From positions 18,602 to 82,601 of IMG/VR virus record IMGVR_UViG_3300024999_000072: a DNA stretch of 64,000 nt. One strand, written 5' to 3'. A program made the translations under genes and the position numbers. The DNA is from a virus. Positions 1-64,000 of this stretch are shown here, piece by piece (position 1 is the first letter of the stretch; every line of letters starts with the position of its first letter). The notes under the pieces were generated by a model. The model was not told where the DNA came from, made no database searches, and saw nothing but the letters and a program-made list of their open reading frames with translations.

Positions 1-6
1 GCTAGT

Positions 7-438
7 TTGGGGCTAGAAAATTATAAGGACTTAAAGATATTATTTAATGCCCAAACATCAAATGTAGTGGTAGCTGATATATCCCTAAAGCTAAACAACC
101 AAACAACAGGCTATAACTACTCAATTATTCAATCAAATACTGGCATTACTTGTTGGGGGCAAGAAGCATTTTCAAAGTACCCCCTAACAAAAGCCTCTGG
201 GAGTAATGATAGTAACTATGGACCTTCCTATGGGGAAATCAATATTTCAAATTACCCAACAACAAGACGTAAATATTTAATGAGTAATCATGTTGGGCGA
301 GACGGTAATGGGGTGCTTACTCAGTTTAGGGTAAGTGGATCTGTCAGTTTATTGACTGCTATCGATACTATATCACTAGTAATAGATAGTTATGCCTTTG
401 ATATAGGTAGTAGATTCGTTTTATGGGGGGTTAAGTAG
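7..438 (+). CDS. C-terminal part of tail fibre/receptor-binding protein (5' end outside window)
   Basis: Beta-rich, N/S/T-rich, ends GSRFVLWGVK as in many tail-fibre tips; followed by chaperone-like gene. Confidence 0.65.
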   Translation: MGLENYKDLKILFNAQTSNVVVADISLKLNNQTTGYNYSIIQSNTGITCWGQEAFSKYPLTKASGSNDSNYGPSYGEINISNYPTTRRKYLMSNHVGRDGNGVLTQFRVSGSVSLLTAIDTISLVIDSYAFDIGSRFVLWGVK

Positions 439-440
439 TT

Positions 441-896
441 ATGGCAGATAAGTTAATTATCACTAAGTACGGAGTAATGGAAGTTGACTTTACTCCAGAA
501 GAAATTGCACAAAGGGAACTAGAAAGAATTAATTCCCTGCCCTCTCTATCAGAAGCCCAACAACAAAAAATCCTAGAATTAAATACAGCTTGCAATCAAG
601 ATATTCTGAATGGATTCTCTTCTTCTTGCGCTGGTGTAGAGCACCAATACAAATTTGACCTAGAGTATCAAGCGAATATGAATCAAAAGGCTACAATGTT
701 TTTACTGACAAATGCCACAGAAACAAAGTGGCCTACTAAGGATGCAGGTGTGGTCATCCATGGTCGCGAACAGTTCATCCAGCTTTGCGTCGATGCTGAG
801 ACAATCAAAGAGGATAAGATTTATAGGTATTTTGTAATGAAGGCACAAGTGGAGGCGTGTGCAGAGATTGAAGATGTCGAAGCGTTTGTGTGGTGA
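441..896 (+). CDS. Tail fibre assembly/chaperone protein (DUF4376-like)
   Basis: KILELNTACNQDILNGF...EQFIQL...IEDVEAFVW pattern; directly follows tail fibre. Confidence 0.75.
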   Translation: MADKLIITKYGVMEVDFTPEEIAQRELERINSLPSLSEAQQQKILELNTACNQDILNGFSSSCAGVEHQYKFDLEYQANMNQKATMFLLTNATETKWPTKDAGVVIHGREQFIQLCVDAETIKEDKIYRYFVMKAQVEACAEIEDVEAFVW

Positions 897-901
897 GATG
901 A

Positions 902-1117
902 GTGAAAAAATATATTTGGAATTTACTTATCGCAATCGATCAACTTGTTAACACCATTCTAGGTGGTGATCCAGATGAAACAATGAGCTCAAGAATGGGT
1001 AAGCATCTAGTCAAGAAAGATAGTTTTTTATGTAAGATTATCTGTAAGTTATTAAATTTGATCGACAAGAATCACTGCGTTGATGCAATCGAAAAGGACG
1101 AGGGATTACCAATGTAG
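902..1117 (+). CDS. Conserved small phage membrane protein
   Basis: LLIAIDQLVNTILGGDPDETMSSRMGK motif common after tail-fibre chaperones. Confidence 0.7.
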   Translation: MKKYIWNLLIAIDQLVNTILGGDPDETMSSRMGKHLVKKDSFLCKIICKLLNLIDKNHCVDAIEKDEGLPM

Positions 1118-1130
1118 TTATTACGCAGTA

Positions 1131-1625
1131 GGTGGATTATGCATGTTGATTGTCGATAGAATTTCTTATTCTATAGGATTATCAAAACGACTCTACGCCG
1201 AAACGGCTTCAGGGGTTTGGGTTGGTAGTAGGCGTCAAGCAAAATCATTTAGTGGGCATATTTTAGGTACAATAATGACACTGGCATTAGGTATGATGGG
1301 TGGAGCTGTAAAAGTTGGTATACTTAGTAAATCTGGACGAGACAAGATAATCCCAAAAGGGTTAATATTCGGTATATCGTTTGGAGCTATAATAACAGGT
1401 TTAACAAGCGGATTCGCTATGAATAAGGTTAAACCTAAAGACGCAAACAGTAATCTTTCTTATGTTGCTGCTAGTGGTATATATGGAATAGTAACAGCTT
1501 TACTAATTTCTAAACTTGGGGATGATTCTTTATTTGACGCCAAGCCTCAAAACGATTACATTAAACCAACTATACCAACAGGCGAAGAAAAGAAGCAAAA
1601 TGTTATTGGAGTAGTTGCTAAATAA
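1131..1625 (+). pseudogene. Apparently 5'-truncated multi-pass membrane protein fragment
   Basis: Several TM segments; hydrophobic frame starts abruptly after TTACGCAGTA; only a weak RBS before ATG 1143. Confidence 0.5.
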
Positions 1626-1650
1626 TCAGATACTAAGAGTCAAAAAATAA

Positions 1651-1672
1651 AGGCACCCTTCGGGGTGTTTTT
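1651..1672 (+). terminator. Intrinsic terminator
   Basis: AGGCACCC-TTCG-GGGTGTTT followed by T run. Confidence 0.8.
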
Positions 1673-1803
1673 CCTTTGCCTAAAGCTTGTTTTTATGGCG
1701 CAGTATCAAATACTAAGCCTCGAAAATGCACTTTAACCCTTGGTATCACTGGTTTGTAGATATACAGTAGGTTTGACGCATTATGTTTAGTAGCATATGC
1801 AAG

Positions 1804-1838
1804 AAATCGACCCCCTGATTAAGCCAGGGGGTCGATTT
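1804..1838. terminator. Hairpin, likely terminator of the leftward gene at 1863-2210
   Basis: 14-bp perfect stem AAATCGACCCCCTG/CAGGGGGTCGATTT. Confidence 0.75.
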
Positions 1839-1862
1839 AATAATGAGAGGTGAAGGAAAATT

Positions 1863-2210
1863 TCAATTCGCTTTATTATTGGTTTCTTGATTGGCGTTGC
1901 TATTGGTAAGCTCTTTGATTACCTCTATGGCACATATAAAGGCAGATAGAGATAGGGCGAAGAGAATGGTTGTTGCAATAATTACCGACATATATAAAAA
2001 CGATTCGGGAGAAACATAGCCGTTAATTATCAATAGCGTCAACAACAGAGCTGTTGGAAAGCTAAAATAAAACTCTCTCTTGACTCTATCTATGTATTCC
2101 TTTGATGTATTCCCACTGGTACTCTCATCACCTTTAAAGATATACTGTAACCATTTTGCAAGATATGTAGCAATAATTCCGGAAACAATGCCGACGGTTA
2201 AATCATTCAA
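1863..2210 (-). CDS. 3-TM membrane moron protein
   Basis: Three hydrophobic helices; own promoter and terminator. Confidence 0.75.
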   Translation of the reverse strand: MNDLTVGIVSGIIATYLAKWLQYIFKGDESTSGNTSKEYIDRVKREFYFSFPTALLLTLLIINGYVSPESFLYMSVIIATTILFALSLSAFICAIEVIKELTNSNANQETNNKAN

Positions 2211-2256
2211 AATATTTCCCCCTACTTTCGTTAAGGATAGTCAGAGATAAATTCTA

Positions 2257-2283
2257 ATTCGACACAAAGGAGGAAAACCCTGT
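2257..2283 (-). promoter_or_regulatory. sigma-H-type promoter overlapping a 0A box
   Basis: Minus strand AGGG-N17-GAAT; contains TGTCGAA. Confidence 0.65.
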
Positions 2284-2310
2284 AAATAAAAAGAAACGCC
2301 CCAAAAGGCG

Positions 2311-3315
2311 TTATTGAACCAAGTATTGCTTATGCGACTGTTTTCTTTTTTCGTCGGACAGGACAGAGTAAATTAGCGTTGTAGCCGGATCCACGTGCCC
2401 GAGTAATCCCTGGACCGCGACTAGATCCGCTCCGTTGTTTAACATGAGCGTCGCGAAAGTATGGCGAAATATATGCGGATGCACGTTTTTCTTGACCTCT
2501 GAGCGGCCGGCAATGATTTTGACCTCGCGTTGGATGCCCTTGGTCGATAGTCTCCTGTATGGTTTGCGCACGGTTACGAATAGCGCGTCCACAGTGTCGG
2601 AACGCTTCTTTAAGTATTTCTGCAAGTGGTACATGGCCTTGAATGAGAAGTAGACTGTTCGTTCTTTATTGCCCTTACCGACCACTTGAACTGACATTGC
2701 CTGATAGTCAATATCTTGGCGATTTAGTTGTTGTACTTCAGTGAGACGGGCGCCTGTCGCGTAATAGACTTCAATCATTGCGCGTTCGCGCGGGGTTACG
2801 CAAGCCTCGCGGATCATCTCCAGTTCCTCGATAGTCAAGGCCTTCGGGGTTCTTTGCTCCTTTTTTGGTGGTTTGATCTGCTTGGTTACGTCGTTGGGAA
2901 TTATTTTCTCTGCTGCCAACCATCCGAACATTGATTTCAGAACAGACAATTTCTTGGATATTGACGAGGTTTTAAGGTAGTCAAATTCTCCGAGATAAAG
3001 ACGGATATCAGATGTGGTTACTTCATCAGTGGCCTTCGAGACGTGTTCGGAGAATATCCGGAGTTCCAATGTGTAGCTATCTAGGGTTAAAGGGCTTAGA
3101 CCTTCGAGACGTTTCCCAGCCAAGAACAGCTTTATCTTAGCCGCTAGATCGGGATGGCCGTTAGGAATCAAGGCAGGTTTGATGTCGTACTGGGACAGGA
3201 TCATGATTATAGTCTGCTGGAGTTGAAGCTTGTCCACTTTTGGGCAAAGTGAGTTAATGGCGCACATTATCTGCTCCAGCAGGATCTCGGCGGTCGAGCT
3301 AAGTATTTGAGCCAT
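2311..3315 (-). CDS. XerC/D-like tyrosine recombinase (second recombinase, not the att integrase)
   Basis: TGARLTE, GKGNKER, HPHIFRHTFAT, LLGH...TTLIY catalytic residues; N-terminal SAM-like domain. Confidence 0.95.
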   Translation of the reverse strand: MAQILSSTAEILLEQIMCAINSLCPKVDKLQLQQTIIMILSQYDIKPALIPNGHPDLAAKIKLFLAGKRLEGLSPLTLDSYTLELRIFSEHVSKATDEVTTSDIRLYLGEFDYLKTSSISKKLSVLKSMFGWLAAEKIIPNDVTKQIKPPKKEQRTPKALTIEELEMIREACVTPRERAMIEVYYATGARLTEVQQLNRQDIDYQAMSVQVVGKGNKERTVYFSFKAMYHLQKYLKKRSDTVDALFVTVRKPYRRLSTKGIQREVKIIAGRSEVKKNVHPHIFRHTFATLMLNNGADLVAVQGLLGHVDPATTLIYSVLSDEKRKQSHKQYLVQ

Positions 3316-3329
3316 ATCTTCTACTCCTC

Positions 3330-3430
3330 TTGTCTAACCCGGAGCGATCACTTACAATAATAAACGTAAGGCGCTCCGGTGTCCTTCTATGAGCACTCGT
3401 TCGGCTGCCAGGCTATGGACGGGTGCTTAC
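3330..3430 (+). ncRNA. Putative antisense sRNA over the recombinase leader
   Basis: TTGTCT-N17-TACAAT at 3330-3358 facing hairpin 3391-3428; no convincing plus-strand CDS. Confidence 0.5.
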
Positions 3431-3628
3431 CTTTGCGTATTTGTCAAATTTCTCGTTGATCCATTTGGCCGACTGCTCATACGCGGAAGCTCGGCCTTGT
3501 CGCCATTCATCCCCGGTCCTTTCGTAGTCGCTCTTGGTTTCAACTGCGCATTCTTCAATAAATTCAACATCGCTCTTGATAGAGATTAGTAATTCGATTA
3601 GCTGCTTTTTAGTTAGGTTTGCAAACAT
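3413..3628 (-). CDS. Small hypothetical protein
   Basis: RBS AAGGAGTG before ATG 3628. Confidence 0.75.
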   Translation of the reverse strand: MFANLTKKQLIELLISIKSDVEFIEECAVETKSDYERTGDEWRQGRASAYEQSAKWINEKFDKYAKVSTRP

Positions 3629-3638
3629 GGTTATCACT

Positions 3639-3667
3639 CCTTTCCGCCGGTATTGGCCCCGGCTGGC
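3639..3667 (-). repeat. Intergenic hairpin-RBS repeat, copy 1 (copy 2 at 14121-14146)
   Basis: CCTTTCCGCCGGTATTGGCCCCGGCTGGC vs CCTTTCGCCGGATTGGCCCGGCTGGC. Confidence 0.8.
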
Positions 3668-3673
3668 GGTTTA

Positions 3674-4348
3674 TTAAGAACTAATTCTTCCATTTGGAGA
3701 ACTGAAGCTTTTTCCGTCCTTGTAACCAGTCGAACGAGCGGAAGAACTTCCGGAACTAGCTATGCTTGAATGGCTACCTTTTTTTAGTTTCATATTTTCG
3801 TATTCTTGTATTACTAGGGCATCCTTAACTAGGACTAAGCCCCAATTACTCTCAACTATTTGTTGCTTAAACCTATCGCGTAAACCTTGAATCCAACCAC
3901 CCATATAGTCGTTTCGTAATCCTGCATCGGTGCTCATACCCTTAGATTTTCTTTCCTTAGAAAATTGCTTCACACCATATTTAATAGAATCGCATGCGAA
4001 CTCGAATGTTATTTTTGCCAAATCGACATCTTGATCTAGCCCGAGGAAAACAATGCATGAATTTCCATTTCGCGTGTTGGTATAATTGTGGCATCTAAAA
4101 TTCTCTGCAATTACTCGGGCAATTCCTTTCTTCCACCAAGCTAGTCGCTCGTAGTCCGTCTTCATTCTGACAACGTTTTTAACGCGAATATTATCTCCTT
4201 GTGCATCAACCTCAGATTGAGAAATTCCATTTTCAATCATAAGTTTTTGGGCCATGAGGATGCAGGATTGAGCCTCTTCTTCACTTGGGTTATTAGCGGC
4301 TTTATTTAAGAGTAAGTGAACCTTGTGGACTATTTTTTCGTTGGTCAT
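3674..4348 (-). CDS. DUF2786-domain protein
   Basis: KIVHKVHLLLNKAANNPSEEEAQSCILMAQKLM N-terminus. Confidence 0.85.
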   Translation of the reverse strand: MTNEKIVHKVHLLLNKAANNPSEEEAQSCILMAQKLMIENGISQSEVDAQGDNIRVKNVVRMKTDYERLAWWKKGIARVIAENFRCHNYTNTRNGNSCIVFLGLDQDVDLAKITFEFACDSIKYGVKQFSKERKSKGMSTDAGLRNDYMGGWIQGLRDRFKQQIVESNWGLVLVKDALVIQEYENMKLKKGSHSSIASSGSSSARSTGYKDGKSFSSPNGRISS

Positions 4349-4381
4349 GCTTGTTTCCCTCCTTAAATTTGATCTTAAGTT

Positions 4382-4432
4382 ATTATAACATAGTTACGTA
4401 ACCATTGCAATACTTTTGAGCTATGGTATAAT
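4382..4432. promoter_or_regulatory. Divergent sigma-A promoters sharing a palindromic TTGCAA -35, with GTTACGTAAC operator
   Basis: Minus: TTGCAA-N17-TATAAT; plus: TTGCAA-N16-TATAAT with extended TG; palindrome 4393-4402. Confidence 0.75.
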
Positions 4433-4450
4433 AACTTTGAGGTGATTATT

Positions 4451-4606
4451 TTGAGTATAGGGAAAGATAAGGTTAGGTCAAACCTGATCATAGAAAAGGA
4501 TATGAAGAAGGAATTGGAAGAAATAGCGAAGAGGCAGAACAGAAGTTTTAACAATCTTGTGATAACTATTCTTAAGGAGTACGTGGAAAAGAACGCCGAG
4601 GCTTGA
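4451..4606 (+). CDS. Ribbon-helix-helix (Arc/CopG-like) regulator, 51 aa, absent from ORF track
   Basis: Hand translation MSIGKDKVRSNLIIEKDMKKELEEIAKRQNRSFNNLVITILKEYVEKNAEA; RBS GAGGTGA. Confidence 0.85.
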   Translation: MSIGKDKVRSNLIIEKDMKKELEEIAKRQNRSFNNLVITILKEYVEKNAEA

Positions 4607-4656
4607 GCCCTGGCGTTCTTCATTTTTTATGGGTAGCAACGAAAGGATGGCGAAAG

Positions 4657-5067
4657 ATGAACGCAAAAGAGTTAACTCTAAACACCTTTATCGCGGCAGT
4701 GGGAACAATTATAAGTGCATGTCTTGGAGGATGGGATGCCGCACTGAGGGTTTTAATTGGCCTCATGATCGTCGACTATGCAACTGGATTCTTGGGCGCA
4801 GTCAAGGATCACAAAGTAAACAGCGAGGTAATGTACTGGGGAGGACTTCGAAAGGCCGGAATCCTTGTTGTGTTAGGCATTGCCGTTCAACTTGATCAGA
4901 TGGTCGGCAACTCTGCACCGATTCTCCGGACGCTGGCAATTTACTTTTATGTGTCTAGGGAAGGCATTTCGGTGACGGAGAACTTGGGTATTCTCGGGGT
5001 GCCGCTACCGCCCGGTATTACCAAGGTGTTGACTCAATTACAAGAGAAAGGGGATGAAACGAAATGA
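4657..5067 (+). CDS. Holin (TcdE/phage holin 4 family)
   Basis: LGGWD...MIVDYATG...EGISVTENLG motif; overlaps endolysin start. Confidence 0.93.
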   Translation: MNAKELTLNTFIAAVGTIISACLGGWDAALRVLIGLMIVDYATGFLGAVKDHKVNSEVMYWGGLRKAGILVVLGIAVQLDQMVGNSAPILRTLAIYFYVSREGISVTENLGILGVPLPPGITKVLTQLQEKGDETK

Positions 5068-5879
5068 AAGCGGTAATTAATTACGGTCATGGGCGAAAAG
5101 ACGTTGGGTATGATCCGGGAGCGGTCGGACCAACGGGATACCAAGAGGCTACCGAGAACCGTGAGGTTGGCGAGAAGGTAGTTGCAAAGCTGAAATCCAA
5201 CGGCTGGGATATACTCGCCATTCAAGATGGTGACCTAGACGATGTCACCGACCAATCGAACACTTACAAACCAAATGCCTTCCTCTCGATCCACGCCAAC
5301 TCCTTCGCTGATCCGGGTGCGCATGGGGTTGAAACCATAGCGCTCGGGCCTGGTGGGATGGGCGAGAAGATAGCCCGGGAGATCCAAAAGGAGTTAGTGG
5401 CAGCCACCGGACTCGCTGATCGAGGGGTGAAGTTTTCCAACCTGCACGTACTTAGGGAGACAAAGGGTTATCCTGCGGTTTTGGTGGAGATCGGCTTTAT
5501 TTCCAATCCGGAGGAAGAAGCGCTGATGAAGCAGGATACTTGGGATGAGATTGTAGCTTCGGCGTTATGCAGGGGGTTTAGCCGGGGTTCAGGAGTGCCT
5601 TATGTAGAGCGGATAGAGGGGGTAATAGGCGTGGGATTAGATGTAGCGGTTTTACTAAACACCAAGGAGGATTTCTGGGCGGGGGCTGACGTAGCTGCCA
5701 AGAATGGCAACTGTGCGGTGTTTGTGCGTGGTGAGGGTCGATCTGTTCCTGCCGAGGCTATGAGGGCCAAGCAGCTAATCATAGTTGGCGGGGCCACGAC
5801 CAAGCACCCGAACGAAGTGCTTCTCTCTGGGGAGACGAAGTTCGACACGGCTGAGGCGGTTGGGAAGTATTTGAGGTAG
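5064..5879 (+). CDS. Endolysin, N-acetylmuramoyl-L-alanine amidase (Amidase_3)
   Basis: GHG, FLSIHANS, PAVLVEIGFISN zinc-amidase motifs; C-terminal wall-binding-like domain. Confidence 0.95.
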   Translation: MKAVINYGHGRKDVGYDPGAVGPTGYQEATENREVGEKVVAKLKSNGWDILAIQDGDLDDVTDQSNTYKPNAFLSIHANSFADPGAHGVETIALGPGGMGEKIAREIQKELVAATGLADRGVKFSNLHVLRETKGYPAVLVEIGFISNPEEEALMKQDTWDEIVASALCRGFSRGSGVPYVERIEGVIGVGLDVAVLLNTKEDFWAGADVAAKNGNCAVFVRGEGRSVPAEAMRAKQLIIVGGATTKHPNEVLLSGETKFDTAEAVGKYLR

Positions 5880-5893
5880 GAAGGAGGTCTAAC

Positions 5894-6238
5894 ATGCCTA
5901 AAGCAAAACTTAGGCCATGCAAAGACGGTGCTCAAGAATACAATCTGCTATGGATTTGGTGCCCAGGATGTAACGAGTACCACGCTGTTAAAGTAAATAT
6001 TCCTAGTGGCTGGGGATGGAACGGAAACCAAGAAGCGCCAACTATTACACCTTCAATATTAGTGCGGGGCACAAAGCCGATCAGCGACGAAGAGGCCGAA
6101 AGAATCCTGCGAGGAGAGCACATCGAACCAATACGGACGGTTTGCCATAGTTTTGTCACAGACGGAAAGATTCAATTCCTCGGAGATTGCACCCATGTAC
6201 TTGCAGGTCAGACGGTGGAATTGCCAGAGGTAGATTAA
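5894..6238 (+). CDS. DUF6527-like Cys/His protein
   Basis: WCPGC..H, WNGN...PTITPSI, CHSFVTDGKIQFLGDCTH. Confidence 0.8.
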   Translation: MPKAKLRPCKDGAQEYNLLWIWCPGCNEYHAVKVNIPSGWGWNGNQEAPTITPSILVRGTKPISDEEAERILRGEHIEPIRTVCHSFVTDGKIQFLGDCTHVLAGQTVELPEVD

Positions 6239-6556
6239 ATTAGCTACGCAGTCGGTAAATATTTAGGGTAATGCCCATACTTGATGATTTGGGGATAAAA
6301 AGCAAAGATACTTGATGCCCCGCAACTCAAGCACCACAAGGGACAGGGTGGTTGTCAGAATTCATGCTAAATATGCCGAATAATATGCCAAAAATGAAGA
6401 GTCTATCTGTTCAAGCGAAGTGGTTGATTTGGCTTTTTAAATCAAGTGAATGCATTTCGGAATATTTTTAACCGAAAAAAGGGAATATTTTTTGGAATAT
6501 TTTACGTTTAAATAGTAAATCGGCAAGCGCTTGTCAATATGAAAGGAATGATTTAA

Positions 6557-6775
6557 ATGCAGGAAGAAAAAGTATGGTATAAATCCCTCACCCTATGGGG
6601 TGCAATTGTTACGGTCCTAGCCGCACTAGCTGGGATATTTGGCATTGACATTGACTCGAACACACAGAAAGAAGTCGTTGAATATCTTGTCGTTGGAGCA
6701 AGTGCTATCGGCGGATTAGTAGCGGCCTATGGGCGTATTAGGGCGAAGGCCAGGATAGTTAAAGTTATTAAATAG
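6557..6775 (+). CDS. Second holin-like 2-TM protein
   Basis: KVWYKSLTLWG start, two TM helices, basic tail; in lysis module. Confidence 0.75.
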   Translation: MQEEKVWYKSLTLWGAIVTVLAALAGIFGIDIDSNTQKEVVEYLVVGASAIGGLVAAYGRIRAKARIVKVIK

Positions 6776-6782
6776 ACATGAT

Positions 6783-6816
6783 AAAGCCCCGGGTCGTAAT
6801 GACTCGGGGCTTTTTT
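6783..6816. terminator. Bidirectional intrinsic terminator ending the lysis module
   Basis: AAAGCCCCGGGTC-GTAAT-GACTCGGGGCTTTTTT. Confidence 0.9.
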
Positions 6817-6985
6817 GCGTTTTATCAGTTACTTTCCTTAAATAAATCAGGTTTGGCTTCAGCAAGTGCCTTAGCTCTCCTTAAGAACTCAATCTTAGTA
6901 ATTCCGAGTTCCTTGCATACTTTTTCAAAGGATTCTTTTTCTTCCGGGAATACATCGAATCTAAGTACTACTTTGCCTTGTGCCA

Positions 6986-7486
6986 TTATAGATTATTCTC
7001 CTTCATGAATATTATTTTTGCACGTTCGAAATCGGAATCAACCTTATCTTTAGCCATCGGAGCTGCCTTAACCAGCATATTGACCACGTCTTTCTGTAGA
7101 TACCATGTAATTGGCTTGCTATGCGAATATTCCAGATTATCCCCGAACAGGTGCAGGTTTATGGTTTCCTGAGACGCAAGAGAAGAAATACACTTAACAT
7201 GGTCCTCGCGAGTGAGATTAAAAAACACTTCCATCTTGCATGGATCTCCTGGATAGTCATGGATCGTGATCGGCATCCGGATGAGGGGGAATCCGTTGAT
7301 TGAGTGTAATTCGACGCTTATTTCGATCTTGGCCGTTTTCATTTCTCGGGATTTGATCTCCTTGGTGGATAGGCGGACCAGAAGGTCTGTTTGCCAGTTT
7401 ACGCCGTCCGCAGATGCGAAAGTAGGGAGACAACCGTAGCCGATTTTTCGGAAGGCTTGGATTTCGATGTAATTTAGCTCAATCAT
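6986..7486 (-). CDS. Hypothetical protein
   Basis: 166-aa ORF coupled to the methyltransferase gene. Confidence 0.75.
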   Translation of the reverse strand: MIELNYIEIQAFRKIGYGCLPTFASADGVNWQTDLLVRLSTKEIKSREMKTAKIEISVELHSINGFPLIRMPITIHDYPGDPCKMEVFFNLTREDHVKCISSLASQETINLHLFGDNLEYSHSKPITWYLQKDVVNMLVKAAPMAKDKVDSDFERAKIIFMKENNL

Positions 7487-7493
7487 ATATATA

Positions 7494-8153
7494 TTACCTC
7501 CTAAAAACTCTATAACTCAAACCGTTCTTTGATATTTTTTCAAGCATTACGGATAGCCTTTTGTGATTCAACTCAGTTCCAACAAACTTCTTACCATTCT
7601 TTTGGGCGTTTATTCCAACTAATCCGCGCCCCATACAAAGGTCACCAATACAGATATAATCCTCATTCTTGCAAACCCACTCGATAATGTCCTCCTCGTC
7701 CATATAGTCAAGCGGGAGCTTTTTACGCTTTGCGCTGCCTCTAATAACGTAGCATAGATTTTCCTTTTTATGATAATAAGTGCTGTTATAAAATGTAACG
7801 TGCTTATAAATAGTCTTCATTTCCTGTATAAACTCGCTTAAATACTCTTTCCCAACTTCAACATAACAGACTACCGGGTTTATTTCAGCGATGCACTCAA
7901 AGAGTCTTTTATAAAACGTTGTAAAGCTGTCTTGATAATCCTGTCGTTCCGCTTTTGTGTAGAATGTATTCAGGTTACCAAGGTTCCACGGTGGGTCTAC
8001 GAAAATTAAATCAGCAGGCCACATAATGCCCGGGAGGGGATCGAATATATTGTGAACCTTAACGGTGCTTCCGTCGTCGAAAATAGCGAATTGACCATCA
8101 CTAATGGGGTGACGAAGGTAAGCATCTCCATAGTTCCACTTAACCAACTTCAT
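7494..8153 (-). CDS. Minimal amino-DNA methyltransferase (beta-like motif order)
   Basis: FVDPPW motif IV precedes GDLCMGRG motif I. Confidence 0.85.
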   Translation of the reverse strand: MKLVKWNYGDAYLRHPISDGQFAIFDDGSTVKVHNIFDPLPGIMWPADLIFVDPPWNLGNLNTFYTKAERQDYQDSFTTFYKRLFECIAEINPVVCYVEVGKEYLSEFIQEMKTIYKHVTFYNSTYYHKKENLCYVIRGSAKRKKLPLDYMDEEDIIEWVCKNEDYICIGDLCMGRGLVGINAQKNGKKFVGTELNHKRLSVMLEKISKNGLSYRVFRR

Positions 8154-8739
8154 CCACCTCAGTCATTTCCCAAGACTTTGAGTAGATCTGTTTTTTGAAT
8201 AGCTCAGCAATGCCTGTAATCTGCTTGAGCCTGAATACTTCCTCGATTTCCATGCCTAGCTTTTGTGCTACCTCTTCGTCAGGAACACCTTGCTCAATTA
8301 AGGCCTGCACTAGATCACCCATGAGTTCCACCTGATGCACTCCCCGGGCTCGGTTAAATTGGACGGTGGCCTCCATGCGTTGTGCTGGGGTAAGGTCTAG
8401 GACAATGATTGGAATTTCTTCTGCATCTAACCATATTTCCAGAATGCTGTCTCTATGGAAACCGTCTATAATAACGAACTTTTCCAAATCATCATCCCAT
8501 GCTGTAACGATCCCGAAACAAACTCCATTACTCAAGATGGATGTTTCTAAAAGTTCCATGTTGTTTCTTGGCACGCTGTTTGGATTGTAGTTATTAGCCT
8601 GAACGAGATCTCTCGGCACGATGATAGGGCACATAACAGGGAATGATATATCGCCTTTCTTTGTTTTTATTTTCGGAAAGTCTGGTATTTCGTAGACTCC
8701 GTATTTAGTAGCTATTCTTCTCACAGTAATTCCCTCCAT
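8140..8739 (-). CDS. ibrB: IbrB-like ParB/Srx-domain protein
   Basis: VQANNYNPNSV, IIDGFHR, ATVQFNRARGVH, C-terminal HTH. Confidence 0.88.
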   Translation of the reverse strand: MEGITVRRIATKYGVYEIPDFPKIKTKKGDISFPVMCPIIVPRDLVQANNYNPNSVPRNNMELLETSILSNGVCFGIVTAWDDDLEKFVIIDGFHRDSILEIWLDAEEIPIIVLDLTPAQRMEATVQFNRARGVHQVELMGDLVQALIEQGVPDEEVAQKLGMEIEEVFRLKQITGIAELFKKQIYSKSWEMTEVDEVG

Positions 8740-9839
8740 TTCTTAATAGTGGCCTCCCTGGGATCTGGCTTGTTATCGATAGGGAGATTGTTCTCGTAGT
8801 CGTTCAGAACTAACTGACGGCACTGCTGGCGAGCAACATGGGGATTCGTGAGGTGTTTTCCGAAACGCTTTACGAAGATATCTTTCTTGGTTTCGTCCGG
8901 GTAGGTTTCAAGCAGGAAGTCTCTGTATTCTATCCACGTCTTGTAATTCTTCGGCAGTTTTTGAACTCTTAGCATCTTAGAATCTTTGCCGTACAGATTG
9001 CCAATACTGATACCCTTAACCCTTTTGAGCAACCGATTATAAGTACTAGGTTCAAACTCCGGCAACTCAACCAGCGCCTTGAAGGACTTCTCGTGGATTA
9101 AACTAGATACGCGGATTTCCTGTATCCCCATGCCCTTTTTGTACATATAGTCATAGATTTTCGAATACTTCAATTTTGTATCATAGATATATTTCCATAT
9201 ATCATGGAAATTCCAATCATAGAGAGGATAGAAGGCAACGCTTCCGCGTTTCATCTTAGTGCACCAGAAAGTATTTTGGTACCCGGGATTCTTAGCGACA
9301 GCTCGCCACCGGTTGGGGCTTTCCGTGGCGCGTAGGCCAACGAGAAAGGCTGTATTTTCGCGGGAGTTCTGAAAGTTTTCTAACGCATCATAAAACCCAA
9401 ATCCTTTGTTTTTATCCCTGACGGTTTCCGTTTCTATGGGCCATGGTTTGTGCTGAATGGAACCGGTTTTCTTACTACGCATCCACAATTTGTGTTTGCC
9501 AGCTTCCCAGCATATGAGTTGGCCTTCCGTTAGACTCGTGGCGTTGGTGAGCTTAAATTCGATCTGTAGCCATAGCGGGATAGTGTTCTCAGGATACAGT
9601 TTCATGAGGTACTCAATCTGCTTAATTGTGCTGTCGTATACCACCTCTTCATCCAGAAAGAATATGCCGATCTTTCTTCCGCGTTTATTAGCCTCCAAGA
9701 GCGCTAAATGAACCAAGACCGTGCTATCCTTGCCGCCACTTATCGATACAACAATGTTCTCGAACTCGTCAAAAATGTACGACATCCTCTCCTTTGCCGA
9801 GACCAGTACCGACTTATTTATATAAACTTGCTTGAGCAT
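8721..9839 (-). CDS. ibrA: IbrA-like PAPS-reductase-family (PP-loop) protein
   Basis: VSISGGKDS, VGLRATESPNR, YPLYDW; adjacent to IbrB. Confidence 0.88.
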   Translation of the reverse strand: MLKQVYINKSVLVSAKERMSYIFDEFENIVVSISGGKDSTVLVHLALLEANKRGRKIGIFFLDEEVVYDSTIKQIEYLMKLYPENTIPLWLQIEFKLTNATSLTEGQLICWEAGKHKLWMRSKKTGSIQHKPWPIETETVRDKNKGFGFYDALENFQNSRENTAFLVGLRATESPNRWRAVAKNPGYQNTFWCTKMKRGSVAFYPLYDWNFHDIWKYIYDTKLKYSKIYDYMYKKGMGIQEIRVSSLIHEKSFKALVELPEFEPSTYNRLLKRVKGISIGNLYGKDSKMLRVQKLPKNYKTWIEYRDFLLETYPDETKKDIFVKRFGKHLTNPHVARQQCRQLVLNDYENNLPIDNKPDPREATIKKWRELL

Positions 9840-10689
9840 AGATTGAATCCAACCTCGCTTTCCACGTTACAAACTCGTTAACAATCACGGTGTCGATAGG
9901 TAGGGTGGTGCTTAGATATTTGATCTTGGCCATGCCAGTCGTTTTAATAAAATCGTTAAAACTTAGTCGCCGATAGTGAGTGTCAATAACAATGTATTTT
10001 CCTTGTTTATCTATTTCGTCATAGGTTTTGACGTTATCTAGCTTGAATCGCTTGTTTCTTGCGACGTATAACTCCTCAGGGATAATTGCACATTTCTTAA
10101 GATCACCAGCGAATAGTTGCAGGGACCTCGGTATAGTATCTGGGTCCTTATTACCCAAATTATCGAAGAGTTGGTCCCGTTTTTTCGCGTATTGCTCCTT
10201 ATTTTTGTCAGTGATCTCAACGTTGATTGTTTCGATCTTGACGCGGAAGGGCTTAATCTTAATATCCTCAGCTTGCAAAAATACATAATCAAAGGACTTC
10301 CCTTTGTATTTGCCTTTATTATCAAAGTCCAATAAGATCATGAAATCGTTCTTATCGGAGATGATCGGGAAGAACTCAAAGATAATCTTATGTGGAGTCT
10401 GGTTAAGATAGTGGTGAGCACAGTTGTAGATCAACTCACTTCGGTTCGCGGTCCGCATGCAGCCATCCATAATGATAAGGCATGTATTATCTATCTCTTC
10501 AAGAAGTCGGTAGAAGAACTTATACATTTCGATGTCTGCGTACTCGATGTACTCGATGTCGATTGGTACGCTGTACTTGACCGGAAACTTCTTGAAGTAG
10601 AAACAATAGACTTTTTTGATGTCGGTTGCTTGCAGATATGCGTCGATTTCCTTTTGTTTCTCACGGCTGTTTAGGCCTATTCTGATCAT
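9814..10689 (-). CDS. Hypothetical protein, possibly degenerate helicase-like
   Basis: Coupled between SNF2 and IbrA; LIIMDG may be a Walker-B remnant. Confidence 0.7.
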   Translation of the reverse strand: MIRIGLNSREKQKEIDAYLQATDIKKVYCFYFKKFPVKYSVPIDIEYIEYADIEMYKFFYRLLEEIDNTCLIIMDGCMRTANRSELIYNCAHHYLNQTPHKIIFEFFPIISDKNDFMILLDFDNKGKYKGKSFDYVFLQAEDIKIKPFRVKIETINVEITDKNKEQYAKKRDQLFDNLGNKDPDTIPRSLQLFAGDLKKCAIIPEELYVARNKRFKLDNVKTYDEIDKQGKYIVIDTHYRRLSFNDFIKTTGMAKIKYLSTTLPIDTVIVNEFVTWKARLDSIYAQASLYK

Positions 10690-12098
10690 AAACCCTTAAT
10701 CAACTCCCTAAGTTTGTTTTTATCACCTTGAGACTTCTCCACCTCCTGGCGAAACGATGCGGCGGCATTCTCCTTGTTAGACAACGCTTTATTGATCCTA
10801 TCGTCAATACTTCCGGAACAATAAATATCGATGTAAGTTACGTCATGCTCCTGGCCTATGCGGTGGTCCCGGTCCTCGGCCTGTAAACGTTCAGAGTACT
10901 TAAACCCGTTGTTGTAAAATATGACAAAGTGCGACTCATTCAAGGTTAGGCCGTGGCCGCCACAGCTCGGGGTTGACACAAAGAACCGCGCTGGTCCTCG
11001 GAATAGTCCAACTTGTGCGGGACGGTCCTTTTCCTTGATCCCTCCATGGAATTGTGAAACAGAATCCTCGCCGTACTTATCAGACAGAGCTTTTACTATC
11101 CCGCGTATATCATACATAAACTTGGCCCAGACAATGATCTTCTTGCCCTCAGGGATATCCGCAACCGCATCCATAAATGTCTCCATCCGGTAATGTCGGA
11201 ACTCGAATAACTTCATTTTGCCCTTAACGCGGTAATTCCAGAATCCACATACGATCTCCTGCAGGGCCGTAAACATGCGGAAGATAGAAGTCGAGTTAAA
11301 ATCTTCGCGGTCCAATTCGGCTAGGAATTTCTCTTTGGCTAAGTGGTATTCGTGAGCTTGTTTATCAGTCATATGGAAATATCGTGTTTCGTAGAGTTTT
11401 TTAGGGAGATCAAGACATTCCTCTTTTGTAATTTGGTAGACATACGGCTTAGTTTTAGCGGCTAGGTATGCGGTGTTGTGGCTCCTCACAATCCGACCCG
11501 GGAACTTCTCGGAATACTCAAGGTGGTTGGCAGCAAAACTGTAGAAGGAGTTATACCCGAGGATCTTGGGCGAGAGAAAACGCATCTGTGCGTAAAGGTC
11601 TACAACACCTTGGGAGAGGGGAGTGCCGGTTAGAATTAGGCGATACCTTGAGCGCGCGCTCATGGCCGTGATCCGTGTCGTGCGCTTTGAGTCGTGGCCC
11701 TTAATATAGCTCGATTCGTCCAAGATAACGAACGTTTTAGCCGTGATTAGCTTATTCGCAGCCAAGACCATGCGTGTACTACTACTCATCGACTCGATGC
11801 CGATAATATACCACAACGCCTTCGGTATTGATCGCTCCCGCGTCTTGCTCCCAAAAACGTAGATATCGGCATCGGTGCAGTCGGTGTGCTTGAGTATCTC
11901 TTGCCGCACGGTTTCTTTGAGTGATACTGGACAAAAGTAAACAACCTTGTCTATCTTATGTTGGCGACGGTAAACAATTTCGAAGGTTGTTCTCGTTTTC
12001 CCTGTCCCCATGTCCATGAAGAGTCCGCCTATGGTAGTGGGAACCATTTTTTCTACAGCCGGTACTTGGTGGGGGAGAAGGTTAGTCTTTAAATTCAT
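10686..12098 (-). CDS. SNF2-family helicase/ATPase
   Basis: MDMGTGKT, ILDES, LTGTP, GLTL, QAEDRDHRIGQ. Confidence 0.95.
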   Translation of the reverse strand: MNLKTNLLPHQVPAVEKMVPTTIGGLFMDMGTGKTRTTFEIVYRRQHKIDKVVYFCPVSLKETVRQEILKHTDCTDADIYVFGSKTRERSIPKALWYIIGIESMSSSTRMVLAANKLITAKTFVILDESSYIKGHDSKRTTRITAMSARSRYRLILTGTPLSQGVVDLYAQMRFLSPKILGYNSFYSFAANHLEYSEKFPGRIVRSHNTAYLAAKTKPYVYQITKEECLDLPKKLYETRYFHMTDKQAHEYHLAKEKFLAELDREDFNSTSIFRMFTALQEIVCGFWNYRVKGKMKLFEFRHYRMETFMDAVADIPEGKKIIVWAKFMYDIRGIVKALSDKYGEDSVSQFHGGIKEKDRPAQVGLFRGPARFFVSTPSCGGHGLTLNESHFVIFYNNGFKYSERLQAEDRDHRIGQEHDVTYIDIYCSGSIDDRINKALSNKENAAASFRQEVEKSQGDKNKLRELIKGL

Positions 12099-13242
12099 CC
12101 AACACCTCCGTATCGTCAGGTATTTCTAGCACTGGAGCCCTGCTTGTTACAACGGCATAATCCTTTTCTTTCGGCTCCATGGCGATGCCGATAATCGAGT
12201 TATTACGCACCTCCTCTGCTCTTGTGATAACATCCCTAGCTCCGCTCGAAATCTCAAACTTATACATCTCCGCAAAGTCTAGCACCTCCGCGAAGTGCTC
12301 AGGCGAAACGACTACATTCGGCTTATCGTATTTTGCACCAGTGATGGATTTAGCTCGTCGATACAGATTTTCGTCTCGCGACCACGAAATAACGAACCAT
12401 CCGAAGTATTTACCCTCTACTACACGAGATATCCACCGTGTACATTCTGGTTTGTAGTCGGCGTTAATTGCTCTCTCGCGGATCTCAGCGTCGAAGATCC
12501 GGATGGAGAACCCTGCGTATAGGAGTTTGTTTCCGGCTTCAGCAGCGCGGTCCTCAATGGTGCCATTCTTCATCCTTATTCTTCGTTTCCATGATCCTTC
12601 GGACCATACCATGTTTAGTTCTTTTTTCACAAGTTCGCGGAAACTATCTCGTTTCTCGGGGAATCTTATTTCTAGCAGATCGTCAAGGATGCGTATTTCT
12701 GCGACAGTCTCAGTTTTCGGATTCTCCGGCCGGACGGTGGCTTCCGCAAGAATATCCTTGACAACTTCCTTAGGCGGCATAATCTCTTCATGCTTGATCG
12801 TTTCTAATTCTGCGTTTAAAAGCTTCATGACCCCTAGTGAGTCCCTAACTAAAAACCGTCGATCTATCCACCAGTGGGCTCTTGTTTTTCCCGCCTTGAT
12901 GTGTTCGATCGCATCCCGCATATTGGCTTGGGTATCAATGTGCCCTAATCGCTTATCTGCCGCAACCGAATCCATGTATGAAAGCAGTTCTATCCTGATT
13001 GATTCGGCCCACGGAATCTGCTTCTCTGTGCCGGTTAGTGCAGGGAGATTGTTATCCTTCGCGGCTTCGGCAGCTTCTCGGTTCGCCTCTTTGCGACGGC
13101 GTTGCAGATCGACTTGGTAGCATTCGGAGCAGAGCTTGTCGGCTTCGATGTGTTCTAATTTCCATTCGCAGTCCTTAGTTTTCCCGATCAGGGCCACGGT
13201 TTCCTCGTGGCCGCAGGAGCGGGTGACGGTGTAGTTAGCCAC
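12082..13242 (-). CDS. Conserved mobile-element protein with N-terminal Zn site
   Basis: SCGH...CSEC and LPALTGTEKQIPWA motifs; GTG start inferred. Confidence 0.75.
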   Translation of the reverse strand: MANYTVTRSCGHEETVALIGKTKDCEWKLEHIEADKLCSECYQVDLQRRRKEANREAAEAAKDNNLPALTGTEKQIPWAESIRIELLSYMDSVAADKRLGHIDTQANMRDAIEHIKAGKTRAHWWIDRRFLVRDSLGVMKLLNAELETIKHEEIMPPKEVVKDILAEATVRPENPKTETVAEIRILDDLLEIRFPEKRDSFRELVKKELNMVWSEGSWKRRIRMKNGTIEDRAAEAGNKLLYAGFSIRIFDAEIRERAINADYKPECTRWISRVVEGKYFGWFVISWSRDENLYRRAKSITGAKYDKPNVVVSPEHFAEVLDFAEMYKFEISSGARDVITRAEEVRNNSIIGIAMEPKEKDYAVVTSRAPVLEIPDDTEVLDEFKD

Positions 13243-13798
13243 TGCCCCACATCCAAGCCACAAACTTGTCAGCGTCCCATCCTAGCTCATCGCACGCGTC
13301 GAAGATGGAATCCATCCAGTCGGGATGATATTCATTACCTTCGCCAACGATCTTGTCAACTGACTTGAGATACTGAGCAAATGCTTCGCGTCCTTCTTTG
13401 CCTAACTCTACGAGCTCAGGGATCGACTTGAATTTTAGTATTTCGGACATCCAAAACTTTTTACGATAGATCTCTTCCATATCGCTTGGCTTTGCATATA
13501 CCTCGACGTGATCATAATTTCCCTCGTTCACGATCTGGTTAAAAAATACGTCAACTTGCAACATCTGATCGCTAATCGTCATGTGAGGCGCAGGTGTAAC
13601 CTTAAAGCTAGAACCATGATCAGGCGCTACTCGCTTACTTGCCCACACTTGACTAATCTCATTATCCTTAATACGGATCTCAATAGAGAATTCACCGAAA
13701 GGATATTCTCCGGTTACGACAACTGCGTAACGACCGTGGCCGAACTTAAAGTTTTTTACTGCTTCAAACGCTTCGCTGGTTAGTTCTATTAGGTTCAT
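13235..13798 (-). CDS. Hypothetical acidic protein
   Basis: RBS AAGGAGG before ATG 13798. Confidence 0.75.
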   Translation of the reverse strand: MNLIELTSEAFEAVKNFKFGHGRYAVVVTGEYPFGEFSIEIRIKDNEISQVWASKRVAPDHGSSFKVTPAPHMTISDQMLQVDVFFNQIVNEGNYDHVEVYAKPSDMEEIYRKKFWMSEILKFKSIPELVELGKEGREAFAQYLKSVDKIVGEGNEYHPDWMDSIFDACDELGWDADKFVAWMWGSG

Positions 13799-13888
13799 GG
13801 CTTCATCCTCCTTATTTCTGGGCCTATAACCCTTGAGCGCCGCACCCTTTCGGGTGGTCCTGGCTTGCACAGGACTGGGCCTAGCGGG

Positions 13889-14110
13889 CTAGGAAATTTC
13901 AGGATACAATGTCTCGTTAATCATCTCCTGAAGCTTCTTCGCTTCAGGAATCATCCATTTCGGCGAATTTTTAGCCTGTTCTGAATCAGGCTCACATATC
14001 GAATAGTGCTCCCCATCCCAATTCCGAATATAGACAGTAGGTGATCCCATAGATGTCCTGACCACTATTTCTGGCCCTAGCTCCCATTTACCGATTTCAA
14101 TTTTTTCCAT
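13889..14110 (-). CDS. Small acidic hypothetical protein
   Basis: Preceded by the hairpin-RBS repeat. Confidence 0.75.
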   Translation of the reverse strand: MEKIEIGKWELGPEIVVRTSMGSPTVYIRNWDGEHYSICEPDSEQAKNSPKWMIPEAKKLQEMINETLYPEIS

Positions 14111-14153
14111 TTCGTAACGCCCTTTCGCCGGATTGGCCCGGCTGGCCTAATTC

Positions 14154-14363
14154 CTAAACTCCAAACATCGACCATTCTTCCTCGATTGCTACTGGCTGTA
14201 ATCCACTCAGTACCTTTTCTCTAAGTATGCTTAATTTACTTTTCTCCATCAGCATGCTGTCAAATTTTTCGCGTCCCATTAATGCAACCTCATTGTTGAT
14301 TGTATCAAGTTTATCATTCAGTAGGTCCAGGACTGTTTTTAGATCATTTTTATTTAGTTCCAT
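14154..14363 (-). CDS. Small helical hypothetical protein, first gene of leftward operon
   Basis: RBS plus sigma-A promoter upstream. Confidence 0.75.
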   Translation of the reverse strand: MELNKNDLKTVLDLLNDKLDTINNEVALMGREKFDSMLMEKSKLSILREKVLSGLQPVAIEEEWSMFGV

Positions 14364-14385
14364 TTCATTCCCTCGCTCTCAACTC

Positions 14386-14427
14386 TTGATCTTAATTAAT
14401 TATACAGCACGTTACGTTATGCGTCAA
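14386..14427 (-). promoter_or_regulatory. sigma-A promoter homologous to the one at 4369-4410
   Basis: TTGACG-N17-TATAAT, GTTACGT in spacer, shared TTAAGATCAA leader. Confidence 0.75.
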
Positions 14428-14500
14428 GGGATAAACAGGGGTATTTTCGTAATAATTTACGAATAAAAAAAGCCCCCACTTTCGTCAGGGACCAATAATT

Positions 14501-15370
14501 TCACACCTTCGTCCGTGTTTTACCAAGTTCGAACTCGTGAATCCTTGCGGTCAAAGTCTGAATCCGATCTTGGAGAGTATCGATTTTGACCGTATATTCG
14601 TCTTTAAGTTTAGCTGTTGATTCGAGCACACGATTATTGGCATCGATCCCTGCCGCATGAATCTGCAGGTCAGCCATTTTTTGCATAGAGGCCAATTCGC
14701 CGGCATGAGTCTTTTCTCTGGTTGTAATAGCTTGCTCTTTGATTTCGATCACATGGAGATGTTGAGATGATTCTGTAATGAGTTTTTCGATTTGGCGCCG
14801 AGACTCTTTGCGCTGCGCCCTAAGCTCTTGTACTTCAGCTTCCATTTCAGCCACGGTCCCGATCCGCGCCTCCAAGGTTTCGTTTTGATTTGTTAGTAGC
14901 TCGATAGTTATACGATTAGATTTATTAACGGCTTCAAGCTCGCTATTTCTCTCAGAAAGCTCTTTGAGCTGATCCTGAATTTCGGCCAAATCCAACCGAG
15001 CTTTGTCGCGCTCAACTTCAGCATGAAGACGACTCTTATCTACCTGGTCGACAATTCCTTGATGCACTCGTTTTTCTTGATCGATGCTTTCTGTGAAGTT
15101 TTCCTTCAGGTCATGAAGTTTCTGGACCATGTTTGTAAAGATTGATTCGGCATGGGATAGGTGGTAACGAAGCTGCTGCATATCCTCGGTTTGCTCAGTG
15201 TCGCTACTGGCTAATAAATTCGTTTTGAATTGTGTAACCATGGCCGCGAATAGTTCTTTTTGGCTAAGGCCAGTTACTTTTAATAGCTCGCCCACAGATT
15301 CAGTAATGTCACTTGTGGTTTTTACCGAGTATGTAGGCGGGACTGCCTTAATTTCCTTTTCATCCGACAT
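14501..15370 (-). CDS. Long coiled-coil protein with putative N-terminal DNA-binding domain (KfrA-like architecture)
   Basis: Heptad-rich; promoter TTGCAA-N17-TATAAT (15463-15491) followed by GTWWACT repeats. Confidence 0.65.
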   Translation of the reverse strand: MSDEKEIKAVPPTYSVKTTSDITESVGELLKVTGLSQKELFAAMVTQFKTNLLASSDTEQTEDMQQLRYHLSHAESIFTNMVQKLHDLKENFTESIDQEKRVHQGIVDQVDKSRLHAEVERDKARLDLAEIQDQLKELSERNSELEAVNKSNRITIELLTNQNETLEARIGTVAEMEAEVQELRAQRKESRRQIEKLITESSQHLHVIEIKEQAITTREKTHAGELASMQKMADLQIHAAGIDANNRVLESTAKLKDEYTVKIDTLQDRIQTLTARIHEFELGKTRTKV

Positions 15371-15550
15371 GATTTAAAACCTCCTCCAAGATAGGTATAC
15401 TTTTTACCCTTGATATAAGCGGTGTTTACTTAGGTAAACTTGTAAACTTTTTGTATACTATTATTATAGCGCCAATATTTGTTAGTTGCAAGAGCATAAA
15501 AAGACACCGGGGATTAAACCCAGTGCGATAAGGTGTTGTAAAAGGAGAGC

Positions 15551-15754
15551 TTAGCCGCTCTCCTTTTTGTTTATCCCGATCTTTATTTCGTAGACCGACT
15601 TTTCAATCTCCCTCACCGACTCGATCAACTCCGAATTTGCCTGTCGTACACCATTCCTGACAGCCATCTTGATTAGGTAGTAGAGGAGAATGAGGGACAG
15701 GAACCATAGGCAGAGGAAGAGAAGAGTGTTAGGGAGAAGGAATGCGTCGTGCAT
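15551..15754 (-). CDS. Small single-TM protein
   Basis: Hydrophobic N-terminus then IKMAVRNGV. Confidence 0.7.
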   Translation of the reverse strand: MHDAFLLPNTLLFLCLWFLSLILLYYLIKMAVRNGVRQANSELIESVREIEKSVYEIKIGINKKESG

Positions 15755-15777
15755 GGGATCATTCCTTTCAATAGTGG

Positions 15778-16752
15778 TTAATCATTTTGCGATATTACGC
15801 TAATCGTATCGGTCTTATAATCTGATTTAGCCGTAACGTTTTGAAGGATTAATGCCCCGAAGGCATTTTTAGCCCTGTATGTCATCTTAACGATTAAGTG
15901 GTCGCCTTTATCCGAGTATGTCGTTTTTTCGTGATCGAAGCTCTTTGGGTCGTTCAGGTTCTTTTTGAGTAAATCTACCAGATGGGTATGCGATCCATCC
16001 CAAACGCTAAATTGCCCCTTAACCCATGTCTGGTATTGCTTTTGGGTATATAGTCTTTCAAAATCCTCCTTTACCTCAGCTTTCTCGGAATCTTTTAGAT
16101 GGTTGAAATATTTGTCTTCAATTTCGGCGAAATGCTTTAATTCATCTTCAGTAAATAATTTGTATTGGCTCATAATCAATAACGCCTTATCTGAGTCTGT
16201 AATCTTAGCTGCCTCAGCTTTTTCGCGAGCTATCTGCTCAGCGGTCTTCCCTGGTTGTGAAGCTGTCTTTGGCGATGTGGCATCTTCTCCTCCGACGATA
16301 TTTCCGATCGCGCCAAATATAACTAGATAGCCCACGATAGCTACAGCCATTTTCCACTTAGTCTTCGACCGAAAACCTAAGATTTTATTCCACCATTTTC
16401 GAGGAATTTCCTCTAAGCGTATATTGGTATTTGCTGTAATTAAAGAAGCAACTTCTTTGCCTTTTTGGTTTACCTTTAATTCATAAGTCCTGGTATCGCT
16501 TTTTAGCATAAATACTGACTGAGTAAACAAATGGTCAACGGTTGCACTTGTCCAGTTCTCCCACTTATCTTCGGACAACTTACTGGCAGACCCGTTCTTA
16601 AAATCGTACTGCTCAAATCCCGTAGCCGAAAAGACTAAATATGAATTTGACTTACCTTGAACATTCGTGACAAGCGCCGGAAAGATTCCTAACTGATTTA
16701 AATAAATCTTAAATGCGTCTATCGGTTTTTGTTGCTTCTCTTTCTTTGCCAT
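15778..16752 (-). CDS. Membrane-anchored protein
   Basis: Central TM; C-terminal YRAKNAFG domain; AGGA-N17-GAAG promoter-like element at 16791-16815. Confidence 0.8.
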   Translation of the reverse strand: MAKKEKQQKPIDAFKIYLNQLGIFPALVTNVQGKSNSYLVFSATGFEQYDFKNGSASKLSEDKWENWTSATVDHLFTQSVFMLKSDTRTYELKVNQKGKEVASLITANTNIRLEEIPRKWWNKILGFRSKTKWKMAVAIVGYLVIFGAIGNIVGGEDATSPKTASQPGKTAEQIAREKAEAAKITDSDKALLIMSQYKLFTEDELKHFAEIEDKYFNHLKDSEKAEVKEDFERLYTQKQYQTWVKGQFSVWDGSHTHLVDLLKKNLNDPKSFDHEKTTYSDKGDHLIVKMTYRAKNAFGALILQNVTAKSDYKTDTISVISQND

Positions 16753-16859
16753 TTAACACACTCTCCTAATCTTCGCATACAATTATATCTCTTCCTTATA
16801 AGCCGGGCTATTCCTGCAACTCGACAGGATTAATTGTTTTACGCTAAGTTTTGCAACGG

Positions 16860-17546
16860 TCACAACGCCAGCAACGGCAAGAGCTTCAACAACATCAGCG
16901 CAACTCCTCCGAGTATGAGTGTGTTCCCAACTGCCTTTGCGGCTTCCGGAGTGGGGGCAGGTGCAGGGACCTCATCCCTCGGATTAACAACCGATTCGAT
17001 ATCAACGTCCGTGACCAAATGATTCTTCACAGTCCCGGCAAAGTCCTCAAAGTTGCGGTTATCCCTAAAATGTCTCCCGATCTCAACTGTGATTTCATCC
17101 GTCACCCCGTGATCCGGGTCAATCGTCCGTTTGTATTTAAAAACATCTTTGTCGTATCTACCGTTATTGAGTTGGCCTTTGATCTTATTCTTCAAGTAGT
17201 TACCTATCTTATTACCAACGTTATCCAACCTACTTGCATCCATTGTTCGTGGTATACCGATGGCTATTTGTTTTCCTTTGGCTATCCTTTCCCATGTTGA
17301 TAATGGTGCGTAACCCAGTGCTGGATGATCCTCTGACCAGAACATTCCGTTGAGGGAGATGGGGTTATTTTGTGGCATTGGATAGAGATAAAACGCGAAT
17401 GGGGAAGTGTTCAGATAGGCGCTAGGGGTTGTTGCTTGTGCCATGAAGGGGTTTGATAGGGAGATGCCAACTAGAATCATCAGCGTGGCAATGGCGAGTG
17501 TACGACGAACAGTAGACTTGCGCAGGACTAAGATCATATTAATCAA
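16860..17546 (-). CDS. Exported protein with C-terminal membrane anchor
   Basis: Signal-like N-terminus, Pro-rich linker, hydrophobic C-terminus. Confidence 0.7.
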   Translation of the reverse strand: MINMILVLRKSTVRRTLAIATLMILVGISLSNPFMAQATTPSAYLNTSPFAFYLYPMPQNNPISLNGMFWSEDHPALGYAPLSTWERIAKGKQIAIGIPRTMDASRLDNVGNKIGNYLKNKIKGQLNNGRYDKDVFKYKRTIDPDHGVTDEITVEIGRHFRDNRNFEDFAGTVKNHLVTDVDIESVVNPRDEVPAPAPTPEAAKAVGNTLILGGVALMLLKLLPLLAL

Positions 17547-17730
17547 CCTCCAATTTTGCCTTTAATTCTTCTAGGGATTTCAGAAGTTTCTCTATAGTTT
17601 CCCTATCTGGTGGGGAAATCCTCAAAAGAGTATTCAACTTGGCAAACATTACAATCATCTTCCAATACCATATTTCGGCAGTAATCCTACTCTTAATCAC
17701 CCCGACAATTGGTTTTTTCACGCGAAACAC
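17539..17730 (-). CDS. Small hypothetical protein
   Basis: Translationally coupled within operon. Confidence 0.6.
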   Translation of the reverse strand: MFRVKKPIVGVIKSRITAEIWYWKMIVMFAKLNTLLRISPPDRETIEKLLKSLEELKAKLEVD

Positions 17731-17731
17731 C

Positions 17732-18409
17732 TCACTTCATAAAATCTTTGGGGTCAACAGCCTTCCCTCCAATCCTAATCTCAAAATGCAGGTGAGGACC
17801 TGTTGAATTCCCGGTAGTCCCGATCTCAGCAATCTTGTCACCGCCTAGAATCATCTTTCCCTCCGGTACTAATACCTTTGAGCAGTGGGCGTAAAGCGTT
17901 CCGTAATTATTGCCATGATCGATGATGATGTACAGCCCATAAGTACTATCTTCAGCAACTTTCTCCACCGTTCCGGGACGACTAACCCTAATCGGATCGC
18001 CTATCTTCCCAGCAATGTCCAGTCCGTGATTGTTCTCGTTGTAGCCTTGGGTAACTTTTCCCTTCACCGGCCAATCAAACTTCGCATTGCCGGTTAATCT
18101 CTCCCAAATCCCCTGATATCCTACGCTCCCGGCCGGGGAAACGGCATCTCCGATTTGCTTCTGGACCCCTTTGCTTTCGCCGAGTAAATCATTAACCTTA
18201 TCCCGTCCTTGGCTATAGGTCTGAGCGGCTACATGAATATCGTTACTGAGTTGTTTAAATGGTGCGGCTACCCCAGACAGGACCATCAACCCAAGACTAA
18301 CGACACCTAACCACTTAACGAGCATCGCCATATCTTTGCCGGCAGAATGACGAACGTATAAATAAACAACCAGATACAAGGCACTTAGCCTAACAAAATC
18401 AGCGATCAT
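17732..18409 (-). CDS. Membrane-anchored M23/LytM protein with degenerate first Zn motif
   Basis: YAH and TGPHLHFE present; HxxxD appears as NHGLD; two N-terminal TMs. Confidence 0.9.
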   Translation of the reverse strand: MIADFVRLSALYLVVYLYVRHSAGKDMAMLVKWLGVVSLGLMVLSGVAAPFKQLSNDIHVAAQTYSQGRDKVNDLLGESKGVQKQIGDAVSPAGSVGYQGIWERLTGNAKFDWPVKGKVTQGYNENNHGLDIAGKIGDPIRVSRPGTVEKVAEDSTYGLYIIIDHGNNYGTLYAHCSKVLVPEGKMILGGDKIAEIGTTGNSTGPHLHFEIRIGGKAVDPKDFMK

Positions 18410-18612
18410 TTGAACACATCGCCAATCTGCTTAAGAAAACCGATAGAAGCGGCAAGGACCATTCCAGAAACAGAAATTAGCGCAAGGGTTTCAGCGTAAT
18501 AAATCCACTCAGACTTCCCGAAAACTTTAAGACCCAGCTTTATAACTTGGAGACCAACCGCAATCCCGAGTATTGAGAGGATTGGGGCTGCCGCTGAGAT
18601 TCCTGGGAACAT
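18406..18612 (-). CDS. SpoIIIAC-like 2-TM protein
   Basis: 68 aa, two TMs joined by GKSE and ending FLKQIGDVF; matches the SpoIIIAC pattern by eye. Confidence 0.6.
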   Translation of the reverse strand: MFPGISAAAPILSILGIAVGLQVIKLGLKVFGKSEWIYYAETLALISVSGMVLAASIGFLKQIGDVFK

Positions 18613-27168: not shown

Positions 27169-27459
27169 ATGAACTATAAAGTTGTCATTGAAGAGCAAAT
27201 CGTTGAATTACAAGACAGACAAAAACAGCCAACAACACCGGATCAATCTTGTCTGATAGCCAGAACGATCATTGAGTTAGTAGAAATGGCAAAATGTCTT
27301 CCGGAAGAAAAAGAAATAGCCGAACCGAAAGTGCAAGTTTCAGAACGGCAAATAGTAGTCAACTTATTAGCCAATGTATCGAGCGATGTATCAGCGGAAG
27401 ATATTGCTAAGGAAATCGTTAAGGGTCTTGAGTTCGCTTCAGCTTCTCATAATCTCTAA
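27169..27459 (+). CDS. Cassette 3 sense gene
   Basis: RBS GGAGGTG; overlaps 3' end of antisense partner. Confidence 0.7.
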   Translation: MNYKVVIEEQIVELQDRQKQPTTPDQSCLIARTIIELVEMAKCLPEEKEIAEPKVQVSERQIVVNLLANVSSDVSAEDIAKEIVKGLEFASASHNL

Positions 27460-27598
27460 GGATTGAGGCACAGACTTGCGCGGCAGTCTTGGCGGTTCTT
27501 GCATTCAGTGCAACAAAAGCGTTATTGTCTGGATTCGGGTTTTTCTCATTATATCTTTCTAGAAAATCATTGAGTAATTTATCGAAGTCAATTTCCAA
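27419..27598 (-). CDS. Cassette 3 antisense small protein
   Basis: RBS GAGGTGA before TTG 27598; degenerate sigma-H promoter with 0A box 27652-27658. Confidence 0.7.
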   Translation of the reverse strand: MEIDFDKLLNDFLERYNEKNPNPDNNAFVALNARTAKTAAQVCASILRDYEKLKRTQDP

Positions 27599-27721
27599 AT
27601 TATTAATCACCTCGTTTCGTATCGACATGGATAGTCCGAACAGCTTACCATTTCGACACTAGAGAGGAAAAGCATGTATCAAGATGGAGTAATGCTGTGA
27701 AAACATTGGTGATGGAGGGAT

Positions 27722-30700
27722 GTGAACAAAACGGAAGCAAAAACCATCCAGCAGGATATAGAGAATGGAACGCTACCCATTGAGGCTGTCTGTGAAATGC
27801 TGGCAAATTCACTAGATGCTAATGCCTTATTTATATCACTGTTTCAACGCGAACAAGACACAGTTCTTAGTAATGGGGCAATGATCTTAGATGAATTTAT
27901 AGCCACAAGTAAAGGCATGTTGACTGGTAGCCTATTAATGGAACGACTTCTGAATAAATATGTAAGCCGCGAACAGGAACGGGCAGATACCCTTGCATTG
28001 GCCCTAGATGTATTAAAAGGGGCAAAAAATACCGAGAAATCACTCAGCAGTTTATAAGGAGGTGAAAACCACGAAAGAGCAGATCACCAACAAAGACCAG
28101 GCGTTTGAAACACTATTAGAGATCAACAGATCACCACGAATTGGATGGATCACCAAAGGCAGCCGCGCAAAATCAAATGAGAACATCGAGATATCTCGAG
28201 AGCTCGCGAAGGAGCTGGCTAATAAAACCGTCTACTTTTACCAAACGCTTGAGTTGCTCCCGTGCGATCCGTTTTGCAACTGCAGCGAAATAGAGGCCCT
28301 GCTACTAAAAACGGTCCAAGAACTGCCTAATGGTGACACGGTAGATGAGCTTGAGCAAATCATGTTTAGATTTTGCCCTTCATGCGGGAAAAAGTTCGAA
28401 CGAAAGCGAGGTGAAGGAAAGCATGGCAAAAGCATCCCTAACAGCGTGGATCAAGGGCCTAACGCTAACCCCGACATTTGAAAACCTACCAGACCCTAAA
28501 CCAACAACTCCCGGCGGATATCTAAAAACCTTGACCATGCCAAAATGTAAGTCCTGCAATTGGATTCTGCACTCTGGACACAAAAGCTTCTGCAATCATC
28601 CTAGATCGCCAGAGGCCACGAAGAGGAATAACGCGACCCGTATTCCTTCAATTAATACGAAGTTATCGCCAGAGTGGTGCCCGTTGAGGATTGTGTAGGG
28701 GAAAGGAGGAAGCAATGGAGTTATGCCCCAAATGTGGTTGCCTATCGTACTTCGACTCATACTTTCGAAAAATGATGTGCAATACTTGCCAACATACATG
28801 GAAGGAGGAAGGGAAAGTGGAGAACTTCCAAATAGAAGTAAAGGTAACGGATCTCGAAACATTTAAGCGAATCGTAGCGGAGAACGAAATATTAAAACTG
28901 CAGCTCGAGAAACTCAAGGCAGCAAGCAAGGAAGCTGCTGAAATCCTTAGAGATATGGTTGACGTAGCGAATGCAACAGGGAGCGCTTATTTGTATCGAA
29001 GAGATACCGAAAACGTTTTAAGGGTTATAAAAGCGTTGGCAGTTGGAGATAACGAACCCCACCCCGACGGCCCACCATCCTCGCCAGACGGTTCTGGAAT
29101 TAGCCAAGGGATCAAGAACATACTCCATGACATGCGCAATATGCCAGATGGCTCAACTTACTCAATTGCGCTGGTGCGTGAAATGCTCCATAGCCTCTTG
29201 GATGAGGAAGGGAGCGAAGACGATGCTCCGTAAGATCCTAGAATCATTCGTCGGTCCATTATCAAGCTCTGAATTCGCCACAGTCATGGACCTAGTCAGA
29301 ACAGATGTGAAAGTTAACCGCGTCGCCTTTAAACGGAGGACAAGCACTAAGGAAGCGGTTGACATTGCGTTAGGTTGTTTCATGGCACTCCAGAGGGGAC
29401 GGGTAGCTTAAGTATTCGAGAGGAGGTGAAAGAAATAATGAAAACCCTTAATGATGCACTTGAATTAAGCGAGAAGGATGAGCTCATGAACGAGTTGAAG
29501 GAACATGTCGCGCTCCGGGACAACATGGGCGGATCTCTCTATTGGAACACCATGAACGATGAGTGTTGTGCCATAGCAACACGGTGCGCAAGACTAGGTT
29601 GCGACAGGGCGGAAATAGCTAAAACTCTCGGTCGGGGTAATTTTATGTAGAAGGAAGGTAAGCGGATGGATATCAAGGAGCCCAATTTATCCATAGTTGT
29701 TTTAACACCTGACCAAAAGGTTGTAGCCATGAAAGCCGCCAAAGATTTAATGCATGGTGCTAGTTACATCCGTGAAATGGTTGAAGGTGATACCTTAACG
29801 GCCGAGATGCGAGACAGTATGTGCAACCTCATGGATCATTACACGAAGGAAATTTGCGAACCACTAGGTTATGCTTCGGCAGCCGCGCAGAGAATTGAAG
29901 AGAAACACGCTGACATTCGCAGGCTTAACGGTCGCATCCACGAACTTGAACGTCAGTTAGGTGAAGCTGCCCCAATTGACACCGTTCCCAATCTGCTCCG
30001 TAATCTTAAAGATGTCGTGGATGAGTGGTGGAAAGGACAGGGATTCGGCTGGATTTTTGAACTTCAATACAGTCCATACGGTTCAGTTAATCTAAAGTTT
30101 AGCTTTTCGTTCGACCATGTTTTCTCAATGTCAAATACGCCGGTGAGTGACAAGAAGACTAAAACGGATAAACGAAACAACTTGGAAAAACAGGGTTATA
30201 TCTTTCTCGTTGATGAGAGTGAACACCGTTTGATGGACTGTGATACTAATCGAATCTTGTCTCAATGTCTATTAACCAAGCGTTTCCCATCGATCACGAT
30301 TCGTTACTGGGAGAATCGACACGTTCACAAGAGCGACAAGTTTGCTCTCTGGGGAATCCACGCAGTTATTCAAGATATTAAGGACCTAGCGGTGCCAAGC
30401 GATATATTGCCGGGCTAACCAAGGCGGAAGGAGGCGCACCCAATGGTAAAACAAGCACTCCAAACATGCACATGCGGTCTAAATCTCAAGCTACCAGAAG
30501 GCGAAGTCCGAACAGTCTGCCGTAGATGCGGAGCCAAGTGGGAGATCGATTGCGGAGGGTTTTGGTTTAGCCAGACTGTGTTTGAGCCTTTTGTGGCAAG
30601 GGTGAAAAAGCAGACGAGAAAAAAGAGAAAGGCAGGAGCAAGGCGATGGCGTTAACCTCAAAACTGTTGCCCTATAAAGTAATAATTCCCTTCGTTGGTG

Positions 30701-31002
30701 AAGAGTTGAAAAGAATTTGGAACGTTGTTGGCGACCGGCTCATGAAAGTCGATTGGATCAAGCTTGAGGTAGAAGCTTATCAAAATTTGCAGAAAAAGAA
30801 ACAACATCACAAACGTTGGGCGAAGCTTATGCAAAGTGGCGGCATGGTTCGGGATAGCGAAACCGATAAATCGAATCATAAAACGTTGGCCACGGTAACC
30901 GACAGAGGGATTACCGTTGAGTACATGGATGGGCGAATGATCGGGCAGAGGCATGTCATCCCGTTGTTTATCGATTCGACTCAGTGGGGAGGGATGAAAT
31001 GA
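27722..31002 (+). other. Run of small early hypothetical CDSs (27722-28057, 28062-28481, 28423-28698, 28715-29233, 29223-29411, 29438-29650, 29666-30418, 30443-30655, 30646-31002)
   Basis: Tightly packed plus-strand ORFs with RBSs, several with zinc ribbons; no function recognised. Confidence 0.75.
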
Positions 31003-31253
31003 AAAACTCATTAGGTGATCTAAACAACCATTTGTTCGCGCAGTTAGAACGTTTAGGAGACGAAGAGACCAAGGAAGAAAAATTGGTAGAGGAAATCAAC
31101 AGGGCAAAAGCTATTACTCAGGTTGCTGTGCAAATTATCTCTAATGGAAAACTGGTGCTCGATGCCCTAAAGGTAAAGGATGAATACTTGGGTGGAGAAA
31201 GCAAGAAGATGCCAGCCATGCTTCGCGAAGCGTTTGTTCCATCAGGTGATTAG
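30999..31253 (+). CDS. Phage protein MKNSLGDLNNHLFAQLERL, copy 1
   Basis: Paralog at 57095; precedes an HNH-like gene at both loci. Confidence 0.85.
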   Translation: MKNSLGDLNNHLFAQLERLGDEETKEEKLVEEINRAKAITQVAVQIISNGKLVLDALKVKDEYLGGESKKMPAMLREAFVPSGD

Positions 31254-31254
31254 C

Positions 31255-31899
31255 GTGAATCGAAAGTACAGCGACGAGCAGGTGGGGTATATACGAGAGA
31301 ATATCACAGGACGGAGCTTCAAGGAATTAACAGCTATGTTTAACGCTCGATTTGGAATGGACTTAAAGGTTTCGGCAGTGATTTCGTTTGCTGATCGTAA
31401 TGGCCTTCACAACGGTCGCGATTCGCGCTTTAACAAAGGCTATGCCCCTACACAGTTTAAGAAAGGGCATGTTCCGTTCAATAAAGGAACGAAGGGAATC
31501 AGTTATTCAGGGATGGAGACAACTCAATTTAAGAAAGGTAACAAGCCTGCCAATTGGGTGCCTCTAGGGTCAGAGAGAATCACCAAAGACGACTATATCC
31601 AAATCAAAGTGCAGGACGGTAAGCTGCAAAAGAACTGGCGAGGCAAACATATCCTAGTCTGGGAGGAGCATAACGGCCCCCTTCCTAAAGGACATGTTAT
31701 TGTTTTTGGCGACAAGGATAAGCGGAACTTTGATCTTGAAAATCTTATCCTCGTATCTCGAAAACAACTTGTAAGGCTTAATCAGCACAATCTAATTCAG
31801 GGTAACGCTAATCTTACTAGGACGGGGGTTATTATCGCAGATATTTGTAACACCATCGGCGAGAGGAAGAGAAGTAGAAAGGAGAGCCAAATTGGATAA
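31255..31899 (+). CDS. HNH_3-like protein with TQFKKG repeats, copy 1
   Basis: HILVWEEHNGPLPKGHVIVFGD...ENL. Confidence 0.85.
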   Translation: MNRKYSDEQVGYIRENITGRSFKELTAMFNARFGMDLKVSAVISFADRNGLHNGRDSRFNKGYAPTQFKKGHVPFNKGTKGISYSGMETTQFKKGNKPANWVPLGSERITKDDYIQIKVQDGKLQKNWRGKHILVWEEHNGPLPKGHVIVFGDKDKRNFDLENLILVSRKQLVRLNQHNLIQGNANLTRTGVIIADICNTIGERKRSRKESQIG

Positions 31900-32290
31900 A
31901 TTCGAACTTGAAACAATCAACGTCCTACTAATCGACATCCTGCGCGAACTCGGAATATCTACACGCGTTAAGGGTTACCAACACATTATCACCGCCGTTA
32001 AAATCCTAAGGGAAAATCCGGATTCCATCAATGCTATGACTAAAGAGTTATACCCAGGGGTCAGCAAAATTCACGGCGAGGATATCAGAGGTAGTCGCAT
32101 TGAAAAGGGCATCAGGACTGCAGTGGGATCGAGCAAGGCCGATGACGTTACGTGGCACAGGATACTCGGAACAGCCGGACACCTGACAAACACAAAGTTT
32201 TTAGCAGCATTGGTCAGGGAGATTGAGGTCAGAGCTAAGCTATTTGAGATCAAAAAAGGGATTAAGGGGGTTGGTGAACAGGTTGGATAA
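31892..32290 (+). CDS. Spo0A C-terminal (effector-only) homolog 1
   Basis: LGISTRVKGY, TKELYP, SRIEKGIRTAV, TNTKFLA; no receiver domain. Confidence 0.88.
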   Translation: MDKFELETINVLLIDILRELGISTRVKGYQHIITAVKILRENPDSINAMTKELYPGVSKIHGEDIRGSRIEKGIRTAVGSSKADDVTWHRILGTAGHLTNTKFLAALVREIEVRAKLFEIKKGIKGVGEQVG

Positions 32291-32630
32291 ATACGAACTC
32301 CAGACAATTAGTATCCTCCGCGAACTCGAAATACCAGCACATATCAAAGGATACCAAAACATCGTGGCTGCAGTTAAATATCTCCACAAAAACCCAAACG
32401 CAATTTATCACATGATGAAAGAACTTTATCCAGAGGCCGGAAAAATGTGTGGCGAGGAAAAGCCTGGTCGCGTCGAACGTGGCATACGACACGCGATAAG
32501 TCAATCAACTGTAAGGCAATCGACGTGGATCAAGTTGTTAGGCAGAACTGGTCCCATGCCAAACGGAGAGTTCTTGGCGGCGTTGGATGAGGCAGTACGA
32601 ATTAGAATGGCGGGTGATAGCGTTGAGTGA
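32283..32630 (+). CDS. Spo0A C-terminal (effector-only) homolog 2
   Basis: IPAHIKGY, KELYP, RVERGIRHAI, PNGEFLA. Confidence 0.92.
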   Translation: MDKYELQTISILRELEIPAHIKGYQNIVAAVKYLHKNPNAIYHMMKELYPEAGKMCGEEKPGRVERGIRHAISQSTVRQSTWIKLLGRTGPMPNGEFLAALDEAVRIRMAGDSVE

Positions 32631-33366
32631 AACGGAGATATTGACACCAGGACCGGAGATGGACGAGGCGGTCGGTAAGATCATGGATGCAACGCCTAAA
32701 ATTGTCTGGTGGGCAATGGATCAGGAGGAAGATGGAATATTCCTAAGGTTTACCGATCTCAACATAGCCAATAACTGGCTGGATGATATCAAGTGCCACA
32801 TGATGCCAAATAGTATCTACAACGGAGTTCACCTTGTTCGCAAGGAAATATACCCACGGTATTCAGAGGACATATCAGCAGCGTGGAAAGTCATTCAATG
32901 GATCAAGCCAAATTACTGGGTGCAAGTGACCGAGAGCAGAAAATGCGCTGCGTGTGAAGTTGGGGAATACGGGAGTAATGGTGCCGTTGCCGTGGGAAGA
33001 GGAAAGGAAGCGCCAGAAGCAATCTGCAGACTTGCGTTGATTATGGACGCGAAAAAGCCTCTGCTGCAAACAGAGGCCCAAAGGGAAATCACTCATTTGA
33101 ATTGTACCATAGATCCAGAAAAAGTTGAATCATTCAAAAGTCAATGGAACTCTATAGATCTATCAAAAATTGAATCGTTGGCGGATTTTCCGTTAGTTAA
33201 GAGGGGTCCTGATTGTGAGATATGCAAATGTTTTAATTGCGGTGAATTGATCGAGTGTCATCACACAAGACCATCCGCGTTGTACCATTGCGGGTCGCTT
33301 TGTAAGGGATTGCTCCCTATTAAGGAATGTAAGATTTTTGACAGGGAGGATGAAGTCGATGACTAA
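32587..33366 (+). CDS. Phage ABA-sandwich-like protein with Cys-rich tail
   Basis: YSEDISAAWKV...APEAICRLAL. Confidence 0.65.
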   Translation: MRQYELEWRVIALSETEILTPGPEMDEAVGKIMDATPKIVWWAMDQEEDGIFLRFTDLNIANNWLDDIKCHMMPNSIYNGVHLVRKEIYPRYSEDISAAWKVIQWIKPNYWVQVTESRKCAACEVGEYGSNGAVAVGRGKEAPEAICRLALIMDAKKPLLQTEAQREITHLNCTIDPEKVESFKSQWNSIDLSKIESLADFPLVKRGPDCEICKCFNCGELIECHHTRPSALYHCGSLCKGLLPIKECKIFDREDEVDD

Positions 33367-33493
33367 TCTATGTGACACTTGCAAATTTGACCGCTTTACT
33401 AATTGCAAAGCAACATCCATCGACTTTATGTACAGAATCGGTTGGGGAGGATCAATAATTAGTTGCAAATATTACGAGCAGAAAGAGGGTTAA
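33359..33493 (+). CDS. Small Cys protein, 44 aa, absent from ORF track
   Basis: Hand translation MTNLCDTCKF...SCKYYEQKEG with GGAGG RBS. Confidence 0.6.
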   Translation: MTNLCDTCKFDRFTNCKATSIDFMYRIGWGGSIISCKYYEQKEG

Positions 33494-33497
33494 TTAA

Positions 33498-34190
33498 TTG
33501 GTAATTTCAGAAGAACATCTCCGCGAAGTATGCAAGGCTGGACAGGGTGCTGAATGCTGCAGATATATTGTTTTGGGCGACGCTCTTGAATGTTCCAAAG
33601 GTACGCCCTTAGGTGTACTTCTTGATAGTAGGGCCAAGCGTGGCGAAATTTTAGCCCAAGGGGATAATTGTGACGGGCTTGCAGCCCCATCTAACGAATC
33701 AGCAGCAGGGGGAGAAGTAAAAGTGAAGATTATCGATCAAGCGTCTAAGGATACAGGGATTTTCCCAGAGGACTTGAGAAAATACCATTGCGTTAACGAA
33801 TTCCGTAATAAATTTAATATGCTTTGTGACGGACCTTGCGAAGCTTGCTGGAATCAGGAGGAGCGCGAGGAAGGAACGAACGATTCCGATGTTTTGGCAA
33901 CAGTCACGGACGAAGAAGCTGAGCGCAGAGAAAAGTTTCATCTCAAAATGGTTGAGGCTATGAATTTGGTGAAAAAGGCCGAGGAGATTATGGAAGAGGC
34001 TCAAAAGGAAAAGAAAGCATGGTTCGTAGAGATGAGTGAAAAGTACAGAGTTACCGAGAATCCTATTTGCTTCGATCCTAAAACCAAGACTTTACGGAGG
34101 GTTGAAAGGTTCGGCGGAATAGAGACTCTATCGAAAGTGATCGAGATGTTGGCAGGAGGGCTAAGGAAGTCTTCTAAGTTAGGATTCTAA
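33498..34190 (+). CDS. Cys-rich hypothetical protein
   Basis: CKAGQGAECCRY. Confidence 0.7.
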   Translation: MVISEEHLREVCKAGQGAECCRYIVLGDALECSKGTPLGVLLDSRAKRGEILAQGDNCDGLAAPSNESAAGGEVKVKIIDQASKDTGIFPEDLRKYHCVNEFRNKFNMLCDGPCEACWNQEEREEGTNDSDVLATVTDEEAERREKFHLKMVEAMNLVKKAEEIMEEAQKEKKAWFVEMSEKYRVTENPICFDPKTKTLRRVERFGGIETLSKVIEMLAGGLRKSSKLGF

Positions 34191-34214
34191 ATAAAAGAGA
34201 GCGAGGAAATATAA

Positions 34215-35132
34215 ATGTCAGTAAAGGAAACGAAAACCCAAGAACAGTCTCAGGAAATTGCGCTTTTAGGCGATGGAGCTGTATTTGTAAAACGTACTGC
34301 CTCTGGCCTTGTCAAGGCTGTCAAAGCACAAATTAAACTTGAGGAGAAGAAAGGCCATCTCGCGGAAATCCAAGGGAAGGTGATGGTCACCGGAGCCGGA
34401 TACAACGAAATGAATAAGGTTGCAGGGGTTTCTGTTATCACTCCCGAGAAATTAACCTTGCCGGATGGATCGGTGGTTGTTAATCCATACCCTATCATAG
34501 ATCCTGTTTCGGGAAGTATCTCAAAAGTTTGGGTTAAAAAGATGGCAATCGGCTTAAGTCCAATTGGCAATCTAGTTATCACCACTTCCACCCTGCTTTA
34601 TGATATCCGAATGTATTTCATTCAGGACCTTATGAAAAAGATTAAAAAAAATTCTATTGCCGGTCGACTTTGTATGGAATCCATGCTGACAGATCAGGAC
34701 AGACTGAAAGGAATGTTTTGCCTAATTGAAGGTGAAATGGGAATTTGGGCGGACATTAATAACATAGATACAATGACCTGCATTGAGACATTCATACAAA
34801 ACAAGCTCTTTGCTGAACGAAAAGCCCAAACCATTGCCGAACGCAACGCGATGAAAAAACACCCTGCGCTTGCAACGACCTTAGTTATTCCGACCGGACC
34901 AGAAAAGGCCAGAACTGCAGTCGTCAATGTGGTTGGATTCTCCCATGATTTTTCCCAGCAGGAACTATTAGACATAGCTCAAAAAGCTGCTGACGGAGAA
35001 CCGATCACCGTGAATAACAAAAAGGTTGAGGTTGTCGATATCCCATCCAGTGAGCTCACTGAAGAAGATTTGGCAACCAGCGCCGACGAGGAAGAAAATA
35101 CAGAAGGCTCGAACGGCGGTGATCTCCTTTGA
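34215..35132 (+). CDS. Hypothetical protein, candidate ssDNA-annealing protein
   Basis: Coupled to SMC-like ATPase; acidic C-terminal tail. Confidence 0.55.
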   Translation: MSVKETKTQEQSQEIALLGDGAVFVKRTASGLVKAVKAQIKLEEKKGHLAEIQGKVMVTGAGYNEMNKVAGVSVITPEKLTLPDGSVVVNPYPIIDPVSGSISKVWVKKMAIGLSPIGNLVITTSTLLYDIRMYFIQDLMKKIKKNSIAGRLCMESMLTDQDRLKGMFCLIEGEMGIWADINNIDTMTCIETFIQNKLFAERKAQTIAERNAMKKHPALATTLVIPTGPEKARTAVVNVVGFSHDFSQQELLDIAQKAADGEPITVNNKKVEVVDIPSSELTEEDLATSADEEENTEGSNGGDLL

Positions 35133-37333
35133 TCAAAGAGATAACCATGCGCAACTTCAAAGGCCAAATGGAGTCACAAAAACTCACAGGTAGAGATATC
35201 TTTGTCGGACCAAATGGCAAGGGCAAAACAACTCGATTACAGGCCGTGGGCATTGCTCTCCTTGGTTATGTGCCTGGCAAAGGCAAACTTCCAACAGAGA
35301 CGTTCAAATTAGCCAGCGCGGACAATATGTCAGTTGGGTTAGTAACGGATAATCTAACCTTTGCCCGTACCTTTACTAGGTCGGAGAAGGGTGGCAAGGA
35401 CGGCTCAAATAACGTTACAGTTTCCCAGGGGATTGATTTATCACCTAGTCGTGGCGAAAAGAAAGCGGCAGACAAAGAAGCGAGGATTGCTTTCGAGGTT
35501 GGAAGCTTTCCTGTGATGCTGGATTTTAACGAGTTTCTTTCTCTTTCGGACTCAAAGCGCCGTGATTTTATCTATGGATTATCGTCCATCAAAACAGAAT
35601 TATGGGACAGAACCAGAGTTGAAGCACACATAAGGACAAAGCTTCTCACGTTGGATCTCGAAGTAAATAATCCTGATCAATACCAAATTATGAGCGGACT
35701 TATAGCGGACGCAATGAAAGAGTATCCCGAGAATGATGATATTCAGGCTGGATTACAGTCAATGATCGAATGGGCCAAAGCCAAGCAGACTCACTGGAAT
35801 GACGAAAAGAAGAACGCTGTAGGTGCGGTTAAGAAGCTAGCCGACATGAAAAATCAACTTGAGGAAACGGATCGGAATATTGTGCAGCACAAAGCTGAAT
35901 TAGAGCAGCTGCAGCAACAACTCACTGACAGCGAAAGTCAACTCGCCCGAGATCGAGAACGCAAACGAGCGATCGATCAACGTCTTGTTAGTATGACTGA
36001 ACTTGGGATGATGATCGAAACATTAACCAAGAGTCAGGCCGAACCTGCAGTTAATTATGATTTGCTGATTGCTGACCTCCGGGGGCACATTAAGGAATTT
36101 GATTTCAAAGCGGAGTTCGTCAAGTTTGATCAGGAATTGCAAACATTAAGCAACAAGTTAAAAGAGGCAAGGGAACAAGACCGAGCCACGATCACTACCT
36201 TAGCCCAAATTCAGGCTGAAAAAACGGTTCTTAATTCGACCTTAAAACAAATAGATGAGCAGTCGAAGAAAAATGGCGCCAGCAGGGTCTGCGTTATTCA
36301 TTCTAAGATCGGATGCGACAAGGATTTTAGCAAGGCAGCCACGGTTTTTGGTCAGCAGTTAGTCGTGTTGGAACAAAGAGAAGCTGACCAGAAGGCTGTA
36401 CAGAAGGAAACTAGGATTAAGATCGAAGGCCTTGAAACCAGCAAAAGTGACATCGATGCACAACGTACTGAGACACATAAGAATCAAACGACTTTGAATC
36501 AAGTGAACGAGGATACCAGAAAAGAAATTGCTGGACTAGAGAAGAAAAAGGCAGACGAGGTTAATGTCTCGGCGCGGATTAGTGACCAACTGAAGATGTA
36601 CCAAGAAGAATTGACCAGGCTTAGGAATCTACCGCCTGAGGCAATCGCCCCCTTGGATATCTTGGAGAAGCAGAGCGAAGGTCGTAGGTCGCAGATTAAG
36701 GAACTCAAGGTTAAGCTCGAGGGGCAAGAGAAGGCCAAAATTACGCTGAGTAGCTTGAAGTCGACGATGATAGACTCTAAGACCGCAACTTATAATGCGC
36801 AGTGCGTAAAGGATCTGTCCGAGTCTCTGGGTGCAAAAGGTCTGCAGGGTGAGTTGGTAAAAGGGATACTTGAACCCATACGCACTGATATTCAAATGAA
36901 TCTTGAACTGATGGGTATTGACAGTGAGTTTTACTTTTCAACTGAATCAGATACCGGCAAAGAAGTATTCCAATTTGGTTGGAGGAACGACCATGGAGAC
37001 GAACGCAACTTTGACGCTCTGAGCACCGGACAACAACTCCTATTGCTTATCGCGATGCTGGTCACCTTCTTAGAGCGTTCAAATCCACCATTGAAGGTGT
37101 TGGCGATCGATAACATAGAGAATCTTGACCGGGTGAACTTCCGCAAGGCCCTGATCGGCATGGACAAGCTCTCAGGAAAGATTGATAACATTATCCTCTC
37201 CGGAGTCGTTGATTTGTACGAAACGAAATGGATTGATGGTGGGGAAGTTAGAACATTGCTTCCTGAGCTCAATGACTGGGGGGTCACGGACCTTGGGGAG
37301 ATTGCATCCGAGGGGGTGGAGCAAAATGCCTAA
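35129..37333 (+). CDS. SMC/Rad50-like coiled-coil ABC ATPase
   Basis: GPNGKGKT, long coiled coil with central Cys/His, LSTGQ signature, LAIDNIENLD. Confidence 0.9.
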   Translation: MIKEITMRNFKGQMESQKLTGRDIFVGPNGKGKTTRLQAVGIALLGYVPGKGKLPTETFKLASADNMSVGLVTDNLTFARTFTRSEKGGKDGSNNVTVSQGIDLSPSRGEKKAADKEARIAFEVGSFPVMLDFNEFLSLSDSKRRDFIYGLSSIKTELWDRTRVEAHIRTKLLTLDLEVNNPDQYQIMSGLIADAMKEYPENDDIQAGLQSMIEWAKAKQTHWNDEKKNAVGAVKKLADMKNQLEETDRNIVQHKAELEQLQQQLTDSESQLARDRERKRAIDQRLVSMTELGMMIETLTKSQAEPAVNYDLLIADLRGHIKEFDFKAEFVKFDQELQTLSNKLKEAREQDRATITTLAQIQAEKTVLNSTLKQIDEQSKKNGASRVCVIHSKIGCDKDFSKAATVFGQQLVVLEQREADQKAVQKETRIKIEGLETSKSDIDAQRTETHKNQTTLNQVNEDTRKEIAGLEKKKADEVNVSARISDQLKMYQEELTRLRNLPPEAIAPLDILEKQSEGRRSQIKELKVKLEGQEKAKITLSSLKSTMIDSKTATYNAQCVKDLSESLGAKGLQGELVKGILEPIRTDIQMNLELMGIDSEFYFSTESDTGKEVFQFGWRNDHGDERNFDALSTGQQLLLLIAMLVTFLERSNPPLKVLAIDNIENLDRVNFRKALIGMDKLSGKIDNIILSGVVDLYETKWIDGGEVRTLLPELNDWGVTDLGEIASEGVEQNA

Positions 37334-37955
37334 GTTATTGAAATCAACTGGCTATGAAAAATTAAAGACATCAGTTGAGAAAGATTGTGTCGGAGGTAAC
37401 GGTTGCTTTAATCCTAACGGATGCGATAAGGAGTTTACCGTAATGGTACCTTCCGAAGGAGCAATGAAAGAATATACCGACACTGTTTGCAAGATGAATA
37501 CAAAATGTACCCACGAATACTGCGATAAATTTAAGTGGATTACTGACAGAGCAAAGCACTATGGGGAAAAACTCAGTCTTAATTGGGAGGATATTCTTAA
37601 TTCTTGGGAAGGTTCAAGGGGTTATTGGTACATGGATTATTACCAAGAAAGTAACCAACCAGAAATTAAGGGTGATAGAGTCAGGGTCTTTGAAACGGTT
37701 ACGGAGATGCTTGAATCTATTGGTAAGAATGAATTTCGTTGTCCTTCTTGTAGTGGAATATCCACAAGTCCCTATAAGTGCAACACCGGTCTTGAAATGA
37801 GCAAAGGTAAAATATGTGACTGGAATGTTGGGGGGCTGTTTGGCGATTTAGGTAAGGGCGTATTCGTTTATTGTAAAGACAAGTTAGTAGGCGAAAAGAT
37901 TTTTATGCCAGTAGCATGGGAACATGTGACGGATGGGGTGGAGCAAAGTGCCTGA
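37326..37955 (+). CDS. Cys-rich hypothetical protein bounded by direct repeats
   Basis: ATG 37326; repeats at 37313-37336 and 37935-37958. Confidence 0.75.
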   Translation: MPKLLKSTGYEKLKTSVEKDCVGGNGCFNPNGCDKEFTVMVPSEGAMKEYTDTVCKMNTKCTHEYCDKFKWITDRAKHYGEKLSLNWEDILNSWEGSRGYWYMDYYQESNQPEIKGDRVRVFETVTEMLESIGKNEFRCPSCSGISTSPYKCNTGLEMSKGKICDWNVGGLFGDLGKGVFVYCKDKLVGEKIFMPVAWEHVTDGVEQSA

Positions 37956-38148
37956 GTTGTTATTTGAAGGTCGCACGACATTATCACGCAGACCAGGCGT
38001 GAGCGTCGAAGATGCCATTGCCGTAGAGGGTTTGAAAATTGCTAAGATTCTAAGCGTTGTACAAACGACTATCATCTCAATGCCGTTAGGATCCTCGGTA
38101 TCCATAATGGTACAGGTTACTCCGCCTAAGGGAGGGCAAGGCGAATGA
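37948..38148 (+). CDS. Small hypothetical protein
   Basis: GTG start after duplicated RBS. Confidence 0.6.
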   Translation: MPELLFEGRTTLSRRPGVSVEDAIAVEGLKIAKILSVVQTTIISMPLGSSVSIMVQVTPPKGGQGE

Positions 38149-40022
38149 GCCTCCTAGATGGCCTAAATGAGCAACAACTACAAGCGGTTACGTCTGATAG
38201 TTCAACTATTTTAAATTTGGCTGGGGCAGGATCTGGTAAAACCAGAGTCCTGACCCACAGAATAACCCATCTCCACCAAGAGAAGCGAGTGGGTACCAGC
38301 AACATACTCGCCATAACGTTTACTCGTCTCGCGGCCAAGGAAATGAAAGAGCGGACCATGAAGCTCGTTGGGAAGAGCGAGGGTTACAAGCTAACGATTG
38401 GGACATTCCATAGTTTCTGCGTGCGAGTCCTCAAGGAATGGGGCCACTTGGTTTCTTTGGAGAAAAACTTCACCATCTATACCGAAGACGATCGGAGGGC
38501 GATTATTCAGTCGTGTATTGATGAATTGGGTTATAAGGTCAAGTTGCAGGATGTTATGGATAATCTCTATGTTGTCTCGCCCGATGATTCGCAAGTGGCT
38601 AAAGTAGCAGCAGAATATCGTTATCGTTTGGTCAGAAATAACGCTTTGGATCTTGATGGGTTACTAGTTTACTTGAGGGTAGTCCTAACGTTTCCCCAAG
38701 CTCAAGCAGAATTGCAAAATCGATACCGTTACGTTTTTGTTGATGAGTTTCAGGACACCAACGACATTCAGCTTGAAATTATTAGTTTGCTTAATCCGGA
38801 TAACCTTTTTGTGGTGGGAGATGATTTCCAGTCAATTTATGGGTTCCGTGGCTCCAATGTTCGAAACATCATTGAGTTTCCGAACAAGTATCCTGGATGC
38901 GAAGTTGTCAAGCTCGAGCGCAATTATCGGTCGACAAAGCAGATTGTTTCAGCTGCCGATTCGCTCATTAAGCACAATCTTAGTCAAACTGAAAAGGCGC
39001 TAATTACCGATCGTGATGGTGCGGATATAAGATACACAGTCATGCCAGACGACGGCATTGAAGCGATGAATGTTGCTGACATGATAAGTGCGGAGTTCAA
39101 GCTGACGGAAACATGGTCAGGCATCGCAGTTTTGGCGCGAACGAATCGACAGCTACAGAAGGTTAAAGATGCCTTGGATCAAAGAGATATTCCATCCCTG
39201 ATCGTTTCAAGTCAAGATGATGTTTTCAAGAAACATGATATCCGAATGATTATCGCGTTTATCGAAGCGGCAATTAACCCGTTAGATGATATGAACATCC
39301 GCAAGGTGATCAACTTCCCTGAAGCAAGGGTTACTGATCTCGATATTCAAAAACTTGAGCTTGTAGCGCTAGAGCTTGGACAAAGTCTCTCGGACGTTAT
39401 GTTCATCGGAACAGAAAAGGAAAGGGACTTTCTTAAACTTTTAAGATTAACCCGCGAATCTTCCGAGGAACACGAAACCGCCCTCGAGGTAATCGAAGAA
39501 GCAATACACCAACTTGACCTTAGGTTTTATTACTACAATGAGGGCTTAAATAATCGGGCGGAAGATCTTGCAACTATGTTTATTGAGGTAGAACGATGGC
39601 AAAACGTTCAAGAGTCACTCGGGGAGCCTAACGGAATCTATTCGTTCTTGAAATGGCTCAGAATGAAGGACATTCAAGAAAAGCTAGTCCAAGAGAAAGA
39701 AAAAGATGCAGTAAAGCTCATGACGGTTCACGCATCCAAGGGCCTAGAATTTCCGGTGGTCTTTGTGATTGGGATGAATCAAGGTGTATTCCCCAGTAAG
39801 AGAACTGAGGATATAGAGGAAGAACGTCGACTATTCTACGTTGCGATCACTAGGGCAAAGGATCGGCTATATCTCACACGCCCGGAGTATAGAACGGCTT
39901 ATCAGGGAGGGCCAATGGTTCTGCAAGCTGAGAGCCAATTCATTCGCGAAATTAATATTGAGCAGTCGAGAGTATCCAGTAAGCCACAAGGAAAGGCGGC
40001 GAACTTCGAATGGTTGGAGTAG
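38145..40022 (+). CDS. UvrD/PcrA superfamily-1 helicase
   Basis: AGAGSGKT, VDEFQD, VGDDFQSIYGFRG, NYRS, TVHASKGLEF, LFYVAITRAK. Confidence 0.96.
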   Translation: MSLLDGLNEQQLQAVTSDSSTILNLAGAGSGKTRVLTHRITHLHQEKRVGTSNILAITFTRLAAKEMKERTMKLVGKSEGYKLTIGTFHSFCVRVLKEWGHLVSLEKNFTIYTEDDRRAIIQSCIDELGYKVKLQDVMDNLYVVSPDDSQVAKVAAEYRYRLVRNNALDLDGLLVYLRVVLTFPQAQAELQNRYRYVFVDEFQDTNDIQLEIISLLNPDNLFVVGDDFQSIYGFRGSNVRNIIEFPNKYPGCEVVKLERNYRSTKQIVSAADSLIKHNLSQTEKALITDRDGADIRYTVMPDDGIEAMNVADMISAEFKLTETWSGIAVLARTNRQLQKVKDALDQRDIPSLIVSSQDDVFKKHDIRMIIAFIEAAINPLDDMNIRKVINFPEARVTDLDIQKLELVALELGQSLSDVMFIGTEKERDFLKLLRLTRESSEEHETALEVIEEAIHQLDLRFYYYNEGLNNRAEDLATMFIEVERWQNVQESLGEPNGIYSFLKWLRMKDIQEKLVQEKEKDAVKLMTVHASKGLEFPVVFVIGMNQGVFPSKRTEDIEEERRLFYVAITRAKDRLYLTRPEYRTAYQGGPMVLQAESQFIREINIEQSRVSSKPQGKAANFEWLE

Positions 40023-40276
40023 ACTCAATCGAGGTAAAACTCAACTACTGCGCCGTGGCCGTGGCGATCCTCGCAAAATGCAACATCGAAACAGCTTTTG
40101 AAAAATTACAGCACCCTCATCCGGATAAAGTTAGAACGCATCTTACCACAGAGGATGTTGAAGATATACAAAGGTTTCGTGACGAAGGACTTTCCTACAA
40201 CGCGATAGCTAAGATTTATGACGTTTCTCGGTCTTCGATTATCTGGAGATTAGCCAGAGATGGCAAGGAGGACTAA
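40010..40276 (+). CDS. Small HTH protein
   Basis: GLSYNAIAKIYDVSRSSI. Confidence 0.75.
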   Translation: MVGVDSIEVKLNYCAVAVAILAKCNIETAFEKLQHPHPDKVRTHLTTEDVEDIQRFRDEGLSYNAIAKIYDVSRSSIIWRLARDGKED

Positions 40277-41259
40277 TGATGGGTGAAACAAAAATTGAGT
40301 GGTGCAGTCATACGTGGAATCCAATTTCTGGATGTACCAAAATATCTACCGGCTGTAAAAATTGTTTTGCAGAACGCATGAGTAAGCGCCTAGCCGGGCG
40401 TTGTGGGTACCCAAAAGATGATCCGTTCAAGGTGACATTGCATCCCGATAAACTTGAACAACCCTTACGATGGGCAAAGCCACGAAAGATATTCGTGAAC
40501 AGCATGAGCGATCTATTCCATGATGATGTGGATGAAAAGTTCATTGCTAAAGTGTTTGCTATCATGGATTTGGCTCGTCAGCATACCTATATGATTCTGA
40601 CAAAAAGACCGGAACGAGCAGCGAAATTGCTAAACGACGAAGATTTCCAGTTTCATATAGACTGGTTTCAGTCACAAGCAATACGAGAGTTTGGGCTACC
40701 AGAGCCAAAAGAGATAGGACCATTCCCTTTTAAAAATGTTTGGATTGGCGTCTCTGTGGAGAATCAAGCTACAGCAGACGAGCGAATCCCGTTGCTATTA
40801 CAGATGCCGGCGGTAGTGAGGTTTATCAGTGCGGAACCACTTCTCGGAAAGTTGGATCTTTCTCGATGGCTAGGGATTTCTCGGTTTGAAGAAGGGGCGC
40901 AGTGGGTCAGAGATACAGGAGCAGATCTGGACTTGGTTATTACAGGTGGGGAGAGCGGCCCGGGCGCGCGTCCAATGCATCCGGATTGGGCACGAAGTTT
41001 GAGAGATCAATGCCAGGCGGCGGATGTACCTTATTTTTTTAAACAGTTCGGAGAATGGGCTCAGGTCGGAGAATGCGGCAATAGTTCTGACGATGCCGTG
41101 TTTTACCACAACAATAACTATCAACGTGTCAACCATAATGGGGGCATGGGATATCACGGATCCGGAGCGATTTACATGCAAAGAGTCGGCAAAGAGCAAG
41201 CTGGGCGCTTACTCGATGGTCGAACTTGGGATGAAACCCCAACGAGCAAGAATGAGTAA
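40276..41259 (+). CDS. DUF5131 / phage Gp37-Gp68 radical-SAM-like protein
   Basis: TWNPISGCTKISTGCKNC, FVNSMSDLFH, GGESGPGARP. Confidence 0.92.
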   Translation: MMGETKIEWCSHTWNPISGCTKISTGCKNCFAERMSKRLAGRCGYPKDDPFKVTLHPDKLEQPLRWAKPRKIFVNSMSDLFHDDVDEKFIAKVFAIMDLARQHTYMILTKRPERAAKLLNDEDFQFHIDWFQSQAIREFGLPEPKEIGPFPFKNVWIGVSVENQATADERIPLLLQMPAVVRFISAEPLLGKLDLSRWLGISRFEEGAQWVRDTGADLDLVITGGESGPGARPMHPDWARSLRDQCQAADVPYFFKQFGEWAQVGECGNSSDDAVFYHNNNYQRVNHNGGMGYHGSGAIYMQRVGKEQAGRLLDGRTWDETPTSKNE

Positions 41260-42499
41260 GAAGAAACAAAGCGTATTCAAATATTCCGAGCTACAAGAAA
41301 TGCAATCGTGGGATCTCGATAAAAAGATTGAAAGCGCCAAAGAAGTAATTCTCGAAACATTTAAACAGGGTAAAAAAATTGCTCTTGCTTTTTCTGGAGG
41401 CAAAGATTCAACAGCTCTATGGCATTTAATCCTCACAACCTGTCCGGAGCAAGCTAAAAATATGGTTGTTATTTTCGGTAATACGGGTGTCGAGTACTCG
41501 GAAAGCCTCAATTTTGCCAGGAAGATCGGTAAGGATTGGGGCGGCGATAACTTCCATGAAACAAAATTAGATCGCCTAAAGGTCCCGCGTCTTAAGTATG
41601 AAGCACAGAAAGAAACATGGGCGCTGATTGAGGAAAGCGGAGATGTCCAAAGATATCTGAATAAAAAGGGACGATTGCTTTCTAGTGACAAACTCAACGA
41701 AGCCGTTACGCCTGAAATGTGGGAAGATTTTCGCTTCCGTAAGCTTGTGTGGGAAGTAGGAACACTTGTAAGCTTTTGGTTTATTGCAGAACAATACGGA
41801 TTTCCGATCCTCGGTAAAGATGCTACGAAGCTTGATGCTCCCAGGATTAACATTAACGTGTTTCTGAAGTACAGCCCGGAACAGTCGAAGGGTAACGACA
41901 GATATTACGAAATGCTGAGAAAGTTCCCGGATATGAGAATATCGCATAGTTGTTGTAACTTCATCAAGGAACGACCTTCGCAAAAGCTCCAAAAGAAACT
42001 CGGATGTGACACGCTCTTTCGTGGCTTGTTAGCAAGTGAATCGAGGCGCAGGACTTTTACCTTTCTCGACTATGGATTTCTGTACAATACGGCTGACGAT
42101 TATTTGTATTCCAACCCTTTGTCGATTTGGACTGATGTTGATGTTTGGGACTATATACACAAATTCAACGTGCCCTATGCTCCGTTGTATGACCTAACGG
42201 ATGATGAGGGAAATAAACTGTTTGAGCGTAATGGTTGCTATGTTTGCGGAACTGGCCTTGCTTACGAAAGAAATAACATTGAAATCCTACGCAAGTATTA
42301 CCTGCAAAAATGGACGGCTCTAATGAAATACGGCATGGCAAGGGAAATGAAAACGTTTGCCTGTGCTATCAGTGACGACATAAAGCTAAACGCCTTAGAG
42401 CATGATTGGCTATTAGATATGAGACCATGCGCATTCGATAGGTTGACACCGAGAAAGAATTTACTCGAAGACCTACAATACGGAACACTATTATTTTAA
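41252..42499 (+). CDS. PAPS-reductase-family (PP-loop, Fe-S) protein
   Basis: AFSGGKDS, CC, RNGCYVC. Confidence 0.9.
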   Translation: MSKKKQSVFKYSELQEMQSWDLDKKIESAKEVILETFKQGKKIALAFSGGKDSTALWHLILTTCPEQAKNMVVIFGNTGVEYSESLNFARKIGKDWGGDNFHETKLDRLKVPRLKYEAQKETWALIEESGDVQRYLNKKGRLLSSDKLNEAVTPEMWEDFRFRKLVWEVGTLVSFWFIAEQYGFPILGKDATKLDAPRININVFLKYSPEQSKGNDRYYEMLRKFPDMRISHSCCNFIKERPSQKLQKKLGCDTLFRGLLASESRRRTFTFLDYGFLYNTADDYLYSNPLSIWTDVDVWDYIHKFNVPYAPLYDLTDDEGNKLFERNGCYVCGTGLAYERNNIEILRKYYLQKWTALMKYGMAREMKTFACAISDDIKLNALEHDWLLDMRPCAFDRLTPRKNLLEDLQYGTLLF

Positions 42500-42575
42500 G
42501 GGGTAGATCAGGTAGGGAGGCTGATCTGAGACAGATGGTAATATTTTGATTCAAGGAAGGGAAGGAGGTTAAGTC

Positions 42576-43385
42576 TTGACACTTGGCCCTGTCCTCAAAT
42601 ACCCCGGCTCAAAATGGAGAATGGCTGATTGGATAGTCTCACATATGCCAAAGCATAGAACCTTCCTAGAACCCTTCTTCGGCAGTGGAGCTGTCTTATT
42701 TAACAAAACACCAAGCCCTATTGAAACAGTTAACGATCTGGACGAAAACGTTACAAACCTTTTTAAATTAGTCCGCGACTTTCCCGAAGAATTAGCCAGA
42801 AGGATTTCCCTTACCCCTTATTCTAGGCATGAGTACGACATGACTTTTGACGGACTGGTACCTGTGGACGAATTTGAAAAGGCAAGAAGGTTTCTAGTCC
42901 GATGCTGGCAAGGCCATGGATTTAGGACAAACGGATACAAGGTTGGCTGGAAAAACGATGTTCAAGGCAGAGAGAAGGCCTACGCTTTATCAAACTGGTA
43001 CCGCCTTCCTGATTGGATCATGCAAGTAACCGAAAGACTTAAACAAGTGCAGATAGAGTGTCTACCAGCATTGGGAGTTATAAAACGCCATGCTTACGAT
43101 AACGTTTTAATCTATGCAGACCCACCATATGTTCTTAGCACCAGAACAGCCAAGCAATACAAGCACGAAATGACCGATCAGGATCACATTGAATTACTCG
43201 AGGCGCTAGACGATCACACAGGGCCAGTATTACTTAGCGGGTATGCATGTGATCTTTATGACTCAAGGTTGGAACATTGGACTCGTAAAACGTTTAAGGC
43301 CTTTGCTGAAGGAGGCAGAGAACGCGAGGAAGTACTTTGGATAAATCCAACTGCAGCTAAAATGATCGGGACAACACTGTTTTAA
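42576..43385 (+). CDS. Dam-like (D12 class) N6-adenine methyltransferase
   Basis: KYPGSK, EPFFGSG, YADPPY. Confidence 0.93.
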   Translation: MTLGPVLKYPGSKWRMADWIVSHMPKHRTFLEPFFGSGAVLFNKTPSPIETVNDLDENVTNLFKLVRDFPEELARRISLTPYSRHEYDMTFDGLVPVDEFEKARRFLVRCWQGHGFRTNGYKVGWKNDVQGREKAYALSNWYRLPDWIMQVTERLKQVQIECLPALGVIKRHAYDNVLIYADPPYVLSTRTAKQYKHEMTDQDHIELLEALDDHTGPVLLSGYACDLYDSRLEHWTRKTFKAFAEGGREREEVLWINPTAAKMIGTTLF

Positions 43386-43459
43386 CAGAAACATGAAGAA
43401 GTTTTGGCAAAAAGGTTATGACACCGCAAGGGAATATCCTTATTAAAGAGGGTGATTAG

Positions 43460-44233
43460 ATGGCAAGGCCACAAAAAGAGGGTATGGACTATTTTCCACA
43501 TGATAACGATGCTGCCAATGACGAAAAAATTGAAGCGCTCAGAGTCCTGTATGGTAACGATGGCTATGCCTTTTATTTCATCCTTCTAGAAAGGATATAC
43601 AGAACTGCTGATTTTGAGTTAGACATTTCTGACGCAGAAACTATCCAGATACTCTGCAGAAAGGTATCAGTAACAGAGGAGTTATTCAACAGAATGCTCG
43701 AAACCGCATTTAAACGAAAATGTTTTGATCAAGAAGCATACGAGCAGAGAGGGGTTTTAACGAGTTCTGGAATCAAAAGAAGGGCATCAGTAGTCCTTGA
43801 AAAGCGAGAAACCATGCGGTCTAAGTACAAAAAAGTTTCTGACGCAGAAACTACCCAAGAAACTAAGGCAGAAACGCCACAAAGTAAAGTAAAGGAAAGT
43901 AAAGTAAAGGAAAGTAAAGTAAAGGATATTAAGTCCGAAATTATTAAAAATCTGTTTGGTGAAAAAGTTCTCTTATCGGATCAAGAATATCAAAAATTGG
44001 TCAGTCAGCATGGGGAACAAGAAACCAAGCAAATGATATCGATCCTTGATAGTTGGTATTTGACCAAGGGTAATAAGCCGAACAAGTCTGATTATCACAC
44101 GATGGTTGGATCGGGATGGGTTTTAAAGCGATTCATGGAGGATCGGAAAAGACAGCGCAATAAGGACCCAGGAGATAAGCCGCCTCCACCATCCAAGACG
44201 CCTAAGAACAAGTACGATAAATTTTATCTGTGA
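43460..44233 (+). CDS. Replication initiator/replisome organiser (DUF4373-like)
   Basis: MARPQKEGMDYFPHD N-terminus; KVKES-repeat linker. Confidence 0.88.
   Translation: MARPQKEGMDYFPHDNDAANDEKIEALRVLYGNDGYAFYFILLERIYRTADFELDISDAETIQILCRKVSVTEELFNRMLETAFKRKCFDQEAYEQRGVLTSSGIKRRASVVLEKRETMRSKYKKVSDAETTQETKAETPQSKVKESKVKESKVKDIKSEIIKNLFGEKVLLSDQEYQKLVSQHGEQETKQMISILDSWYLTKGNKPNKSDYHTMVGSGWVLKRFMEDRKRQRNKDPGDKPPPPSKTPKNKYDKFYL
43626..43925. repeat. Putative origin iterons inside the initiator gene
   Basis: TTTCTGACGCAGAAACTA at 43626 and 43836; AAAGTAAAGTAAAGG x3 at 43881-43925. Confidence 0.7.
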
Positions 44234-44245
44234 GGTGGATGAGCC

Positions 44246-44662
44246 ATGAACACTTACGCAATAGATTTCTCCGGTTACAGCGGAAACGAAGTAGCCAAAA
44301 CAGCAGGTAAAGCAAAATACAGTTACTTTTTAAATCGCGAACTATCTGATTGCGGATTTAGTTTTGGATATTTTGTATCAAGGGCTAAATGCAAATTGGT
44401 CCATAAATTCCACGTTCAAGATTTGTTTACGCAAGACATCAAAGGCTTTAATCGCATGAAAGAACACCGCGACATTGAATTTGCTCACCTTGGTATGAAG
44501 GTCGAGGTTAACGGAAAACCAGGCGTAATCGTTGGATCTAACAGAAGTCTAAACCTAGACGTTTGCCTTGAAGGAGAGCATTGGCGAAGTAACTGCCATC
44601 CATGGTGGAGGGTAAAGTATTTCGACAACAAGGGAGATTTAATCAAGGAGTACGGAGATTAA
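44246..44662 (+). CDS. Conserved phage protein
   Basis: AKTAGKAKY and NCHPWW motifs. Confidence 0.75.
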   Translation: MNTYAIDFSGYSGNEVAKTAGKAKYSYFLNRELSDCGFSFGYFVSRAKCKLVHKFHVQDLFTQDIKGFNRMKEHRDIEFAHLGMKVEVNGKPGVIVGSNRSLNLDVCLEGEHWRSNCHPWWRVKYFDNKGDLIKEYGD

Positions 44663-44685
44663 AAATCGTCTGGCGGTGATAATCA

Positions 44686-45786
44686 ATGCCAAGAATGGGA
44701 CACGCAAACCCTCGAACATACGGAACCAAACTACTTATGCCAAAATATGAGGATACAGAAACAGCGTCTCCCGTAACCACAAGGGTGTGTGATGTCGAGC
44801 ATTATGAACTAACTGGAGAGCTTAAATATATTGACGAGGGGGAAGTGGTTATGCCAAGCGTTGATACGATTGAAAATGCTAAGCGCATGAGAGCGGAGTT
44901 GAAAACCCTCGAACGGTTTGAAGCCGTGGGATCCTATAGCGATGTCGCCAAGAAATACCTAACCAGCAAAACGACGTCTCATGCACACTTGATGCACCTC
45001 AGGCATTTGGCAACTGAGCAGGAGAAGAAGGTGAAGGAGGAAAGGCAAATGATAAATAAGGCTATTGGGGCATGCAAACCAGAGGTTGAGGAAACCGCAG
45101 ATATCGCGCCAGAGGATAAAACAACAACTTCTGACGAGTCTAAGGGCACAGTTGCAGTAGATTGTCTGAAAGAGGGCAAGGAAGAGGCTGAAAATTCCAT
45201 CGTAACAGACTACAGGGAATCGTTTGGTGAGGATCTTAGGATCCCTGCGGATGAGCCAGAGGATAAGGAATTGTATGAGCATGTGGAACACGCGGATGAA
45301 CCTTTATCCGAGGAAACGCTCAAGAAAATCAACGACAGAGTTGAGGAGGTTCTGACCAAAAAGAACGAAGCGGATTTAGTCGGGCCTATTGAAGTCCATG
45401 ACGAGGGGATCGACACTCCTCTTGGCAAAATGAGCGCAAAGACAGGTCGTTACATGTGCGTAGATTGCGGCAAAGGAATACTGGACGGCGTTGCGGTTTA
45501 TGCGCAATCTGGGTTGTGCGAAAGTTGTAGTGAGATTCTGCACCAAATAGATCACCCAGAGCTTTGCGAGGTCAAGCAAGATAGAGAACTATCAGAACAA
45601 GAGTTCGACCGGATAATGTCCAAGGTTGAAGCGCAATGGACAGCAGCTCCCATAACTAAAGCCCAAACAATCGAGGAATTATGGAAAAGACTTGAATCAA
45701 CCGCTTGTGCACTCCACAAGATGACTATCGAGCAAGCTGAAAGAGATTTTCAAAAGCGGCTTGCCGGGGTGGTTGAGGGATGCTGA
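44686..45786 (+). CDS. Acidic low-complexity protein with zinc finger
   Basis: CVDC...CESC. Confidence 0.7.
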   Translation: MPRMGHANPRTYGTKLLMPKYEDTETASPVTTRVCDVEHYELTGELKYIDEGEVVMPSVDTIENAKRMRAELKTLERFEAVGSYSDVAKKYLTSKTTSHAHLMHLRHLATEQEKKVKEERQMINKAIGACKPEVEETADIAPEDKTTTSDESKGTVAVDCLKEGKEEAENSIVTDYRESFGEDLRIPADEPEDKELYEHVEHADEPLSEETLKKINDRVEEVLTKKNEADLVGPIEVHDEGIDTPLGKMSAKTGRYMCVDCGKGILDGVAVYAQSGLCESCSEILHQIDHPELCEVKQDRELSEQEFDRIMSKVEAQWTAAPITKAQTIEELWKRLESTACALHKMTIEQAERDFQKRLAGVVEGC

Positions 45787-46442
45787 AGAAGGAAAAGCCG
45801 ATAATCTTTTCGACCGAGATGGTTCGGGCGATTCTGGAAAATAGAAAATCTAAAACCAGACGCGTAATTAAACCACAGCCACCAGAAAATTCGATATGTC
45901 ATGGGTGGGTTATGAGTTCAACAGAACCTAAGAATGAGGGTTGCGCAGGGTTTGGCCCGGACGAGAACTGCGTTAATCATTACTCGAAGTGCCCTTGGGA
46001 AGTTGGACAGATCCTCTGGGTGAGGGAAACGTGGTCACAACTCGACGCGGATTACAGAGCAGTTACCGGAAAATTTGATATCGAAGAATTTAAGGGATGC
46101 CCGATTATTTACAAGGCTGACGAAAATCCAGAACATTTTAATTACTGGAGATCATCGATCTACATGCCACGTTCGGCAGCTAGATTACTTCTGAAAGTCA
46201 AGGATATCAGAGTTGAGAGGCTGCAGGAGATAACGGAAGAGGATGCAAGGTGTGAAGGTTGCATTGATTATCATGACAAAATCGGCGATGGAAAATTAGG
46301 TGATGTTGCTGAATTTGATCTAACCGCAAGGGATGTGTTCGCCGACCTTTGGGAAAGCATCAACTTAAAACGCGGGTATGGCTGGCATTTGAATCCGTGG
46401 GTATTTGTGATTTCGTTTGAGAAGGTGGAAGGGATAAATTGA
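45780..46442 (+). CDS. ASCH/PUA-like phage protein
   Basis: PIIFSTEMVRAIL..KSKTRR, LWVRETW, NPWVFVISF. Confidence 0.85.
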   Translation: MLKKEKPIIFSTEMVRAILENRKSKTRRVIKPQPPENSICHGWVMSSTEPKNEGCAGFGPDENCVNHYSKCPWEVGQILWVRETWSQLDADYRAVTGKFDIEEFKGCPIIYKADENPEHFNYWRSSIYMPRSAARLLLKVKDIRVERLQEITEEDARCEGCIDYHDKIGDGKLGDVAEFDLTARDVFADLWESINLKRGYGWHLNPWVFVISFEKVEGIN

Positions 46443-46723
46443 AAATTGAATTGTTGGATTCCAAGGAACAATTTGAAAACCTTCAAAAAGGTGAATTGAT
46501 TCTAGTGAAATGGTCCGACAACTGGGTTAGGCACACCCCAAGGTCTAAAAATGTGATGTTTTATAACGTCTATGACAATAAACATGATCAAGAGGAAATT
46601 ATATGTCAAAGAAAAGACAATCACTATTTTAACTATGACAGATACTTGCAGGGGCTTAGTGGTGCCTTAGAAGTTTACGGAGTTATTGAATACGAGAGAG
46701 TGGAAGGTGATTCTAATCCTTAA
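46439..46723 (+). CDS. Hypothetical protein
   Basis: Coupled ORF. Confidence 0.7.
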   Translation: MKIELLDSKEQFENLQKGELILVKWSDNWVRHTPRSKNVMFYNVYDNKHDQEEIICQRKDNHYFNYDRYLQGLSGALEVYGVIEYERVEGDSNP

Positions 46724-47120
46724 CCGTGTAATTTTGATTGGCCGTTTAACCAGAGATCCCGACTTGCGTTATTCTCCCTCCGGAGTCGCCGTAACAAACT
46801 TTACCTTAGCCATCGATCGCAGATTCAAGAACGCTCAAGGTGAAAAGGAAACTGACTTTATTCCGTGCGTTGTGTTTAAACAACTTGCCGAACATTGTGC
46901 GAATTATTTGGCCAAAGGAAAGCTTGCCTCAGTCGATGGGAGGATTCAGGTCAGAACGTACAACGATAAGGATGGACAAAAGCGCTGGGTGACCGAGGTT
47001 ATCGCTGAGGATGTGCATTTTCTGAGTCCTAAAGACGGAGGGAGCAGTACACAGGAGCGTACGCCCAACGGCACTAATTACGGCCATGAAGTGAATTTGG
47101 ACGATGATATCCCATTCTGA
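46707..47120 (+). CDS. ssb: Single-stranded DNA-binding protein
   Basis: LNRVILIGRLTRDP...DDDIPF; start codon ambiguous. Confidence 0.96.
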   Translation: MILILNRVILIGRLTRDPDLRYSPSGVAVTNFTLAIDRRFKNAQGEKETDFIPCVVFKQLAEHCANYLAKGKLASVDGRIQVRTYNDKDGQKRWVTEVIAEDVHFLSPKDGGSSTQERTPNGTNYGHEVNLDDDIPF

Positions 47121-47281
47121 TGTTGGAGGGATAGGCGTTGAGTGACGATACAGGTTACTACTGGATCAGGGTATTTGATTATGTTTGGGTAATCAACTTT
47201 GATGGTGGTTGGCCTAATTAATAGCTGAAATATGCGTGTCATTTATAGCAACTTTCATGGTGGTTAACTTTATCCAGGAAG

Positions 47282-48178
47282 GTGGTAGATACATTGCAAG
47301 TTGGACTAATAGATGTCGATTCAAAGATACCTAATTTAGCCTTAATGAAAATATCAGCATGGCATAAAACACTTGGTAACGCAGTGAAACTCTATGATCC
47401 CTTATACGACAAACCAGACATCATTTATGCCAGCAAGGTATTCTCATATACACCTGACTATCCGTATTTTCCTGATGGGGTAGAAGTTATCAAAGGTGGG
47501 TCTGGCTATGATGTTGATGGTCAAGAGCCGAGCAAGCTGAGTGTTGAAGTTGAGTCCATATGTCCAGACTACGCCCTTTATGACATGGATTACTCCATGG
47601 GGTTCCTGACAAGGGGTTGCATCAGAAGATGCTCCTGGTGCAGTGTGTGGAAGCGTGAAGGTCACATTAGACCAGGAGCCGACATTGAACAGTTCCTAAG
47701 ACACGGCAAAGCGGTACTGCTTGATAACAATGTGTTAGCTTGCGACTGGGGCATAAAGCAGATTGAGAAGATAGTCAGTTTAGGGATTAAGGTGGACTTT
47801 AACCAAGGATTGGACGCACGGCTTATTGATGACTCTGTTGCTAAACTATTATCAAAGGTCAAATGGTTGGAACCAGTGAGGCTTGCGTGTGATAGCAAAG
47901 AGATGATGCCTCACATTCAGAAAGCAGTTGAGACCCTTAGATGGCACAATGTAACCCCTAGTCGATACTCGTGCTATGTGTTAATCACTGAAGACATTCA
48001 GGATGCTGTGGATCGTATAAAGTTTCTTAAAGGTTTATACCTTGATCCATTCGCTCAACCGTTTATATCACCGATCTTGAGTGACAAGAAACCCACGAGC
48101 ACAATGGAAAAATTAGCGAGGTTCACCGATCGAAAACAAATTTTTAAAAGTACGACATGGGAAGAATATGTAGGCTAA
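47282..48178 (+). CDS. Radical SAM protein
   Basis: PNLALMKIS, RGCIRRCSWC, DFNQGLDARL. Confidence 0.9.
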   Translation: MVDTLQVGLIDVDSKIPNLALMKISAWHKTLGNAVKLYDPLYDKPDIIYASKVFSYTPDYPYFPDGVEVIKGGSGYDVDGQEPSKLSVEVESICPDYALYDMDYSMGFLTRGCIRRCSWCSVWKREGHIRPGADIEQFLRHGKAVLLDNNVLACDWGIKQIEKIVSLGIKVDFNQGLDARLIDDSVAKLLSKVKWLEPVRLACDSKEMMPHIQKAVETLRWHNVTPSRYSCYVLITEDIQDAVDRIKFLKGLYLDPFAQPFISPILSDKKPTSTMEKLARFTDRKQIFKSTTWEEYVG

Positions 48179-48286
48179 ATTGCCAAATTTCGTTTAGGTA
48201 AAACCTAGTTCGACACAATCACTGAATAATTGTATCCCTCCAAATCTATAATGCAAAAATTTATAGATTAGGGGTGCAAGAGTAAG

Positions 48287-49498
48287 GTGAAAAACGCATT
48301 AAATCTTCCAGGATATAGGGTTCTAGATTTCAAGCAAAACAAGTTCGATTACCTCTTCATAATCGAACCAGACGAAACACAAATACTAATCTGCACCCAT
48401 TGTGGAAGTATTGGTACTAAGTTCAAAAAGCATTCTGTGAGGCTCAGAGATGTTGTAGACCTACCGTCCCAGGGGAGAAGAGTTTTATTGAGAGTAAAGC
48501 ACCGCAGATATGAATGTACTGAGTGTGGTGCCACGTTCTACGAACTGCTAAACGGTATAGATTCCTTTGCTAAAATCACAAACCGACTTAGGGATTACAT
48601 CATGGACAAGGCGGTTAAAAGGACATACGAGGAGGTTGGTGAAGAAGTCGGACTTACTGGTCAATCGGTAAAGCGTCACTTTCAAGAAGTGATTGCTCAA
48701 GTAAGCGTAGGCAAAACATTGAAAGCTCCAAATGTACTTGGTATGGATGAAGTGCATGTCAGGGGAAGGGCAAGGGGCGTGTTTACAGACATCGAGAAAG
48801 GTAAGTTGATAGACATGCTACCCGATGACAACAAGCCGACCATGAAAGCCTTTATATTGAGCCTAGACGGCTATGAAAACATAAAGGCAGTAACTATGGA
48901 CATGAAGCCAGCGTACAGGCTTATAGTCGAGGATGTTCTTCCTAATGCAAAAGCGATAATTGATAGGTTTCATGTAATCCAAGCGGTCAGTAGGGTCCTT
49001 TCGTTGTACTTTAATGCCATCAAACGTAAAGCCACTAAAGAGGATAAGGAGTACCTATGGGGCATGAGGAAAATCCTTTTTATGGGCAAAGAGAAGTTAG
49101 TCGAAAAACAAATTGGCTTAAGAGACATTTGTTTCCTGAGATACCCTTTGTTAAAGACTGGATATTGGCTGAAAGAGGACTTAAGGGATGTATACAAGGC
49201 TACGAATGACATAGAGGCTAATGAACTGTTTTGGTACTGGGAAGAGAGTGTTCCAAAAGACTTAAAGCACTTTGTGAAGCTGAAGAACAAGGTAAACAGG
49301 TGCAAGAAAGAGATAATTAATTACTTCAGATTTCCCGAAGAAAGATATTCAAATGCTCTTACTGAAAGTCTTAACAGACCGACCAAAGATTTAGTTAGAA
49401 CTGGTAGGCGAAGCAATTTTGAGACCATCCGTGCAAAAGTTCTCAAAGGTCAATATGTTAAGAAAAAACCACCAATCGGTACACTTGGTTTCGACTAA
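48287..49498 (+). CDS. ISL3-family transposase (element ends not resolved)
   Basis: CTHC/CTEC zinc finger, GMDE, TMDM, IDRFHV, NALTESLN. Confidence 0.92.
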   Translation: MKNALNLPGYRVLDFKQNKFDYLFIIEPDETQILICTHCGSIGTKFKKHSVRLRDVVDLPSQGRRVLLRVKHRRYECTECGATFYELLNGIDSFAKITNRLRDYIMDKAVKRTYEEVGEEVGLTGQSVKRHFQEVIAQVSVGKTLKAPNVLGMDEVHVRGRARGVFTDIEKGKLIDMLPDDNKPTMKAFILSLDGYENIKAVTMDMKPAYRLIVEDVLPNAKAIIDRFHVIQAVSRVLSLYFNAIKRKATKEDKEYLWGMRKILFMGKEKLVEKQIGLRDICFLRYPLLKTGYWLKEDLRDVYKATNDIEANELFWYWEESVPKDLKHFVKLKNKVNRCKKEIINYFRFPEERYSNALTESLNRPTKDLVRTGRRSNFETIRAKVLKGQYVKKKPPIGTLGFD

Positions 49499-49524
49499 AA
49501 CCACATTTAATTGCTAAAAAAGGA

Positions 49525-50364
49525 GTGGTCGAAATAAATAAAATATCCACTACGAAAGTTGATTACCCTTATGTTTATGAACGGGATTCAAATTACGAGA
49601 ATGAAACTTATAACAAAGGTGTAATGCTCGACGAGTTTTACCTCAAAGATATTGATGGTGGAAGAGACGAAGTTAAAAGGATTGCGAAAGAACGTTATTG
49701 CGGAGAATCATCCAAAACCTTATCGTTTGCAAAACCAAAGAAGAAAGATGGAATTTACGCAATCGTTATGGATAGCAACAAGTTTTTCTATGACAGATTC
49801 TATGTCGCATTGGACACATATTGCTTCTGGCATGATTGCCACAAACCGATTAAAGGAAAGATGTCGGGATTTCCAAAAAGCCATATAGGAGGAGTGGGTG
49901 AAGGAGACGAGAAGGAATTTGCTCATTTCTGCTCCTATGAATGCAAGAGACATTCCGACAATGCGATTAGTCCTTTTAGCGAAGGAGAATTCCAACTTAA
50001 AGAAGCGGGTAGTAACGGAAATATCTATGGTTACATCTACCTCATTTATAATCGCTCAGAAAATACTTACTACATCGGCCAAACGAGGTTTATGCCGTTC
50101 TTTAGGTGGCAGGAACATATCAAAGATGGCGGAAAGGGCGATATTAAAGATTTAACCTTTAGTGTCTTGGCTGAGATAAGTCGTAATAAATCATCCGGAG
50201 ATACTGCAAATCAAGATTATCTGAACAGCATTGAAGCGTGGTGGATTGCAAAGTTTAAAGCGGAAGCGCACAAAGTCTTTAATATCACTAAGCCAAAAAT
50301 AACGATCGAGTACTTGAAAGATAGGTTTGACGAGATGGTTATTAGATCAAATACTTTATTTTGA
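49525..50364 (+). CDS. GIY-YIG nuclease-domain protein with Zn finger
   Basis: GYIYLIYN...YYIGQT...RWQEH; FCSYEC. Confidence 0.8.
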   Translation: MVEINKISTTKVDYPYVYERDSNYENETYNKGVMLDEFYLKDIDGGRDEVKRIAKERYCGESSKTLSFAKPKKKDGIYAIVMDSNKFFYDRFYVALDTYCFWHDCHKPIKGKMSGFPKSHIGGVGEGDEKEFAHFCSYECKRHSDNAISPFSEGEFQLKEAGSNGNIYGYIYLIYNRSENTYYIGQTRFMPFFRWQEHIKDGGKGDIKDLTFSVLAEISRNKSSGDTANQDYLNSIEAWWIAKFKAEAHKVFNITKPKITIEYLKDRFDEMVIRSNTLF

Positions 50365-50404
50365 GCTAAAATATCGCAACAGTCCCATTCTGGGGAGTTG
50401 AAAA

Positions 50405-50779
50405 TTGATGAGTTGGGATGAATGCAACGCATGTCTAAAGAATATCCAGCACGATGGAAAATGTTATGGAAAAGACGGCTCTATTCCGTGTTTAATCTAT
50501 GAACGCGATCCTCGCGGAGTTAGAAAATACATCGATAACATTAGATTCGACATTCCACTCCATGTAGATATTCCGGAAATAGGGAAGCCGAATACCGATT
50601 GGACATTGGATGGAATTAGTAAAACCCAAACCATCGTGAAGATTATTAAGGTCGAGTGGAATAAAAACGCCAAAGGATTACAAGGAGTTAGTTTTTGGGC
50701 AGATATTTGGTACTGGTCGGATGAAAACGGAGAGCTGCCGCCAAAGAAGCAGAAGTTGAGACTTGTCGACAGGAAGTAG
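50405..50779 (+). CDS. Hypothetical Cys protein
   Basis: CNAC..C..C N-terminus. Confidence 0.65.
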   Translation: MMSWDECNACLKNIQHDGKCYGKDGSIPCLIYERDPRGVRKYIDNIRFDIPLHVDIPEIGKPNTDWTLDGISKTQTIVKIIKVEWNKNAKGLQGVSFWADIWYWSDENGELPPKKQKLRLVDRK

Positions 50780-50801
50780 ATAAACGGTAAATTAAGGAGG
50801 A

Positions 50802-51095
50802 GTGAATACGAGAAAGTTGATCGCATTATTAGCCATCTCGGTGTTTATACTTACTGGTTGTGGATCTAATCATGTCCAACCCGTACCACAACCAGTTGAG
50901 CAGGAAGACGATGATGAAATGGGCTGGTTCGCCGATGAGGTTCTGGACATGGACGATTGGGGAGAGAAAAAGAAGTCCAAGGTCAAGCCTGGGGTTGAGG
51001 TTGCAAAACCAAAAACTGAGGTTAAACCAAGTCCTAAGCCGAAGCCGAAACCGAAGATCGACGCTAAAAAGCAGAGCGCAAAGCAAAAAGCTTAG
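50802..51095 (+). CDS. Lipoprotein with acidic then K/P-rich tail
   Basis: Lipobox LTGC. Confidence 0.75.
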   Translation: MNTRKLIALLAISVFILTGCGSNHVQPVPQPVEQEDDDEMGWFADEVLDMDDWGEKKKSKVKPGVEVAKPKTEVKPSPKPKPKPKIDAKKQSAKQKA

Positions 51096-51103
51096 GAGAG
51101 GAG

Positions 51104-51517
51104 TTGGAATTGATGGAAAACGGTGAAATCAAGTTTCGGGCTTGGTATTCAAGCGTAAAGAAAATGCGTCACTTCGCGAACGGCATGATTATAGCTGATG
51201 GACCAGATAGATACGGAATGTTCTTTCCTCTCACCGAAGGTAGCGTTTTCTTGAGCAAATGTGAAGTTATGCAATTTACAGGCCTCAAAGACTCCAAGCG
51301 AACCGAGGAATATCCCGAAGGTCAGGAGGTATACGCGGGAGATATCGTCAAAGCTTGGAAGCATAATGAAACTCCTTTTACCCATGAAATAAAGCATCGG
51401 AACGGCATTTTTTGGTTTGGAAACTGGAATTGGTCTGAATTCCAAAACATCTTCAGAAATATCGAAGTTATTGGGAATCGGTGGGGAAATCCAGAATTAA
51501 CGGAGGTGGCACAATGA
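51104..51517 (+). CDS. YopX-family protein
   Basis: IKFRAW, MQFTGLKD, GDIV, EVIGN. Confidence 0.9.
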   Translation: MELMENGEIKFRAWYSSVKKMRHFANGMIIADGPDRYGMFFPLTEGSVFLSKCEVMQFTGLKDSKRTEEYPEGQEVYAGDIVKAWKHNETPFTHEIKHRNGIFWFGNWNWSEFQNIFRNIEVIGNRWGNPELTEVAQ

Positions 51518-51981
51518 GCAAACTAAAACCATTAGTAACCGAAACCCCTGAAGGTAATTACCAAAACCTTCACAACATGACAGGCATTGACGCAAACAAG
51601 GAAGTATATCTTCGCGACTTTGATGGAAAAGGAAATATCAGCCTGGTTGAATACTGTCAGAAGGAATGCCAAGAGAAATGTGAATTTACTTCCGACACAT
51701 CAGCCGAAGAATTTGGAGAAGGTATGGATTGCGCTTGCCCTATAGCCCTGCTCTATCATATGGCTGTCGGTCATGCCGAACTCAGACATAGGCTAGGACA
51801 ATACGAGGCGACGGGATTAAGCCCGGAAGAGATTACCGGAAGAACCTGCGAGTACATCGAAGAAGATGATGAAACGTGGAATTGCTCCAAATGTCCTGCT
51901 AATTGGACATTTACCGACGGAGGTCCCGAGGATAACAAAGTAAACTATTGCCCGGAATGCGGAAGGAAGGTAGTTGCGTAG
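51514..51981 (+). CDS. Hypothetical protein with C-terminal zinc ribbon
   Basis: YEATGLSPEEI; NYCPECG. Confidence 0.75.
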   Translation: MSKLKPLVTETPEGNYQNLHNMTGIDANKEVYLRDFDGKGNISLVEYCQKECQEKCEFTSDTSAEEFGEGMDCACPIALLYHMAVGHAELRHRLGQYEATGLSPEEITGRTCEYIEEDDETWNCSKCPANWTFTDGGPEDNKVNYCPECGRKVVA

Positions 51982-52013
51982 ATAAAACATGTCGAGGACG
52001 AAGAAGGAGAAAT

Positions 52014-52235
52014 ATGACGGGCGGAACGTTAATTTACAGATGCAGACTTTGTGGAGAACTAGAAGAATCAGATCATGCCCCTTGTGGAAATACGGCTCTT
52101 ATCTGCACGGTTCTCAATACACCAACTCCCGAAGATTGGGGACCTATGGTTCCTAAAATGCTAGGAATTCATACATGCGCAAACGGTTGTCTTGGTGTAA
52201 CTGATCTCGTAGGAGTAGAACTTGATGAATCATGA
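52014..52235 (+). CDS. Small Cys/His protein
   Basis: YRCRLCG..HTC. Confidence 0.65.
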   Translation: MTGGTLIYRCRLCGELEESDHAPCGNTALICTVLNTPTPEDWGPMVPKMLGIHTCANGCLGVTDLVGVELDES

Positions 52236-52581
52236 AGAATCGGACCACCAAATTGCTCTATTCCAGTGGGCGGAATGGATGCGAAATAAACACCCTGAAC
52301 TCGCACTTCTCCACTCAATCCCAAACGGAGGAAAGAGAAACGTCATAGAAGCGGCGAGATTGAAACGGGAGGGAGCATTGGCAGGAGTGAGCGATATCTT
52401 CCTGCCGGTTGCTCGGGGCGGGTTTCATGGGTTATATATCGAATTGAAAGTCAAAGGTGGAAAACTTAGCACTGCACAAGAATGGTGGTTGTGGGAAGTT
52501 GAGTGTCAAGGGTATTGCGCAAAAGTTTGTTATGGATGGATTGAGGCAAAGGAAGTTATTGAGGGGTACCTTAAGGCTTGA
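52222..52581 (+). CDS. VRR-NUC nuclease
   Basis: HSIPNGGKR, GVSD, YIELK. Confidence 0.92.
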   Translation: MMNHEESDHQIALFQWAEWMRNKHPELALLHSIPNGGKRNVIEAARLKREGALAGVSDIFLPVARGGFHGLYIELKVKGGKLSTAQEWWLWEVECQGYCAKVCYGWIEAKEVIEGYLKA

Positions 52582-52937
52582 AATGGTGGGAAGAAAGTAT
52601 GAATGAATTTCAGAGAAGAGGATTGGTTTTAACAAAGGAACCAATCCCGACCGAAAAATACGAAATACCAAAAGACCTAATGATTGCAATATCGAACCTA
52701 ACCATGAACGGAACACAGTGGAAGATGTTGTGGAGCGTATTCGTAAATAATTATAACAACGCCTCAAGAGAGATGTCTTCCGATACAATGTCGGAAATCA
52801 CAGGCTATAGCAAGAGACACCTCCGGCAGGAAATGAAGAAACTTTTTGAAAGGAGAATTCTAACAGAGACGATCCGGCCAGGACCAAGGAACGCAAGAGT
52901 TATTAATATCAATAAAAACTATGCCGAATGGGAATGA
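52578..52937 (+). CDS. wHTH protein similar to replication protein O N-terminus
   Basis: SEITGYSKRHLRQEMKKL...INKNYAEW. Confidence 0.7.
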   Translation: MKWWEESMNEFQRRGLVLTKEPIPTEKYEIPKDLMIAISNLTMNGTQWKMLWSVFVNNYNNASREMSSDTMSEITGYSKRHLRQEMKKLFERRILTETIRPGPRNARVININKNYAEWE

Positions 52938-52987
52938 GGCCACAAGGAAGTTTGGATGGGAAAGTATTTAGAGACTGGAGGACGCGC

Positions 52988-53902
52988 ATGCCAAAAGTAG
53001 ATGATGTAGCCTATTTGGTACGAATGATTGGAAACAAATTTTACACACAGGCCAGAGATTTTGTGGGAAAAATGGCTGAGCAAGAACGTCAGAGCGGGCG
53101 AGAACAATCGGCAAAAAAACTAGAACAAGCCTTGATTAACTGGACAGACGCTAAACTTATTGAATTACCAAGTAACGTCCAAAAACTTGTATGGGCAGAG
53201 GAACCGAGATTTTTGCTTAGTGAGTTATATCTTGATAAGGAAGTATTTGGTGCTATTCAGTCGTTTTTACTGGATAGGATAAATATAGAGGCCCTTGAAG
53301 ATGCCGGACTAGCACCGCGTAACAGAATCCTACTCGCCGGACCACCAGGTAACGGAAAAACATCACTAGCCGAAGCGTTGGCGAATGAGCTTGAATTACC
53401 ATTCCTTTCGATCAAGCTTCACGAGACAATCGAAGGACATCTTGGGGAGACATCATCTAGGTTAGGAAGAATTTTTGAATACGCTAAGTTTAATAATTGC
53501 CTGATATTTCTAGATGAGCTGGATTGCTTAGGATCACAAAGGACTGTTGGAGCTGAAAACGCAGACAGGGAACGCAATTCAATTGTTAATACCTTACTTA
53601 CCAACTTAGACCGTATACCCGAAGGAAGTATAATCATCGGGGCTACAAACTTACAGGAAGCAATCGACGGAGCGTTAGAGCGTAGATTTAACCTTAAGTT
53701 GTGGTTAGGTAATCCGAGTGATGAGCAAATAAAGTTATTCGTCGGTTCATACCAACTGCAACACAGCGTAAGTTTGCCGGAGTTCTCAGGGTTATCAGGT
53801 AAGTCATGGTCAAGAGTGGCAGAGTTTTGTGTTAATTGTCACAGAGCGCTCGTTTTAGGTGATGAAAATGTTTGTCATGATGATTGGGTGGGGAGGAAGT
53901 AA
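52988..53902 (+). CDS. AAA+ ATPase, IetA-like, without a protease partner
   Basis: GPPGNGKT, LGET, FLDELD, ATN...ALERRF. Confidence 0.85.
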   Translation: MPKVDDVAYLVRMIGNKFYTQARDFVGKMAEQERQSGREQSAKKLEQALINWTDAKLIELPSNVQKLVWAEEPRFLLSELYLDKEVFGAIQSFLLDRINIEALEDAGLAPRNRILLAGPPGNGKTSLAEALANELELPFLSIKLHETIEGHLGETSSRLGRIFEYAKFNNCLIFLDELDCLGSQRTVGAENADRERNSIVNTLLTNLDRIPEGSIIIGATNLQEAIDGALERRFNLKLWLGNPSDEQIKLFVGSYQLQHSVSLPEFSGLSGKSWSRVAEFCVNCHRALVLGDENVCHDDWVGRK

Positions 53903-54406
53903 ATGAAAACACATTATCTAAAAACAACGCCTGAATTTTTTCAAGACGTAAAATCGGGCGCGAAAATATTCGAAGTGAGGTTTAACGACCGCGATTATCA
54001 AGTTGGAGATACGGCAGTTTTGCAGGAGTGGTTGCCGCACAGCGAACAATATAGCGGCGATGAGATAACTAAAAAGATCACATATATCCTTGACGATAAG
54101 GTGTATTGCTCGCCAGGCTACGTGATTATGTCATTAGGAGAAATCGTGGGTGATGGCGAAAAAGTCGTTTTAGAAGTTGTCGAAGAACTCCAGAAAGCCA
54201 TAGAAGTCCATTCTTTATTTACATCTGCCCACCACGGATACGCTATCATTCTTGAAGAGTTAGATGAACTTTGGGATGAAATCAAGAAGAAAAAGTGTAA
54301 CCGTGATGTGAGAAACATGCGAGCAGAGGCTGTGCAGGTAGCGGCCATGGCGATTAAATTTATTATGTCGATGGATAATGACTGGAAAAACGAGGTAGCG
54401 AAATGA
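53903..54406 (+). CDS. DUF3850/ASCH domain fused to MazG-like helical domain
   Basis: FEVRFNDRDYQVGD; EELDELWDE...EAVQVAAMA. Confidence 0.8.
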   Translation: MKTHYLKTTPEFFQDVKSGAKIFEVRFNDRDYQVGDTAVLQEWLPHSEQYSGDEITKKITYILDDKVYCSPGYVIMSLGEIVGDGEKVVLEVVEELQKAIEVHSLFTSAHHGYAIILEELDELWDEIKKKKCNRDVRNMRAEAVQVAAMAIKFIMSMDNDWKNEVAK

Positions 54407-57091
54407 AAAATATGTTAGCCATAAACGGCAGTTATTGCACCGACCAAGACAAGGGATTAATACTCGGCAAACGCAACGATGCTGTAATCGTGGATAAGTC
54501 TGGATTAGTATCAACTCTCAGACTGTTGGCTGACCTGGTAGAGAATGACGAGTTTGAGCTGAAACGGCTTGAGGTAATCAAGCCTAAGCAAGGGGTGCTT
54601 TGTGATAAAAGAACCTAACCGAACGCCAATAAACCAAGAAAAGGTGAAAGAAATACTGGCTAAAATGCCAATTCGAAAGGCATGTGCACTCTCAATGATT
54701 AGCGGCGGATCTATTCCGTGTAAAGAGGAAGGGTGCGCTTGGTGGGTATCTAGTACCGGGATGTGTGTAGTTAAGGATTTAGCGCATACTCTGAAGTTGA
54801 TCTTGGGAGGTAAGGTGAATGGCAAGAACGGCAACGCCTGAAAAATCGTTTATTGCAGTAACTACGCAGGGCAGTAATATTCGTCACTCAATTAAATTTA
54901 TCAACCAAAAAGGAACCTTCGTTTACTCGCCAACATGTGATTCGTGTCAGCATCAAGGTAATGTTCAGGATAATCTTGGTTACGCAATACTTAATCATAC
55001 GTGCGACCGTGACGAAGGGACTTGGAGAAAGCAAAAGAATTACAGTTATCTAGATCATAAGCCATGCAAGTTCTTTAAGCCCAAGGAGGTCCATCCTAAT
55101 GCCACCTTGTAAGTGCCTAACCTCCTGCAAGGGACAAGCTTGTGTATGCAATGACTGCAAAGCCAAGAAAGACTGCAAATATGTCTATACCGGGGATTGT
55201 CGGTTTATCGAGATTGGAGGATTGAAGTAGATGGCTGAAATTACCGTTAGTTTGACTGACGAGCAAGAGAAGTTCCTGAAACTGTTTGCATCAAAACAGT
55301 TCGAAGGTAGCCGAGATAACGTGGGTACCCACAATCCTTTGCATTTTGTTCAAACTCAAGGCGAGCGAGTTGTCGATCCTGATTATGACAATCCTGACAG
55401 GGTAAAATATGTCGTTACGGATGATGATTACAAGGAATACGAATCAGCTCAAGATCTAGTAAAAGGTTTCTGGGATAACTGTTCGAGCGAATGTCCTATT
55501 GAAATAGTTAGCTATGAGGAAGCGTATCGAGCAAAAGAATTCATCGGCGTTAATGGGGATGAACAAATAATCACGGATAAAGATGATTACTTAGAAGCTT
55601 ATGGGATTGATGAAAAGTCTTATAACAAAGTAAATACCTGTTACGAATACAGGACGGTGGCCGTGTTCTTCATTCTCGACGAAGCAAAGAAGTATCTCGA
55701 GTACCAAGGCCACAACCTTACCAATCCAAGGACATACACGGTTGGTGCTGGTTACGCCAACAAAGGTGAATATCATCACTTTTGGGAGTTGTTGTTTAGC
55801 ATGGGCAAGCAACTGAATGAAGCCTCTGAGACACCGAAATGAGCAACGAAGAAATCAAACGCCGGCTGAAAATCCTATGGGATAAATATATCCCTATGCC
55901 CGATGTAAACAGCCAAAAGAAGGTGTGACGATGAAGACCGTAACATACGATGGTGAGAGGTATACAGTCAGTGTTCCTCGACCTATCGGGGATGGATTGC
56001 ATACTTGCGACGCATGGAAGCAGAGGACGGGTAAGGAGATCAAGAGCGCTGACATGCTCGACAGGTTGGGGAAAGCTTGGTTTAAGGCGAATGGAAGGAG
56101 ATAAGGCGGATGAAAATAGAGAATGCAGACAATGGAAAAGGATCATACCTAATGGACTATTCCTTGGATTTCAACATTTCTCAGACAATTGGACCGAATG
56201 ACCCAATTAAGCCAGACATTGCCCATCATGACCATGACAAAAAGATCAAAGATGAGGTTGTTAAGAGATTCAATATGCATGAGAGATTGGCTGAAATTAT
56301 CGCCAGAAACCTAGTGGCATGGGATACGTCGAAGGATAAGTCAACCGGCCTATTGCCTGAAGTTTATCTCACAAATAAACGTTACTATGAACTAATGACC
56401 GGGGAAGAGTACACGTTCAGAAGGGCTTGCAAGAGGTTCAATATCGGGGGGTAATGGAAGGAGATAGAGTTATTGGATGCATCGATGCGGATTATTATAT
56501 CGTGTGATATGGGTGGAGTCAGTGAGGCGGCTAGGGAGTTGCTTTGTATTTGCCGAGAACGTTGCGAAGAACTTGCAATTGCCATAATGAATATCGTCAC
56601 GCAGCCAAAGTTCAAAGAGATGATGTCGAAGATTTCGGATATTTACCTTGACACGATTGACCCAAAAGGATTAAACCTCCTAGACCGGCAACGAGCCTGG
56701 CATAAAAACCGTAACAACTACCGAAAGGTCTGCTGTTTACCCTTGATGCGTCGACCGAGATGTCGATGGAGGACAAGAGAGAGCCGGAGGAATCTGGACG
56801 GGGTTAGTCCTGGGGATGTAGTACTGGATAACGAAGGGAGTTGCGAAGATGCCGAAAGTTAACGATACTAAAACACTGGATGATGTCGCGAAGGGCAAAG
56901 TTCTAACCGAAGTAAAATATCGAGATTTAGCGGATCTAATTTTCATACTTCAGGATCAAGCGAATCTCTACCACGGTCAGGATGAATGTTGCGACGAGTT
57001 AACAGTTAACCAATTCACAGAGTGGCTTCTCACAATGAAGGGGTCGGTGGAGTTGGTTGAGTATCTGCCAAGGCCGAAGCGGGAGGGATAA
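54403..57091 (+). other. Run of small middle-gene hypothetical CDSs (54403-54618, 54602-54841, 54819-55112, 55231-55842, 56110-56454, 56473-56862, 56849-57091)
   Basis: Packed plus-strand ORFs with RBSs; no function recognised. Confidence 0.7.
55099..55230 (+). CDS. 43-aa, 8-Cys peptide absent from ORF track
   Basis: RBS AAGGAGGT; MPPCKCLTSCKGQACVCNDCKAKKDCKYVYTGDCRFIEIGGLK. Confidence 0.65.
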   Translation: MPPCKCLTSCKGQACVCNDCKAKKDCKYVYTGDCRFIEIGGLK

Positions 57092-57094
57092 CGC

Positions 57095-57343
57095 ATGAAA
57101 AATTCATTGGGTGATCTAAACAACCATTTATTCGCCCAACTAGAGCGCTTAGGAGACGAAGAACTTAAAGGGGAAGACCTGCAAGAAGAAATCGGTAGAG
57201 CAAAATCAATTTCTGATATCGCAACACAAGTTATTGCGAACGGGACGCTAGTGCTAAAGGCAAGTTTGGCTATAAATGACGGTGACATGAGAGCAAGCGA
57301 TACAAAGTCTAAAGGGAGATTACTTGAATTGCTTGGGGGTTAA
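57095..57343 (+). CDS. Phage protein MKNSLGDLNNHLFAQLERL, copy 2
   Basis: First 23 aa identical to copy 1. Confidence 0.85.
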   Translation: MKNSLGDLNNHLFAQLERLGDEELKGEDLQEEIGRAKSISDIATQVIANGTLVLKASLAINDGDMRASDTKSKGRLLELLGG

Positions 57344-57346
57344 GGT

Positions 57347-57928
57347 ATGCATCACTATACGCCAGAACAGGTTTCCTTCATTGAAGAGAATGTAGTAGGC
57401 CTTAGCTATAGAGATTTGACCGAAATATTCAACAAGCGCTTCAGCCTAGAATTAAGATTAAATCAAATAAGAGCATTTTCAAGAAATCATAAATTGACTA
57501 ATGGTTTGGATGGGGGTTTTAAACCAGGGAACATACCGCTTAATAAAGGCAGGAAAGGTGTCGACGGATGGGCCCCTACTCAATTCAAAAAAGGTAACAA
57601 GACGTGGAATTGCTTACCTGTTGGAACGGAAAGGTTAAACGGTGACGGTAATATAGAAATTAAGGTAGCTGATCCAGGCGAGTGGAAAACTAAGCATGTA
57701 TCAGTTTGGGAGTCCGTAAATGGCCCAGTGCCAAATGGACACGTAGTAATTTTCGGGGATAGGAACAACCGAAATTTTGAACCTAGCAATCTCATCCTTG
57801 TTTCACGGAAGCAACTCGCAAAGTTAAACCAACATAATCTTATCCAAGACGACGCTGATCTAACAAGGACAGGGGTTATCATCGCTGATATTTATAACAA
57901 AATCGGCGAGAGAAAGAAGGGAGAATAA
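57347..57928 (+). CDS. HNH_3-like protein with TQFKKG motif, copy 2
   Basis: HVSVWESVNGPVPNGHVVIFGD...SNL. Confidence 0.85.
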   Translation: MHHYTPEQVSFIEENVVGLSYRDLTEIFNKRFSLELRLNQIRAFSRNHKLTNGLDGGFKPGNIPLNKGRKGVDGWAPTQFKKGNKTWNCLPVGTERLNGDGNIEIKVADPGEWKTKHVSVWESVNGPVPNGHVVIFGDRNNRNFEPSNLILVSRKQLAKLNQHNLIQDDADLTRTGVIIADIYNKIGERKKGE

Positions 57929-57970
57929 GTCCTTGTGTGGATTTAAAAGTGAATAAAGGAGGTAAAGGGC

Positions 57971-58471
57971 TTGGATGAAACTGAAGTCGTTGAAGAAAAA
58001 AAGAAACGCGAGCGACCTGAGTGGTACGAAAAAACGGTAAGACGTTTCCATTCTTACCGGGAAGATAAAATTTATCTGGATATACTTGTGGCGCGATATG
58101 AAACACAATTTCCAAGCAATACGGCCCAAATAAGTCTAAGCCCTGGACGCTCCATTGGAATAACAGGTGACCAGACAGGATCCAATGCGTCAAAACGAAT
58201 ACAGATTGAAAGGGAAATTGTCGAGCAGAGGCTTAAGCTTAAAGAGTTCGAAATTATTTTTAACTCATTTGGTAAGGAGCAGCAAAAGCTAATAAGGTTA
58301 AGATACCTCGAAAGATACAAAAAGGATAAAGATTTATATTTTGAATTACACATGCCAAAAAGTACCTATCGACGTATTAGGGATATGATTGTTTTTGACT
58401 CTGCAGTCGCGTTTGGTTTTTGCTCTCGAGATCAGGTTAGTTTTGAAGAAATGAGGTCTTGGTGGGAATAG
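57971..58471 (+). CDS. RinA/ArpU-like late transcription activator
   Basis: KLIRLRYL...STYRRIR C-terminal HTH; last gene before late promoter. Confidence 0.8.
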   Translation: MDETEVVEEKKKRERPEWYEKTVRRFHSYREDKIYLDILVARYETQFPSNTAQISLSPGRSIGITGDQTGSNASKRIQIEREIVEQRLKLKEFEIIFNSFGKEQQKLIRLRYLERYKKDKDLYFELHMPKSTYRRIRDMIVFDSAVAFGFCSRDQVSFEEMRSWWE

Positions 58472-58481
58472 CATGAATTTA

Positions 58482-58589
58482 TGGACCTAATTTGGACCTA
58501 AGTTGAACCTTTATTTGGTGAAATCCGTGGTAAGATAGTAGTGTGAGAGGTTGTAATTAAAGGCGTTCCGAAAAGGGGCGCTTTTTCTA
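58482..58589 (+). promoter_or_regulatory. Late promoter with activator repeats and downstream hairpin
   Basis: TG(G/A)ACCT at 58482, 58493, 58504 (11-bp period); TGGTAAGAT extended -10; hairpin with T run 58559-58589. Confidence 0.75.
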
Positions 58590-58610
58590 TGCCCATAAGG
58601 CGGTGATTCG

Positions 58611-59144
58611 ATGCTGAAACCAGCATTTGCATACAAGGAAAAACTACAGCAGAAGTACAACGAGATTATATTTCGAAATAAATACATGTTCTACAATTGC
58701 GATGCTTATTGGAGCTATGAATTTAAGCTTAACTCAGATTCATGGAATTCTATTGAAATGGTAAGCGTCGATTCCCAAGGTAATGTAATAGGGTTCATGA
58801 AGGCAAACGTTGATAGATCGGCAGAAAAGGTGTCATCTCTAGGAGTTGTGAACTTTCATAACGCTAACGCCGTATTCGCCAAAGACTTACGGCAATTCGT
58901 TTTAGACCTATTATTTAAGTTTAACTTCAGGAAGATTGAATGGACCGTCGTTATCGGTAACCCGGCCGAAAAACTATACGACAGGGTTATCGCAAAATAT
59001 GGTGGTAGTGTTACTGGGGTTCATAGGGAGACGGTCAAATTGCAGGATGGAAAGTATTACGACATGAAGGGGTATGAGGTATTCAGATCTGATTTTAAAA
59101 TCCAAGGCGGTGATTTCATTGGCAACCGAATGTGTAGGGTTTGA
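58611..59144 (+). CDS. GNAT (RimJ/RimL-like) acetyltransferase
   Basis: FNFRKIEW...GNPAEKLY...GKYYD. Confidence 0.8.
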   Translation: MLKPAFAYKEKLQQKYNEIIFRNKYMFYNCDAYWSYEFKLNSDSWNSIEMVSVDSQGNVIGFMKANVDRSAEKVSSLGVVNFHNANAVFAKDLRQFVLDLLFKFNFRKIEWTVVIGNPAEKLYDRVIAKYGGSVTGVHRETVKLQDGKYYDMKGYEVFRSDFKIQGGDFIGNRMCRV

Positions 59145-59598
59145 GCCCAAAGGAATTGGAGCTAAAGATAATTGCACTTACTGTAACAACTGGAACGGTA
59201 AGGCGTGCAAGGTTAAGAATCTGCTGGATGAGTTGTACGAGGAGAGCGCTAAGTTCGATGCGATTGATCGGATGATGCGGGGGAATCGAGGGATAACAGG
59301 ACCGATGTGAGGAGGGTGACGCATGAAGATCATAGCTTGGGAGTGCACAAATTGCGGACAATCGGTTGACGGTGATGAAAACCTAAAAGATGGCACGCGT
59401 TGCCCTGTATGCAAGGGTAGGCTTGAACCTGTTGGTGAGCATGGGGCTAAGCCACGAGGATTAACCTTGAGTGTGGAGATGAAGGGATTAAATCAATTCA
59501 AGCGAATCCTCTGCGTTATTGGTGAGTTAATCGCGGACGAACGCATTCCTGAGGCGATCAGGATGGAATATGCGAGCAAGATCATCTTGAAGGGATAG
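59119..59598 (+). other. Two small Cys proteins (59119-59310, 59323-59598)
   Basis: CxxC motifs and RBSs. Confidence 0.65.
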
Positions 59599-59605
59599 TT
59601 GCTCT

Positions 59606-60220
59606 GTGGCAGACAGATTAATATGCGAAAAGTGCGGCATGGGTTGTGATATCCCGTGTGTACCGCTGAGATCCCTACTAAAGCTTTACGACGACCTAAA
59701 AACAGAAGAGAAGACAAAAATAATAAAAGACCTTAGGAAAGAACTAAGCTTAGCAGATTATGAAGTGGCAGATGACCTAAGGGTGTTAGGTGAAAAAATA
59801 ATAAGCGCTATGCCAGAGTTGCACGTCATCCGAGACTATGAAGCAAAGATTGGATACGTGCGAAGCTTCGAGGCAAAGAAGGATAAGGGAAGACAGATCA
59901 ACGCAGATTGCAGGAAGGTCAATGGAGTATATACTGCGTACCTTCCTTTTGATTTTGTCGTAACCTTCTATGAACCCAATATTTATCATATGACAGAGAA
60001 CCAGAAGAAGATTCTAATGTTGCATGAGTTGCGACACATAGGAATCGGTGAAAAAGGCTTCCGGATCGAGAACCACGACGTTGAAGATTTCAGAGATATC
60101 CTAGAAAGATTCGGCATTGAGTGGAACGGATTTGACCAAGAAGTCCCAGACATCCTAGCAGAAGTAAAAGCGGGTGGTGATGGTGGAAAAAAATCCAAGC
60201 CCAAAGGTAAGAAAAAGTAA
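59606..60220 (+). CDS. Phage putative metallopeptidase
   Basis: LMLHELRH, HDVEDF. Confidence 0.85.
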   Translation: MADRLICEKCGMGCDIPCVPLRSLLKLYDDLKTEEKTKIIKDLRKELSLADYEVADDLRVLGEKIISAMPELHVIRDYEAKIGYVRSFEAKKDKGRQINADCRKVNGVYTAYLPFDFVVTFYEPNIYHMTENQKKILMLHELRHIGIGEKGFRIENHDVEDFRDILERFGIEWNGFDQEVPDILAEVKAGGDGGKKSKPKGKKK

Positions 60221-60518
60221 TGAATGGGTACCACATGCAAAACAGATCAAAATGGCAGAGTTACTTTTAAATCCAGAGGACAGAAGGACAAAGCAAGATA
60301 AATGTAAAGAAGTTGGCATTACCATGAAAACCCTTTGGAAATGGATGAAGGATAAACGGTATGTCGACTATGTTAATTCGCAGATAGACCAATATACAAA
60401 CGCTGAATTGGCAGAGGTATGGAGGGCTTTGATTAACCAATGCAAGCGCGGAAATATACAGGCAATCAAGTTATTCTTTGAGATGAAAGAGCTTCATCCG
60501 GATACGAAGGCGTGGTGA
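60174..60518 (+). CDS. phBC6A51-like HTH protein (small-terminase-like)
   Basis: CKEVGITMKTLWKW...GNIQAIKLFFE. Confidence 0.75.
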   Translation: MVMVEKNPSPKVRKSNEWVPHAKQIKMAELLLNPEDRRTKQDKCKEVGITMKTLWKWMKDKRYVDYVNSQIDQYTNAELAEVWRALINQCKRGNIQAIKLFFEMKELHPDTKAW

Positions 60519-60522
60519 TGAC

Positions 60523-61209
60523 GTGACTAGACATGCAATCCTACATACATTCTATGTTTCTGATGCGTGGGTAAACTTCAGGTTAGGCCTGATTGCTGAA
60601 CGCGGACCAATGTGCCAAGAATGTGGCAAGATTATGGCTAAGCCCAGAGAGATTATCGGTCATCATAAAACGGAGTTAACGCCTGAGAATGTCCATGATG
60701 CGATGATCTCCCTTAATCCTGACAATGTGGATCTCGTCTGTTTTGATTGTCACAACGTTATCCATAAACGCTTCGGTCATAAACCAATGGGTAGGAACGT
60801 TTATATTGTGTACGGACCACCGATGGCAGGTAAGCAAGAGTTCGTGCAGCAACGTGTGCAACGCGGTGATCTAGTAGTTGACATGGATAGGTTATATCAG
60901 GCTGTGTCAATGCTGCCGAGTTACGATAAGCCAGACAGCTTGCTTGGTAATGTTCGAGGGATTCATGGTTTATTGCTAGACAACATTAAAACGAGGTATG
61001 GCAAGTGGTCAAATGCCTGGATTATTGGCGGTTATGCGGATAAGTATAAGAGGGAGAAGTTGGCGAATGATCTTGGCGCTGAGTTAGTCTTCTGCTATGT
61101 GAGTAAGGATGAGTGCTTGCGACGATTAAAAGTCGATGACGAAAGAAAGAATCAAGGAGTTGAGTGGCGCGGATATATAACCCGATGGTTCGAAGGATAT
61201 ACTTCATAA
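60523..61209 (+). CDS. Packaging-associated HNH endonuclease fused to a P-loop domain
   Basis: CQECG..GHH..N..CFDCHNVIH; YGPPMAGK. Confidence 0.88.
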   Translation: MTRHAILHTFYVSDAWVNFRLGLIAERGPMCQECGKIMAKPREIIGHHKTELTPENVHDAMISLNPDNVDLVCFDCHNVIHKRFGHKPMGRNVYIVYGPPMAGKQEFVQQRVQRGDLVVDMDRLYQAVSMLPSYDKPDSLLGNVRGIHGLLLDNIKTRYGKWSNAWIIGGYADKYKREKLANDLGAELVFCYVSKDECLRRLKVDDERKNQGVEWRGYITRWFEGYTS

Positions 61210-61316
61210 TTTTGCTAGAAAAGCGCTGGATAGTTCGACGGAGCGAACACCGAAGTCTTACGGTTTCTGGTGCTTTTTTTATTATTAAGGTGGATTACGA
61301 GAGGTGGTAATTTACT

Positions 61317-62093
61317 ATGGGATGCTTTCATACAAACCTCATGAACGAAAGAACTGGGGAAACTGGTGTCAACTATGCGGGGAGTGTAATGCAAATTATT
61401 AAATACGACAACGCGCATGATGTAACGGTAAGATTTGATAATGGATACACGACGACCTGCGAATATAAAAGCTTTAGGAAAGGCGGAGTTAAAAACCCGT
61501 ACGATAAAACCGTATACGGACATGGATACATAGGAGAGGGAAAATACAAAAGTAGTATTAACGACAAGCAAACTCCACAAAGCGTTGCATGGAATTCGAT
61601 GATGTGCAGATGTTATTCTCCTAAATTTCAATCGCGAACACCTTCTTACCTAGGTTGTGAGGTTTGTGACGAGTGGTTAAATTTTCAGAACTTCGCAAGA
61701 TGGTATGATGATAATTATTATCAAATAAGTAGTAAGGCCATGTGCCTTGACAAGGATATAATTTTCAAAGGCAATAAAGTATATTCGCCTGAAACTTGCG
61801 TATTTGTGCCGAGTGATATAAACATATTGTTTGTCAAGCGTAATGCAGTGAGAGGCAGATACCCAATCGGAGTGAATTATTATAAGGCCCTTAATAAATA
61901 TCAGGCGTCTTGTAATAACTGTACGTGCGGAACAAAATACTTAGGCTACTTCGATACACCAGAGGAAGCGTTCTATGCTTATAAATGTTATAAAGAACAA
62001 CTTATTAAAGACATTGCAAACCTATACAGGGGACTGATACCCATTCGATTATTCAACGCCATGACCGGTTATGTTGTTGATATAGACGACTAG
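61317..62093 (+). CDS. Free-standing homing-endonuclease-like protein with AP2-like C-terminus
   Basis: WNSMMCRCY, EWLNFQNFARW, LDKD, YLGYFDTPEEAF. Confidence 0.8.
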   Translation: MGCFHTNLMNERTGETGVNYAGSVMQIIKYDNAHDVTVRFDNGYTTTCEYKSFRKGGVKNPYDKTVYGHGYIGEGKYKSSINDKQTPQSVAWNSMMCRCYSPKFQSRTPSYLGCEVCDEWLNFQNFARWYDDNYYQISSKAMCLDKDIIFKGNKVYSPETCVFVPSDINILFVKRNAVRGRYPIGVNYYKALNKYQASCNNCTCGTKYLGYFDTPEEAFYAYKCYKEQLIKDIANLYRGLIPIRLFNAMTGYVVDIDD

Positions 62094-62337
62094 CGGAAAC
62101 AGGGAAGTGGTTTAAGCAATATACTACGTAAGGGAGACGGATTATTATGATTAATCTTTTAGTGATAGTTGTTATTGATGCACTTATGGATGATAAGGCG
62201 ATCGGCGGGATAAAGACAGATGTTCACGAACAGATATGCGATGGCGTGCTAGTGAAACATAATCCGGTATCAAAGATAATCCTGATAGACAAGGAGACAG
62301 GGAAGCTTGTAGTAGAGGTATAAGGGGGTGTAGGCCG

Positions 62338-62538
62338 ATGCGCAAAGACGGATTGACCGAGCAAGAAGGCAAGGTCGCGGACGCACTCGTAACGGCATGG
62401 AATGAGTTTGTGAAGCTTGAAGTTACACATACTTCTGACAGGCCGGACTTTGTAAATGGTATACATCAATGCCAACAGATTCTAGGTATGAGAGTATTAC
62501 AGAGGGATTATCCGGAAGGATATCCAATCAAGCGATAA
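62338..62538 (+). CDS. Conserved small phage protein
   Basis: LVTAWNEF..IHQCQQILGMRVL. Confidence 0.75.
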   Translation: MRKDGLTEQEGKVADALVTAWNEFVKLEVTHTSDRPDFVNGIHQCQQILGMRVLQRDYPEGYPIKR

Positions 62539-62568
62539 ATCCTTACAGATTATACGGAGTGATACTAG

Positions 62569-63990
62569 ATGATATGCGGCACCTGCAAGGACGAAAAACC
62601 AGACAACGAATTCACAAGGCTTAATGTTAGTAAGGATGGAACCAGGGGTCTGTGTAGGAGCTGCAAGAAAAAGCGAGACGTAAAGCATTCAGTTGCCAAA
62701 AAGGTGAACGACTTAACTCTTCCGTTTTTCGATTTGACTCCCAACTTAATAAAACGGACTGCAGCAAGAATTGGCGTCTTAAACCTTCATAAGTTTACAG
62801 ACCGAGGAAATACAAAGGGTATCCCAATGGTCAACATGCAAAACATGGGACTTAATGCAATACTGAAAGAATTGAATGAGCCTTATGAATATTGCGAGGC
62901 TAAGCAGATCAACGACTACGAATACATTCTGGTGTCATTAATGAGCGTCATGGACGTAGAAAACTTAATATACACCTTTGAAAAGTATGCACCAGCAGAC
63001 ATTAGGGCCAAGATTATTGTTGGCGGCTTTGGGGTTTGTAATATTAAGCTAATCACACCGTACATCGACATCGCTGTTTTCGGTAGAGCGGAAGGCCAGA
63101 TAAATGAAATCTTTGAAGGGAAGAGGTTTGACAATGTATGGAGAAAAAAAGATGATCCAGAGATCGAGAATAAGTATACAATTCGTCAGGTTCAATACTT
63201 AGTAGGCGGCGAGAGTGGAGTTGGTTGCAGAAATAACTGCAGGTATTGCCAATACACACATATAAGGCGACAAATACACAGTAATACAATATATAACCCA
63301 GGTAGTAAGATAGCGTCGATAGAATCAGATTGGAGTGCATTAGATCCAATAAGAGCTGGCCGCTATACTACCGCGTGGGATGGTTGGTCAGACTCAACCC
63401 GCAAGATTGTGTGTAAGCCGGTGACGGACAAGGCAATCGTCGCTAAGCTGATAGATCTTGGCAATAGAGATATCAGTGGAGCACTTAACATAAAAGTCTT
63501 TCAGATTATTGGATATCCATGGGAAACCAAGGAGTCAATCATTGAAGACATGGAGAGGTGTAAGGAAATACTCAAGGAAGTTGACAGGAATATAAGGAAT
63601 AAGGTTGTCTTGTCGTTTCTTAATACACCATTCGGGCCTGAGCCGATAACGCCAATGCAATATGATGCTGCGAACATTAAGGTATCATGGCGTGATGTTA
63701 TTAACTTTAACGAGTATTACGTTGGCAAGAAAGTAATGGCGCACATTGTGCCGTTTATAACTGGGTCATTTACACTGCTGAAGCGTGTCTTTATTCATAG
63801 GGCAGAGACTAAGGACCTTGATCTATTTAAGAGCATAGTGTTCTCAAGTAAGCTTAAAAGGATGCCTGATGTGGATAAAATTAAGTGGTTACTCAAATAC
63901 GGAATTATCGACAATAAAATGTTTGGTAAAATCGAAAGTGCGGCGTTCGATTATCTCGTACCTCCCCCCGGTAACCTCAAATTTAATTAG
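62569..63990 (+). CDS. Radical SAM protein (B12-binding-like N-domain) with N-terminal zinc ribbon
   Basis: IIVGGFG, GRAE, GCRNNCRYC, IIGYPWET. Confidence 0.85.
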   Translation: MICGTCKDEKPDNEFTRLNVSKDGTRGLCRSCKKKRDVKHSVAKKVNDLTLPFFDLTPNLIKRTAARIGVLNLHKFTDRGNTKGIPMVNMQNMGLNAILKELNEPYEYCEAKQINDYEYILVSLMSVMDVENLIYTFEKYAPADIRAKIIVGGFGVCNIKLITPYIDIAVFGRAEGQINEIFEGKRFDNVWRKKDDPEIENKYTIRQVQYLVGGESGVGCRNNCRYCQYTHIRRQIHSNTIYNPGSKIASIESDWSALDPIRAGRYTTAWDGWSDSTRKIVCKPVTDKAIVAKLIDLGNRDISGALNIKVFQIIGYPWETKESIIEDMERCKEILKEVDRNIRNKVVLSFLNTPFGPEPITPMQYDAANIKVSWRDVINFNEYYVGKKVMAHIVPFITGSFTLLKRVFIHRAETKDLDLFKSIVFSSKLKRMPDVDKIKWLLKYGIIDNKMFGKIESAAFDYLVPPPGNLKFN

Positions 63991-64000
63991 TCGAGGGGAC

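Follow-up and report, generated by a model that had tools for sequence, protein, structure and literature searches.

A possible Xer-type site-specific recombination hot spot at the end of a phage tail-fibre operon

Are genes at the end of a phage tail-fibre operon exchanged by a recombinase that is encoded beside them? The question is raised by a locus in a Desulfosporosinus phage, where the tail-fibre genes end and an Xer-like recombinase gene and dif-like sites are found together. Mosaicism at tail-fibre and accessory loci of phages is usually credited to homologous or illegitimate recombination, and programmed variation is known in the form of invertase switches, shufflons and diversity-generating retroelements. 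We analyzed a stretch of 64,000 nucleotides of this phage (the window; all coordinates refer to it, and the features are collected in Table 1). Our results suggest that gene-swapping at these sites may be driven by the recombinase, and it is plausible that the locus represents a variant of Xer/dif-module recombination. We put the probability that the locus is an Xer-type site-specific recombination hot spot at roughly 0.45, somewhat short of even odds. A first-pass annotation had described an integron-like system for cassette or tail-fibre exchange; its site family, its recombinase and the variation at the sites held up, and the integron in the strict sense did not.

Table 1. Features of the locus in window coordinates.
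Feature	Position	Strand	Evidence or remark
Conserved phage protein, 71 aa, last conserved gene of the tail-fibre module	902-1117	+	phrog_3342, E 2.4e-20
Stop codon TAG of the 71-aa protein gene	1115-1117	+	recombination-type site follows in relatives
Left arm ATTACGCAGTA of split site 1	1120-1130	+	matches aligned left arms ATGTCGCAGTA / ATTACGCAGTA
Captured 5'-truncated membrane-protein gene	1127-1625	+	homologue comparison
Pseudo central region and right arm, GGTGGA TTATGCATGTT, supplied by the fragment	1131-1147	+	PWM, BLAST
Right-hand rest of the split site, TCAGATACTAAGAGTCAAAAA	1626-1646	+	homologous to interior start of the intact element, 1706-1726
Terminator of the kind ending the RHH cassettes of relatives; hairpin ~1652-1669	1642-1677	+	match to relative L059
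Conserved ~98-nt element	1693-1791	+	83-85% identical in 9 viral contigs
Element left arm ATGGCGCAGTA	1695-1705	+	
Element interior	1706-1774	+	
Element central region GACGCA	1775-1780	+	
Element right arm TTATGTTTAGT	1781-1791	+	
Bidirectional terminator: perfect 14-nt inverted repeat, 7-nt loop	1804-1838		
Membrane-protein cassette, 115 aa, leftward, between site and recombinase	1863-2210	-	ORF
Xer-like armless tyrosine recombinase, 334 aa, apparently intact	2311-3315	-	Pfam, NCBIfam, structure match

The recombinase matches Pfam Phage_integrase (8e-35) and carries a SAM-like N-terminal domain; it also has an N-terminal extension of ~60 aa. Among the NCBIfam models it reached 220.4 bits for XerA (cut-off 220), 209.5 for XerD (cut-off 329.6) and 208.1 for XerC, below its cut-off; the equivalog scores for XerC, XerD and XerS were all under cut-off. 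Its best solved relative is XerD (1a0p, E 4.4e-35), with which the ATGAR, GKGNKER, HxxR, LLGH and IY motifs all align, and R-K-H-R-H-Y is intact. A complete Xer-like recombinase near the sites and separate from the integrase had been claimed, and indeed a second integrase lies at 22632-23672. The distance first given as about 0.5 kb is 520 bp, counted from the end of the ~98-nt element to the 3' end of the gene (1791 to 2311). The recombinase gene is convergent with the cassettes and occupies the distal end of the array. The enzyme would bind both arms of a site and cleave where each arm meets the central region.

The first-pass annotation had proposed that a recombination site was split by a captured gene fragment, such that ACGCAGTA (1123-1130) and TCAGATACTAAG (1626-1637) together resemble GCGCAGTATCAAATACTAAG (1698-1717). 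The letters are as claimed, and the match is longer than first noted: 1113-1130 agrees with 1688-1705 at 14/18 positions and 1625-1646 with 1705-1726 at 18/22. We searched all split points and all positions within 1000-1687, and the best split match to 1688-1726 was 31/39, one half lying at 1113 and the other at 1625. In 2000 simulations from a first-order Markov model the split match was 24.4 +/- 1.07, the highest value being 29, and none of them reached 31, so the split site is real.

The 5' truncation of the inserted gene was likewise confirmed. Homologues (n = 51) define a family of membrane proteins of ~181 aa, of which the window holds the part from about codon 17 to the stop codon. Full-length homologues have ~17 further conserved N-terminal codons, including the conserved N-terminus M.KIKDRQYLGGIAGLAGG that is missing here, and 18 of 18 aligned homologues begin ~21 residues ahead of the window's Met, an in-frame codon at 1143 behind GGTGGA. 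Nucleotide homology starts at 1127 in all eight metagenome loci with full-length or N-terminal copies, the flanks being unrelated, and it halts at 1614-1637, at the stop codon, in the six loci that reach the 3' end, so that the homology is confined to 1127-1625; the gene ends at its own stop, as had been stated. The fragment gene was not found in any other viral locus examined. Both junctions are spanned with 0 differences by an independently built Logan contig (1086-1764), whose run may be the source sample.

The fragment lies exactly at the predicted arm/central junction of site 1, and AGTA (1127-1130) is common to fragment and left arm. It brings its own TTATG 6 nt past this junction, as expected of Xer-type secondary-site capture. 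When 40 sites from other loci were turned into a position weight matrix (PWM), the hybrid site at 1120-1147, made of the left arm and the GGTGGA TTATGCATGTT of the fragment, scored 15.6 bits; in the 82.6-kb record that contains the window, searched on both strands, only two matches exceeded 12 bits, and the hybrid site was the second best. The left arm is the last stretch of homology to a small-gene module of relatives L042, L017 and L004, and the BLAST alignment with L042 runs on to 1147. At the right junction of the fragment only ATAA is held in common with an arm. Four-base microhomologies such as these are compatible with illegitimate recombination too, which counts against the Xer reading.

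Two further sites had been described in the window, an intact copy and a third site. Their letters are real, and they are the left and right ends of one element rather than two sites. The AGTAT-N3-ATACT palindrome noted in the first of them is specific to this window, the relatives reading ATAATCAAATACT. The element contains the core GACGCA followed by TTATG, with a ..CGCAGTA arm ahead of it in relatives, and it is better conserved in the nine viral contigs than the recombinase gene (83-85% vs. ~75%). In an exact-pattern scan the full element occurred only in contigs with the recombinase (9/9 viral and 2/2 genome contigs). For the 71-aa protein gene 40 related viral loci were found, and after its stop codon three relatives (L053, L057 and L059) read TTATGTCGCAGTA GACGCA TTATG.

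GACGCATTATG is unique in the 82.6-kb record. When 35 distinct contexts of it (<=1 mismatch) were aligned, 27 were judged to be real sites, and these yielded [..CGCAGTA][GACNCA][TTATGYGCAG], an 11+6+11 layout with dif-like arm letters. Arm letters are held in common with E. coli dif, GGTGCGCATAA-TGTATA-TTATGTTAAAT (PMC2731167), and with pdif sites such as GATTCGCATAA / TTATGTTAAAT (PMC13141974). By this analogy the phage motif may be parsed as a 28-bp site. Dyad symmetry of the arms is weak, at roughly 3-6 of 11 positions in a hand comparison of site sequences. A conserved interior of 69 nt stands between the left arm and the central region of the element and is unaccounted for by the Xer model. 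Because of this separation, the site at 1764-1791 in the window is poor in its left arm, and it scores <12 bits. Homology breaks at the arm/central border in this window and at the interior of the 98-nt element, at the central/right-arm border in L052, and just after the arm in another variant (a contig of run X4). From site to site, types of left arm are found combined with different types of right arm. Every site follows a stop codon and precedes a terminator or the next ribosome-binding site. Such placement after stop codons would suit a transcript-level or regulatory signal as well, and counts against the Xer reading.

To describe the sites in relatives we used 20 loci with a recombinase >=67% identical (214,788 nt). 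They contained 25 core matches, which all point the same way, with 0 matches in the opposite orientation; at least one core was present in 18/20 loci, and 24/25 cores lay 41-4807 nt past the stop codon of the recombinase. The chance expectation is ~1.3 cores per 82.6 kb on both strands. Variation at the sites, which the first-pass annotation had anticipated, was found as different genes between direct copies. Relatives L020 and L022 have in common site 1 with ~25 N-terminal codons, and site 2, and between them carry unrelated tailspike-like genes of 544 and 530 aa, one of which encodes a pectate-lyase-like beta-helix. In L042 three sites surround modules led by ribbon-helix-helix (RHH) genes, the cassettes having their own promoters and terminators, and a site stands ahead of the RHH module in 6/7 copies with differing upstream genes. 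A third case of a module with 28-bp sites on both sides is contig C254 of genome G001, with the order site - LRR/Big_3 gene - site. The terminator behind the split site in the window is 31/36 identical to L059 5499-5534 (E 0.013), and the minus strand at 1654-1667 gave a terminator-like match. Family searches with the 115-aa membrane protein gave no family; by eye, its conserved leader (~2211-2290) also precedes unrelated leftward genes in L004, L005/L008, L007, L013 and L036.

From these data we propose that the unit is a ~28-bp dif-like site with a left arm ..CGCAGTA, a 6-bp central region GACNCA and a right arm TTATG(C/T)GCAG, and that the genes bracketed by direct copies, namely tailspike-like, RHH-led accessory and other small genes, are exchangeable. 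Cassettes could therefore be added, removed or swapped when sites on two co-resident genomes recombine or when a site recombines with a circle. Host Xer proteins may act on the sites in phages that have no recombinase of their own. In the window, a circle or donor segment with part of a host-type membrane-protein gene would have recombined at site 1. In the donor gene, TTAGTA|GGTGGA|TTATGC would be the pseudo-site on the 5' side and AAATAA| the one at the stop codon. The crossover would have fallen exactly at the left-arm/central junction, giving the product arm / fragment / old central-side sequence. A first-strand (XerC-like) exchange might then have been completed by replication or by Holliday-junction resolution. 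XerC-only strand exchange at dif-like sites with differing central regions is described for vibriophage VGJphi (PMC5357621). The IMEX, mobile elements that use host Xer proteins to integrate (CTXphi, VGJphi, TLCphi), are alike in inserting at a dif-like site by one strand-pair exchange at the XerC-side junction, and this exchange tolerates unlike central regions, which is the model we propose for the junctions of the fragment (PMC5357621). IMEX are whole phages that enter host dif by means of host Xer, whereas here a gene fragment entered a phage site and the phage has an Xer-like enzyme of its own. We observed the sites with their common orientation beside the recombinase, the varying cassettes, the truncated gene and its exact junctions; we infer that it was the recombinase, and no other process, that made these junctions, and in what order the events took place. 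The full proposal, a dedicated phage-encoded dif-module system that would swap tailspike and accessory or defence-type cassettes with co-resident phages or prophage remnants and take up parts of host genes when single strands are exchanged at pseudo-sites, is tentative, and we rate it as possible with the odds leaning against it.

Other systems resemble the locus in part. In Acinetobacter, dif modules hold accessory genes, including toxin-antitoxin-like pairs, between 28-bp Xer-type pdif sites (PMC13141974); they are shuffled among replicons, and the arm letters are similar to those of the phage sites (PMC13141974). Acinetobacter pdif sites alternate C/D and D/C (PMC13141974, Table 1), whereas the phage sites are direct, 25 vs. 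0, and the Acinetobacter modules use host XerC/XerD while the phage locus has a dedicated recombinase gene. Unlike these modules, the replicon here is a phage, and tailspike-like genes are among the cargo. The Rin shufflon of Bifidobacterium prophages is alike in having an XerD-like armless recombinase beside receptor-binding genes and separate from the integrase, and in belonging to a temperate Gram-positive phage with short repeated crossover sites (PMC6109161). In the Rin system, C-terminal parts of genes are inverted between rix sites of 11 bp (PMC6109161). Unlike the Rin, Min, Cin and Gin switches, the phage loci have 0 inverted cores in 214,788 nt, and whole genes with their own starts lie between direct dif-like sites.

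An alternative is that the 28-bp motif is an end-of-operon signal, such as a site bound by a phage regulator, and acts as a linker at which homologous or illegitimate recombination shuffles genes between related phages, that the fragment arrived by microhomology (AGTA/ATAA) and that the recombinase has an unrelated task. T4-type phages offer a precedent, with mosaic exchange where conserved promoter-stem-loop boundaries lie. Across 42 Desulfosporosinus genomes we found 19 site matches in 11 genomes vs. 4 for a reversed-pattern control; a recombinase homologue lay beside 2/19 of these sites, and there was none in the retrieved flanks of the other 17. Four of five genomes searched (G042, G009, G015 and G005) have sites and no recombinase homologue at E <= 1e-40, and 4 of 14 newly retrieved loci have the order site - terminator - lysis genes and no recombinase. 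The motif could therefore have another function or serve host Xer proteins. Such presence in prophages and genomes without the recombinase favours a boundary signal, as do its constant place, with a stop codon on one side and a terminator or ribosome-binding site on the other, and the junction microhomologies of only 4 nt; the position of related palindromes TTATGCGCATAA ahead of the promoter of the RHH gene would be suitable for an RHH operator. Among the assembled contigs examined, neither an excision nor an exchange product was found, and a joint from 1120 to 1772 belongs to a different relative. However, the insertion is conservative to the base, with no loss or gain of target in the 31/39 match, and illegitimate recombination does not predict that it should lie exactly at the predicted cleavage junction with TTATG 6 nt on. 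The motif also carries dif/pdif arm letters and tracks the recombinase clade: phages with a recombinase <=60% identical have the same synteny slot, without this site, and other palindromes beside the gene. We consider this explanation unlikely, although it deserves to be taken seriously.

It could also be that the recombinase and its site are a self-contained module, in the manner of XerS/difSL or Cre/loxP, which resolves multimers of the replicating or plasmid-like phage genome or serves as a second integration system, with the extra copies and the fragment as rare by-products that have no cassette function. In most relatives a single core does lie directly beside the recombinase, and XerS is genetically linked to its own site as one module (PMC5357621). 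The single-recombinase Xer/dif modules in general (XerS/difSL, XerH/difH, archaeal XerA) are alike in the armless recombinase with the full catalytic set and in a gene beside its site (PMC5357621), and under the parse given above the ~28-bp 11+6+11 layout with ..CGCA(T/G)(A/T)A and TTATG.. arms would be alike as well. In tyroviruses the structural module includes an Xer-like recombinase, gp50, whose stop codon is directly followed by an 11-6-11 repeat (PMC9703825); it is likewise a second or third tyrosine recombinase in the late region of a Firmicutes phage (PMC9703825). Unlike the present gene, gp50 lies between neck and tape-measure genes and has perfect inverted repeats, and the account of it mentions neither cassettes nor multiple copies (PMC9703825). 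The phage module differs from the Xer/dif modules in being carried by a phage, where it follows the tail operon instead of marking a replication terminus, in having several direct copies per genome, and in the equivalog scores under cut-off and the N-terminal extension of its recombinase. At least six loci have 2-3 direct sites around different genes, homology between relatives breaks at the sites, and a resolution site need not follow tail genes or flank tailspike genes. A housekeeping role of this kind thus appears improbable.

More improbable still is that the genes of the leftward block, namely the recombinase, the 74-aa ORF, the DUF7168/DUF2786 protein and one variable leftward gene, form a small integrative element that targets the phage site, in which case the site beside the recombinase would be an occupied attachment site. 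Related prophages with the unoccupied order site - terminator - lysis genes would fit, as would a rise in G+C from ~0.36-0.39 to 0.46-0.50 across 2250-3750 and the abutment of recombinase and site (a core near it in 18/20 loci). Against this, no second site was found at the far end of the block (PWM >12 bits, 1800-4700), the spacer at 4348-4440 holds divergent promoters only, and the block is syntenic in many relatives.

A true integron or an assembly artefact, as array-like direct repeats next to a tyrosine recombinase and the origin of the window in a metagenome assembly might suggest, is effectively refuted: the recombinase scored 113.4 bits, in two pieces, with TIGR02249 (cut-off 265) and 64 with NF011946 (cut-off 435), it is convergent and distal rather than divergent beside an attI-like site, a second assembly bridges the junctions with 0 differences, and a k-mer chimera is unlikely because the junctions have only 4-5 nt in common. 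Folding agrees with the integrase models and gene orientation in opposing the strict integron-like label. As single-stranded DNA the 98-nt element folded no better than shuffles (z -0.11 to -0.91; both strands, 3 copies); the consensus fold was -5.3 kcal/mol, and covariation was modest, with 4 pairs changed on both sides, matched by 30/500 shuffles. The locus is like an integron in the idea of an array, linked to a recombinase, into which genes are taken at one fixed junction and in secondary-site capture at a short core, and unlike one in that its sites lack hairpin attC folding and its cassettes have their own promoters and terminators.

Short sites and a simple enzyme of 334 aa make the Xer reading directly testable in plasmid assays. 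If the motif proves to be a boundary signal instead, it remains a sharply conserved, unexplained late-operon-end signal in this phage group. If the Xer reading is true, secondary-site recombination would have left a rare natural footprint in the exactly bounded fragment, and the locus would resemble the dif modules of Acinetobacter plasmids, yet on a virus with its own enzyme. It would then add a further programmed mechanism, distinct from integrons, shufflons and diversity-generating retroelements, by which a recombinase drives host-range change and the gain of accessory genes, and it could account for tailspikes and accessory genes moving as precise units.

Every string that the first-pass annotation had named for a recombination site split by a captured gene fragment, and for the copies of that site, was present at its assigned position. 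The stretch 1113-1130 agreed with 1688-1705 at 14 of 18 positions, and 1625-1646 agreed with 1705-1726 at 18 of 22. When the split point and the positions of both halves within 1000-1687 were left free against the target 1688-1726, the best split match was 31/39, with its halves at 1113 and 1625. Simulated sequences scored 24.4 ± 1.07 and 0 of 2000 attained 31; the split is therefore not a product of chance. Both junctions were also present in a second assembly, as a 679-nt Logan contig equalled 1086-1764 with 0 differences (the run may be the source sample).

The ORF starting from Met 1143 (P0002) had 51 database relatives. All 18 aligned homologues begin approximately 21 residues before this Met, with M.KIKDRQYLGGIAGLAGG in common, and the upstream frame of the window is unrelated to their N-termini until GGLCM. 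Full-length or N-terminal copies of the gene were found in eight metagenome loci. Nucleotide homology to the window (79-89%) started at 1127 in 8/8 of these and ended at 1614-1637, i.e. at the stop codon, in all six that reached that far, while both flanks of the gene were unrelated to the window and to one another. No relatives of P0002 were found in the other viral loci and contigs examined. The longer homologues that had been anticipated thus exist, and the insert is indeed a 5'-truncated gene running from approximately codon 17 to its own stop. With the truncation, the split score and the exact junctions, the original observation of a split site was confirmed and sharpened.

The phage arm and the donor gene share the letters AGTA (1127-1130). 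The donor gene has TTATG exactly six bases past the crossover; the same letters occur in three of six full-length homologues, and TTGTG in the others. With a weight matrix built from 40 sites, all from other loci, 1120-1147 scored 15.6 bits; in the entire record, both strands included, only one other match exceeded 12 bits. At the right junction the fragment's own ..AAATAA is akin to the inner ..CATAA of an arm, and the target lost 0 bases and gained 0. Downstream of the fragment, 1626-1646 corresponds to the beginning of an element interior, and 1642-1677 to the terminator type that ends the RHH cassettes of relatives (31/36), indicating that the ancestor already held a composite array here. 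The fragment may have been captured by a first-strand (XerC-side) exchange between unlike central regions, which would give a conservative insertion at the arm/central border and replace everything rightward of it. An exchange of this type, despite differing central regions, is described for VGJphi (PMC5357621). By analogy, the geometry of the split site is what Xer recombination at a secondary site would produce.

The underlying site was seen in three viral loci (L053, L057, and L059), where TTATGTCGCAGTA GACGCA TTATG(C/T)... comes directly after the stop of the 71-aa gene, an arrangement in which the left end of the conserved element abuts its right end without the 69-nt interior. A search for GACGCATTATG with at most one mismatch across all loci yielded 35 distinct contexts, of which 27 were judged real sites. 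These align as [..(C/A)(G/A)CAGTA][GAC(G/C/T)CA][TTATG(C/T)GCAG.], which by analogy fits the 11+6+11 layout of dif. E. coli dif (GGTGCGCATAA-TGTATA-TTATGTTAAAT) and dif sites of other proteobacteria, as presented in PMC2731167, have arm letters in common with them, as do pdif sites, e.g. GATTCGCATAA and TTATGTTAAAT, in Table 1 of PMC13141974. We scanned the 20 loci with a recombinase at least 67% identical to that of the window (214,788 nt) and found 25 cores, 25 in the orientation of the window and 0 in the opposite one. Twenty-four lay 41-4807 nt past the stop of the recombinase gene, and at least one was present in 18 of the 20 loci. The chance expectation is approximately 1.3 cores per 82.6 kb on both strands, and the 82.6-kb record holds a single core. 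When three Desulfosporosinus genomes were searched with a dif half-site, control matches were as numerous as matches.

Where the recombinase was at most 60% identical, the gene kept its place between the tail fibre and the lysis genes, this site was absent, and different palindromes were located just upstream of the gene. In L025-L029 (57-60% identical) these were paired palindromes of the GTTATATAAC type with no dif-like site, e.g. 16 nt, 100% complementary and 32 nt apart at L026:5893-5975; they may be a recombination site of their own or an operator. L026 (IMG/VR 2531839499_000003) also carries a diversity-generating retroelement at 2395-5319, just upstream of its 59%-identical recombinase homologue, with a reverse transcriptase (RVT_1, 3.6e-21) and a pair of 95-nt template/variable repeats (2771-2865 and 4613-4707, 86%) where the gene of a 424-aa tail protein has its 3' end.

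A total of 46 related viral loci were fetched with the recombinase as probe. A stretch of approximately 95-100 nt matching 1693-1791 occurred in nine viral contigs, 83-85% identical to the window; the recombinase gene was approximately 75% identical. An exact degenerate-pattern scan found the interior only in these nine and in two genome contigs, with the recombinase at most approximately 1.3 kb away in all. What had been read as an intact copy (1698-1717) and a third site (1775-1791) are the left and right ends of this single element, and the AGTAT-N3-ATACT palindrome, previously taken for a site feature, is peculiar to the window and not present in relatives. An Rfam scan of 800-4600 returned one sub-threshold match only (18.9 bits vs. 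a gathering score of 47), so the element is not explained by a known RNA family. As single-stranded DNA, either strand folded no better than shuffles (z -0.11 to -0.91), and covariation was modest; an attC-like hairpin, as RNA or single-stranded DNA, was dropped on these grounds. A coding role was rejected because the frame from ATG 1695 meets a stop after 13 codons in the window, and a promoter because the sigma-70 scan was empty there. The conserved 69-nt interior is not accounted for by the recombinase model and counts against it.

Positions 1706-1718 match the first codons of the recombinase (3298-3310) at 12/13 in inverted orientation; more broadly, these codons (ATGGC TCAAATACTTAGCTCGA.., 3270-3315, minus strand) resemble the inverted left end of the element (ATGGCGCAGTA TCAAATACTAAGCCTCGA.., 1695-1726). 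The 5' end of the recombinase gene, CAAATACTTAGCTC.ACCGCCGAG, is almost invariant in DNA among homologues 67-87% identical overall. An invertible switch was rejected: a 13-mer with one mismatch is close to chance in 2.7 kb, the arrangement was inverted in no relative, and ATGGC and ATGTC, though they seemed to co-vary, did so inconsistently. The likeness may be fortuitous or may mark an additional cis site.

The window covers bases 18602-82601 of a linear IMG/VR virus record of 82,601 bases (85% complete by CheckV estimate); genes for packaging, head, tail, and baseplate are found upstream of it. A megablast search of 1-4400 against phage GenBank records gave 0 matches. The host is most likely Desulfosporosinus, since two Desulfosporosinus MAG contigs carry the element together with close homologues of the recombinase (83-84% identical) and the distant homologues of the captured gene are named Desulfosporosinus or Peptococcaceae. 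In composition the region is a mosaic, with a G+C of 0.34-0.40 in the tail-fibre end and captured fragment, 0.46-0.50 over the recombinase block (2250-3750), and 0.47-0.56 over holin and amidase (4650-6150).

Features of the locus in the window, and gene order in the related 71.7-kb contig L042
Feature	Position	Remarks
Tail-fibre gene, 3' end	window start	
DUF4376 tail-fibre-type gene	441-896	
Conserved 71-aa gene	902-1117	phrog_3342
Split site in 28-bp frame	split at 1130	arm ATTACGCAGTA / GGTGGA / TTATGCATGTT ... fragment ... GCTAAATAA / TCAGAT / ACTAAG...
Captured gene fragment	1127-1625	ORF from Met 1143
Conserved element	1693-1791	left arm, 69-nt interior (1706-1774), central GACGCA, right arm
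115-aa membrane protein		leftward block, first
334-aa tyrosine recombinase	2311-3315	leftward block, second; minus strand
74-aa ORF		leftward block, third
DUF7168/DUF2786 protein		leftward block, fourth
Arc-like RHH gene, holin, amidase		beyond leftward block
Second integrase-family gene	22632-23672	
L042, first part		71-aa gene, minimal site, 63-aa RHH-like gene (own promoter and terminator), Phage_gp49_66 gene
L042, second part		full element, 154-aa gene, second RHH copy, two small genes
L042, end		second full element, terminator, recombinase; three direct-order sites in all

The recombinase has Pfam Phage_integrase and SAM-like domains. It scored 220.4 bits against NCBIfam XerA (cut-off 220), 209.5 against XerD (cut-off 329.6), and 208.1 against XerC (cut-off 335.15), and among solved structures E. 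coli XerD (1a0p, E 4.4e-35) is nearest, with archaeal XerA next. Aligned to XerD, it has every catalytic residue in place: Arg, Lys (GKGNKER), His-x-x-Arg, His (LLGH), and Tyr. On this alignment the predicted product is an intact, armless Xer-type enzyme with approximately 60 extra N-terminal residues, complete and separate from the second integrase-family gene, as the first reading had it. In L057:6577-10047 (= L017; IMG/VR 3300024999_001770) the recombinase gene is split near the equivalent of window position 2465 by an insert of approximately 3.5 kb, with three consecutive Phage_integrase-family ORFs (346, 323, and 419 aa) resembling a "recombinase trio". The homologues in L023, L038, L043, L045, and L046 each gave two separate tblastn alignments, with a change of frame or a gap between them, and some of these copies may be frameshifted or decaying.

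As expected of an active junction in the original proposal, relatives carry different genes there: homology breaks at the sites, and the cassettes of L020, L022, and L042 differ. L020 and L022 share 105 nt (93%) from inside site 1 through approximately 25 N-terminal codons, and site 2 is also common to both; between the sites they hold unrelated genes of 544 and 530 aa, one of which encodes a pectate-lyase-like beta-helix of the kind seen in tailspikes. The RHH module of L042 recurs in L005, L009, L024, L038, L046, L107, and L108, behind differing upstream genes, and a site precedes it in six of seven copies. Left and right arm types are reassorted among sites. Homology breakpoints fall at the arm/central junction both in the window and for the element interior, at the central/right-arm junction in L052, and immediately past the arm in a contig of another sample (sequencing run X4), which has a loose end at 1131. 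In a contig of the probable source sample, seven letters of different sequence link 1120 to 1772. The contig belongs to a relative that has a minimal site but lacks the insert, and represents an empty-type allele from another phage rather than an excision product.

The RHH module spans approximately 300 nt (L059:5230-5520, 6720-6990) and comprises a TTATGCGCATAA-type palindrome, an extended -10 promoter, the 63-aa RHH-like gene, and a GGCACCC..GGGTG terminator. A different gene follows each copy, and the 63-aa protein had no match in Pfam; the modules may act as toxin-antitoxin-like units or as regulated accessory genes. A conserved leader (..AATTTCGACACAAA.GAGGAAAACCCTGTAAA.., plus strand) at 2211-2290 has counterparts in L004, L005/L008, L007, L013, and L036, where it precedes unrelated leftward genes between site and recombinase.

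We scanned 42 Desulfosporosinus genomes with a 16-nt site pattern at no more than one mismatch and obtained 19 matches in 11 genomes, vs. 4 for the reversed pattern. Two of the 19 adjoined a recombinase homologue, and at E <= 1e-40 a homologue was absent from four of five genomes searched. Among 14 newly fetched loci, four lacked the recombinase and ran from a tail-side gene through the site and a terminator to the lysis genes. Sites without a recombinase homologue count against the recombinase model and imply that the site exists independently of this enzyme. The main rival to capture and exchange driven by the recombinase bears on the same sites: they would be a conserved boundary motif exploited by general recombination. 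We consider this less likely than the recombinase model. It is also possible that the site is used by host Xer proteins, that it is used by the recombinase acting in trans, or that it serves a non-recombination function.

Two loci with sites lie in Desulfosporosinus MAGs. In L115:4100-7000 (contig C254) a 2.8-kb island has two direct dif-like sites bracketing a BspA-LRR/Big_3 gene; the sequence directly upstream (..GGTTCGATCCCGCTTACCTCCACCA), read by eye, is a putative tmRNA gene 3' end. Other Desulfosporosinus genomes had unrelated DNA and no single site at this position, which neither supports nor weakens the cassette model. In L114:9258-12917 (contig C229) a good site copy and a terminator follow TIR-domain, ThsB-like, and DUF4231 genes, with no gene of this phage record nearby. 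Two ORFs face this site, with starts reminiscent of DUF421 and DUF4363.

The label "integron-like" did not hold in the strict sense: the integron integrase model scored 113.4 bits against a cut-off of 265, and the element lacks a fold better than shuffles. The system is not an integron. In its working it would be closest to Xer/dif-type systems. The Acinetobacter dif modules, as described in PMC13141974, are alike at the level of gene modules, whereas their sites alternate and those of the phage are direct; the phage system further differs in having its own recombinase and a viral replicon. Near phage precedents are the Rin shufflon, presented in PMC6109161 as an XerD-like invertase beside receptor-binding genes with inversion at 11-bp sites, and the Tyrovirus gp50 recombinase, with an 11-6-11 repeat after the stop codon whose function is given as unknown in PMC9703825. 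A limited full-text literature search for phage systems that combine tail-fibre cassettes and dif-like sites returned nothing nearer than these two.

The original interpretation is partly supported: its integron part fell, and what stands is a dif-like site family, an intact Xer-like recombinase, a hypervariable junction, and the Xer-type geometry of the split. The site family is genuine and located at a hypervariable junction beside the receptor-binding genes. That the recombinase itself drives capture and exchange of cassettes at this junction is our tentative but well-motivated reading, to which we assign a probability of roughly 0.45.
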